Of a stretch of DNA of 64,000 nt, positions 1 to 64,000 are shown one piece after another (position 1 is the stretch's first letter; every line of letters begins with the position of its first letter). The notes below the pieces were generated by a model. The model searched no databases, was not told the DNA's origin, and was given only the letters and a program-made list of their open reading frames with translations. The position numbers and the translations under genes are program-made. Source of the DNA: Hypanus sabinus. Its lineage: Eukaryota. The stretch is taken from positions 33,294,001 through 33,358,000 of the forward strand of contig NC_082712.1 of NCBI RefSeq assembly GCF_030144855.1, written 5' to 3'.

Positions 1-690
1 TTGCTGGTGGCTAATTCCACATTCTCAACCCTCTGAATGAAGGTGTTTCCCCTCATGTTACCCTTAAACCTCTCAGCTTTCACCCTTAATGCATGACTTC
101 TGGTTGTAGTCCCACCTAACCTCAGTGGAAAAAGCCTGCTTGCATTTACCTTATCTATAGCCCTCATAATTTTGCAAACCTCTATCAAATCTACCCTTAA
201 TCTTCTCCGTTCTAAAGAATACAGTCCTAGCCTATTTAATCTTTCCTTGTAACTCAGGTCCTCCAGACCCAGCAACATCCTTGTAAACCTTCTGTGTTCT
301 TTCACCCTTGTTTACATTTTTCCTGTAGGTATGTGACCAAAACTGCACATAATACTCCAAATTAGGCTTCACCAGTGTCTTGTACAACTTCAACATAACA
401 TCCCATCTCCTATACTCAAGATTTACGTATGACAGCCTATGTGTCAAAAGCATTCTTTGTGACTGTAACGTCACTTTCAAGAAAGTTCAGTGCCTTACAG
501 TTCACTGTGTAAGACCTACCCTGGTTGGTCCTACCGAAGTACAAAACCTCACACTTGACTGCATTAAATTCCATCTGCCATTTTTTCAGCCTATTTTTCC
601 AGCTGATGCAGAGCCCTCTCTCTGCAAGCCACGATAGCCTTCCTCTTTGTCCACTGCAGCCTCAATCTTAGTGTCATCAGCAAACTTGCT
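1..690 (-). mobile_element. CR1 LINE ORF2 3' fragment
   Basis: LYKTLVKPNLEYYVQFWS is the CR1 RT C-terminal motif. The surrounding nucleotides match other CR1 copies in the window. Confidence 0.85.
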
Positions 691-1339
691 GTTCTGTAAC
701 TACTTTAAGTTTCATCTTTCAGATTTTTGTTTCAAAGAAAGTATGCAACGGAAGTGTAATTATTTTCTTCTTATAAAGGGAAGATGTAGTCTTCACAAAC
801 AAAAACCTGTTCATTGAAAGAAAACTAGCCGAGAATGTTGTCAACAGAGGACGCCATTTGTCTCGAGGTTCACAGTGGCTTTCAACATTGCAGCTAGTCA
901 GAATTATGTTTATCATCACTGACAAGTCATGAAATGTGTTGTTCCACTCCTTTCCCTTTGTACCCTGCAATTGTGTTCCTGTCAAATACTGATCCAGCTC
1001 CTTTTTAAAAGCTTCCCCCCTCCTTACTTAACCTGCCAAACACCACTTTGCAGGGACTAATCAGTTTTGATTTAGTTTCTCCTCTTGTCACACGGGTTAC
1101 CTTAAAAATCTTTGTGACTACTCTTTCAGGAAGTATGAAGTCTTGCTGACCACTGTTCCAAATGAGGATCTTCAACCTGAAAGACTATCATGTGTTTTTT
1201 CTGCAAATAGTCCTTGAATATTCTCCTGCAACATCAGTTTTTATTTCAAATTTTCAGCATCTCTAGTTCTTGATTTTTGTTTATTATGGCCATTGGGAGG
1301 ATTTAAACCATGCGGCAACAAAATTAATTAAATCAGTTT

Positions 1340-1590
1340 GTGCGATGCTATTACAGCTCAGGGTGTCAAAGAATTTGTAGTTCAATTCCAGTGTAACCTG
1401 TGAGGAGTCTGTATGTCCCTCCCTGTGAAACCACGGGTTTCCTCCGGGAGCTCAGGTTTCTTCCCACAGTCCAAAGACGTGCTGGTCAGTAGGTTAATTG
1501 GTCATTGTAAATTGTCCTGGGGTTAAATAGGTGGGTTGCTGGATGGTGTGGCTTGTTGGGCTGTGAGGGCTTTTCCCACACGGTATATAA
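1340..1590 (+). mobile_element. tRNA-derived V-domain SINE (HE1-like)
   Basis: B-box-like gttcaattcc, then the V domain gggtttcctccgggagctcaggtttcttcccacagtccaaagacgtg. Confidence 0.8.
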
Positions 1591-1630
1591 CATTAATACA
1601 TAATACATTAATACATAATAACATTAATAC
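1590..1630. repeat. 15-16 bp tandem repeat (acattaatacataat) x about 2.7
   Basis: Seen directly at the SINE 3' end. Confidence 0.85.
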
Positions 1631-4600
1631 TTTTGATGACCCCTCTGACCCTGCTTTTTATCCCCGTCTCTGGGAAGCTTTTTACAACTTCACCCATTTT
1701 ATAAAATCTCTGATTATCTAAGCTAATATCTTGTGACGCAGCTAAATCTTGTTTAGCTTCCTGATGTTAAAGGTGCTATATAACGGCAAGTTGCTGATGC
1801 TAATTTTAGCTGGGAGGCTGACACAACAGCCATTTATTTGTGAATATCAGCTGTAATCAGGAACCAAATGCAGCTTCTTATTTTGTTTTGGAGGAAGAAT
1901 AACATTGATAATTTAAGACTAAACTCCCAAGGTCCTTAATTCTTCAGAGCGAACGTGATGCTGCCTTGCACGGTGACGATGGCTGAGGTACATTTAATGA
2001 ATACAGTACAGCTCTGCTTATGTTGCAGAGCATCACACAATGCATTCTAGTCAGGAACTTCTGCGGCAGTATGAAGTGTGAATCTTCTAATAAGTGCGGG
2101 CCACTGGAAAGAATAGCCCGAGGGAATGTATTGCAGCTTAGTTTTATTACTTATTTGTTAAAATCTGTTAAGCACTGCGATCTCCTGAGTGACTCTGTAA
2201 ATGGATCATATCTGCAGAAACCAACGGCTCTCTGGCAACCGTAACGTTGAAGGAGAAATGCACAGAGCAAGTTTTCTGAGACATGGTCTTAAGGAATTAA
2301 AATGGTTTGAGAAGGGCAGCCCATGCATTCACTGAGTGGACTGCACTGCCTTTGCATGATTGATGTGTGCAGTTCATAGAATAAGCCCTGGTCTGGAGGC
2401 GTGTCCTGATTTTTAAATTAAAATGAAAGGTCCTTTTTGAAGCCAACATGATGTCAACAATTGATGAAGATGACTGGGTAATTTTAATTTTGTTTCTCAC
2501 TTTACACCAGTTCATCAATAACGTGGAACCAAAATCAAATTGCTGTTTGAGGAAATTGTTTTCAGAGATTTGTAATAATTGCCATTTGCTACTTGGAATT
2601 GTAAGGATTTTTGGAGATGACTTTTTGAGCCCAATCCATTTTATTTAGGTCCATGTTTGATGGCTTTGGGAGTTCCTTTTAACGTTTGTTATGATTCACT
2701 TAATGGAACTTTGAAATTTTCTGCACCCTCGCTGCCCTTTTGCACATTAAAAAAAACTGGAATTAATGATGCATAACAACCACACAAGCATTTTGTGAAA
2801 GTCCTGTTTTTAAAGAAAAGTTGTGTTGAGGTATGCAACTGTAATGGATATCATGCTCAAAAATATCTTTGCCAATTGGTATGTGCACAGTCAAGGGATC
2901 TTGCATGCTGACTTTAAATACTTGCATTGACTTGGTCTGTAACCTGTTTTAGCTGATTTGAAAGTGATTATGCTAACACTGCTGGAGTGTCAATCGGATT
3001 ACTGATGTTGGAGGCCTAATTAAGATTGTCACTTGAACCTTCATGTGGTGTATCACCTTGGGAGCATGCTGGAGGCTTATTTGACTTGTAAAACTGATCA
3101 CCTATTGGTAATGTAATTTTCCTTCATTTTAGCCTGACTGCTAAAATCCTGCAGTTGAGAACCATCATTATTTGTCAAATGATCTTTAATTAGATTGCAC
3201 ATGGGAAGCTGCAGAAACTGAATTAAAGACAGAAGTTATAGAAAACAATGTTTATTAGATGGTAATGAGATTAACTATATTACTAAATTGCCCAACAAAT
3301 CTAATAGGCTAAGTAACTGCTGCTTATAATATAATTGATCATAATGGTCATAAAAACTATTTATAATATGGAGCAATTACATACTTAAGTGGCAGTGAAA
3401 AGATTTGAATACTTCTATTAGTGAAAATAAAAGGTATTTTTATAGGCTTTGTTGAAAATTCTTGAGTCAATGAGGCAGAATAAGATGGGGCAGTATAGTG
3501 GCTAAGTTGCTGGATTTATAATGCAGACACAGGCCTTAATATTCCAGGTGATGATAACTCTGCCATGAGAGAAAACAACTTGAAAAGTTGATTGCCGTAA
3601 AAATACAAGTTCGTGGCATCGTTGGGCAGAACTGAAATTGACTGAAGCCAGTAAAGGCGAGTCCGTCATGAGCCTGAGGTCAGATAATGCTGGCACTCGT
3701 CTCCTCCTCAACTTTGAAAATCACCGTCAGTGCAGAGTAGAGCAATTGGACGCAGTGAGCATCTGGACCCCCTGGCTTGCGCTTGTAATAGAAACATAAG
3801 TCCATTTATTTTTATGGGAATTATGAACATTTTTGAAAGCCCAAGGTGCTGGAGTTATTTCATGCTGGCGTTGTTAATTATTTGTTAGAATTTTATGATT
3901 TAATTAGATGTTTAAATGTTATTTTAGCAATTTTAACGTTTGTTATTGAATTCAATTTGAATACTTCTTAGATATCTTAAAAATGAGAGCCAATTTAAAA
4001 ATAGTTCTACAACTCTTTGATATCTGAGACTTATTCTAGTCATGGCTTGCTCCTCTTTGGTTGCATGGGGGGGTGTGTGGGGGTCAAGTGTCAGCATATT
4101 CTCTGATTTCACAGGAAGTATATCTGGACAAGTCTCCCATTTTCCCATAACCCTTAACCTGTCAATCTCAGTACACCTAATGACTTGGTCTCAGTAATCC
4201 TGTTTGGCAACAAAGTGCACGGATTTACTACCCTCTAGCTGAAGAAACTCCCTCAAAGGGATACCCCTTTATCCTGAGGCTGTACCCTTGTGTTCTGGGA
4301 TCTCCTACTAATGGAACCATTCTCTCAGTAAGAAACCTCACCCCCATGCCTTCCCCTTGCAAACTTCAAAACCCAAATGAGTACAGGCCCAGAGGCATCA
4401 AACACTCGACAAATCCAGCCAGCGTGACCTGAATGACTTGAAGTAATGAAGGTTTGCCCTGCTCGTCTGTCCTGGCCTATATGTGGCAGCAGCCCCATGC
4501 AACACAGTGTGAGTCTTGTAGCCAGCCTTCTGACTGTATTAATTTTTATGTTGTCACTTCCAGGGAATTATAAACCTTGAATCCCTGTAGTCTCTCCGTT

Positions 4601-5115
4601 CACCAGCATTTCTATTCACACAACATTTACTATATGTTTATGCCCTACCTGTATGTGATCTTCATAAATGAGTAATTTTGCACTTGTCAACATAACATTT
4701 CTTCTGCCAGTATCTTCTCATCTGATCTGTAACCTGCTGTAGCCTTGAGCAATCTTCCTTGCTATCCAAAACACAACGGGTTTTCATGTATTCTGCACAC
4801 TTATTACATTCACATACAAGTCATTAACATGATGGAGGGAAAGGAGCAGTCAAAGACCTTGGATGAAGGTTCTTGGCCTGAAACATTGACAGTTTATTTC
4901 CCTCCATACATGCTGCCAGATTAGCTGAGTTCCTCCAGTATTTTGTATGTTGCTCAAGACTTCCAGTATCTACAGATTATCAAGCCATGAATATAGGTCA
5001 TTAAAATATATCACAAGCAGCAAGGTCCTAGCTTTAATCCCTGTGGTATATCACTGGCTACAAACTTCTGAAGAGGAATGTACCTTTCCTTCACTATCTC
5101 TACCTCCTATTATTA

Positions 5116-5813
5116 TGTAACCCCCTGTGTCGCCTCAGGCTCGCTCAGCTCGTTCTCGTCTAGGGGGAGCAGCCTTCGGCCCCACCAAACTGGGTAATCA
5201 GCTGGTGTGGATGCTGTGTGATGTCCCCGCCTCGCCCAAAACCAGACAGTACACCATATGCGATTAAATGAATACAATTTATAAAGGTTACTATAACTAA
5301 GTGATTAATAACGATACGGTATATATGAAGAGAAAATTAAAGAAAAGGCGCCAAACTTATCAAAGTCCAAACTACTTCGTGCACAGCCGTTGGAGCTCAA
5401 TTACTGAAGTCTTCTGGCCACCATTCGATCCCCTCCGAACTCCTCGACTCGCAGCTCAGGACCCTCCGAACTCCTTGACTCTCCAAACAGCTCAGGACCC
5501 TCCGAGTGGTCAACCAAGCACATCTAGCTTCATCCCCCCCCCCCCCCGGAGAATCTCCCGGCCTCGGACCCCCCTTTGGGGTCCGATCCTCGCCCAGCTT
5601 AGAGCATTGCGTCCTCTCTCTCGACCCCCTCTCGCCGATCTGCCCAAAAGCCCGTCAACAAAAGCTTACAGACTCAGAAGAAAGAACATTAATCCCCATT
5701 TGGTTTACAAAGGAATACCATTCTCGTTATCAGTAAATTAGCATTCCTGCTAGTTAACAAAAGGAAACCCTTTCCCAATAGTAACAAAGAAAAAAAAAGA
5801 AACCCCCTTTACA
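5116..5813 (-). repeat. 3' LTR (698 bp), with internal ~31-36 bp tandem repeat at 5431-5505
   Basis: Direct repeat of 8253-8947. On the minus strand it is preceded by the purine-rich ggtggagtaagtg (degenerate PPT, 5814-5826). Confidence 0.95.
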
Positions 5814-6253
5814 CACTTACTCCACCAAATAAAAGTCATGTCCTCATGACTACTAAATAACTCGCCACCTTTCCTGCCAACACACCGTAACCCAAGCACA
5901 AACAGTGACATCTCCTCCCCACACAGTAACCCTCACGCCCTGTTCCTCAGGCGCTACTTAGGCCAACTATCTGGGAGTTCCCTAACCCTTCTGAGGCCTC
6001 CGTACCCCCTCACCTAAACCCTTCAGGCTCGGACACAACTGGGGATACCTTGGGCCCACTACCAACTCCTCTCTCAACCTCTCACTCATGCCCCACACTG
6101 CACACAGCTAACCCTCCCCGCTACTCCTGACTCAATGGGAGAAGGGCCAAAGGTCTCTTCCTCAATCGAGGGAAAGTCAGCAAAAGGCAGCATGTACCAC
6201 ACATCCAGCACATCATCCATCGAATCTGTATTCTTCCTCATTCCTGTGATCGG

Positions 6254-6574
6254 TAGCTGCTGTTTGATCTTCTCCAAACGGAAACACGTGGCCTGCACTG
6301 CTCCCGCAGTCTCTTCAGCCTCCTGTTCAGTATTCACTTCACTTCTCTCCAGCTTTTTCTTCCTCATGACTTCTTCCAGATCAACTTTCAGGTTTTGCAC
6401 TTCATTTGAACTGTCGATGGTCATCTTCAGGATCCCTTCAAGCTTCCGCTTCTCTCTTCTGAGATTTGGCTGTAATTTCTTCACCTCTGCAAACTCCCCT
6501 CTCCGGGTTCTCAGTTTGCTATTACCCTCAGTCAGACAACTTTCTTCATTCTCTCCAACTTGTAAGTCTTCCGA
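6254..6574 (-). pseudogene. Captured sarcomeric myosin heavy-chain rod fragments (MYH16-like), in frame with RT
   Basis: [20 protein letters not shown]...[37 protein letters not shown] and [24 protein letters not shown] align by eye to recalled MYH16 DDLQAEEDKVNHLTKNNSKL...LKMTIDNLNEMERSKLDLEEVVKKRDLE..VN and QEAEEAAETAQARAASLEKNKQRL. Confidence 0.78.
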
Positions 6575-6579
6575 ATGGC

Positions 6580-7111
6580 TCCAGATCACTTTCTCCAGTC
6601 TCTCCGTCTTCATATCAAACTTGATTCCGTAGAGACAGTCTCTCACGAGCTGCGACCTTCGCCAGCCCTGGCACGTATCCCGAAAACACTTTAACTCGGT
6701 AGTTCTCAGCTGCTCCTGCAACGACCTCACTTCATATTCTCCTGAGGCAAATCCAAACACCAAGAGATCATCCACATACACCAAAACTCCAAACGCCTCC
6801 ACATCCCCTATGGTCTTCCACCTGCCCCGCAGGAAGGTTGCAAGGGCTCCAGATATGCCCTGTGGCATCTTTTCGGACCCGAAGACTCCTAGGGAATGTA
6901 TAACGGCCGTCTTCTCCTTGTTGGCCCCACTCATCGGGATCTGGCAACATCCACTCCTCAGATCCAGCACCTTAAACCACTTCACACCACTCAGACAGGC
7001 CATCGCCTCTCCGGCCCTCAGGGCCATATTCTGGTCACTGACAGTGCGCCTCTTCAACGCAATATAATCCATACACACGCTGCCTACGTCTTCCACGGCT
7101 GTAGGGGCCAG
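6580..7111 (-). pseudogene. Partial Gypsy reverse transcriptase
   Basis: [11 protein letters not shown]...[16 protein letters not shown]...KEKTA...[12 protein letters not shown]...[11 protein letters not shown], with YVDD at 6767-6778. No RNase H or integrase follows. Confidence 0.88.
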
Positions 7112-8191
7112 TCACCGCAACCTCTCTCTCTCCGAGGTGTCTTCAGCAGTCAACTCCCCTCCCTCGTGGTATTTCGCAGCGTCCACGAAGAGGTTCTCAC
7201 CCTCAGATAGTTCCCCCAGGTTGTACCACCACTGGCTCTTGTTTGAATTCGGTACCAGCCCAATGCTGCTACCCACGTCCACACAAGCAGCTCGAAACTC
7301 TGGGTGCATCGACAATGCCTCCAAACAACGCTCACCCGCCTCCTCTGGGCAGGCCCCCAAGCGCACCAGCAGGATATTGGTTCTCTCTAGAACAGAAACG
7401 CTGCCCGTCTCAACAGGGTCCGGACACATCAGCATTAACGATTCCTGAACCTCAGTCTCCTCCACATTTGCCTCCAAGAACTCCATTTTCACTGACCAAC
7501 AACCATCGTCTGGATAATCACTGGCACTGGTACCCCGAATCTCCAGTGTCCTCAATGTCGTCAAGGGTAAATGCTTCCAATAACGGTTATGAAACAAACT
7601 GTACAGCAACTTAACCGGCGCTTCGGTGCCGAGGATGGCTTTAACTTGACTTCCATCCATCCGTAACAACACCTGTGCGCTTGGTCCCTCTAAGCCTTCA
7701 GGAATAGGGGCTGTTCCTTTCGGGAGTTCCTTGGTACATTGCTGGGAACGTGCTCCCCCAGAGACCCCAAGCCGTTCCCCCACTGGGCCTCCTCTAAGTT
7801 TCCCGACACCTCTCGAATCAACGGAACAACTGATCCCCTTGACAGATCCCCTTGGCACCATAAGCAATTTATCTGCCCCCCTAGGCAAAAAGAGATACCC
7901 TAAAAACTTCCCACCAATCTCCTGCCACAGATATAATAAGCCCCCCAGCTGCGGCATTTGACTTCCAGTCGAACCACACGCATTTTCCCACACTTTCCCA
8001 GAACTGGCAGTGGTCACTTCGAGGTAATTGCGCCCGACAGTTCTAACAAAGTCACCAGCCCGCCTACTCAAACTTTCAACCCGTCCCTGTCGCTTTCCCT
8101 CAGCCAAGCACTGCCACTCACCCAACACACACACAGCGATAACCAGCAATCGCACTCCCACAAAGGCACACCAGCTCTTCGCCGCAGACAC
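7112..8191 (-). pseudogene. Degenerate Gypsy gag (PNMA-like) plus aspartic protease remnant
   Basis: [36 protein letters not shown]...KHLPLT..LEI.G....YP.DG resembles Gypsy protease (AILDTGSQV), with catalytic DTG changed to GTE. Starts at GTG. Confidence 0.75.
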
Positions 8192-8230
8192 AATTTAAAT
8201 AGGGTGATCACACAGCTTCCACAGAAATCA

Positions 8231-8249
8231 ATCCCGGACGAGCCCCCCA
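8231..8249 (-). promoter_or_regulatory. Primer-binding site complementary to tRNA-Pro 3' end
   Basis: Minus strand TGGGGGGCTCGTCCGGGAT, 3 nt inside the 5' LTR. The canonical tRNA-Pro PBS is TGGGGGCTCGTCCGGGAT, so this copy has one extra G. Confidence 0.9.
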
Positions 8250-8252
8250 CAA

Positions 8253-8947
8253 TGTAACCCCCTGGGTCGCCTCAGGCTCGCTCAGCTCGTTTCGTCTAGG
8301 GGGAGCAGCCTCCGGCCCCGCCAAACTGGGTAATCAGCTGGTGTGGATGCTGTGTGATGTCCCCACCTCGCCCAAAAACAGACAGTACACCATAAGCGAT
8401 TAAATGAGTACAATTTATAAAGGTTACTATAACTAAGTGATTAATAATGATACAGTATATATGAAGAGAAAATTAAAGAAAAGGCGCCAAACTTATCAAA
8501 GTCCAAACCTCTTCGTGCACAACCGTTGGAGCTCAATTACTGAAGTCTTCTGGCCACCATTCGATCCCCTCCGAACTCCTCGACTCGCAGCTCAGGACCC
8601 TCCGAACTCCTCGACTCTCCAAACAGCTCAGGACCCTCCGAGTGGTCAACCAAGCACATCTAGCTTCATCCCCCCCCCCCCCGCCTCGGAGAATCTCCAG
8701 GCCTCGGACCCCCCTTTGGGGTCCGATCCTCGCCCAGCTTAGAGCATGGCGTCCTCTCTCTCGACCCCCTCGCGCCAATCTGCCCAAAAGCCCGTCAACA
8801 AAAGCTTACAGACTCAGAAGAAAGAACATTAATCCCCATTTGGTTTACAAAGGAATTCTCGTTATCAGTAAATTAGCATTCCTGCTAGTTAACAAAAGGA
8901 AACCCTTTCCCAATAGTAACAAAGAAAAAAAAGAAACCCCCTTTACA
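8253..8947 (-). repeat. 5' LTR (695 bp)
   Basis: tgtaaccccc...ccctttaca. Direct repeat of 5116-5813. On the minus strand it is followed by the PBS. Confidence 0.95.
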
Positions 8948-11674
8948 ATTAAACCAATTTTGGATCCAATTAACTAGCTCACCATTTGAGTGTCTTAATA
9001 TTCTGGCCAGCCTACCACGCGGGAACTTGTCAAGTGTCTTAGTAAAGTTCATCTCAACAACATCTACTGGCTGCCTTCATCATTTTTCTTTGTTATCTCC
9101 TTAAAAAAAATCAGTCAACTTCATGACATAAGATTTCTCCTGCAGAAAGGTATGCTGCCTATCCCTGCTCAGCCTCCACCTTTCCAACTGTACAGAAATC
9201 CTGTCCCTCAGAGTTGTCTCCAAGAAAGTCCCTACTACTAATGTAAGCCTCTCTGTTCTGTGATGACCCAATTTTCCATGATTGGACCTTCTACTTTGTC
9301 ATTCCAATGATTACTAATCTTACCATCTTTGTCTTTCACCCCACTGGAACATCCTGATCCCGAACACTCAGTAAATGTCTTTAAAAAGGCTCCCATTTGT
9401 TAGATGTCTCTTGACCCTGAAGCAACTGCTCCCGACCTGCTTTCACGAGGTCCTCTTCTATGGTGTTGAAAGCAGCCTTCTCTCAATTTCAGATCCTAGC
9501 TTGAGAACAAACCTAATCCCTTTCCATAACTAAGTTGAAACTTGCAGGGCCATGGTGACTTGGTGACTCTACTTTTCGTAGAGTGAGCTTTCGAGAAACT
9601 CATTTTATGGGTGTTTCAGCAGTCACTGTGAGCACCTTCTGATGGGTGAAACACCCTCTCCCAGAAAGCCTTTGCTCCTATCCTGGCAGATACCGTCGTA
9701 GTGGATACTTGTATGCTTCATCCATGTTGGGTGCATGTGTGACTGTGTGAGAGAAAGTTAAACAGCGGATGTTACACTGCTGTTGCAGCGTCCATGGCCT
9801 AACTGGTGATATTTTTTGCTGGCATTAAACATCTGTACGCAGGGTGCATATTGTGTCTCCTATTCGCTAGTACTTCAGGTAATCTCTTGAGGTGTGCACA
9901 AGGAGTAGGGTAAAATGCTTTAAGAAGTATTTAATACTGAGTCCTGATGCAGGGTTTCAACCTGAGACATTGACAGTTCCTCTCTTGCCACAGATTGTAT
10001 TTGACCTACTCAGTTTCTCCCGCAGGTTGTTTGTTGCTCCAGATTCCAACATCTGCAGTCCCTTGAATATTTACTGCTGATGTTCACATTTCTTTCTAAA
10101 TGGCCCACTTTTTTTTCTAAAATAGTTTTGCAAGTCATTATTTGACGTTGGTAGCAGTTCTTATGATTGACTATAAAATGTAAGTAGGCATGTAAAATTG
10201 ATCAAGCAGTGACTATTTTTATTTCTAATGACTTGAACCATTATTTTGCATCAGTTATGAATATAATAAAGAATTGGATAGATTTGTGATTAATAGAATA
10301 GAATCAGGTCTGTGCAGATGTAGAGTAGGAAAATGTGATTGATGAGCATTTAGCAAAGTACTGATCAGTCATACTGATTTGTGTCCTCTTTGTAAATACA
10401 ATCTGGTTACAAATGTCAGTCATGAGGCCGGCACAGTGGGGTGGCAGTGTGTGCTGCTTGCTGACCTCCGATGCCATCATGTAGGGTTTGCATGTTCTCC
10501 TTGTGATCACGTGGGCTTCTTCCAGCTCTCAATCCCCAAAAAGGTGTGTTCACAAGTGGATAAGCTATTGAAAATTACCTCTCAGTGCAGGCTAATGACA
10601 AAAGTTATCAAAGGGAAGTTTCTGGACATGAGAATGAGGGAATATTTTGCATGCACATAGAGAAATAAAGAGATGGATTGTTCTTCAGGAGCTAGCATGA
10701 ACCTGAGGGTCTGAATGGCCTTTTGTGTTACTGTGAATATAAAGCAGGTTAACGAATTGACATTTATACATCAGTATATCCTCAACAAGTAACCAGATAA
10801 ATTCAGACTATTCACCTTGACCAAAATTTTCTGGCTTTGTTTTGCTGATTTAGTGAATGAAAAGCCTCCACTCTTAGCCCTTCAGCTTTGCAACTGTGTG
10901 TGGATTGATATCCTAAAATATTCTGCATGTAAATGTACATATTTAATAATCTATTTACAGCAGTCTCTTGTGTAATATTGTCTCTTCTGCCTACATGATA
11001 GAAATTTCAAGGTATTGTATTGTGGTTGTTTGGAAATTTGTCAGAGAAGAATGTGCTCACAGGTCTTTGTGAGTATTTTTATTAAATTGTGATTGCCTTT
11101 TTGTTATGCTGCATTTGTTTCTGGAACAATAGGCATCTGAAAACTATTCTGGTGATTTAGCCGAGTGCATATGCTACCCAACTATGGAAATGATTCTACA
11201 ACAGGGGGTTCACAATTTTTTTCTTAATGTCATGGAACCCTACCATTAACCGAGGGGTCCATGGACTCTAGGTTGGGAACCCATGTGAATCTACAGTGAA
11301 GGAGATTTTAGAGTTGACTTCTACTCTCTGCATTACTCTAATTTGGGTTTCTAATGAAGTGCCAATTTTGGTTAATCTTGTGCTTGCTGGGCAGAGGCAA
11401 GCATAGAAAAAAATTATTCAGCTTTCTTGTTGGCAAGTGTTCGGTATGACTACTGTGATTATAGGATTCAGCTTGACCGTGTGAGGTCTATACAACCAAA
11501 TAGCCTGCCTACATGTGGTACTTATTGATTCTTACAAGTGTAGAATGGCTACTGCAGATATATGATAGAGGAAAAATAGTATATAAATGGTGGGGAATAT
11601 GGAAGGAAAGCTGAGTATTAATCACTGTGAAAAAGAATGAACAATCATAGCTCCAATAGTGGCTGTTCCTAATA

Positions 11675-12005
11675 CCAAAGCACCCTTTTAAAATGAGTGG
11701 AGGAAAGTTTAAAGGAGATGTCAGAGATAGATTTTTTTATTAAACAGTGGTGGGTAGCCGGAATGTACTGGGGGCAGATACTTAGCTTCACTGTAATATC
11801 AAAGAAATGTGTGCAATGTACACATCCTGAAATTCTTCACAGACATTAGGGGTATTTAAGAGACTCATAGGTACACGTATTGATGAAAGAAAAATGAGGG
11901 TTATATGGTATGTAGGTGGGAAGGGTTAGGTTAATTGTGGAGTAGGTCAAAAGGCTGGCACAGCAACATGGGCAAAAGGGCCTGTGCTATGCTGTATGTT
12001 CTAAA
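11675..12005 (+). mobile_element. CR1 3' fragment. Further short CR1 pieces at about 4140-4420(-), 15420-15680(-), 19520-19850(-), 21540-21907(+), 23050-23310(+), 25625-25940(+), 59110-59420(-)
   Basis: Recurrent ggaggaaagtttaaaggagatgtcagag...ttttt / gggcctgtgctatgctgta CR1 3' motifs. Confidence 0.7.
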
Positions 12006-13535
12006 TTCAGAGTGGGTGATTACTTTATACAACACATGTCTCTTCTGCAAAAGAACATTTTCAATGCAAACACTGAATTTAAGAAAAACAGTGCAGCGGT
12101 TTAAATAAGATATTAGGTGCTCTAAGATACATTATTTATTATTTAGTTGAACAGTTTAAATAGTGAGTACGAAAGCTTTGGAAACGGTGCAAGTTTAAAC
12201 ATGGGCCATATTACCAATTACATTGCACAGTTTATAAATGTTTATCCCTCTGAATTTGTAATCTTATCAATGTTTGCTGACCTGAGGCTGAAGGTAAGGT
12301 GTAGCACAAGTGGATCATGATAAACAGCTGCTGCTATGGCAGACCTCTTGGGGTGCATTTGAGATTTTCTAGTATAATATCTGTGAGATTTAGCTTTGCC
12401 ACTGGCTGAAGGGATACTTGTTTTCATGTTACTGTCCTAATATTTTTACTGAGCTACTTTCTTCAGGGACCAACTGAGTGCCTGCTGCTCCCCACATTCG
12501 GTGAGGAGGGGGAAGTTAAATTTAATTTTCAATTATTAAATAAAGCAAGTGCTCCCGGGAATGTGTAACTGACAAGGAGACAGTGTAAGTCTAGCATTAT
12601 CTTATTGCTTTGATAATTGGAATCATTTTATTCCCCAAGTGGGCAGACAGTGGGAATTCCCTGTGTGTGATTTGGACGTCTCCTACTATAGTTAGGATAG
12701 ATACAAAGCCAGTGGACGCCTTCGTAGCAAAATTTGACAGAATAATTTAGAAGCTGAGCCAAGATTTGACTTATTGGATCACCTTTTTAAAACTCCATTC
12801 AGTATTTCCTTTGTTCTAATAGAGGAATGTAACCAAATGTTATGGCTCAAAACACCTTTGTGACTGTTCATTGCACCCTGAAGCACTGTGTGGTCAGCAA
12901 CGTTCCATTGCTGGGTTGGGAATTACATGGCTGGATTATGGCATTGCTTGTCAATATTTGTGCAAATTGAAAGCTGCTTTTTTGTTAACATAAATTTCAA
13001 TTTACATTGGCAGTTGTCTGAGAAGCAAACTGAATAATGTATGATTTTTCTTTAGTTATGATTTTTTTTGCTTTGTAAATCCTCCAGCAGTGGAAAGGAA
13101 AATGTTTCCGAAACCATGTAGTGAATATGGATTGCAGGGGCTGGGTGGTTTTGTCTGGGGACATGAGGCACTGCAGATGCAGAAACCGGAGCAATGAGAC
13201 AAACTGCTGGGCAAGTTGTGCAGGTCAGGGAGGATTTATGGAGGCAAAGATCAGTTGATATTTCAGGTCAAGACCTCTGTGTCAGGATAGAGTGTGGAGA
13301 GAAGGTGGCTAGTATAGGAAGTGAAAGGGAGATTTGAGTCGAGGGTTGGTAGGTGATGGGTGGAACCAGATAAGAGAAGGATGATCTCATTCCAAAGACA
13401 CATGGTTCTCTTTGACGGGAGTTCAGTGAAACCCTCTCTCACTGCTCCCCATAAATAATTTCATCCGCCCTTCAACTTTTCGATCACATTTTGACCCAGA
13501 CCAGTTACTAAAGACATGTATCCTTCCTTGGAACA

Positions 13536-13812
13536 TGTCTCCATTCTCCAGCTGTGTATCCCTTTTGCCAATCACCTTTCCAGCTCTTAGCCTCCCCCTC
13601 CCCCTCCTGTCTTCTATCATTTCAGATTTCCTCCCCTCCCCCCCCAACTTTCAAATCTCTTACTATCTTTTTCAGTTAGTCCTGACGAAGGGCCTCGGCC
13701 TGAAACGTCAACAGTGCTTCTCCCTATAGATGCTGCCTGACCTGCTGTGTTCCACCAGCATTTTGTGTGTGTTGTTTGAATTTCCAGCATCTGCAGATTT
13801 CCTCGTGTTTGG
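13536..13812 (+). mobile_element. Penelope-like 3' tail/pseudo-LTR with the best-preserved sense hammerhead-like core (13682-13709)
   Basis: cCTGACGAagggcctcggcctGAAACGTC followed by gatgctgcctgacctgctgtgttccaccagcattttgtgtgtg. Shorter tail copies at about 1150-1280, 4850-4980, 9935-10065, 13165-13385(-), 14500-14840, 19635-19740(-), 44030-44140 and 49890-50105. Confidence 0.75.
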
Positions 13813-13946
13813 GTTAGGGTTAGCAAGTTGTAGGCAGGTTATATGGGTGTTGGAAGCATGGTGATTCTTGTAGGCTGATCCCAGCACTACCTCAGACTGA
13901 GTTGGTCGTTAACTCAACACAGCTTATTTCACTCTGTTTCAATGTA

Positions 13947-14465
13947 CAGTACTGTGCAAAATTGTTAGGCACATCCAGCTGAAGTGCCTCTCACTTCTGC
14001 ACAGTACTGTGGTAGTTTTATGTATTGCACTGTCGTGCTGCCTCAAAAAAAAGTTAAATTTCATGACTGATGTGAGTGATGATAAACCTGACTCTGATAT
14101 GGGTCTCTATTGTGGACTGAAAGTGGGAAGGGAGAATCATGGTTGGGAGAAGGGGAAGATAGAGGGGAGAGGGTGGGCAGCACCAGAGAGACCTTCTGTA
14201 ATGATCGATAAACCAATTGTATGGAGTCAAATGACCTTGCCTGGTGTCTCAGGGCTGGGTGTGTTCCCCTGCTCCTGACACTCCTCCTCTGCCATCTGTC
14301 CCACACCCCTCCCCATGGTGCTCCACCCTCGCCCTTCCCAATATTCTTTACTCCCACCAGATTTACGAACTTTCTCTCTGCTCCATGTTCACAAATAAGA
14401 GTGTTGTACAGAAGTCTGAGGCACCATAGCTATAAATGTATGCAGAAGACTTCTGCACAGTACTG
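13947..14465. mobile_element. Tc1/mariner-type non-autonomous element with TA TSD
   Basis: TA|CAGTACTGTGCA ... TGCACAGTACTG|TA. It interrupts a SINE tail (aatgTA/catatgaaaaataaagct). Confidence 0.75.
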
Positions 14466-16057
14466 TACATATGAAAAATAAAGCTGATCATTTGCAGCCC
14501 CCCTGCCCCTACCTGCCTGAATGTGGCCTGATTTGTATCCCTCATCTGTTTCTACCATTCACCAACTGCCTGCCTCGAGATGCCCCTCTCTACTTTTTCC
14601 TCATGTGCGCCTTCCCCCTCCTCTGCTACTGGGCTTCGCCTCCCTGTCATTGCCCCCTCACCTGCTTCCATCTGTAACTTATCACCCCTTGTCTTATTCC
14701 CCCTCTCTTGTCTCTTTATGTAGGTTATCTTCCCTCTTCATGCTTAGCCCTGATGCAGGGTCTCGACCCAAGATATTATCCACCCTTTTGTCTCCACAGA
14801 TGCTGCTTGACCTGTTGCGTTGCTCCAGTAGTTTGCTTTTTTCTCTCCCCACTGTTGATTTGATTTGTTGTTTAAGTTTGGCTCCTGTGAAGCTGAACTG
14901 GTTGCTAAATTCCCAGCATTATTCAAATTTGCAGTGAGCTGGTCACTGGCCTCCTGGGTCCCTGATTGTTTGATCTCAGCACTATTAGAAGCTGAGAATA
15001 ACCCTTCACAGCAAGTGCAGATTTCTCTGCTTCAATGAGCAAGAGAAGCCTCAGTCTGAAAAATGAACACATTGGCTGAGTGTTGTAAAGGATGGGGAAG
15101 GAGGAGGGAGACACTAATACAATTATCAGTGGGGAATCTGCTTAAAGATAATTCCTCCTGGATTTGGAAACTGTGCTTTATTGCAAATTGCGCACTGTTT
15201 GGCATACATAAACTTCGACATTGTTTGTGATTCTATTCTTTAAAAAAACCCATCTCTCGACCAAGTCTGATTTAGTTGAAAGCCTAGGCTTCCCAACAAC
15301 ATCAAAAGCTCACAGAGAGGTGCTGGAGGATTAGTTGATTCCAGCATTCCTAAAAAGGCAGGTACGTTTCGCCTATGGTAAACAGACTACCATGTAAAAA
15401 TACCTCTCACTTCTTTGAATACAGCGAGGCTATTCAATATGATGGCTAGTCTTCCCCAGACCTCAACTCCTCTGCCTTGCCAGTGCCTGTAATTCCTGAT
15501 CTTTCAAAAATGTCTATGATGCTTTTTTTTTAATGCCCCCAGTGATCTAGCTGTTACACCCCTTTGGGGCAGAGAATTCTGGAGATTCACCACCCTCTGT
15601 AAAAGAAGTTCCGATACACCTCAGTGCTTCCTAATTCTTGTAATAGATTTGAGATCCGGCTTCTAATGGAAACTTCTACAGGTTGATTGTAGTTATAGGG
15701 CTGAGTTGATGTAAAGAGATATAATGACATGGGGGTGAAACACAATTGACCATTCCTAATATTGAATTGGTATATAAAATATGATTATGGAATGATTCTT
15801 TCATTAGGGAATTGCATTCAAAATGTCTGATTTTTATGTGCTAGAGGTTAGAAAGCCTGTAGCCTACACACTCATGTCGATTGGTCTCTAGAAACTGTAT
15901 GACTGTCTTCGTATTTCTTGCAGTTTGTGTTACTATGAACCAAAGTAATTGAACATTATAAATACAGTTGTTAGAAAAATACAAAAGCAGCAGTTTTTAT
16001 AGTTTATCCTGCATTACTACTATAAATATAGTTTAATGTCTTTCTTTTATCTTTTAG

Positions 16058-16211
16058 TTTGACCACATCTTGTGCCCACCATCCTTCCCATTTCGGAAAT
16101 CCAGCAACCCTGATCTTGCTTGTGGCTCTGGCAAAACTTTGAAATTTAACAGACAGCTAAGTGAAGATGCAAAGTGTTTAAGACGAGGAAGTCTGGGGGG
16201 AGCCTTGACTG
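16058..16211 (+). CDS. MAST4: MAST-family kinase (MAST4-like) internal coding exon, 154 bp
   Basis: Polypyrimidine tract plus AG (16056-57) and GT donor (gtatgt, 16212). Translates FDHILCPPSFPFRKSSNPDLACGSGKTLKFNRQLSEDAKCLRRGSLGGALT(G), matching recalled MAST4 N-terminal LDHILSPPPMPFRKCSNPDVASGPGKSLKYKRQLSEDGRQLRRGSLGGALTG. Phase 0 to phase 1. Paralog assignment (MAST4 versus MAST3 long form) is less certain than the family call. Confidence 0.9.
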
Positions 16212-16770
16212 GTATGTAAAAATAACTTCATTTTTAAAAGCTACTTAATAGATTTAAAAACCTTTTTGTTAGTAATAATCTGCTTGATGGAAAATGAATT
16301 TTGTAAAATAGTGGAACTTTTTGTTCTACTTGTGTGTGTTCCTCCATGCTAGCATCACTTTTCATTACTGAGAAAAAATCCACTACAAAACTTTTACTCT
16401 AATTAGCTGTCTTATTTGTCTTTTTCAAAGAATTATGTACTTCATTTAGACCTGGTTGAATTAGTTTCTGAAGATCTATTGACCGATAAAAATCACTGTA
16501 TTTTTTGGTAAATATTTTGATTTGCGTTGTTTTCTATTTTTGGGTTTTCACATTAGGATGTGGGGTTGAACTTTTGTTACTGGCAGCAGTATACAATTAA
16601 AAGTTCCATATAATCCTTAAACAGTAAGAACTAAATATGTATAAATTAATAAATCATGCCTTTTTAATCCCTTCTATTAATTCGCAGTAATATGATTAAA
16701 AAAAAGCAGTGAAATATGTCTTGACTCTTTTGATACAGTTATTATAATAGAGATGATAAAGAATTGTGCT

Positions 16771-17231
16771 CATAGAAACATAGAAAATAGGTGCAGGAGT
16801 AGGCCATTCAGCCCTTCAAGCCTGCACTGCCATTCACTATGATCATGGCTGATCATCCAACTCAGAACCCTGTACCTGCTTTCTCTCCATACCCCATGAT
16901 CCCTTTAGCCACAAGGGCCATATCTAACTTCCTCTTAAATATAGCCAGTGAACTGGCCTCAACTGTTTTCTGTGGCCGAGAATTCCACAGATTCACCACT
17001 CTCTGTGTGAAGAAGTTTTTCCTCATCTTGGTCCTAAAAGGCTTCCCCTTTATCATTAAACTGTGACCCCTCGTTCTGGACTTCCCCAACATTGGAAACA
17101 ATCTTCCTGCATCTAGCCTGTCCAATCCCTTTAGAATTTTATGTTTCAATAAGATCCCCCCTCAATCTTCTAAATTCCAGTGAGTATAAGCCTAGTCGAT
17201 CAAGTCTTTCTTCGTATGAAAGTCCTGCCAT
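16771..17231 (-). mobile_element. Young CR1 LINE 3' end
   Basis: catagaaacatagaaa tail. ORF KILKGLDRLDAGRLFPMLGKSRTRGHSL...RKNFFTQRVVNLWNS. Confidence 0.92.
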
Positions 17232-17282
17232 TATTGAAAGAAGTATGTCATTAATCTGTGAAAATGGGGTGCATATCTTAAG

Positions 17283-17478
17283 TCCCGATTATGTGACCAC
17301 TGACAGTCTCTGGAGGGTATTGACTGTGGCTGGGGTCACCCATCTTGTAAAGACACTGCCCAGAAGAAGGAAGTGGCAAACCACTTCTGTAGAAAAATTT
17401 TCCGAGAACAATATGGTCATACACCACAGACAATGATTACCTGCGTCATACGACACGGCACATAATGACGATGAATGA
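17283..17478 (+). mobile_element. RTE-type 3' tail (LINE or derived SINE)
   Basis: gaagaaggaagtggcaaaccacttctg...cgacacggcacataatgacgatgaatga is an RTE/BovB-like tail. A related body is seen at about 25330-25500. Confidence 0.6.
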
Positions 17479-20042
17479 GGTGAAGTTGACTTTTGGATAA
17501 ATATTGACCAAAAAACCCCACTAATCATGCTTTAGCAGTAAAATGTTTACTCGTTTACTTAATGTTAATAATTCTTTTCGACTCTTGTATTTATTTTGGT
17601 ACAATGGTGTTAGGTTTGCAAAATTATGTTAGAGCATAGTACATGATTTAAACATTACCTGTTTCCCTAAAATATAAAACTGCTCTTAATGTGGGGTATG
17701 CTTTTCTTACAGAGCGATTGTTGCTCAAATAAAAATGGTAGTACGGTACAGATGTGTCTCAGTATAACTAGCATTTCTAATGAGGAATATAGAATGGCAA
17801 AGATCCGTGATGTAAATATTTATTGTGAGATTATGCATGCATAAAAGAGACACATGGGATGCTCATTATTAGTGTATAATGAATGGAAAACAACCCAGTA
17901 CATCTTTTTGCTATTATATTTAATATTTAAACAAATCTCATGCCTTATATTTCTTCTATTGATTCTTTGGGGAATTTCCAAATTGGACGATAAAGGTAAC
18001 ATGTATTGGGACCTGTGAAATGCTTTGTTCTGTACCAACCAAAATGATTGAATGGAATCCCTTTGTAAATGTTGACAGCTGTCATACAATAGACAAAAGA
18101 CCAATTGGAGGGTAATCATTTTGAATTATCATATTCAGTTTTTAAGACATGCCATCTAATTAATGTGGATAATCTTGTGCATATCTAGATGATGCATTTT
18201 TGTGTGAAAAGCTCAACTATGATAAACCTTCAATCAAATTGCATAGAGTATCAGCAGAGATGGAAGCAGGAAAGATAATATTCATCCATCAGAAACTTTT
18301 GATGTTGATGATGGAGACCTAAAGTTTTTGGGTTAGCTGTGAAGGAACTGCACAACCTTAGTCCCATCCCAAGGTTACCCATGAGATTTGGACTGACTTT
18401 CAGCAGATATTTCATCATGTTATGGCTGTAGACCAGATGCTGGTAAATGGGACAGCGACTTGATGTTGGCAAGGAATCTGCCTGTGTACAGTATGACTGT
18501 TTAACTCTGATATTCCTGATGTCCTTTCCAGGGATCTTGAGTGGCAGATAAGGAAATGAGTCAGTAAGGTCCTTTAACTAATCAGGTTGTAAAATCTTCG
18601 CTGTGACACCTTAGAGATTAAACCAGATACACTGTATAAGGCAGACAATTGTTTTCTTAGCTGTTTTCACTGATTTTGCTATGAATGCACAGAGAATATT
18701 ACACCATTCTCTGTGCATTGTAGCAAAATAATTGTAGTGCAGGGCTTCCCAAGCTTTTTTTTGCCATGGATCCCTACCATTAACCGAGGTGTCTGCTCCC
18801 CAGGTTGAGAGCCCGGTCCTAGTACATTCTGCCTACCTCTTATACACTTTCCAGGTAACATGCCTTTTGTAAATGGAGGTATGACAACAGTATTTTCTGT
18901 TGTTGTAGGAATGTAGAATGACTGCAGGTGGCTCCCTTTGGATCGGCTCCTCTTTGCTTCCTTCCATGTCTAGCCTTACTCCTCCTCGGAAGCTCTGCTC
19001 CTTGATCTATTACCAATATATTATCTGGAAAATTAAAATGATAATTTCAATCCTTCTACCCTTTCACATGCCTTCCTTTGCTGTCTTTTCTCCTCCCCCC
19101 CCCCACCCAACTAAAACATCTTTTTATTTCTAACTTATTGTAGTTCTGTTGGAACGCCATTGACCCAAAAATTCCCTGACCACCTGCTTTGTTCCAGGAA
19201 TTTGTTCAAATTTCGAAGTATGTTTACTATTATCATATGTGTATGTCACCATATACTACTCTGAGATTCATTTTTGTGCAGGCCGACACAGTAGAAAAAA
19301 AGTAGTGTAGTAGCATCAATGAAAAGCTACACACAAGGACTCAGAAATAACCAATGTGCAAAAGAAAACGAGCTGAAAATACAAAAAATTAATAATAATA
19401 ATAAATAATATTGAGAACGTGAGTTGTAGAGTTCTTGAATGACTGGCTCCTCTGGTATTTTGCTTTGAGAGTTATCTGATGGTAACATGTGTAAGTTGTC
19501 ATTCTGCTTTTGAATCCAGTGTGGAAACAGGCCCTTTGGCCCAAGTCATCCATGCCACCAACATTGCCCAGCAAGTTCGTCCCATCTGCCTTCATGCAGC
19601 CTATAGTCTCTCCTATCCAAGTACTTGTCCAAGCAAGAGAAGATCTGCAGATGCTGAAAAACCGGGCAACACACACAGAATGCTGGGAAGAGCCTGGCAG
19701 CCTCCATGGAAAAAAAGCACAGTTGACAATTCGGGCCGATCCAGTTGCTTTTAAACTTGGCTAATGTACCTGTCTCAACCACTATTTCTGGCACCTCATT
19801 CCAAATGCCCTCCACCCTTTGCATGAAGTCCCTCATGCTAGCTAAAGTCATGCAATTGAGTTCCATTTAATCCAGCATGTTCTGAGAAATGATGCAGTAG
19901 TAGAAATTCTAATTCTACCCTACCTAGAGACTTTAAGATCAGTTGGATTTTGCTAATGTAAGGCCACTTTGGAAAGAAGTAGTTCTGTTTTAAAGATGCA
20001 TGTGATTCTTTAGACTAATGGGAAACAAACTTTGTCCTACAG

Positions 20043-20167
20043 GAAAATACCTTCTTCCGGTTGCTTCTGCACAGGGGCCATGGCAACAGACAATGGAGAC
20101 AACAAATCTTGTTCGTATGCGCAGCCAGGCGCTGGGCCAGTCAGCTCCTTCTCTCACTGCTAGTTTG
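20043..20167 (+). CDS. MAST4: MAST-family kinase (MAST4-like) next coding exon, 125 bp
   Basis: tttgtcctacAG acceptor (20041-42) and GTAAGT donor (20168). Phase 1 start joins the previous exon in frame: (G)KYLLPVASAQGPWQQTMETTNLVRMRSQALGQSAPSLTASL. NLVRMRSQALGQSAPSLTASL is the recalled MAST4 motif. Ends at phase 0. Confidence 0.92.
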
Positions 20168-21963
20168 GTAAGTGCATCTTTTCAAAGCTTTTGCATGTGT
20201 TCATAAAATAAATAAGGCCTGTGCTTGACAGATTGAGAAAGTAGTGCAAAAAATTCTAGTCACAACATTCATTTAATGTTTTGCTGCCTTTTTATTCCCC
20301 TTAAGTTTCAAAATCTCCTTGATTTGGAATTCACTGAATTGATGAGAAGTTACCCAAATAAAGGAAGAAATCCACTCAGATATTGTATGTGTATGTCCGT
20401 TTTTGACTATAATAAATAAATAATAAATAAAGACTATAATCGTTGCAGATTTGTATGTGAACTCTGCCCTGTTTCTAAGCCTGCTTTATTTTACATTGGT
20501 GTTCATAGTTGAAAATCTGTTGCCCAATCACTTTAGGACTGAACTGTATTGGAAGTACAGAAACATCTAGATAAAATATATTGGTATTTTAATGTGGTAT
20601 TTTCATATGCCTGACATCATTCAGTATAGAAAGCAATAAAAAGAAAATGCTGTTATTGTATTTTTACAATGGTACATGGCAGCACACAGAAAATGAATGA
20701 CCTTTGGAGGTGTTGTGATCCAGTTTGGGAATTTAAGTGCAAGAACATTTTGATCTCGACAACAAATTTCATGACAAATGTCAGTGATATTAAACCTGAT
20801 TCTGAGGTTCTGATGAGAATCTTTGATCTGGTATTTGTTTGCCTGTTACAGGCAGGAGGTCATCGTATGTTAGCTGTTTTATCCCGAGCTCTGTCACAAT
20901 AAGAGATTACCAGGAAGATGCAGGGAATGATTCAATTATGTTCTCAAAGCTTTCAAAAAGTATAACATCCCTTGCAAGTCATATGAATTGTCACTCCAAG
21001 ATTACTCAATATGGGTTACAGTGAGAATTTCATTCATCAGGACAGTGCAGAAACCAAGCGTAAATGGTAGGAGGAGCATGTCATCTCCTGAGCTGCTCAC
21101 CTCCCTTGCTGTTCAGCATCAATTGTCCATCAGTGGTAAGCCTGCATTTCCCACTTCGGCCTCGTCAACTGCCTCAGAATCCACAGAACTGCAGCTGGAG
21201 GCCTGTCCCTCAATCCTGAGGGACCAGCAAAGAGCAAGAAGACTGATATTTATAAATAAAACATTGTACAGTGTAGGCACTAATAATAAATTAGATATCC
21301 AAAGTTTAGTAAAAGAGAGTCTTGTACAGAACTTTAGGGAAACTGATCCAAATGCTGATAGGGCAGGACAATTTAATTCCGAGGCATATAAAACACATGC
21401 ATCTTGTACCTTGCTTCTGCCCCCTCCTTCATCTGAGACTTGATAGCATAAAATGAAATGGGAACTCTATTAATACTGTTTCTGTGTATCAAGCACTAAC
21501 AAGTTTGCATTAGTGCAAATACCTATCCAATATTTTTGAGGGGAGATAGATGGAATCTACAAAGGATATTGTTGGATTAGGTGAGGTAGATTTTGACTGA
21601 AGGGATGTAAGGAGGGAAATGTGAGGTTAAAAACTTTGGTAGGAAGTAAAGAAGGACAGAGTTGTTGATGTAAACAGTGGCTTTGCAGTGTCATAATACA
21701 GAGGGAATATTGTGTATAGTTCTGGTCACCACACTACAAGTGGGATGTGGTAACCAATAGAGGGAATACAGAAGAGGTTTGCCAGCACTTTGCCTAGAGT
21801 GGAGGGATGTAGTTGTAAAGAGTGATTCGCCAGGCTAGGTTTACTCGCACTGAAATGTAGGAGTCTGAAGTATGAGCTTATGGAGGTTTCTAAAATTATG
21901 AAGGGCATATGGTTTGTGTATTTTGTTTTACAAACCTAGTGGGTCCTAAAAAATTTTAAACAA

Positions 21964-22562
21964 TGTCCTGTGTATGTTACTCAAAATGGCTTCTTTGGTT
22001 TGTTACAAGTAGGAATGCTTCTTTGTCGGATAAGTGTTTCTCTCGCCGTTGTTTGGCTTTAGAATGGCTGGTATGGTAATTGTATTCATTTGTTAATCAA
22101 TGGGGAATGTTATTGTGTCTTGTGATGCTGGGAACTTGGGGGAGGGGTTTTCGCGGGTTTTTGGTGTGAGGAGAGTCGGGAGGAAGACGCCGAGGAAGGT
22201 GGACGTGCACTGGACTGCTCATAAGACCACCGGGGTGGTCCCAGGTGCGACGGCGGGGCGGTCGGATGGGTCGAATGGTTCGATGGTTGAGCTCCAACGA
22301 GTGCACTAAACAGACTGAACTTTGATAAGTTGGCGCCTTTTGTTTTTGTCTGTATATATTGTATTGCTTAATGCTCTTTTAATTTTAGTAAACTCTTTAA
22401 AGTGTATTTCATAACTGTATTTGTTGTGGGTTTGATACTGTTGGCGGGCGCGAGGCATAAAACTCGATTCTCACAGCACCTGCGCGAACGGAAGGTGGGT
22501 TGGTGAGTGGCTGGATCTCCGTTTCCCCTAGACATATACCAGCCTTTTGGGTAAGTGTTACA
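21964..22562 (+). mobile_element. Solo Gypsy-type LTR related to the 5116-8947 LTRs (5' boundary approximate)
   Basis: Shares tcgaatggt...ttgagctccaacg..gtgcac...actttgataagt(t)ggcgcctttt and the cccctagac...gttaca end with the reverse complement of those LTRs. CpG-rich. TSD not resolved. Confidence 0.7.
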
Positions 22563-22724
22563 GTGATATAAAGACAGTGAAGTCTGAGGAAGAAATAAGG
22601 GATGAAACGTTTCAGGTGTTGATCTGCCCGGTGATGAAATGAAGGACCTAGACAGGACTGTTTCCCCATTTGCTCCTCAAAGCTCACACCAATTGGTTGA
22701 AATTGAGCAGTTTGGTATTGGGTG

Positions 22725-22990
22725 TCGTGGTCACATAGCGGTTAGCATAATGCAATTACAACATGGGGCATTCTGAAGTTCAGAGTTCAGTTCCGGCACC
22801 ATCTGTAAGAAATTTGAACATTCTCCCTGTGATTGCGTGGCTTTCCTTGGAAAGCTTCAGTTTTCTCCCACAGTCCAAAGACGTACCGGTTAGTGGGCTA
22901 AATTGTTCTATGATTTGGCTTGTGTTAAGTAAGTGGTTTGCAGGCTGTGCACCTCAATGAGCCAGAAGGGCCAGTTTCGTGTTGTATCAT
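22725..22990 (+). mobile_element. V-domain SINE
   Basis: A-box-like tagcggttagc, gagttcagttcc and the cccacagtccaaagacgtaccggttag core. Confidence 0.8.
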
Positions 22991-24499
22991 CATTCAATCA
23001 ATCAAAGCAGTCAGAAGCTTTCCATCTAAGATGGGGGTTTGGCCTCAAATTAGAGGGCACAGGTTTAAGGTCAGAGTGGAGACATTTATTGGAGATATTG
23101 GGACAGGATCTTTCACGCAGGATAGTGAATATCTTCTGGCTGCTGCTAACAGTGGCAGCAAATACAACGTTTAAAAGACATTTGGATGGGTGTGTGGATA
23201 GGAAAGACACGAGGCATATTGACCTAATGCGGGAAAATGGGACTATTATAGATAGCGAGAATAAAGTGGGCCGAAGGTGTCGATTCCTATGCTGTGTGTT
23301 TCTGTGATGTTATGAAATATTTACTTATTTTGTGCTTGTCTTCAGTTTCCTCCCAATTATTTCTGTTTTAAAAAAATGCTTTACATTTATGTTGTTGATG
23401 TCTTTTTGTCTGAATGTAAGTGGTTAAATTGGCAGGTATGGGAAAAATATAGTCATAAAATAAATTTAAAGTGGTCTTGATATACCAGGATATATGTGAA
23501 TCAGTGTAATATAGAGCTAGGAGTCCATGAGAGACAAGCAGCTTCTGAGTGGCCAAGGCTAACTGAAGTATTTGGGAAACAGCTAAGTCAAAGGCATAGT
23601 TGAGAAGTGGAAAAGTAATGATGTTTGACATATTTCATACCGTAACATTCTTTCCTGTATAACATAGCTGTTAGTTCTCTTCAGATTTTAATAGCTTCAA
23701 CCCTGTCCCACTTACAAATGAAAATTTTCCATTGGGTCTGTTCTGCCATTTTACTGAAGCAAGCCATCGTCATACTCCAGGTTTTCCACCGCCCTAATGC
23801 TCTCTCTGTCTTAATTACTTTTTCTGTTCTCTCTTAAATTTTTTCATGATCTACATCACATGTGTTTCTTGAGGCAAAAGTACCTGTTTATTTATTATTT
23901 TATTTATTGAGACGCAGCCCAGAATTGGCCGTTCTGCCCTTCGATCCACGCCACCCAGCAACCCCAGATTTAACCCTAGCCGAATCATGGGACAATTTAC
24001 AATGACCAGTTAACCTACCAGTTTGTATGGCTTTGAACTGTGGGAGGAAACTGCAGCACCAGGAGGAAGCCCACACAGTCAAAGGGAGAGAGTGCTTAAA
24101 AACTCCTTACAGACAGCAGTGAGAATGTTCCCAGTGTAGTTTTATTTTATTCCTCTAACTTGTTTGGTGATTTTTAAGCTGATCATCTAACTTGAGCATA
24201 AAGATGCTCACTGACTACAGCCACCCATTTTGCACTGATCCTGTTTTAATCCTTCCTTTATTCTCCAGATTGTCTTCACCCCCCCCCCCCCCACATCTCA
24301 CTTAGTGACATAGTAGGAGGAATTTATGGTGCTCAATTGACCTACCAAACTGGGAAACAAGAACATAGAATAAACCATATAATCACAGGATGAACATGAA
24401 GACTCCATACATATATCATTTGAGGTCAGGTTTGAACCCAGGCAGAAGCTCTGTCAACCACACCACTATTGTGTGTCAGAGTTCTACGTAGTTTGTTTC

Positions 24500-25170
24500 C
24501 TGAGACGGTTATAAAATTATCCACTGACATTTACTACAGAAAACGCAGTCCCATAGCTGCCTTGACTATCCCTCTCTCTATGTTGTCTCTTGTAAGAATA
24601 CCATCCCTTTCTCTCTCTGCTACATCTCTTCTCAGGATGAGACCTTTCACTCCAGGACATTGAAGTGTGCTCCTTCAGGAAATTTGACTTCCTGTTGTGG
24701 TTGATAAAGCCCTCCTTTACATTCCCTTCATTTCTTGGGCATCTGCTCTCAAGCCTCATTCATCCCTCCCCACACAACCCCTGGCACTTTGCCCTGCAAC
24801 CACAGGAGGCATAACACTTGTTCTTACACCACTGACCAGGGGCCTAAACAGCCCTTCAGGTTAAGCAAAGATTTGCGAGAACCTTCTCCAGTCTCGTCTC
24901 CTATATCCAATGCTCCAGATGAGACTCTCTCTGTTCTGGTAAGACCAAATCCTGGCTATGTTGCAAAGCACCAATGCAATGGGCATCCGTAACTTCTGGA
25001 TGCTTGCCATTTTAGCTCTTCTTCCCATTTCTCCTACTGACCAATCTGTCCTTAGGCTCTGCATGGCTAAGGTGAGGCTTAAGGCAAGCAGGAGGAACAA
25101 TACATAGTTCCGGCTGGTAGCCTAAACCCCACAGAATAAGCATTAACTACAATTTCAGATAACCTCCTAG
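24500..25170 (+). mobile_element. Degenerate Penelope-like fragment (RT C-terminus plus GIY-YIG)
   Basis: STDIYY.., ctcaggatgagacctttcactccaggac and downstream GIY-YIG-like nucleotide similarity to the 60758-62286 element. Confidence 0.7.
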
Positions 25171-26520
25171 TGCTTCCCTTCCATGTGCCATCCAATGCTT
25201 TAGTGATACGATTGTATGTACCTCAACTACTTCAGACCATGTCTTCTGGCAGCTGGTTCCATATACCTTCTCACCACCCTCCGGGTGAAAAGCTTTGCCC
25301 CTTGGTTACCTTTTTAAATCTCCCCTCTCCCCTGCCCCGTGGATGGCAGGGTAGAGAGCTGTCTCTACCAAAAGGGGTGTCAGATGCTTCTTCCCTCCAC
25401 TTGCCTGTAGGTCACCCTTGGCCAAGGTGTAGCACCTGCTTAGCCCCTACGAATAGAGTCAAGTGGAGCCGTGGGAGCAGGTGGTGTATATGCTGGGTCT
25501 TGAGTGAATGGATTGATGTAAATTGGTCAGCATGGCCTCAGTGAACAGAAGGGCCTGTTTCCATACGCTTGTCTCTGTACGGTTATACCTATATAGATCG
25601 AGCAGGGATCTCTTTGAAGCCTTTTAGATACTGAAAGGCCTAGACAGAGTGGACATAGGGAAGATGTTTCCATTAGCAAGCAAGCCTAGGATCTGAGGGC
25701 ACAGCCTCAGAATAAAGGTGCGTCCATTTAAAACTGAGATGAGGTGAAATTTCTTCAGCCAGAGGGTGTGAGTCAGTGGAATCTGTTGCCACAGAAAGCT
25801 ATACGAGACAAGGTTCATGATTGGTAAGGTGGCTAAGGGTTACAGGAAAAGTGCAGGGAATGGGGTCAGGGAAAAAAATCAGCCCTGTAGTGGAACCCAC
25901 TTACTCAATGAGCCAAATGGCCTAATTCTATTCCTATGACTTGCATTATTCCACCATATTCAGTATATGCAAGGTTTCCATGTCAGAAATTGGGAACTTT
26001 AAATATATTAGGAAGTCTGCAATGACTTTACAGGACTGTTATGGAAGACTTGACACTGACTAATCAGGCATTATAATGACAGTCATACAGGAGGTACAGA
26101 GGTCCCACAGACTCAGCAAGAACAACTACTTCCCTGTAGCCACCAGGTTCCTGAACTGACGTGTGCGCAACCCGAATCTTACCTCAGCAATGGAACACAT
26201 CTGACACCTCCATGAACTTGCCCCTCTTTATTTTGGAGTAATGTATTGCTTTTGCCATCTTTTCTTTTCACTGTCTTGTATAATTTACATATAACTTATG
26301 TATAATTTATGTTTTGTTGTCTGTACCTACATGCCTGTGAAACTGCTGTGAGCAAGTGTTTCGTTGTACCAGTACATAATTTTACTGTGCACCTGACCTG
26401 ACTTGAACAGCAACTCCCTGGTTCCTTTCCCGTCCTTCCATTGTTGACCTCCCTTCCATTCCGTATTTAATGAAAGACTGTGGGTGGTGACTTCTGGTAT
26501 AACTCATTTGTAAATTTTCT

Positions 26521-26835
26521 TTCCTTCTTTTTACAATATTTTTATTCAGAAGAAAAAAAAAGATTTATAGAGTGCAACACATAGATACATCTCAACATAA
26601 CTTGTGTACATTCATATATTGTAATAAAATTGATCAAAATGTTGTAGCATAACACATAAAGGTATACCACTCTGTAATCAAAAATTTAAAGATAGGTCAT
26701 ACATCATAAAAGAATTTTTTATATATATATTAAAAAAGTCAATCCCCTGCCAACTACCAAAGAAAAAAGCTGATGGATGACAATGGATAATTAGAAAAAA
26801 AACATATTCACTTAGGAAGAGTGAACTCTTCTTAA
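26521..26835 (-). mobile_element. 5'-truncated non-LTR (L1/Tx1-like) 3'UTR insertion with 11-bp TSD
   Basis: GTAAATTTTCT at 26510-26520 and 26836-26846. The minus strand ends AATAAAaatattgtaaaaagaaggaa. Confidence 0.7.
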
Positions 26836-29824
26836 GTAAATTTTCTGAAGAGTGTGTATTCACTTGTAGCAGAATTCAGTTCTTGCTGAGGATGTTTTGG
26901 TTAGGAAGTACCAATGATTTCACTGCTGTGGAAACTCAGTCTGCTGGAAGGGGCAAAGATTCTTTGATTTCTATCACTGTTACCCTTTGCATGGATTGGG
27001 GGTGGTAGATGTAATGAAAATAAGCACACTATATCCTTTACTAAGGTACAACTGGAGATTTCTGTTTTAAAGGTAGCCTGACTATACACTTGGTGAAAGG
27101 CTCGACAAGCTTCTTGTCTAAGCAGAATCGAGCCAACCAATCAATTTTCTATGTGAGATCTTGTCTTCAAAACTCATTTACACTTGTTGCCACCTGAAAC
27201 ACTGGTAAATACTGTTGTTCCTGTGGCTTTGTTCAGTGCCCCCAGGCTGCGTAGTAACTTGATTTCATTTTCATTTCACATGCCGCACAATTGTAGCAGG
27301 GCTTTGCCTGGATTTATTGAGTTAAAGTCTATGATTCTTGTGTTGGAATAAAGGTCAAAATTCAGAATCTGGATGGAAAAACATCAAAGTTGCCACATAG
27401 AATGGGCAGATGGATCCTTTTAATATCTTATCCAAAAGGCAACCTGAAATAATACATTTTCAGAATTTTGATGTTACTGTGTGACAGGTGAGAGCACTGT
27501 CCTGAGAGAGGATATAGCCGTTTGTTTAGATGGATTGGGTATTGTTTCTCCAGTGGTCTGAGGTGCTGGCTGTAAGTAGGCAGTTGTATAGGAGAGTAGG
27601 GTCACTCTGCCGTATAGACCATGATGATTGTGTAGACTATGAACCTCAAGTGCCATTTTACTCAAATAGCCAATTATGTACGCCCACTGAAAGGGATGAT
27701 AAATTCCATCATTGAAATCTGCCTTTGCTGATGGGTGGCTCCTGTCATTCTGGAGTTAGTCATTTAGCATAGAAATAGGCCCTTCGGCCCAACTAATCCT
27801 CTCTGACCAATTTGTCAATCTCAGATAATTTTATTTGCCTGCATTTGGGCCATTATCCCTTCAAAACTTTCTTATCTATGTACCCGTCTAATGAGATGTG
27901 GTCTGGAGCTGTGGATGCTGATTGTCTGAGGGCTTGGTTTAAGTGAAGTTTCATACTCTTGTATACTCAGCAAGTTGATGGTGTCTGATGATATCAAAGC
28001 ACTCCTGAAAGTGTCGTCTTTATAATTCAAGTCAACTGCTGAAGCTGGGGGTGACAAGAGTACTGACGAAAGGAAATGAGTTCCTGCTCCTCAGTCTGAC
28101 CAAGCCTCTCATAATTTTAAGCATCTTTGTGAAATTCTACCTCAGCCTTGTGAGCTGGTTGTTTGCAACACCAATCTCTCTTTGATTTTTAAATACCACC
28201 CTGACAATTGTCTTGAGTCTCCTCTGCATCTGTTGTGTCCTTTCTGTGGTGTGGTGATACGGATTTTGGTCAGCAGAGGGAACCGGTATGTAATCAAAAA
28301 GCATACTTTTATTGTTACCAATAGAAAAATTCAAAGGATTTGGTAATAGTTAAAAATGGCAGACAAAATTTACTGTCTTTTAAATTGTATTATCAGTGGT
28401 GTTACTTGAAGTGAACTGAGAATGTGTGAATCATTGCACTTGAGCATGATGGAAATTGCCATTTTAAAATGAAAAAACTTGTATTTTAAGTCAGAATTAG
28501 TTTGAAAAGAAATGAGCTGTCAAGTGCAGAGGATGTAAGTAACTGCTACAATTAACCGTGTTGTGGCTGTCTCTGTGGTGAACTTTCAAGAGAGTCACTT
28601 GCGCAGTCGATCAGTAGAACAAATGTGTTTTTTATATATAAAAGAGCACATGCTGTTTTCCAAATCTGAGTTCAGGACAAGATTGTTTTGGTAATGTAGA
28701 AATGGTATTGCACTGTTTTTGATGCATCCACCTTGTGGCACTGGTGTCAGGTCATGTCATGGGGGGTTGGAGCGGGGTGGAGGGAGGCAAAATTGATATT
28801 CACATCATCAAGTGCACAGAATGAAGCTGTGAAGAAGTGCCCTTCAAGGTTCTAATGAAGGAAATTCAGACCGATCTTTTTGCAGGAAAGCACTGGTAGG
28901 CAGGTGTTGCTGCAAAGGCGCACACAGCACGGCAATCAATCCACAACAACACACTCAGGTACATAGAATGAGGAATGATTGCAGGGAGAGTGATAGAACT
29001 CTCGGGTTTAAATGGGATCTGGAATGCGATGAATTCCACTCAGGAGGTCCTGTGCAATTGGGACTGGTTACCAGGGCACTCGCCGCAACCTCCATGAGAA
29101 GAGCCTTGAGTTGGTAACCCTGTGAGTGGGAACCCTTGCACAACTGAGTTATGTTGAGATGTGCCTCAAGCCTCTTAAATACTGCTCTCATGCAGAAACG
29201 TACCTGCGGACTGCCTAGGCACTTGTACAAACTGTTACTCGCCCTAGAACATTGCCGCTTCTACCTCTCACTCCATATTCAACATACCAACGGCACTTCA
29301 CCCGTTCAAGTAGGATAATGAAAATATTACATGGCAAGAAGTTAGAGGCAGCTACCCTCTTCCTCCCCACCCCCCCAATCAAACTGGTGGAACTTTCCTC
29401 CTTCCACAAGTGAAGCACGTGCACTTAAAAAAAATCAGCTGGTGAGATGCCTCATTGGATCAGATGTCCATGTTGCCCAGAGGACCTGGCAGGGAGCCAG
29501 AATTGAGAAGATTTCATGGCCGTGTGGATGTGCTGCACAAAGGAAGCAACCTGGCTGACTGACTGCAGGCAATGACCAGGAGTGTGAAGAAGAATCTCAC
29601 TGGAGATTGCATGGAGCCAAGAAACAGTGTTCTCTGCTCTGGCAGTCAAGTGTGTTCCTTTGAAAAAGCTCATTGACAGTCATGATTACAAAGACAAAGG
29701 GAATCTAGACAATGTCCTGCTTCAATGGAGGTGTTGAGATGATCCTGGTAAAGGTTTGGTTTCTGCCATGTGAGATATGCCGTGCAGCATGGTCCCATTG
29801 AGTAAAAAAATGCCGTTCATGAGC

Positions 29825-30070
29825 AGATAGCAGATAGGTTTCCATGGTGTGAAATGACTGAGAGCATGAGACTCCCCCCAGATAGGACACCAGTCTATCA
29901 CGGGGTTAATCCCCAGCATTTTGCTGGTACCCATTTTCAGCTGGGTGGACTGGAGCAGTGTGTGGTTAAGTGCCTTGCTCAAGGACCCAGCATGCTGACT
30001 TGGCTAGGGCTCGAACTCATGACCTTCAGACTGCTAATCCAACACCTTAACCACTTAACCACGTGCCACC
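29825..30070 (-). mobile_element. tRNA-derived SINE with CORE-like body
   Basis: Minus strand: tggttaagtggttaag (A box), gagttcgagccc (B box), ccttgagcaaggcacttaacc. Confidence 0.75.
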
Positions 30071-33000
30071 ACTGTCCTTCAGGAGCTGTGGACATTTATT
30101 CTTCTGCTGCAGAACCAGAGGCAATGGTGCCCACTTTCTGATTTCCACATTTCTCTGGAGTGAATTATTCCTGCACATCTAACTACAAAAACGGAGTGAC
30201 GAGATTAGGCCCCCAAAACCTGACTTGGTCTTTTGGCAGGTTCAGAGGTTGAAACAGACATCCAGTGATCGTTGCTGTCAGCAGATAATAGCACCATTAT
30301 CTGGTCTCAGTCCCCTTTACGCTGGTGGGCAGGTTCAGCTCCTTGATATTCTCTTCTGCACTGGCACCAATTTAAACTCCAAGCCAGCAAGATCACACAT
30401 CTTGTGTGATCATTCATCTGAGACTGCTGCTTTGATAGGGATCAACAGTCTGGCTTCCTTAAGGATCATCACAGACATTTGTGGGAATGGGAAGGGGAGC
30501 ATCAACTGGCATTATGGCCTGGCACACTGAGCAATTGAAACCATTTCACAAAAATAAGTGCTGGGTAGGCATTTAGCATAAATAACCTTTTATTCTACAT
30601 TTCTGTATCTTTTAGTTTCTAATAAGATGCATGTAGTAGATGCAACAAAATTATTTGTAGTAGCATCACAGACATGTAAAATTAGATGAGCAGATTTCAC
30701 AAGAAAAACCTTAATTAAATGAAACTGAACCTTTCAAAGAAAGAACAGAATTAGAACAGAAGTACTAAGTATATTTTAGTGCGAAGTGATCAAAATAGTT
30801 GTCGTAGTGCTAGACGTAATGATTAGCATTTTGCTGATTTGTTCAATAGTTGAAGGGAAATGGGTGCTTTTGAGATGGTGATTTGGGACACGCTGCCTAC
30901 CTGATGTTGCCTCACTGAGCAGGGTATTCATTTCAAGCCAACTGGAGTAAGGTCCAGTTGATGGATGCTCTTTGAATGCAATGCACCAGGAGTGTGGAAT
31001 AAATACAAGTGATGCTGTTGCTGCCATGTGATGTAGCTGATGGATGAGCTGGACGTCCGATTCTTCACGTCTGCTCAGTCTGCTGTTCAGGGGATTTATG
31101 GTGGCACTCTTTAAAGTTTGGTCTCTGATGGGCTGAAGAATGTTAGACTGTATGAAAACAAATGTGAGCTGGTCTCCAAGAGCTGTGCCTGGGATTCTTC
31201 AGTATTTTTGTTTTCATTATAATCTGTATAAGTGGGTAAAATGGGATTAATTAGAAATTATTCTTTAAACGGGATTGTGTGACAATCGTGGTTTGCATCT
31301 ACCTAGTGTGAACAGAGTGCATTTTGAACTTGTTTTACCCCCAGTGAGACCTCTTTAACACTTTCAGATTGCGTGTTTTGGAACAATTAATTGGTTCAAT
31401 AGTTTAAAACAAATCTAACGACAAAATGAGTCTCACAAAGATTTTTCCTTGCTAATTGATGCTGGGCTTCAGTGACTTAAAATGTTAGCTGTTCAATGCA
31501 ATCCTTCCCCACAATGTTTCAATCTGCTCAATGTGTTGAGGTTCACTATTCTCAGCTGCTTGTTCTGCTGCTCTAAATATATAATGTGACAATGTGAGAA
31601 ATATGACAGAGATTGGGAGCATATGTCTGGAATGATAGTTAAAATTATTCTAATCTCCACCCACATTGTCGTCCTGGCCCACAGACCTACAGAATGTCTT
31701 GGATGATGATTTGAAAATGTGAGCCTGCAAGAAAATATTTCTCATTGGAGAAGTCCACATGTTGTCTTGTATCTCTTAGCGCTGTGAAAGTAGGGTCTCT
31801 GCACCTGGGTGCTTTTCTGCCTGCATTTCTGTGGTCCCTGACCCTAACAACATCACTTGTGATGATGCTGAGCTGATGTTTCTAGTGATGAAGTGCTTCT
31901 GGTGGTGCCCCTCTGGAGCCACCCATTGACTGAGATCCACAGTGGTTCACAACATTCCCTGCAGGATTGATAATGCTAAAGAAAACTCTGCCGTGCATTT
32001 TACATTCCATTTAGAGCTGCTTTGTGAAGTATCAGAGTTGTGTTGCGTTAAAATGGCATTGTGCTCCTTGTTCCCTTGAGACTGTTCAAAGTACATTTTA
32101 TTATCAAAGAATGTATATACAGCCTTGAGATTTGTTTGCTTACAGGCAGCCACAAAGCAAGAAGCCTGAAAGAACACAATTAAAAAAAAATAAGACAAAT
32201 ACCTGATGGGCAGAGAAAAGGGGGAAAACCCACAGATTGTATAAACAATAGAAGCAAACATTTTGAACCACAATGAATTCCATGACTATTTTGAACTTTG
32301 TGCTATAACATGTTGAAAGAGGCATTTGATACTGTATGCTTCATGTCTGATGTTGTGTTGGGGTCAATATTTTGGATTAAGACTCAGATTCCAATTTCTT
32401 AGATGATGTGATTTCACGAAGGAATGAAATGAGATTTATTTCAGGCAGAGGTATTTCTTGTATAAGTACCAATTAAAGTATACTTGCAGTCCAATATCTA
32501 CCTACATATGTTTGATCCAAACCTGTTGCTATATCAACCAGGGGTTCATTAATGACAATACAATTGTTTTGTTAGCATTTACACAATCGATTAAAAATTT
32601 GGAAACTGAATTGCATTTTGGTGCAAGATTAATTGCTCCAACATATGGGATGTAGGTATTGCATGCTTCTGTCCTGCATGTTCTTCTGATACAAATTCCA
32701 GATTTTGTGCTTAATATTGTTTCCATTCTTGTTGCCTTGGGAAGCGCGTTGTGAAGAATAGGTGTTTTATCCACATGGGTGAATTTTGAATTGGAAATTC
32801 TTTGCATAAAGTACAGCTGCTAACTCTTGTAACTTGTATGCAAATAGACTGGAAACTAATGAGAAATGCCTACTTTAATTATTCATTTCTGCTTTGTTTT
32901 CTTTCTGTAATATTTTTAAAGCTACATAGTATTGCTCACTCAAGCTTGAATTATGTTTGGGGTAGAAGCTCCTTTATTATCGTACTTTCAACTTGCTTTA

Positions 33001-33344
33001 ATATTTGTTATTTTCTTGTTGTATTATATTCGTTATAGTTATTTTAAAAACCCTATAGCTTTCTAAATACAGAAAAATGTAGACAACACTTTTGTAAAAA
33101 AAAAGATGGATACAGCTTGCAGATTTTTTTGTATGTAATATTTTTGCCATTTGCATCTGAACGTGCCATGATTATGGAATTAGCTATTTTATAATTACTT
33201 CCCCAAACTAGTATGCATTTTTATTTGGCACTTAGTGTCTAGATGCTATAAATGGGCTAGCTTTGATTTTTTTTTCTACTTTGTTCTTCTACGGTGATAA
33301 TTTTGGTATATTTCAATTATGTGGCATGACAAAATGTCTGGTTA

Positions 33345-34610
33345 AAAGATGTAGGAGCAGAACTGGGCCATTTAGCCTATTAGGTTTACTCTGCTGTTCC
33401 ATCATGGCTGATTAATTATCCTTCTCAACCCGATTTCCCTTTCTTTTTCCCAGTAACCTTTAATGTCCTTGTTAATCAAGAAGCTATCAAACTCTGTTTT
33501 AAATATACTGTACCCAATGACTTAGCATCCACAAGCCGTCTGTGGCAACGAGTTCCATTGATTCACCACCCTCTGGCTAAAGAAATTCCTCCTCCTGAAG
33601 GGAAGTCCTTGTAATCTGAGGCTGTGCCCTCTGGTTCTAGACTCCCCAACTTAGAAAACATCTTCTCCACATTGTCCCTATCTTGGCTCTTCAATATTTG
33701 GTACCTTTCAATGGGATCCTGTGGTAAACTATGTATACCTGTCTGGACACGCCCCTCTCCTGACTGCTCCTCTGGCTCCTTCCACAGACCCCTGTATAAA
33801 GGCGATTGGGGCACTGCTCCTCCCTCAGTCTCCGAGATGTCGTGCTCCCTTTTGCTGTTAATAAAAGCCTATCGTTCACTTCCAGTCTCCGAGAGTTATT
33901 GATGGTGCATCAGATCCCCACCTGTTTCTTCTAAACTCCAGTGATTACAGGCCCAGATCCATCAAATACCCCTCATGTATTAACACTTCCTTTGCCAGGA
34001 TTATTCTGCTGAACCTCCTGGATCCTCTCCAATGCCAGTGCATCCTTTTTTTAGATAAGGGGCCCAAAATTGCTCTCAGTACTCCAAGTGTGGTCTGACA
34101 AATGCCTTAAAGTCTCAGTTTTGCATCCTTGCTTTTATATTCTCGTCCTCTGGAAAATGAATGCTAAGTTGTATTTGCCTTCCTTACTATCGACTCAACC
34201 TGCAAGTCAACCTTTAGGGATTCCTATATGGGACCACCCAAGTTCCCTTGCATCTCTGATTTCTGAGCTTCTCCCCATTTAGAGAAGTCTGTGTCTTTAT
34301 TCTCTCAACCAAAGGCAATGATCAAACACTTCCCTGTGTTATATCCCATCCGCCCATTCTCTTACTCCGTCTCAGTCCTTCTGTTTCCTCAACACTTATC
34401 TTTGTATCATCTGCAAACTTGGCCAGAGAGCCATCAATTGTCGCATAACGTGGAAAGCAGCAGTCCCAACACAGTGCCCCTATGGAACACCACTTGTCAC
34501 CTGCAGTCAACCAGAGAAGGCCACCTTTATTTCCCCTCTTTGCCTCCTGCATGTCAGCTAATCTTCTATCCATGGGCTTTTATTTTGTTTACCAGTTTCA
34601 TGTGTGACAC
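33345..34610 (-). mobile_element. CR1 LINE fragment (hosts the solo LTR)
   Basis: AKFADDTKI motif in ORF 34322-34573. CR1 3' end at about 33345. Confidence 0.85.
33720..33912 (+). mobile_element. Short solo LTR (193 bp) inserted in a CR1 LINE
   Basis: TG...CA ends, perfect 5-bp TSD GATCC (33715-33719, 33913-33917), TATAAA at 33795-33800, AATAAA at 33860-33865. Confidence 0.9.
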
Positions 34611-37600
34611 CTTGTCAATTATTCTCAAAGTAATGTTGATCCAGGTCTTTATAATGCTCTCCGGAGATTTTAGTGGCCAGCTTCATACAGGGAGGAACAG
34701 CAGGTGTATTTTTGCTTCTCTGATTGAGTCACTGCAGCATTAACCTCTGACCCTTGTCTCAGGAGCTGATGTTCCAACCCAGGAAAGTGTTCCGGTTTCC
34801 ATGTATGCAAGCTGTCAGAGGATATATCCCAATCATACGGGGGTTTCTAACCTGGCGTTCAAGGACCCCTCAGTTAATGGGAAGGGTCCATGGCACAAAA
34901 AAGTTGGGAACCCCCCCACTTAGGAACATTGTCTTAAGGAGTTGATGGGTAGGGACTTTTTTAAGGTATGGAGGAATGAATTTGAATTTGCGGTGGAACA
35001 GGCATAACTCCTATTCCTGTCAGCCCCATGAAGTTGATGCTTCATCTTGGGAAAAACCTGTTTTCAAAGCCTCTTGCACCTTCATTCGGTTGTATAGCCA
35101 TTGTGGTTTTCCCACACGAAGAACTAAATTAGTGGCCAGACTTGAGAGTTATAGCTCTCTTTAAGGAGACCCTGGTAATTTCAGGCCTCGGTGCCTGCTT
35201 AATGCCTGCTTTGCTAGTATAAACCATAAATTTATGTCTGCAGGAGCCAAGGGGTCACCAGCAGATAAATCATCCCGTCAAGTTCAGCTGCCTACCCCTC
35301 CTCAATGTATTTAGCTGTAACACCTAATCTTTCACGGAAAGGAAATTTGTTTTCAAGGTTGTGTGATTTCTGAGACAAACTGAAAGTTTAAATTGCAGTA
35401 CCATAGTTCATGAGCTGATGTAATAACTGCTTTATGGATACACTTGGTAATCTAGGAAATGAGTTACAGTAAAATCTATTGAGCCACTCTTAGATAAAAT
35501 GACAAAAGCAAATAAAATAATAATTACAAAATACAGCATTTTTTCACTGGTATTTTATTTCATTGTTTAGTAAATTCGCTTGTCTTTTTATGGTAAATGG
35601 CATTTATAGGGCATGGCATGAACATTGCTTGAGGTGACCTTTTGTCAGCACATACATGGATGGCCATAACCTGTGTTTATTTCTATATTAAATACAAATC
35701 ATGTGCGAATGTACTCTCTTGATACCCTTGCCATTTGTATACAGTGGTGCACCTCTACTGACATACATTTCTATCACCCTGACAGGGCAGAGGGGTACAC
35801 TTACATTAAACTACACAATAATGGATAGCGTTGCAATTGGCTCAGGCTTGTGTCATTGCCATCAGGGATAGGAAATCTGACGCAAGGAATCCATCTCTTC
35901 TAAAATTTAGTGTTCTGTTTTGAAAGCTTGTATTGTACATCCTCAATTGATTTTGTGGACAGTGCACTGTCATTTGTAGCAGTTTTGTGTGTTTTATAAG
36001 CTGTTTGCATCACTGTTAGTGTTCCTACCTTTTACTGGTGTGTTATTGGAGTGGTAAATTGACTTCCCCAACTTCGGTTGTGCTTAAGAGATTTCCTGCT
36101 TTTGGTTTGGCGTGTAGCAGTGCATAGCCAGACCACTGCCCACCCTTGCTTCTGGTGATGTTTGTCCAAAGGGGACCATAGAAACTTTAAAAAAAAAATT
36201 GTCTCTGCAATTGAGTCACTATTTCTGATATTGGCTTCTCTAATGCTGTCACATCCCTTTGTTTTCTAGAGGCAGCACGTACCGCTGATCTCTCTCATGT
36301 TTGCTAAGAGAATCTATTCTACTTTGAGTTCATTAGTTTCAGGCACAGCACCATGATCATTCAATTCAATTATGTCAGCCGCTACAGCGCTGCGAGGAGA
36401 GGAATGCCTTTGCTTCTCACATGACCTCTGATCTTGGTTTACTGCAGAGCTTGGAGGCAAGGATAACTGAGCACGTACTCAATTTCACTTTCAGATTGGT
36501 GCCCTTTCAAGCCCTGCTGGCTATGGTTTATTGGTAGTGCTATAATCTGTTGCCCAGGTTCACACTGATTATTCTCTGGCTGTGCTTGAAAAATGCACAG
36601 GTTAAAGCGAGTTTACCATTAATAAGTACCACAGCAGTGAGCTGAACAATTATTAACCATTATCAAGGTAATTTTGTATCCTGGAAGGACATATTCAGAA
36701 TCCCAGTGTGACTATTCCCGCCAAATTATTTATCTGACCTTTTGGAACAGCATGCACTGTATGGTAGGTCACTCTTGATCACTGCTAAAACATTGGTTAA
36801 GAGGTGACAAAATTCTCTTGGTCTCAACCTGAGTTGATGTGATTTTGTTTGAGTTTATATTTTTCTGTTTCATTTTAAAGCCAGCTATTTCTGTTTCCAC
36901 ACTGCTGCCTCTGTATACTAATTAACTAAGTTTGACCCACTGATTTTATTGTCCTTATTCATGAATTACTGATTAGGAGTTGGTCTCACAATTAGAATTA
37001 ATGTGGAGATTGAATGGCTTAATTATACCCCTCAAACCTTGGATGCCACTAATGCTTCCATCCAGTTCTGTGCTAGCAAAAGTTGTGCTGTGTTTTGGCA
37101 AAGATCACATTAATTGAACAATCAGATTAAGGTTGTTATAAAACACGCAAGTATTGAGTGCATGAATTGTCTGATCTGTCTCAAATTGTTTTATGATTGG
37201 ACCCCCTGCTTTTTTTTTATTTTGAACTAAGAATATTTCATTGCTGGCCCCCTTCCGAGTGTATCTGCTTTGTCAGCAGCTGATTAATTCAGAATGCAAA
37301 GCCAGAATGCTAATTTAGATATTAATGTGTGAATTAAGGATTGCAGCTCAGTTTAGTCCATGTATAATATGCTGCCTCTGTCACTGTAGTAATCTTGCTG
37401 TCTCTGGTGATCATTTATTGTTCTGCAGCCTCAGACCTTGAATGGGTTCATTGTGACAATTAATTAAAAATAACATTTTTGTTTTAATTTTTGGAGCTGC
37501 ACAATAATCTAGAGAATAGTGTTATTCCCTCTGCCATCTGATTTCTAAATGGACATTAAACCCATGAGCACTATTTCACTACTTTTATTTCTGTTCTTGC

Positions 37601-39386
37601 ACTACTTATTTAACTATTTAATATACATATGTACTTACTGTAATTCAGTTTTTTTTCTCTATCATGTACTGCTGCTGCAAACTTAACAAATTTCACAACA
37701 TATGCTGGTGATATTAATTCTGATTCTGTGTATTTTTGTTGCTTATTATGAAGTGGTCTGGATGATTGTAATTTGGTTTATGATTGATTATCAGTTGAAA
37801 ATTATAACCACTATTCATTTTGCAATGAAAGATGTACAGATTTGATGAAACTGTGCACTAGTTTAATATTTTCAAATCCACCAAGTGGTCTAAATAATAA
37901 AAAAAAACAATAGCTGCTTCTAATATTGGAATTCAGTATAATCATTTACCGCATGTCATTGCTGATGCATGAAGTTTATAAAATAACACCATGCATTGAT
38001 GATGTAATTTGGTACTTGGAGGATTAATGTATTAAAGAATTTCTTCAGGCACCTCAGGTTGCCTTGTGTGGAAGGTAATTTTTCTATTAGTGAGTCAACG
38101 ATGATGTATTTCTCATTCCTTAATTAAGAGGTCACATCCATTTTATATTATGTAAGAGAACTTTGCAATGAAAGACCAGCTGATACAATAGATTTTTAAA
38201 AAAGACATCTGTATATTATTTGAACAGTCTTCTAGATTGTATAAACTTGAATAGAGCAGTTACCAGTAGAACATTCTTTTCTGTCAAACGTATAATGGTA
38301 CAGCTTGAAGCCTGGCTACTTTAACCCTGCTTTACAGGTAGTTACAAGCTTTTGTGTCCAACAGCTTGCATTCATGCTGTAAGCTTGTTCCAAAGTCGTG
38401 TTACTACTAAGCTGTGGGACACTGAGCCGACAGTGGGTTTGAGCAAGTTTGGAGGGGGGTTGAAGAATCAGTTTTTGAGTGGGCTGGATCCTGTTGCTTG
38501 CTGGCAATGGTTTCCTGGTGAATATCTACATTTCATGGGTCAGCTCAATCCAGGCCAGTACCTGTGTGATGCTGTGCCCAAGTCTGAATTGTACTGAAAG
38601 TCTGATGCAAGCGATTCCAACCCCCTGCACTGCCCTTGGATTTAACACTGAGCTGAATGTCTTCAACTGAGGAACTCAGTACAATTCCTCTCTGGATCCT
38701 CACACCGGGCTTGCATAGGCTCTAACATGAATGGGCTTACCCATCTGAAATGTTAAATAAAGGGAAGTGCTATGTGTGACTGGTTTAGTGAAGAAGATGG
38801 TGAATCTGGAATCAAGTATTGCCCACAGCAGATGGGAGTGACAAGCGCTTGCCCTTGGCATTTTGTTCACTCTTTGGATCTTAAGATTGCATTTAACTGC
38901 TTTTGTGATCATTTCCAGCTGTTAATGCAGATGTTATGTCATACACAGAAACATTTATATTCACAGGCTGCCTCAGGAGAAGTTGAAGGATTACTGGGTC
39001 CTGATCTTGTGCCATAACCACATGATGATCATACTGATGTCATCCCAATTCTTATTTCTGTACTTATTTTGTATCTTCATTTATGTCCCTTCATTTAAGA
39101 AAAGATACATATTCAAATTGTGCCTTCGTACCTATCCCGTTGCTTCCTGACCAGTGGAAAGTGTTTTTAATGTCAATTAAGCTTTCTGAACCTCAGAGGT
39201 TGAAAATTCCTTCTCAAAACTCATATCATTGTCATATTTTCAATCAGCTTTCAGTTGACTGAAGATTTCTTCCTGTCAATGCCATCCCACCACTATTTTT
39301 CCCCTGTGACCTATTCTTCCCCCATTCCCAGCCATTCCCCCACCCTCTGTTTGTAACAGAGAGACACACACTAGGGGCAGTTTACT

Positions 39387-40090
39387 TGGCAGTGTGGAGG
39401 ATCAGAGGGATCTTGGGTTCCGAGTCCATAGGTTGACTGTGGTTAAGAAGGCATATGGTGTATTGGCCTTCATCAATCATGGAATTGAATTTAGGAGCCG
39501 AGAGGTAACATTGCAGCAATATAGGACCCTGGTCAGACCCCACTGGTCAGACCCCACTGTGCTGACTTCTGGTTGCCTCACTACAGGAAAGATGTGGAAA
39601 CCATAGAAAGGGTGCAGAAGAGATTTACAAGGATGTTGCCTGGATTGGGGAACATGCCTTATGAGAATAGGTTGAGTGAACTCGGCTTTTTTTCCTTGGA
39701 GTGATGGAGGATGAGAGGTGACCTGATAGAGGTGTACAAGATGATGAGAGGCATTGATCGTGTGGATAGTCAGAGACTTTTTCCCAGGGCTGAAATGGTT
39801 GCTACAAGAGGACACAGGTTTAAGGTGCTGGGGAGTAGGTACAGAGGAGATGTCAGGGGTAAGTTTTTTTTTTACTCAGAGAGTAGTGAGTGCATGGAAT
39901 GGGCTGCCGGCAATGGTGGTGGAGGTGGATACGATAGGGTCTTTTAAGAGACTTTTGGATAGGTACATGGAGCTTAGAAAAATAGAGGGCTATGGGTAAC
40001 CCTAGTAATTTCTAAGGTAGGGACATGTTCAGCACAACTTTGTGGGCCGATGGGCTTGTATTGTGATGTAGGTTTTCTATGTTTCTATGT
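39387..40090 (+). mobile_element. CR1 LINE 3' fragment inserted in a V-SINE
   Basis: RGDLIEVYKMMRGIDRVDSQRLFP...RGH.. motif and ttctatgtttctatgt tail. Flanks 39340-39386 and 40091-40210 join into a minus-strand SINE. Confidence 0.9.
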
Positions 40091-40599
40091 AATTAATGCA
40101 AAGTATTCTTTGGGATGTGGGAGAAACCTCAACATCCAGGAGAGGCCTAATTTGTCATGGGACAACATGCAAACTCCAGAGATAGTACCCCACTAGCCAT
40201 GCCACTGTACTACACAATTGTGTTTGAAGAATATGAACTTTCCTTTGAAATTATTTGTTGATTGGTGTTTTTCCTAGTGGCTTTTAAGAAGTTTTTCCTC
40301 ACATGACAGACTCCCCATTGGACTGGCTAGCAATGCCCCTTTTTAGATGACGTGAACATAGTGCAGAGTCTGACTAATGGCACTAAATGCTGCCATCTAT
40401 ATTCAATGTGCCAAGAAAACGCGATAGGAATTTTAGAATGGACTGTTGTTCATGGATATCCCATTGGTCTGAAATTTAATGTATAATAGTTTGCATATAT
40501 TTCCTTTTGAAGTATTGATTTCTTGTCACGAGTCCCTATGTCACATTTGCAAACTTAAGCCAGTCAGGGTGTTTGCTGCTTTACGGTTCTCTGAAGATG

Positions 40600-41003
40600 C
40601 ACTTGTTGTCCACTTTATTAGGTACACACTGTATCTAATAAAGTGGCCGCTGAGTGTATGCCTGTGGTCTTCTGCTGCTGTAGCCCATCCACTTCAAGGT
40701 TCAACCTGTTGTGTGTTCAGAGAGGTTCTTCTGCACATCACTGTTGTAATGCAAGGTTATTTGTATTGATGGCTCCTTCCTGTCAGCTTGAACTAATCTG
40801 GCCATTCTCCTCTGACCTCTCGCCATTTTCGCCCACAGAACTGCTGCTCACGGGATGATTTTTGTTTTTCACACCATACTCTGTAAGCTCCAGAAACAGT
40901 TGTGCATGAAAAATCCCAGGAGACCAGTAGTTTCTGAGATACTCAAACCACCAATCTGGCACCAACAATTATTCCATGGTCAAAATTACTTGGATCACAT
41001 TTC
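40600..41003. mobile_element. Tc1-like non-autonomous DNA transposon fragment
   Basis: Short palindrome ccactttattagg...ctaataaagtggcc.ctgagtgta, followed by Tc1-like internal sequence. Confidence 0.55.
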
Positions 41004-44000
41004 TAAGGAACTGTTGATATTTGGCATTGCAACCCTGCATCAGGACTCCTAATTAGCTTCTGATTTGATTGGGACATTTTCCCACCCAGTAATTAGTTGT
41101 CAGTGTTAGTGTAGAACCATTGCTGAGCACAATGTATGTATGCAGCACTCTGTCAGAGAACTTAATCTGGTGTGTGTGTGTGTGCCATCAATAAATTTGA
41201 CTGGAAGCAATGAAATAGTTCTGCTGATTGTCTGCTCACATATGACACTCCTAGATAGTCATGTTTCTGAAAAATGCAATACTGTCAAAGTTATTCCTGC
41301 TGGGCAGAGTGCAGATCTGGTCTAGGTTAATTACTATCCCCAAATGAGATTTGAATTGATTGCTGATGGCCTTGGAATTTTTTCCCCTTATCTACATGTC
41401 AGATCTCTTTCTTCTCTGCCTGCCGACTTATCTGTTAGTTACAAATCTTTTACTGGAGGTGTGCTTACAAACAAGGTAGATAATTTCCAATCACAACAGA
41501 GTAGCAGAAGTTTGTAGTACCTACTACTCTGATTCACTTGTTATTAAATCAATTGACTGAAGCCTGTTTAAAATACCATTTGTGTATTGTGTTTACAAAG
41601 CAGAGAGCTACAGATGCTGGAAATGCTCATGTTGGACAGTACCCTCAGACATATTGTCAGTGTTTCAAGTTGTGAACCATCATCAATGCTTGCATCATTT
41701 TCTGTCCCTATTTATATATTGGATCACTAGATGGTGCTAGTGTGTAGCTACCTTCTGCATCAAATATCTGGAGGGTACACTGTACAAAAGTAAATCCTGC
41801 TATTCATTGTGGACGCAAGATTCCTCCTTTGAAGAAGAAATTAACATAACAAGTTGGTGATTGTTTTGTGAATGTGATCTGGACCTTGGGCAGATATGGA
41901 ACTGAGGTCAAGTATGTGGGCGATGGGGCCTGAACCATGAGTTTCGTACCAGTCGGAATATGGCCAGGGACTGAATGAGGGAATGAGAGTCACGGCTGAG
42001 ATCTAACATGAAGTAATACAGATGCTGGAAAAATGAAATAATGACAAAAAAGTTCATACTAAGCATTACGGGCAATGTTTTATTCATGATCTGTTTCTCT
42101 ATCCAATGATGCTGACTGATTTGCTGTGTTTTTAAGCCATTTTGATATAATTCTAAAAATTGGCAGTTCATATATTGGGACAGAACGCTGTTGGATAACG
42201 AGGATATCAGCAAAGATCCTGAAATCTTATTCCACCCGGATCCTTCCATCATTGTGCTCTTATTTCTGATGTTTTGTTCTCAATTACGGCTTAATAGCTG
42301 CAGTATTTTTTTTGGATATTTTGTCTTGTTTCTCATTTGCTTGAACTTTTCTCGAAGAAAAATCTTACTGTGTACAACTCTAAAGGTGGCCTTTGTGGTG
42401 GTGTTAGTTTTAGTGAAAAACACATTAAAACAGTAAAGGAGTCTAAATATGTGAGAAAATAGTTCTTGTACTATGTCTGTTGTATTTTGATTGAGCAAGT
42501 TTGTTTTGTAAAATTAGAGCACTTGCCAAACCCTGTCAATTAAAGAATTGTAGGTGTGTTTCCTAGCTCTTAGCAAACAGGTCATTGTACAGCAAATGAA
42601 GTTGATTAATTTTATAAACTGCTTTATTAAAGCAAATTGTAAATAAACGACACTGACTTCTTCCAGTAAAAGCAGGGTAACTTCTTTAGAAAGTTTGTAA
42701 TGAATGAGTGATTCTATGTAGAAACTTGATTGAAAAGGGAATTATCTGGTCAGTTCTGCTCTGGCTGCCTCTGAATGCAGCCAGAAAAATATTTTGAATG
42801 GTAATTACTCAGCCCACTGTGATATAAAGGTGGTTTAAATTTGAGCATGTGTTCAGAACTAATTGCTGCCTTTAAGCATTACAGTTGTTTATTTACACGA
42901 TAGGCTGAGACCACTTGACAGGTTAATCTTTAAATATTAATTTCTTCTGCTTATGTTCATAAAACGTATGTTAGTTTTGAGTGACGCATAACCAGCTTAA
43001 GGGCAGCATCCATGCCTATTTTTCCTAAGTGGTTAACTAGTCAAAATATATTCAAGTTTGAAACAGCATGAGAGCCTTCATTTAGAAGTGATAATGAATA
43101 TTGCACTAACACCACAAAATAGCTAAAGGTGAATCTTCCCAGCAGCTTTTTTCTTGTGTTGGGAGTGGAAAAGTGGATTGGGTGGTGTATACAAGTTCTA
43201 TCCAAGAGAGGTTTGGTAAATGTTAATGTACAAAAGGCTGGCATTTTTTTTTTGTTTTTTTAAAATTGACTTGAGCAGTCAAACTCAATAAATATTTCTT
43301 GAATAGATCAAACATTGGGAGCACTCACAGTTTCCCGGTTGATAACTGAAAGTGGTACAGATGTCCTCATCTGCTTGCCTCTGCAGAAGGTAGTCATTGC
43401 ATTAGTAGGATATTCAGCAGATTTTATTCATAAATAGGACATGGGGTTGCTGACAAGTGAGTCCAGAATTTATTCCACGTCCATTTCCCTGCCACCTTAA
43501 ACTGCTACAATCTGGTTGCTTGAAAATACTTCGTCTGTGCTCTTGGGTGGGATGCTCTGGGATTTGGACCCTGTGATCTAGAAGTATACTTCCAAATGGG
43601 TAATATTTGTCAGAAAGTTGAGCCTGCTTGTGGTTGTTGCCACGTTTTTGCTGCCTTTCCTTGCAATAGAATTTGAAAGGTACTGTCAGATTAGTCTTGA
43701 TAAGTAACTGCTATATATATGTTTTAGATAATAGACTCTACAATCATAGTCCTCTGAAGGTGATGATGGGGAGGTATGTTTGCTGCCCTGTCTTGAATGA
43801 AGTAGAGCTTCCAGAGTATATTGGGTTGCTTTGGGTTTGTCAAACTGAAAATATCTTTGCTCAGGAGCAATCAGTTACAAATGAGTTTTACATTTTCCTT
43901 GTAAAGTGTGATGAATATTTAAAATTTCTCTTTCCCCTCATCCTCATCTTTTTATTACTACCTCAAGAGTTATTAGATTCAGTATTCCAATTCCAATCAT

Positions 44001-44260
44001 GGGTTGAACAAAACTAAATAATTTTGGTACCAAAATGTCAACTGTTTACTCATTTCCATAGATGCTGTCTGACCTGGTGAGTACCTGGAGTATTTTGTGT
44101 GTGTTGTTCTGGATTTCCAGCATCTGTGGAATGTCTTGTGTTTATAAGGCACCCATCCCAACCTTACCGTCAAACCCTCAGACAAAGGGGGTGTTGTAAT
44201 GCGCACACTGACCCTACCTTGCTGAGGCCAGGTGGAAAGTCTGACACATCCTTGCATCTT

Positions 44261-45135
44261 CCTCTCTCCCCAACACACCTACAACCAAACAGCAACAACA
44301 CTCGCCAACTCCCTCCCTACCACAGTGACAACCCAACACCAACAACAATCCCCATCATTTTCCTAAACACCAACAACACTCCCCAAGTCAGTGTGTTGGG
44401 GAGAGAGATCGGAGTGTTGTTGGTGTTGGGTTGTCATTGCGGTTGGGAAAGAGATGGGTGTGTTGTTGCTGTTGGTTTGTCAGTGCGTTGGGGAGAGATA
44501 TCAGAGTGTTGTTGGTGTTGGGTTGTCAGTGTCGTGGAGAAAGAGATGGGAGCGCTGTTGCTGCTGGGATGTCAGTGTGGTACAGAGGGAGTTTTGGAGT
44601 ATTGCTGATGTTGAGGAAAGCGATGGGGATTGTTGTTGTTGGCTTGTCAGTGTGGTAGGGAAGGAGTTGGTGGAGTGTTATTGGTGTCAGGTTGTCAGCG
44701 TGCTGGTAAAAGAGATGTATGTGTTGTTGGTGTTGGGATGTCAGTGTGTTAGGGAGGGAGTTGGGGAGTGCTGTTGGTGTTTGGGAAAACGATGGGGATC
44801 GTTGTTGCTGTTGGGTTGTTAGTGTGTTGGGGAGAGAGATCGGAGTGTTCTTGGTTTTGTGGAAAGCAATGGGGATTGTTGTTGGTTTTCGGAAGTCAGT
44901 GTGGTTGGCAGGGTGTTGGGGAATGTTGTTGCTGTTGGGATGTCAGTGTGGTAGGGAGGGAGTTGGGGAGTGTTGTTTTGAGTTGCGGAAAGCGGTGTGG
45001 ATTGTTGTTGATGTTGGGTTGTCAGTGTGGCAGGGAGGGAGTTAGGGAGTGTTGTTGGTGCTGGGGAAAGCGATGGGGATTGTTGTTGCTGTTGGGTTGT
45101 TAGTGAGTTGTGGAGACAGATCGGTGTGTTCTTGG
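44261..45135. repeat. Degenerate GT-rich minisatellite (~45-bp and ~25-bp units) with an orientation switch at about 44386
   Basis: 44387-45135 repeats gtcagtgtggtagggagggagttggggagtgttgttggtgttgggtt and gggaaagcgatggggattgttgttg. 44261-44386 is the same unit in reverse complement. Confidence 0.9.
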
Positions 45136-45579
45136 TATTTTAGTAACTTTGCCCTTAAATCCACTTCTTCCATCTCTGACACCTCCCTCCACTTTCTCAA
45201 TCTGTCTCCATCTCCAGAGACCAACTGTCAACTGACATCTTTTATAAACCTACCAATTCCCATGGTTAATTTGACTGTACCTCTTCCCACCCATCTCCTG
45301 TAAATATGCGATTTCCTTTTCTCAGTTCCTTCACCTCAGCCACAAGTGTTCCCAGGACATCTGATGTTCTCCTTCAAAGCATGGGAGGGATTTCTTCCCC
45401 CCCCCCCCCCCACTATTGATGCTGCTCTCTCTCCCATTTCCATTTCCTGAACATCTGCACTCACCCCATCTTTCCCCCCCACTTAACAGTGAAAGGTCTC
45501 CTCTTGTCCACCCAATGGGCCTCCATTTCCCGTATATCATCCTCTGCAACTTCTGCCATCTTCAAAGGGATCCTACTAC

Positions 45580-45758
45580 AGGGCTATAATCCCTTGTCTG
45601 AAATCCTTGGGACCAGTTACATTTTGGAGTTCAGAATTTTTCGGATTTCAGAATCCCTCCTTATTGGTTCTGGGACCCCCTGTGGATACCAAAAAACTTG
45701 TATGCTCAAGTCCCTTATTTAACCTGTCTCAGTGCAGGTGGACTTTAGGACCCGGCAG
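45580..45758. mobile_element. Tigger4-like terminal repeat followed by a MER2/Tigger-like end, running into the gap
   Basis: tacagggctataatcccttgtctgaaatccttgggaccag...tttttcggatttc resembles the recalled Tigger4 TIR. ttggttctgggaccccctgtggataccaaaa...atgctcaagtccctta resembles the recalled MER2 end. Confidence 0.65.
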
Positions 45759-45898
45759 NNNNNNNNNNNNNNNNNNNNNNNNNNNNNNNNNNNNNNNNNN
45801 NNNNNNNNNNNNNNNNNNNNNNNNNNNNNNNNNNNNNNNNNNNNNNNNNNNNNNNNNNNNNNNNNNNNNNNNNNNNNNNNNNNNNNNNNNNNNNNNNN
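45759..45898. other. Assembly gap (140 N)
   Basis: Run of N. Confidence 1.
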
Positions 45899-45974
45899 AA
45901 AACATTCAATAAAACATAAAAATATACAGCCCCAAACGAACCGAATCAAAAACATGGTAAATGACTTATTGGAA

Positions 45975-46205
45975 TAAATGTAGAACATCACTGTCACTAT
46001 AAAACTTCAGTAAATTGTCTTTCTGTTTCTTTAAATCATATACAGTGGTAGTTCCGACACCATCTTTTTCAGTAAGACGTTGCACAGACACACCACGATC
46101 AAGCTTCTACAATAACTCCACTTTCTGCGTTATTGATAATGATAGATGCTTCCTTCTCTTTTACTCATTGTTACCCATAGGGGTATCTGCAGCTCTTTTT
46201 GACAT
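45975..46205 (-). pseudogene. Tigger4/Zombi-like (pogo) transposase N-terminal HTH remnant
   Basis: Minus strand from ATG 46205: MSKRAADTPMGNNE*KRRKHLSLSITQKVELL*KLDRGVSVQRLTEKDGVGTTTVYDLKKQKDNLLKFYSDSD. CENP-B/psq-type HTH with two stops. Confidence 0.85.
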
Positions 46206-48444
46206 TTTCATAGTGAAATTAAATACAAATTAAAAGCAGTGCCTCATCTGCGTATTTGTTGGGATCATCTATTTAGTCCGGACCTCACGATGTGGCATCC
46301 TCTACGTTGGTGAGACCCATCACAAATTGGTGGACGACTTTGTTGAGCACTTCACTCCTTCTGCCAAAAGTAGAACTTTCCAATGGCAAAACAGTTTAAC
46401 TCTGATTCCTATGTCGGTCGATGGCCGCCTGTTGTGCCAAGATGAGCCCAACCTCGGTGGAGGAGCAACACCTTGTATCCCGCCTGGGTACTCTCCACCT
46501 GATGGCATGAATATCTATTTCTCTTTCTGGTAATATGTTTTTCTCCCCCTCCCCTCTTCCTCTATTCTTCGCTCTGGCCTTCCACCTCTTCTCACCTGCT
46601 TATCACTTCCCCAGAGATCCTCTCCGCCACCCCTTTCTCCTATGGTCCACTCTGCAGTCCTTCCAGTTTCCTCCTCCACCAGCCCTGTGTCTTTCCTGTT
46701 CACCCACCTGGCTTCACCTATCATCTTCTAGCTGGCCTCCATCCACTCACCCTATCTTTTTATTCTGGCATCTTCCCCGTTCCTTTTCAGTCCTGAATAA
46801 AGGTCTCACCCAAAATGTTGAGTGTTTATCCATTTCCATAGATGCTGCCTGACTTGCTGAATTCCTCCAGAATTTTGTGTGCGTTACTCTGGTTTTCCAG
46901 CATCGGCAGGCTTTCTCAAGTTTACGTTGGTCCTCTGTCTGCCCTTATTGAGCCATGTGACTCCATTATTTTTAAGCATCTTTGTTTTGGCCCCAAGCCT
47001 ACAGGATTATTTTAACATTCAAGAAGGTCATTGCTCAAAATGATAAGAGTTGGCAATAAATCAATATTTTTTCATGGTGCATTTAGAGGTGTTGTTGTGG
47101 TAATCCTTATTTCAAAGTTCATTAAAGTCTGAGATTTGCTTTCATTTTCTAGCTACTTGTGTCCTTCGCTGCTTTTCATGACAGTTAATGTTGAAATCAT
47201 TGCAAAGCTAGACAGTGAAACTCCAACTTAAGCTGGTGTCCAGCTTTCATTTCATTGGAGTATTATGTGCATTCGTAGCTAGTTTAAATGTTTGGCATAG
47301 AAGCTTCAATTCATATAGATGCTGGCAGTAGTAAAGAAAATTCATTAAAATCACTAAAATTGTGTGTGAAATTCAACATTTGATAATGCTGGACTTTCAT
47401 AAATGCAAGGGTGTGCGTATTTTGGAGGTGCCAGTCAAGTCTCCCCTGCCCTCCCCATTGAAGGAGTCTGACTCCCATCGCCACTGCTACCTGACATCAT
47501 ACCTGCACCCCTTAATGGACCATGGTCATTAGTGCCCAGTATTGTCGTATAACACTCTCTGTCATTGTCACCCTCAGCATGCCCCTGCGGCCCAGACTGT
47601 TCCTCCCGGGTGGGATTGGTCATGGGAGAAGAAATGGGGAGTGGTAAAAGAATGACAAAGTGGCAGGACTTGTATTGAAATGCTCTGTTCCAGTTAAAGG
47701 TGTTGCCTGGCAGTAATCTCAACTAAAATTTTACAAACGTACTTTCCAGAAGGCTAAAAGGTCCTGCTATGTTTGAATGTTGACTGATTCACTTGTGTCT
47801 GGTGCTAGTAGAACGTATGCCTTTGAATTGCAGTTGTGGCCAGAGATGGGCTGTCTCTCTTGCTGTCTGCAGTGAATAAGAACAGTGCTATGCACCAGAT
47901 GACAGCAAAGTGGATTTTTTTCTGCTCCTTGTGCAATTCTGTTTCCCCCCCATATTTCCTCACAATGTAGAAAGAAATAATTTCAGTCCATCACAGAGCA
48001 ATCCCATTTCCTCACCAATCTTCACCATAACTCATTCTCCCGCATTCCCGTCAACTCTCCTGAGCTTCTATTATTGACCGCTCTTCAAGGGCAAATGTCA
48101 GTTGCCAATTAACTGACCAACCCACATACTTTTGTGATGCGGTAAGGAGCTGTTTTGTTTCTTGATGCCTTCAGTGCTGCTGTGCTGAAGATTGTGGTCA
48201 TGCTGTGTTGGCATTGGAATGCACAGCAACACTTATGAACTGCCCCCAACATGTCTTCGGGTTGCCTTGGTTGTTGACATAGATAACACATTTCACTATA
48301 TGCTTCAATATACATGATTAACTAAATTAATCAATCTCATTTCTGCCAGGAGCAGAGATCAACAAAAAACAGTGTGCAAACAGTGGAGAGCACTGGAGGT
48401 CAACATTTAACCTGGAGAGCTGGACATGGGCGAACATGGACTAA

Positions 48445-49596
48445 TCTGCAGATGCTGGAAATCCAAAGCAACACACACACAATGCTGGAGGAACTCAGCA
48501 GGCCAGGCAGCATCTACGGGGAAAAAAAGTGAACAGACGATGTTTCCGGCTGAAACCCTTCATTGGGACTAGAAAGGAAGGGGAGAAGTCAGAGTAGGAA
48601 GGTGGGGGAAGGGGAGGAAGAGGTACAAGATGGCAGGTGATAGATGAAACTAGGGGAAGGGGTGAAGTAAAGAGCTAGAATTTGATTGGTGAAAGAGATA
48701 ACGGGTTGGAGAAGGGGGAGTCTGCTAGGAGACCACAGAAGGCCATGGAGGAAAGAAAAGGAGGAGGTGATGGGCAGGTAAGCAGATAAGGTGAGAGAGG
48801 GAAGCAGGAATGGGGAATGCTCAAGGGGCTGGTAATCACTGTAAGTTAGAGAAATCATTGTTCTGCAATCAGGTTGGAGGCTACCTAGACAATATAAAAT
48901 GTTGCTCCTCCAACCTGACTGTGGCATCATCATGACAGTAGAAGAGGCCATGGATTGTTATGTTGGAAAATGACGTAGCACTGAAGTGGGTGGCCACCAG
49001 GATATCCCACTTTTTCTAGCTGATGCAGCATAGGTACTCGGCGAAGTCATCTCCCAATCTATACCAGGTCATACAGGTATCGATTACCTATACATATAGG
49101 TGGCCACACTGGGAGCATCAGACCCCAGCAGACTCTCAGGTGAAATGTTGCCTCACCTGGAAGCACTCACAAACAAGAGAAAATGTGCAGATGCTAGAAA
49201 TCCAAGCAATACACAGAAAATGCTGGAGGAACTCAGCAGACCGGGCAGCATCGATGGAAAGGAGTACGGTCGATATTTCGGGCTGGGATCCTTCGTCAAG
49301 ACCAGAGAAAAAAGATGAGGAGTCGAAGGTGGGGGGAAGGGAGGAAGAACCACAAGGTGAGAGGTGAAACCGGGAGGGGTGAAGTAAAAAGTTGGGAAGT
49401 TGATGAAAGAGATGCAGGTTTGGAGAAGGGGGAATCTGATAGGAGAGGACAGAAGGCCATGGAAGAACGAAACGGGGGAGGAGCACCAGAGGGAGCTGAT
49501 GGGCAGGTAAGGAGATAAGGTTAGAGAGGGAAATAGGAATGGGTAATAGTGAAGGAGAGGGGAAGGGGGCATTACCTGAAAAGCGAGAAATCAATG
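48445..49596 (-). mobile_element. Two tandem or nested Penelope-like 3' fragments (48445-49165, 49166-49596)
   Basis: Repeated tgcagatgctggaaatcc...aatgctggaggaactcagcag tail, plus GIY-YIG-region similarity (gagcatcag...caggtgaaatgttgcctcacctggaag). Confidence 0.8.
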
Positions 49597-50841
49597 AGCC
49601 CCAAGTGCCTGAAGTGACTGGTTTTAAGGCGCCATTAACGTGCCTTTGCCCCTTCTATCAATAGAAATGGTTCTGCTGGGCTTAGTAACTACGCCACACA
49701 TGAAGGCCAGGAGCTGGACTTGGTTGTCAGAGGCTATTTGAGATGCCCACCATTTTGGAGCATTTAATAGGTAGTCGGAGCTTGTCCCCATTACCATGCC
49801 CAGCAGCGACAACCATTGTAGCCTTGTATCATTCAAAAGCCTTCTCTTGTAACCTGAACTGAAGAAGCATGTTTTGTATGAAGCAAAAAAAACCCCCAAA
49901 TTGCTGGAAGAACTCTGGTTTCTGGCAGCATCTGTGGAGGGAAACTGAATGTTACCATTTCTGATCAAGACCCTTCTCTCAGAATGGACCCTCCTCCTTC
50001 TTGAAATGCCAAGTGTCCACTTCCCGTCAGGGAAGCTGCCTGGTCTGCTGAATTCATCCAGATTGGTTTTGCTCCAGATAACAGCATCTGCAGACTCTTG
50101 TTTTTCTCTGTCTTGAATGGACGTTGCTCTCAATTCCTGGAAGATGGATGAACTTAGCGCTAGTAAAGTGAGGTTTGATGTGTACTTTTAAATTGCTTTC
50201 AGTTTTGAAGGAAATTAATTAGCCCATTATATTTGTGTAACTTAATGAAGAAAAGTTACTCTGGGTAACCTAACGTTATAAACTTGACCTGCGCAACAAG
50301 TTAGACCTGATGATGTCGTCCAGACAGTTCCTTGGAACTCAGGAATGAGTTGCAAACCTTATGGTTGCAGCCATTTCCTGACCTATACAATGATGAACAT
50401 CTAAACTGTACCAGCAAGCAAATCAAGTTAAGAAAAATAATGAAGTAACAAAGGAACATGAGCACATGCTATCCTTTTGTGCTAGAAATTGATCTTGACC
50501 GGTTTACATAAGGAATCTGTTACCAATGATACAACAGAAGCATAGTATCAAACCTACTACAAGTTTCTCAAAGTTAACAGAAATTATGCAAATTATAATT
50601 TAAAACTGCAAAGAAAAATACTATAAAAGCAACAGTATGGACCCTAATCCTACAAAGTCTTCCAGCTTTTCATGCAATATTTCAGATTTTTCAGGGACAC
50701 ACTTCTTTTAAGTAGGAGGACTGTACTTGTGTCACACTCCTACATAAGACACTGGGGTTCAACTTCTGGTCCTTTTTTAGAAGTGGTAGGTTAAGTGATC
50801 TTTTCAAAGCTTATTGCTTCACCAGCATGCATCTTCTAAAT

Positions 50842-50920
50842 CAGGGTTTCCCAATTACGGGTCTGTGGGCCCCTTGGTAAATGGTAGGGGTCTATGGCTT
50901 AAGAAGGTTGTGAGCCCCTG
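50842..50920. mobile_element. hAT-Charlie-like MITE (79 bp)
   Basis: CAGGG...CCCTG termini. 8-bp TSD ttctaaat/ttctaaag. Confidence 0.8.
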
Positions 50921-51871
50921 TTCTAAAGGAAAAGGTCACAGGGAGTGTAGATAGTTAGCTCTTTGCTCAATGCTCCTGGAAAGCCATTGCTACTCCCCTA
51001 TGTCTTTCCATTCTTCTGGGTATTGGAGCCTGAGGGTAATTATACCTTCATCTGAGCGGGGAAGTTGCCCTCACTTCCTGCTAACGGAATGGAAGTGAGA
51101 TGTTTGATCTGAATTTAATTTGTGCCAAACTAGACTGAAACCTCTCCATCTCATCCAAAGCTGAGGAGTGGTTGAGTCGATGCACCTTTCCATAACTACC
51201 TTGTACAAAATAATGATGTCTGCCACAGTCAGTGTCACTCTCTGTGTTCCATAAAATGGTGGCTTTTCCAGTCTGGAGATCAGAAGGAGAAATAATCTGC
51301 AAAATTGCATCTATTTTATAAATAAGCCAGTATCATAAGTGAACAGAAACACAACATCAAATTTATCTGTCAAATCTGACAGCCCATTCATACTGAATAT
51401 GGTTTTAGCGATAAGCTTATTTGCTGCACAATCCCTTTTATAGATTAGTGTTAAAAAGCAATCATGGCACATGCCTACAATAATTCCTGTTTAGTCTGCT
51501 GTCTATAAACCTTAATGTCCTCTGAGCTCCTTAATTAAGGACATGTCTTGGTTTTAATTTTATGACTTGTACAATCCCTAAGTGTGCAGAAATAGTTAAT
51601 CCTGATGAGTAGCAGTTTGCTCTAAACTTACAGGTAGGCTAAAAGTAAAGTTAATCTAAGAGAAATGGAGAGAAGTAATCCATACTGGTAAGCTCTGAAA
51701 AGAAGGCAATAGAGTGGAATTAATATCACAGAAGGACAAAAAGCAATGGGCATTTCTTTTGTTTCTGGTTTCAATCACAATGGGGAGATAACACATTGAT
51801 ATGAAAGATGATATAGATTGAATAGCATAGTTCCTTTTACGTCAATCATATGACTAAGCATTGCATTTAAT

Positions 51872-52155
51872 TTATTTATTGAGATACAGCGTGGCATAGA
51901 CCCTTCTGCCCCTTGAGCTGTGCCACTCAGCAGTTCCCCGATTTAATCTGAGCCTAATCGTGGGGCAATTTACAGTGACCAATTAACTTGCTAACCGCTA
52001 CGCCTTTGGGGTGTGGGAGGAAACTGGAGCACCCGGAGGAAACCCACAGGGTCACGGGGAAAGCGTAAAAACAGACTCCTTACAGGAAACAGTGGGAATT
52101 GAACCTGGGTTGCCTATACTGAAAAGCATTGCGCTAACCACTGCACCAGTGTGCT
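51872..52155 (-). mobile_element. V-domain SINE. Further copies at about 10425-10735(+), 23900-24120(-), 24290-24470(-), 54222-54392(+), 59530-59790(-), 60490-60620(+)
   Basis: gtgtgggaggaaactggagcacccggaggaaacccac core, gggaattgaacc (B box, reverse complement) and (TTTA)n tail. Confidence 0.8.
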
Positions 52156-54599
52156 GCACTGATGCTCGCACTCCGGCGAGAGTGGAAGTGTAAACCCATT
52201 GAACGTTTCAAGTTCAAGTATAAAACAAATTGAATTTTCCAAGATTCGTCTTTGGCTCTACTTGTTTGTATTTGTTCTGTCTGCTCTGGGCTGCTGTGTC
52301 CATCCATTTAGCATGCAGGTGCATTCAGAATGTACACACTAGCAGCTTAAAAGTTTGCAGCATTTAGGTAGAATTTAGGTAGAATTGTGCATATGACTAT
52401 GTATATCCAAACATCTCTGTTCTCTTGTCCATTCAATAAATCAGCTGATTACAAATGCAAGTTACAAAATACATCAACTTCGAGCCAGACTTTTAAATGT
52501 GAATTTATTCCACGGCTCGGTTCAGATGGTTTCTCAAGGCAGTGCATTGATATAGAGCCGCCTGCGATTCTGTGACACTTCTGACAGAGTGAGAAGATTA
52601 TGGTTCCAAATCCCAGAAAATGTTACTGACTCTCGGTGGCCGACTGGTAGCACTACCTTGCATAAAGGATGTTAAAGTAAACCACCATCATCTCCCACAT
52701 TGAAGATCCCATGATACAATTTTAAAGAGATGCAGAGAAATTAACTGGCTAATATTTATCTCATCACCACTGATTGTCGGTTATCTCATCGTTACTGTTT
52801 GTGGGTGGCTGCCAGATCTCCAATGCTGTAATGGAATACAAAGTGCTTATTTGGCAATTAAGATCTTTAGGATGTCATCAGGTTTTGAGAGGGGCTTCAT
52901 TATAAAGCCTTTCCCTTTATTTCAAACAAAGCTAGAAGTAGTGTAAATTTATGGCTTCTTAGTTGGACTCATGATGTTCAAAAGAAATTATCACCTGCCC
53001 CATTGTTAAGTATTTCACGTAATTGTAAATTCATTGCTTTTTGATTCAGACTGGAGGGCACTCCTGCTAATACTATGCAAATTAGCCATATCTGGATGAA
53101 GTACTGAGCCAGAATGGTCTGAGCTGGCATAAACAGTTGAGTCCCTCCAGGCTTGGGTTCGTTAGTCAAGCTATCATGCATTAAAAGGGGTTTGAACAGC
53201 AAATTGAAGATGGAAAGGGATTGGTCAAAAGTTGTCTCTTAGAGAAATAATTTCATGACAAGGCAGGTGACGTGAGTGGGGTGGGCCTCTGTCTGAGGGG
53301 AGAAAAATTAATATCAGCCAACTTGAAGGGAGAGCAGCAAGTTGATAATCAGTTTTATGGAAATAAGGAAGCTTGAGGTGGTTCTCTTAGATAAAGAGGT
53401 TGTAAAGGACTTGAAGGGAAATGTAAAATATGACCACCTCGGACGGGAAACTTCAATATTCTACATTTCCCTGCTTCTCTCTCTGTTTCCATTCCACTTT
53501 TTATTTTCATTGTGTACCTCAGTTCGTTGCCAAATGGTTCTCGTGCAGATTGAAATGATATTAGAAGTAGTAACATCTGCCATGTGCAGATGCTACCCTC
53601 AGCCCCCATAGTCATGAAGAGGTCTCTGTGTTATGAGAGTAGTTTCCCCTTCCTCATTACTGCTTATTCTTTTGCTACTGGCATTGGAACTCACCAGGTG
53701 TTTACATCCTGTTTCAATACTTCTATTGTCCAGAGTAAACCTCTAGGTGTAACATTAAACATAAGATATACAAATAATTGGTCTCTTTTTATTTAGCCCA
53801 AGGAGAATACCTGTTTTTACATAGCGTTTCTTTTCCTTTGGTGATTCCATTCTGTTTGCTTTATTTTCCAAGTTGCCTGAGGCATCCAAGTGTCTCCAAT
53901 GTTATTTATGTTGTCTTTTTGCTCTCATTGTTACTACAATGTTTCCAGCCAGGCTCCTCATTGCTGCAGTTTAGGTTTTTCACACATTTGCCAATAGCCA
54001 TGAGGGCAGGCTCAAAGGGGCATATAGTCTTTACCTTCTGCAGTTAAGTCCCAGAAATCAGTCCAACAATTGTGGTGAGTGTGTGTTTCAGCAAAAGAAA
54101 TGTTTTATCCTCACCTTGTGCCAGACTGTTGCAAGTTCAGAATACTTTGTGCCCTATTGATGAATAACTTTTGATAAACAACAGACCAAATTTATAAAGC
54201 TGTGAAAGTGTCACTGTCACTGCCACTGTCTGTAAGGAGTTTGGACGTTCTCCCCATGACCATGTGGGTTTCCTACAGGAGCTCCGGTTTCCTCCCACAT
54301 TCCAAAGACGTACTGGTTAGTAGGTCACATGGGTGTAATTGGGCAGTGTGGAGTTGTTGGGCCAGAAGGTCTGTTACCATGCTGTGTCTCTAAATTTTTT
54401 TAAAACACTGCTAAAATCTGAAATAAAAGTAGAAAGCACTCAGCAGGTCAGGTAATATCTAAAGGGAGAGTGACCTCAAACATAGCAGGTTCTGTCTACT
54501 ACATGATGCTGCATATCTCCTGAATTAGTTCTGTATTAATTGCTTGTTTCGCCATTGAACAGAGTTGCAGGTTCTATTTCAAAAGAAAATAGTGGAGCA

Positions 54600-54860
54600 C
54601 AATGTGCCTTCCATAACACTGGATGCTCCAAATAGTTTAATAGGCAATAAAATCCCTTTGAAGTGCAGCCATTCTTGCACTGATGGGTTGTGCAGGCTCC
54701 ACCAACAGTACCGTAGAAGTGATTGGTAATGTTGTTTTAACATCTACAGGAAAAGCACCGGCCAGATGCCAGGACTCCCCTGTTCTTCTTTGATGCAGTG
54801 GTCTGGGATCTTTTGCATTTACCTGAGGGAGCAGGGACTTAATGCCTCTTTGCAAAGAGG
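54600..54860 (-). mobile_element. Ancient Deu-domain SINE remnant (second copy at about 52600-52920, +)
   Basis: cccctgttcttctttgatgcagtggtctgggatcttttgcatttacctgagggagcag resembles the recalled Deu domain. Confidence 0.55.
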
Positions 54861-54879
54861 TCTGTTCATCCTTCTAGGC

Positions 54880-54951
54880 CAAGGGTTCCCAACCTTTCTT
54901 ATGCCATGGAACCTTGCAATTAGCTGAGGGGTCCATGGTTCAGAATCCCTG
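54880..54951. mobile_element. hAT-Charlie-like MITE. Other copies at 11202-11285, about 18740-18816 and about 34838-34916
   Basis: caagggttcccaac...gaatccctg. TSD ttctaggc/ttctagtc, close to the NTCTAGAN Charlie target. Shared body ccatgga.ccctaccattaaccgagggg. Confidence 0.8.
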
Positions 54952-56759
54952 TTCTAGTCGTTTTGTTGGTGATGGAGGGAGGGGTAGCAAATTCTGACTA
55001 AACTTTAAAAAGAGCCAAATGTTGCTGCTATTTGCATTGCCCCAAGCCTCCCTACACTGATGGAACAAATAGAATGAGAACCAAATATACAGTAATGTCA
55101 TTTATTAAACTAAAGGAAGAATACAGCCAGCAGAGGGAACTCTTGCTTCTTCACACTAGAGCAGTTTTGGAATTCATTGGTGTACTTTTTCACAATTCAG
55201 CTATCCAAACAGAAAGATAAAAGCCGAGTTTGAGTGCTGGGAAAGCAGAAGTGCTATGCTGTATCTCTCCACTGCGGTCAAGAAATAACAGGCTGCTTAG
55301 AGTTCAAATTATTGCATTAATATGTAACACTGTATAACCTATCCACTCTTCTTCATTGCTTCCATCAGAAAATAATGGATCACTCTGATAACTTGGAAAC
55401 TATGAATTTGTTGACCTAATACTGAGCCTGGTACAGCTGTTTGTTCTTTTATTTCTTTTAGCATTAAAACAGCTACAGTCTTTGCATGAGATGTTGGTAT
55501 GAACGACTAAGTATATAGGTTTGCAGAGACGTGGAAGTCCATTAAGAGCTATTATATTCATCAGATCAATGGCTTTTTTTTAATCATGTATCAGAACAAA
55601 ACAACGAATTGCATTTCCCTATCTCTTGCTGCATTACTCTAGTATTTTCATCTGAACAGTCAATTTAATTTCTTCCTGATGCATTGGAAACTCCATCTAT
55701 ATGCCTTTCCAGTGCTGCATTCCAGATCATAACTACTGGCTGTGCCTCGCTAGCCATGCTGGATATAAATTGTTGTATTATTTTTCTTAGTGTTGATTTT
55801 GAGCACACTCAGAAATAAAACCTTCCAGGTATCTGCACAGGACATTATTTCTAGTCGTGTGATGGGGCTTGTATTAGCAGGAATGAATGTCTGCGTTCTG
55901 CAGAAAAGGGTGTTTTTGAAGCATTGTGTAGAAAACATCTGAAAAATTCCACATTCGGAGGCATAAAATATTTCTTTGAAAAACTTGTTCTTATTTGTGT
56001 ATTCATTTTGCACTGGGTGCCTAAATATTTTCAGTACCATATTTAATCAAATTTGTATCAAGAAAAGTAAACCAAAATAAATTGTAATTTAAATCTCAGT
56101 GCAAATTTCTGTACTAATGTTCGTCAGCCCCATGTCAAGAATACTAGGAATAGTATATCGCATAAAGAATGGCATTTCGCCTGTAAATATAGACATATAG
56201 TCATGGATATGACAGTGTTTAATTGTAAGTTAGTACTTTCATCTCCTTTTCTGTTTGGTTGGTTCTCTTACATAGAATTGATCCTTTTAGTACTAAAATG
56301 TTTAAGCATAAATTTAAATTGCGGTTTATTTTGGCATGTATCAAGTATTCATGATTCTTGCTGTTCAAGCTGAATTTAAGAAACATTCGCCAAAATATTG
56401 CTTTTTAATCTTTTACACCTGATCTCTCTCATTTGTTGACAAGTAATTTCACCCAAGTTAATGCTGAAAATTTAGGGTATTTTATTTATCATTGATCCAA
56501 TTATCTTAAAAGTAGCAAGGAAAGGATGCATATAACCACATCTGTGCTTTCTTGTAAGCTGATCTGGGATCCTATGATCTTCTGGACTTAGCTGATTTGA
56601 GCATTTTTAGCTGAGGGTAATGTTGTACATTGTTTGTGTTGCTTGTTCCATTCACATTGTGAAGTGAAAGTAAAAATTCAACTGTTTAGAAAAATTGCTG
56701 TGTTTTGGCATTTTGTTAAATAACTCTGTTGTAGATCAATCATTTTCACTTGCCAAACC

Positions 56760-57304
56760 TAGTCTGTGTGCGTCCTGAGCTTTGTTTTCTTTGAACATGC
56801 TGGAAAGGCGCTAGACAGAGCTATGCTGCACCATGAGCCAGCTGTGTCCCAGTTTTGTACCGTCAAATCCAGCTGCTATCTTTGCAGAGGTGTCACTGCT
56901 GATTTGCCCTCGTGTTTGACCTTAAAGGCGGTTGGTAGCACATTTATCATATAACAGGCAAGAAGAAAGCTAATGGTTTTACAGGGATTTTATCTTTAGA
57001 AATGACTTGAAGAGGGTCTGACAACTACAGAAGTATTTTGCTTTGAGCCGGGTAGTGTGCGTAACGTGAGTGTGTGTGAGAGAGACACTGCTGGAGCCCA
57101 CTTGCTGCTATGCACAGCAGCATTCATGATCTCCTGAAGTTGCTGGAGTGAATAACTAGAAGCGTCAGCTGACTTTCTTTCTCCAATTGGAATTGCTGTG
57201 ATGTAAGTGTTTAGCAGCTGCAAGCTTCAGAATTAGCATGGTGAGGTCTGTGGCACTGCAGTATGGCCATACAGTGGAAGAAATGAGAGAAAACCAGGAC
57301 TAAC
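56760..57304 (+). promoter_or_regulatory. Putative internal promoter and 5'UTR of the short MAST isoform, with uORFs
   Basis: Repeat-free segment with several CpGs directly upstream of the alternative ATG (gtgcgtaacgtga near 57056; CGTCA CRE half-site 57163-57167). uORFs at 57238-57303 and 57263-57286. The TSS cannot be determined from sequence. Confidence 0.5.
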
Positions 57305-57343
57305 ATGGACGAGTCCAGCATTCTTCGGCGACGAGGGCTTCAG
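57305..57343 (+). CDS. MAST4: Alternative first coding exon of the MAST gene (MDESSILRRRGLQ)
   Basis: aacATGg Kozak context, 13 codons, then CAG|GTGGGC donor at phase 0. The peptide matches the recalled MAST3/short-MAST4 N-terminus MDESS(L/I)LRRRGLQ-KELSLPRRG. The shared KELSLPRRG exon is not seen in the window, so it should lie downstream. Confidence 0.85.
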
Positions 57344-60300
57344 GTGGGCATCATCACTTTATTCTTGCCAAAGGGTTGTATTTGCACAGACAAAACTATT
57401 AATACCTTCTGTTACATTCCTTCAGGTTGCCTTTTTAAGAGACAAACATTTGAGTCTTATTTTGGGATATAAGGTGCCAAAAAATGTGCTGCTTTAGACA
57501 GTATGTATTTTAAATGGTGTTCTTGTAAAGTAGTTGATAGTTGTAGGTTTGTTCAGTTAGATTAGTTGCTGACAGTTTGTGCTACATCATATGAAGACCA
57601 GAGAAGGTACTTCATCCAAACTACTTATTCTGCTCTTTGTGCACACAGTTACGTTCAGTAAAGCTTTTTTAAAAAAGCTTGAAGTCTGACTACAGCACAT
57701 ATATTTTGTGATAATTTCTGTGCTCAGACATTGAGTTTCACATCTGCTGCTGAATAAGTTGAGGTTCATATCTCCTTTTAATTGAGAAAGTTCAGTTTAC
57801 CAACTATTAAACATATCAGCATCATTGAAAGCAAACGTAGACGTTCTTTCAGAGTTAGATGTTCGGTTATTGTGGATTTTAATTGTTGTAATTGATGAGT
57901 TAATGACAGCAAATTTTGAATTTTAAAATAGCTTGATGTACCTTTTGACATTCGCCTTGAACGAACTAACAACACTAAAACATATTTCTGTGCAGTTACC
58001 CTTTTGTGACACCAAGACAGAGGCTATTGTTTTTGCCAGTCCAGACAGCTAATGTTGCCGTGCTGTTTGAAAGTGGGAAGCCAAGATTAAGTTTGATCTC
58101 CCTTGGTGATTGCTCTTCTGACAGGACTTGCCCGTTGGTGTACAGCGAAGGAATCCCGGTTGATTTAGCTAGCGTGAAACGTGTGCCCCTTCCCGCTGAT
58201 CTTTAGTTCATTCACCAGAAACAGTGAATCAAATCTGTTATCTCACGGATCTGCATAGCTAAGCTGCTGTCTGCCTTTAGATTAGCAAAGTTTTGCTTTG
58301 CCCTATGTATTCACACTATGCTGGTATACTGAGCAAGTCTGTCTGTTAGCAGATTACTCAATGTAAGAGGCAGTTGGGTTAAAGTTCTAATTACAGTAGG
58401 TTATCTGCTTACTAGTTTTGGAAAATAGATTTTATAAATATACCTGGAGCTGAAAAGCAGAATGTGGAACAATGCTCATACCCTTGGTCTTTTCTCACTC
58501 AGACGCTGAGCCTGAATCTGGGAGGGTAGGGAGAGGGTTATTTTCTCATAACCAAACTACTAATGGTCTGGTGTTAATAGCATAGTTTATTTTGATTACA
58601 GTTTACCTCTGAACTATGCAATTAGTGCAGTTTGAGGAAACTGCATTATTTTGAGGTGGGAATTTCTAGCTTTAAGGATGTGGCTTGGGGTGGGAATCAG
58701 ATTTTGAACAGGGAAACAGTCCATGTTGCATTCATCACCTTCATAACATTCAGATGTCACGTAAGAACAGCCTTCCATTTGTACATCCAATTGCACCTTT
58801 CACCAGAGATCTTAAGCCGTGGAGGCAGCTGTGTTTTATTTGAAGAGGAGTAGGACAATTGAACTCCTGTTATTTGGATTGCAGCTCAGCTTGCTTTATT
58901 ATCTACGTTCTGAGGTTAGCTCGCTTACTTTGTAGGAGATGGGGTGGGAGATGTAGAAGGGTGCTAACTGGGAATGAATGACTGACCTGGGGTTTATGTT
59001 TTTCAGTAATTTGTGCATCTGCTATTCATTTTGCATATTATGAGCTCAAGTTTTAAATTTGATGCAAATGCAAGGAAATAGTTTTGTAATAATCCTGAGG
59101 CTTGACAATATGATATAGGAATAGGTTTGGGCCTTTTGGCCCATTGAGTATGCTTCACCATTCTATCATGACAGTTTTTAAAAATTCCATTCTTCCACCT
59201 TCTCCTCTGTAACCCTTAACCCCTTTATTGATCGAGAACCTATCAATCTATTCCTTAAATGCATTCAATGTTGTCATGATTGCGCTGTATGCCAACAAAT
59301 ACCATAGATACACCACCCTCTGGCTGTGGGGGAGGGCCAAACTCTTCCTCAATGAAGTTTTAAAAGGACTTCCCTTTTATTCTGAGACCGTATCCTGGGA
59401 TCCTAGGCTCTCCTACCAATCCTTTCTAGGAGCGTAGTGTAGCTATTATCAATGGAGGAGATGAATAACTATCTTCCACAAGGATTGGTCTTGGGCCACT
59501 GCTCTTCAACTACTTAATGACTTAAAAATTTAAAGATTAGCTTTATTTGCCATATGTACGTTGAAACAGAGTAAGATGCGTTGTTTGAGTCGAATCAAAT
59601 CAGTGAGGATTGTGCTGAGCAACTGCCGTCTTGCTTCTGGTGCCAACAGCATTCCCATAGCTCACTAACCCTAACCATACATCTTCAGAATGTGGGAGGA
59701 AGCCAGTGCGGTGACAGGGAGAACATACAGCAGTGGGAATCAAACCCCAATCTTACAGCTAACAGTGTAAAGCGTCGGGCTAACTGCTGGGCAATCAAGC
59801 CAGTCTCTGAGATCAAAAACACGATTTCTAAATTTGCATGTGCTGCTAATCTTAGGAAGGAAAGTCGGTACTGATGAGAACTACAACAGAGTGCAAAGGA
59901 GGGGGCATTGATGAGCTTGCAGAATAAGAACACAACAAGGATTGGCCCTTCAGGAGTCTACCCTAACATGCTCTAATGTTGAGGATGATTTGCTACCTCA
60001 CTCATTTCTGCCTTGGAACCAAGGCACATTCGTTCCTTTTAATATTGTAGTTTCTTTTTGTGGCACATTAGGCGGCACTTCTGATGTTTCCATTGCATTT
60101 GACTGTTTTTTACGAGGTCGAGCTGCTAGCTCGATGTTCAACTCAGCACAGGTGGAAAGCATGCAAGGAGCTGGCCCATTTCAAACTTGGGGCCATTTGC
60201 TGATGCCACTACACTGCCAGCCGACTGTTCCTTTAACGTTACAAATAGGTAAGTGAAAATGAAGCTACAAATGCTGCAAATCTAAAATAAACCAGACAAT

Positions 60301-60757
60301 GCTGGAAATGCTCAGCAGGTCAGGTTGTATCTGAAACCATTAACATCTTGGGCAAGTAATTGTCATGTGAAATTAAGCAAAGTAAATGCAAGGTAGAACC
60401 TTTGGTAGGAGGAATAGGGATTTAGTTGAAACCTGGAAAGTGTGAATGTAGGTGAAGTGGAGAACAAAGGGAATTGGAGTACAATGCACCAGTCGTATGT
60501 GGGGCAGCTAGTAGAGTTGTTCTAACAACCTGGGTTCCTCTTGCTTCTCAAAGATGAACAAATGGTAGTTTATTAGGGTACCGTAATTTTCCCCATTGTG
60601 TGTTTGGATGGTGGGGAGTGAGAGGGATAGTGGTAAATAGGTTGCTGAGAAAATTAAAGGAAATTAATTTTTTAAAATGCCTTATGAGCTGGCATAGATT
60701 TGATAGATTGAATGATCTCCTATTTTTGTAAAGAAATGTGATGAATTATTTAAAGTT

Positions 60758-62286
60758 AATAAAAACACAAAATGCTGGCAGAACTCAGCAGGCCAGACAG
60801 CATCTGTGGGAGGAGGTAGTGACGACGTTTCGGGCCGAAACACTTCATCAGGAGTGAAGTAACATGGGATGGTCAAGGGGGGATAAGAAGTGGGGGGAGG
60901 GATGAAGTAGAGAGCTGGGAAGTGATAGGCTGGAAGGAAATGGGCTAGGGGGAAGGTGGAGAATTATGGGAAATAAAAGAGAAAGAAAGGTAGGGCTGGG
61001 GGGATATTATAGTGAGGGGGGGAAAAGAGAGAGAAAGAGAACCAGACTAAAATAATTTTTAGGGATGGGGGTTAGGGGTGGGGCAGGGGCATCAATGGAG
61101 GTCTGTGAGTTGAATGTTCATGCCGACAGGTAGGAGGCTACCTAGGCGGGAGATAAGGTGTTGCTCCATCGACCTGCGTGTGGCCTCATCTTGACGGTAG
61201 AGGAGGCCGTGGACAGACATGTCGGAGTGGGAGTGGTCTGTGGAATTGAAGTGTGGCCACAGGGAGATCCCGCCACTGCTGGAGGATTGAGCGCCGGTGT
61301 TCGGCGAAACGGTCTCCCAGTCTGCCTGCAGCGGGTCTCCCCAATGTATAAATGGCCACTTCGGGAGCACCGGATACAGTATATCACCCCAGTTGACTCG
61401 CAGGTGAAGTGGCGCCTCACCTGGAAGGACTGTCTGGGGCCTGGGATGGTGGTGAGGGAAGAAGTGTGGGGGCAGGTGTAGCACTTCTTCCGTTTGCAGA
61501 GATGAGTGCCCGGAGGGAGGTCGGTGGGGAGGGATGGGGGGGATGAATGGACAAGGGAGTCGCATAGGGAGCGATCCCTGTGTAAAACTGAGAGTGGGGA
61601 GGGGAAGATGTGGCTGGTGGTGGGATCATGTAGGAGGTGGCGGAAGTTACGGAGGATTATACATTGGATCTGTAGGCTGGTAGGGTGATAGGTGAGGACC
61701 AGGGGGACTCTATCCCTGGTGGGCTGGCAGGGGGATGGGGTGAGGGCAGAGGTGCATGAAATACGGGAGACGCGATGGAGGGCAGAGTTAGTGGACGAAG
61801 GGAAGCCCCTTTCTTTAAAAAAGGAAGACATCTCCTTTGTCCTCGAATGAAAGGCCTCATCCTGAGAGCAGATGCGGCAGAGGCGGAGGAATTGAGAGAA
61901 AGGGATAGCATTTTTGCAGGAGACAGGGTGGGAGGAGGAATAGTCTAGGTAGCTGTGGGAGTTAGTAGGTTTGTAGTAGATGTCGGTGGATAGGCTGTCT
62001 CCAGAGATAGAAACAGAAAGATCTAGAAAGGGGAGGGAGGTGTTGGAAATAGACCAGGTGAATTTGAGGGCGGGGTGAAAGTTGGAGGCAAAGTTAATGA
62101 AGTTGACGAGCTCAGCATGTGTGCAGGAAGCAGCGCCAATGCAGTCGTCGGTATAACGCAAGAAAAGAGGATGACAGATACTGGTGTAGGCTTGGAACAT
62201 AGATTGCTCTACATGGCCAACAAAAAGGCAGGCATAGCTAGGACCCATGCGGGTGCCCATGGCTACACCTTTAGTTTGGAGGAAGA
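60758..62286 (-). mobile_element. 5'-truncated Penelope-like retroelement (RT plus GIY-YIG endonuclease plus 3' pseudo-LTR tail)
   Basis: ORF 61142-62260: (GVA)MGTRMGPSYACLF, LRYTDD (62144-62155), TDIYYKPT.SH.YLDYSSSHP, GVIYCIRC...LYIGET. Frameshift near 61325. Tail carries a CTGATGA...GAAACGTC motif. Confidence 0.92.
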
Positions 62287-62299
62287 TATAATTTAATAA

Positions 62300-62510
62300 A
62301 TGAGGTACTGTTCAAGGGTTCAATGTCCATTTCGGAATCTGATGGCGGAGGGGAAGAAGCTGTTCCTGAATCACTCAGTGTGTGCCTTCAGGCTTCTGTA
62401 CCTCCTACCTGATGGTAACAGTGAGAAAAGGGCATGCCCTGGGTGCTGGAGGTCCTTAATAATGGATACTGCCTTTCTGAAACGGTGCTCCCTAAAGATG
62501 TCCTGTGTAC
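62300..62510 (-). mobile_element. Rex1/Babar- or L2-like LINE fragment. Related 3' ends at about 19205-19445, 26060-26400, 30640-30900, 32085-32290, 37500-37730
   Basis: gaatctgatggcggaggggaagaagctgttcctgaa...tacctcctacctgatggtaac motif. The related copies end in (tctgat)n-type tails. Confidence 0.6.
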
Positions 62511-63359
62511 TTTGTTCTGTACTTTATATTTTATGTTCTCGCTGAGGAGAAGCACATATGGTTACTTGGGGAACAAGCAAATATCTCACAGCACTGGAGG
62601 TCAGGATTGAACCTGAATCACCAGGAGGCAGCAGCTCAAAGAGCTGCACCTCTGCTTCGCATTCCCTTTGTTCTCCTAGGTTGGACAGAATGTACAATTT
62701 CTGAACCATGTATCCTCTGTATATAATACTATGCAACTACATGGAAGGGTGTTTTAATCCTTTTGTACCCCTGTCTTCCGAGTTGGGGTGAACAGACAAT
62801 AAAATATTTAAAGCTATTGACAGTGGCTGTTTACTCTAGATAGTACTGGCTCATCGGAAGTGGCTGCATCCTGAGCAGTTCTGTCCTCTACCCTTTCCAA
62901 AGGACAGTTTAACAAGCCAAACATATGGAGAATTGGCAGTAGCAACATTCATGTGCATGTGTCAGAAGAGTGATTATCTTGTAGAACGGATTAAGCAGCT
63001 TTTCAGTGTCATTTAGTGATTCTAACTATGAAGCTGATTCGTAGCATTGGAAATCCCTGCTACTCATAATTCGACTCGATGGCCAATTCACAGGGGAGAA
63101 AGTCACTCGGTGCATCAGCAAATATTATGTTAAATCCACAGTCAAGATAACTGTGAGATAACCACACAGCTCAATTCAGTGGATCTACTACAACTCATTT
63201 AAACGTTTTGCTGATAATTGCAGTCTGGCTCCAGGTATAGAAAGTAATGTCCTTGTTTTGTAGCATCTGGATGGTGGTGCAGAAATTCACTTTTGCAATC
63301 TCTGCGTGCTGTTCAAACAGTCTTTGTTTTGCTGAGCTGGTCAAAGGATTGAGGATAAA

Positions 63360-64000
63360 GTCCAAACAAGAGAAATCCAAAGTAATTGCTGGAAGAACTC
63401 AGCAGACCAGGCAGCATCTGGGGAAAAGAGTAAACAGTCGACATTTTGGACCGAGACCGTTCATCAAGACTGCAGGGGAAATGAGAAGTCAGAGCAAGAA
63501 GGTGCGGGGAACGGGAAAAAGAACGACAAGGTGGTAGGTGATGTGTGAAGTAAAGAGCTGGGAAGTTGATAGGGAAATGTAAATCTGATAGGAAGGTGTA
63601 GGTGACCATGGATGAAAGGGAAGGGGGAGGAGCACCAGAGGGAGGTGATGGACAGGTAAGGTGAGAGGGGGAAATGGAAAAGGTGAAGGGGGAGTGGCAG
63701 ATACCAGAAATTCAAGAAATCGATATTCATGTTATCAGGTTGGAGACTAACTAGATGGAATATAAGGTGCTGCGCCTCCAGTCTGATTTGTGACCCCATT
63801 GTGGCAGTAGAAGAGGTCATGGATTGACATATTGGAATGGGGAGTGGAATTGAAATGGGTAGCCACCGGGAGATCCTGCTTTTTCTGACAGTTGAAGCAT
63901 AGGTGCTTGGTGAAGTGATCTGCCAGTCCACATTGGGTCTCACCAATATGCAGGAAGCCACACTGGGAGCACCAGATATAGTAAATGATCCCAGCAGGTT
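63360..64000 (-). mobile_element. Penelope-like 3' fragment
   Basis: Same tail. RLEAQHLIFHLVSLQPDNMNIDF is a GIY-YIG C-terminal peptide. Confidence 0.8.

What the first reader, a model, noticed from the sequence alone, without database searches (positions are those of the whole stretch)
6254..6574. Gypsy LTR element has captured myosin heavy-chain (MYH16-like) mRNA in place of RNase H and integrase
Seen: right after the RT (YVDD...), the same minus-strand frame reads [20 protein letters not shown]...[66 protein letters not shown]. It then returns to an acidic pol-tail-like segment ([15 protein letters not shown]). Knowledge (recalled sequences): LKMTID..NE....KxDLEEV..K..LE is the signature of the ancient superfast myosin MYH16 S2 rod (other sarcomeric MYHs read LKLAQES/LKLTQES). 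QEAEE....A.....LEK.KQ.L lies roughly 300 residues further down the rod. Inference: two non-adjacent, intron-less pieces were joined at an EQ/QE microhomology, as expected from template switching onto a co-packaged spliced host mRNA. This would be retrovirus-style transduction of a muscle gene by a fish Gypsy element, producing an RT-coiled-coil chimera. I am not aware of a described family like this.
Basis: partly seen in the sequence, partly recalled or inferred. Interest (0 to 1): 0.92.

Follow-up and report, generated by a model that had tools for sequence, protein, structure and literature searches.

The report
Ray retrotransposon carrying spliced myosin-rod pieces
This is one dead copy of a crippled jumping-gene family of rays that swapped its integrase for intron-free pieces of an unusual host myosin gene, spread to over a thousand sites, and seems to have kept the cargo readable as protein without keeping its amino-acid sequence.

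Summary
Confirmed. The stretch lies in a 3.8-kb non-autonomous Gypsy LTR element (5116-8947, minus strand, 4-bp target duplication). The myosin match is real. The donor is not canonical MYH16 but a second, divergent MYH16-type gene in the same genome, for which three motor-exon searches found nothing. This copy crosses three of its splice junctions (introns 2.7-28 kb); relatives cross three more. The family has 923 short-type and 195 long-type junction matches. A Mobula protein keeps other pieces of the same capture. Protease, RT and integrase are dead or gone. The cargo drifts near-neutrally (dN/dS 0.67-0.91; conserved sites not spared), yet about 16 junctions stay in frame and no stop is fixed. 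Best reading: template-switch capture, mobilisation by an autonomous relative, selection for translatability rather than for a myosin function. LTR gene capture is known (Tan 2016, Bs1); this scale and frame-only conservation were not found in my searches. The scan noted this family before in other ray genomes (6 unchecked notes).

The parts
8948..8951 (-). target-site duplication, 5' side (TAAT)
8253..8947 (-). 5' LTR, 695 bp, TG...CA
   Evidence: 674 of 691 aligned bases identical to the 3' LTR
8232..8252 (-). primer-binding-site region, nearly the same as in the autonomous family
   Evidence: priming tRNA not identified
7805..8125 (-). gag remnant (PNMA-type capsid N-terminal half, two internal deletions); this copy lacks the upstream part that holds the start codon of other copies
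7798..7804 (-). GGGAAAC gag/pol hinge, as in 6 of 10 examined autonomous-family copies; read as a -1 frameshift site (label recalled, not tested)
7210..7797 (-). protease-region remnant without the catalytic aspartate
6665..7144 (-). RT remnant with YVDD, 33-codon internal deletion, ends before the thumb; interrupted in this copy by a stop at 7112-7114
   Evidence: (RVT_1 22.5 bits, below cut-off)
6638..6664 (-). first myosin-derived piece (donor exon Y); the original RT-to-mRNA switch lies just upstream
   Evidence: median 19 of 27 nt to donor against 9 of 27 to the RT continuation, 44 copies; Mobula protein P0129 continues into exon Y from the same point
6611..6640 (-). 30-nt island like the end of Gypsy RNase H, nested in the myosin insert
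   Evidence: median 22 of 30 nt to autonomous RNase H against 9-11 of 30 to donor alternatives
6581..6610 (-). myosin exon Y-end/Z remnant; splice junction Z/A at 6581|6580
   Evidence: 12 of 15 to exon Z end, 5 of 15 to the intron
6494..6580 (-). myosin exon A; junction A/B at 6494|6493 (27,987-nt intron absent)
6360..6493 (-). myosin exon B with a 12-nt deletion; junction B/C at 6360|6359 (2,710-nt intron absent)
   Evidence: 18 of 20 and 17 of 20 to the exons, 6 and 4 of 20 to the introns
6326..6359 (-). start of myosin exon C; ends at the short-type joint 6326|6325 (162 nt of the long type deleted)
6250..6325 (-). myosin exon J piece
6086..6249 (-). native acidic pol tail and stop codon
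   Evidence: matches residues 1820-1862 of the autonomous ORF, E 1e-5
5814..5829 (-). purine-rich tract before the 3' LTR
5116..5813 (-). 3' LTR, 698 bp
5112..5115 (-). target-site duplication, 3' side (TAAT)

Best explanation
An ancestral Gypsy element in a ray germ line co-packaged the spliced mRNA of a divergent MYH16-type rod gene. RT switched onto it after the RT palm and back before the pol tail, replacing thumb, RNase H and integrase with about 1.5 kb of myosin rod (exons Y to J) in the same frame. The now non-autonomous element kept LTRs, primer site and purine tract and has been copied in trans by an autonomous Gypsy relative. Repeated deletions at short direct repeats whittled the cargo differently in different lineages and subfamilies. 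What was selected is an uninterrupted reading frame from gag to the native stop near the 3' LTR (RNA stability and/or a translation-coupled advantage in packaging), not a myosin or RT function: the myosin piece is an in-frame filler. SHOWN: spliced origin, donor, structure, copy numbers, subfamily order, dead enzymes, near-neutral amino-acid drift, in-frame junctions. INFERRED: template switching, germ-line co-packaging, identity of the helper, selection on the frame and its cause.
For: Exact splice junctions with intron controls. Donor closest by DNA and tree, 100/100. Nested deletion series: oldest type, long type, short type; LTR-pair divergence 3.3-8.8% in the 5 long-type copies with 300 or more aligned bases against 0.7-2.5% in 8 of 8 short-type copies. 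Mobula protein P0129 shares the RT/Y, F/I-J and J/tail joints but keeps other exons. Autonomous family with intact domains, the same primer site and LTR pairs 99.8-100% identical; a 30-nt RNase-H-like patch inside the cargo suggests later recombination with such an RNA. dN/dS to donor 0.67-0.91 in 6 of 6 copies, all intervals span 1; MYH16-invariant sites changed 17 of 64, variable sites 16 of 53, p 0.68. No stop fixed in 60 copies where neutral drift predicts about 8-11. 14 junctions all in frame: P 6e-4 with repeat-aware nulls. Shared frame-shifting indels occur upstream of the start codon. Precedent for a cis effect of a gag-pol fusion: IAP 1-delta-1 (PMC6466679, passages).
Against: The 60 copies were the best scorers of two searches, so biased to intact ones. 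Direct repeats in the coiled-coil gene are themselves 64-74% in frame, so in-frame deletion is partly mechanical. For the myosin part alone, zero stops is weak (P 0.03-0.24); the strong figure needs the pol remnants, which may have been under protein selection for part of the time. Net dN/dS between short and long types is 0.26 in the myosin part (interval 0.08-0.88; up to 1.48 without CpG sites), a hint of some protein constraint. 5 of 30 short-type copies share a 13-nt deletion. The autonomous family found is only ~70% identical, so it is a plausible helper, not the parent. No RNA of G000 itself was seen; germ-line expression of the donor is untested.
Confidence: 0.6

Rival explanations
1. 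Pure passenger. The capture is a one-off accident; the frame is open only because deletions happen at same-frame repeats and few master copies founded the subfamilies. Translation does not matter.
For: Near-neutral dN/dS; 64-74% of 7-9-nt repeat pairs in the donor are in frame; cargo shrinks step by step; a 13-nt deletion recurs in 5 of 30 short-type copies.
Against: Gypsy-only and hybrid junctions are in frame too, where the null is 0.43-0.49; about 8-11 stops expected, none fixed; shared frameshifts collect upstream of the start codon instead.
Confidence: 0.25
2. The fusion protein works. The myosin rod fragment dimerises or spaces a Gag-capsid fusion that drags its own RNA into helper particles; the short type gained by making the fusion without a frameshift.
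For: Short type reads gag to tail as one 729-799-codon frame and is the youngest and about five times more numerous; net dN/dS 0.26 in the myosin part between types; IAP 1-delta-1 precedent.
Against: Conserved and core positions are changed as often as others; two-thirds or more of the cargo was lost, and different parts in Mobula and here; the zinc knuckle and capsid C-terminal half are deleted.
Confidence: 0.1
3. Host-side use. Element copies act as a source of small RNAs against the donor myosin, as retrocopies do in Plutella, or mimicry of a host mRNA shields the element from silencing.
For: Precedent PMC9674220 (abstract); donor-like spliced contig and element contigs occur in one run guessed to be RNA.
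Against: Cargo is ~20% diverged from the donor and still diverging; copies are dispersed, sense-oriented in the element; no small-RNA data examined.
Confidence: 0.04
4. Not a capture by the element: a processed myosin pseudogene or genomic DNA recombined into it, or the match is a native coiled-coil linker.
For: Hybrid junctions cannot be resolved to the base because the true parent element was not found.
Against: Six splice junctions crossed across copies; no poly(A) tract at the 3' joint; autonomous relatives have RNase H and integrase at this place. A processed-pseudogene intermediate was not searched for directly, but the search with the skipped rod segment gave 19 matches, all exon-sized hits at host myosin loci.
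Confidence: 0.01

Closest known systems
LTR-mediated retrocopies of animals (Tan et al. 2016, PMC5131818; 12 passages read)
   Same: Partial, intron-free mRNA between two halves of an LTR element, sense-oriented, often in frame; can move again as a non-autonomous element.
   Different: In the passages read the cases are young and few (5 of 7 retrocopies in zebrafish), and 14 of 21 older ones carry loss-of-function changes; here one capture founded over 1,100 copies in several subfamilies, is shared by two ray genera, and keeps its frame at about 20% divergence.
Maize Bs1 (review PMC13317346, passages; the primary papers PMC160511 and PMC2899935 were not held)
   Same: Non-autonomous LTR element with transduced host gene fragments forming a chimeric reading frame.
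   Different: Plant, three donor genes; here one donor, a vertebrate, and no sign of a conserved new protein.
Mouse IAP 1-delta-1 (review PMC6466679, two passages)
   Same: Deleted non-autonomous element with an in-frame gag-pol fusion that outnumbers new insertions of its helper; the fusion acts in cis.
   Different: No host cargo; ERV rather than Gypsy; cis effect shown there, only inferred here.
HERV-K capture of FAM8A1 (passage in PMC5131818) and retroviral oncogene transduction (recalled)
   Same: Spliced host mRNA replaces part of the retroelement's coding region.
   Different: FAM8A1 copy is described as an untranscribed pseudogene; transduced oncogenes are selected for protein function, which is not seen here.
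MYH16 (masticatory myosin; review PMC6402096, passages)
   Same: Donor groups with MYH16 and shares its extra rod introns.
   Different: Donor is a separate locus only 57-63% identical to MYH16 proteins, with no motor exons found; tissue unknown.

Membership tests
Ty3/Gypsy LTR retrotransposon | Paired LTRs TG...CA with short target duplication, primer site and purine tract | tested here: met
   8 of 8 short-type full copies have a perfect 4-bp duplication, each different
Ty3/Gypsy LTR retrotransposon | RT of the Gypsy clade; order gag-PR-RT-RH-IN in the family | tested here: met
   Remnants align in order to an autonomous ORF with PNMA, zf-CCHC, RVT_1, RT_RNaseH, Integrase_H2C2, rve
Autonomous Gypsy element | Own working protease, RT, RNase H and integrase | tested here: not met
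   Integrase absent, RNase H reduced to a 30-nt island, RT deleted, protease aspartate missing
LTR-mediated retrocopy (Tan 2016) | Partial host mRNA without introns | tested here: met
   Z/A, A/B, B/C in the window; Y/Z and E/F in other copies; I/J in P0129
LTR-mediated retrocopy (Tan 2016) | Flanked by discontinuous element sequence, no poly(A) tail | tested here: met
   RT upstream, pol tail downstream, no A-tract at the 3' joint
LTR-mediated retrocopy (Tan 2016) | Microsimilarity at the element-mRNA switch points | tested here: inconclusive
   Parent element not found (relative ~70% identical); clear repeats exist only at internal deletions, e.g. a 9-nt repeat 72 nt apart in exon Z
LTR-mediated retrocopy (Tan 2016) | Co-transcription of cargo and element | tested here: inconclusive
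   Contigs of run X15 span RT and myosin, but the run is only guessed to be RNA
MYH16 lineage (donor gene) | Rod groups with MYH16 and has its extra introns | tested here: met
   Tree: donor+MYH16 split from other sarcomeric myosins 100/100; D/E and E/F introns shared with the C27 gene, absent in the other host myosins examined; best 120 listed database hits are full-length or partial myosins, mostly labelled myosin-16
Canonical MYH16 (donor gene) | Motor domain and orthology to vertebrate MYH16 | tested here: not met
   The C27 gene is the one nested with shark MYH16; relay, SH1 and lever-arm exon searches give no hit at the donor locus; 36 kb upstream of the first rod exon is empty. A very diverged or distant head is not excluded.
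IAP 1-delta-1-like cis-acting fusion | Translation of the fusion raises the element's own mobilisation | not testable with these tools
   Only the in-frame fusion is shown

The most novel reading that the evidence does not exclude
A vertebrate non-autonomous LTR family has been maintained across ray lineages by selection on translatability alone, using a captured myosin rod as in-frame filler, and its youngest burst followed a one-base shift that made gag-to-myosin one continuous frame; the cargo also exposes an undescribed motor-less MYH16 paralog that must be expressed where the element replicates, that is in the germ line or early embryo.
Probability: 0.35. Interest if true: 0.8.

Novelty: new variant of a known kind. 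Interest (0 to 1): 0.6.

Why it matters
It gives a natural, many-copy record of what happens to host cargo after LTR capture: a dated deletion series with more than a thousand replicates in which selection on the reading frame can be separated from selection on the protein. That bears on an open question, why non-autonomous retroelements keep long open frames. It also points to a myosin-rod gene with no close database relative, and explains a set of misnamed gene models ('putative uncharacterized protein MYH16', 'TMEM192 isoform X1', 'myosin heavy chain, skeletal muscle-like') that are element copies and can mislead myosin family counts in rays.

Tried and rejected
Canonical MYH16 (C27:39.5 Mb) as donor: rejected, only one 52-58-nt DNA match and 41-46% protein identity. 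EQ/QE joint as capture point: rejected. My first reading that the whole stretch between RT and exon Z is an RNase H remnant: revised after P0129; the first nine codons are myosin exon Y. My first reading that gag and pol are joined out of frame by a deletion in long-type copies: revised; the offset is the native hinge. A significant RNA structure after the hinge: z 0.17 in both element and autonomous copy, no support. Offsets in one junction test were wrong and were redone; exon ends D and G were wrong and fixed (they do not touch the captured pieces); the TSD column is valid only for short-type copies. Pfam finds no myosin family in the insert. No close database relative of donor exon F (best 57-66%) or exon Y other than the Mobula element protein; both searches have length or clustering limits. 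Literature: no paper on this family in searches; none on a headless MYH16 paralog in searches; a manta/devil ray genome preprint has 0 occurrences of MYH16 or myosin in its main text (its supplements could not be seen). One search gave no direct source for frame retention in defective RNAs, so that analogy is recalled. Repbase and Dfam were not available. Look-ups of earlier scan notes by sequence and by place gave nothing. No structure or complex prediction was run.

Full report
1. What is there. The finding lies inside an LTR-bounded element on the minus strand, 5116-8947, with LTRs of 695 and 698 bp (674 of 691 aligned bases identical), TG...CA ends and a TAAT duplication. Its internal part reads as two frames, 7112-8194 and 6086-7111, separated by one stop. 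RVT_1 scores 22.5 bits, under the cut-off. The quoted peptide is as described.

2. The myosin match is real. Of 14 PDB sequences at E up to 10, the best 8 are sarcomeric myosins in one register. Among 7 hits from 430 longer database candidates, 5 are gene models labelled Hypanus sabinus that are themselves element copies and 2 are teleost myosin-16-like proteins. One of the models, P0004, is matched at 100% in G000, so this is a stingray-type genome.

3. The donor. A search with the rod segment that the element skips gave 19 matches, all at host myosin loci. Two are MYH16-type genes. One, C27:39.52-39.57 Mb, has motor and rod and nests with shark MYH16. The other, C42:45.26-45.50 Mb, has very long introns and is the donor: 79-89% DNA identity to the cargo, 64-67% protein identity against 41-46% for the C27 gene and 24-37% for five other host myosins, and the element joins it at 100/100 (10 MYH16 and 8 other myosin rows, no rows dropped). 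Its exons Y-K give 611 codons without a stop and the rod runs to a normal C-terminus. It shares the D/E and E/F introns with MYH16. Three searches with motor and lever-arm exons found seven sarcomeric loci each but nothing at this gene, and 36 kb upstream of its first rod exon hold no myosin exon. I put a motor-less gene at about 65%; introns reach 37 kb, so a distant, diverged head is possible. No close database relative was found. In run X15 (another organism code, RNA only guessed) a 1,187-nt contig has loose ends that match the donor's A/B and C/D joints by my comparison, so a spliced donor transcript probably exists.

4. The cargo is spliced. In the window, junctions Z/A, A/B and B/C fall at 6581|6580, 6494|6493 and 6360|6359; exon sides match 12/15, 18/20, 17/20 and so on, intron controls 5/15, 6/20, 4/20. 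Missing introns are 27,987 and 2,710 nt and 17,644 nt (my subtraction). Long-type copies also cross E/F (2,104 nt); two oldest-type copies cross Y/Z (14-15 of 21 against 4-5 of 21); the Mobula protein P0129 crosses Y/Z, Z/A, E/F and I/J (protein only).

5. The family. The window's segment has 1,269 first-look candidates, 40 scored at 98-100%. A pattern across the short-type joint has 923 matches, one across E/F in the long type 195, with 0 for both reversed controls; these are lower bounds for copies with the internal part. LTR pairs differ by 0.7-2.5% in 8 of 8 short-type copies and 3.3-8.8% in the 5 of 9 long-type copies with 300 or more aligned bases; two others aligned too briefly and two had one LTR. 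All 8 short-type copies have their own 4-bp duplication. Of 4 runs laid, X2 shows the 162-nt skip and X6, X8 and X15 cover the long-type segment. P0129 (Mobula hypostoma) goes from RT into exon Y at the same place, keeps exon Z whole, skips A-C, and shares the F/I-J and J/tail joints. So one capture of a continuous mRNA from exon Y to J (about 1.5 kb) was trimmed differently in two genera; vertical descent is the simple reading, horizontal transfer was not tested.

6. The vehicle. An autonomous Gypsy family exists (150 of 150 scored candidates matched). Four copies chosen for long frames have 599-602-bp LTRs 99.8-100% identical, nearly the same primer site, and about 70% DNA identity to the element, with all domains present. 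Against it the element is a mosaic: capsid N-half, protease region without its aspartate, RT with a 33-codon gap, cargo, acidic tail. Its RT block is 56% identical to the autonomous one, where turtle elements are 83%. A 30-nt RNase-H-like island sits inside the cargo (22 of 30 nt, 44 of 60 copies with the anchor) where Mobula has continuous myosin; I read it as later recombination with an autonomous RNA. The gag/pol hinge GGGAAAC is in 6 of 6 copies picked for a pol-only frame, and a four-G form in the 4 picked for a single frame; the frameshift label is recalled. Long-type copies keep the native gag/pol offset; short-type copies have a one-base shift in gag that makes one frame from gag to tail.

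7. Selection. Cargo against donor: dS 0.21-0.29, dN 0.18-0.21, ratio 0.67-0.91, all six intervals spanning 1. MYH16-invariant sites are changed as often as variable ones, 17 of 64 and 16 of 53. Net ratio between short and long types is 0.88 for pol remnants and 0.26 (0.08-0.88) for the cargo, the one hint of constraint, lost without CpG sites. Yet in 60 copies no stop is fixed; most are single-copy, the commonest recurs in 8 copies of both types. Neutral drift of 0.12-0.18 per site predicts 1.4-3.4 stops in the cargo and 5.7-7.9 in the pol remnants. Fourteen junctions were all in frame, P 6e-4 with nulls taken from real repeat pairs; after I count 16, about 2e-4 by hand. Against: copies were top scorers, coiled-coil repeats favour in-frame deletion, and 5 of 30 short-type copies share a 13-nt deletion. 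The window's copy itself is dead: it lacks the start region and has a stop at 7112-7114.

8. Mechanism. Best supported (0.6): template-switch capture, mobilisation in trans, and selection for an unbroken frame, through RNA stability or a cis advantage like that reported for IAP 1-delta-1 (PMC6466679, two passages). Which of the two is not resolved; the nonsense-decay and defective-RNA analogies are recalled. Pure passenger 0.25; working coiled-coil fusion 0.10; small-RNA role 0.04.

9. Known and new. LTR-mediated capture with microsimilarity and re-mobilisation is described for animals including zebrafish (PMC5131818, 12 passages) and for maize Bs1 (PMC13317346, passages). I found no paper on this family or on the donor in searches; repeat libraries were not available and preprint supplements could not be seen. 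Six earlier notes of this scan describe the same family in other ray genomes; they are unchecked and not independent support. I reached my reading, and the Tan paper, before seeing them. What this window adds is the donor's identity, the junction series and the frame-versus-protein tests. Verdict: real, a new variant of a known kind, interest 0.6.

Noticed in passing
G000:C42:45,264,900-45,503,800 (L096-L113, L164-L174): Second MYH16-type gene with an intact rod, introns up to 37 kb and no motor exon found, about 0.6 Mb from a cluster of fast-type myosin genes; no close database protein.
   Followed up: partly
L144-L147, L175-L180: Very young autonomous Gypsy family (LTR pairs 99.8-100% identical) with copies differing by one G at the gag/pol hinge, giving either one ~1,985-codon frame or separate frames.
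   Followed up: partly
P0001, P0002, P0004, P0005, P0129, P0189-P0197: Database gene models that are element copies; three carry host-gene names (TMEM192 isoform X1, MYH16, myosin heavy chain-like). Whether they rest on RNA evidence was not checked.
   Followed up: partly
P0005; run X8 loose end at L071:1916: A further in-frame deletion type that removes exon A and most of exon B.
   Followed up: no
L077, L078 and about a dozen small-contig hits: Long-type copies on small contigs share the same stops and deletions, as if amplified with their surroundings rather than by retrotransposition.
   Followed up: no
window:61142-62311 (-): 389-codon frame that recalls a Penelope-type RT end with GIY-YIG-like motif (recalled resemblance); Pfam gave no hit at E 0.01.
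   Followed up: partly
window:44387-45105: Decayed tandem array with 46-47 and 77-79-bp units.
   Followed up: no
window:8948-9500 and 4750-5111: The element appears to split an older LINE-like RT fragment (translation reads like CR1/L2-type RT on both sides; label recalled).
   Followed up: no
window:45759-45898: Run of 140 N.
   Followed up: no
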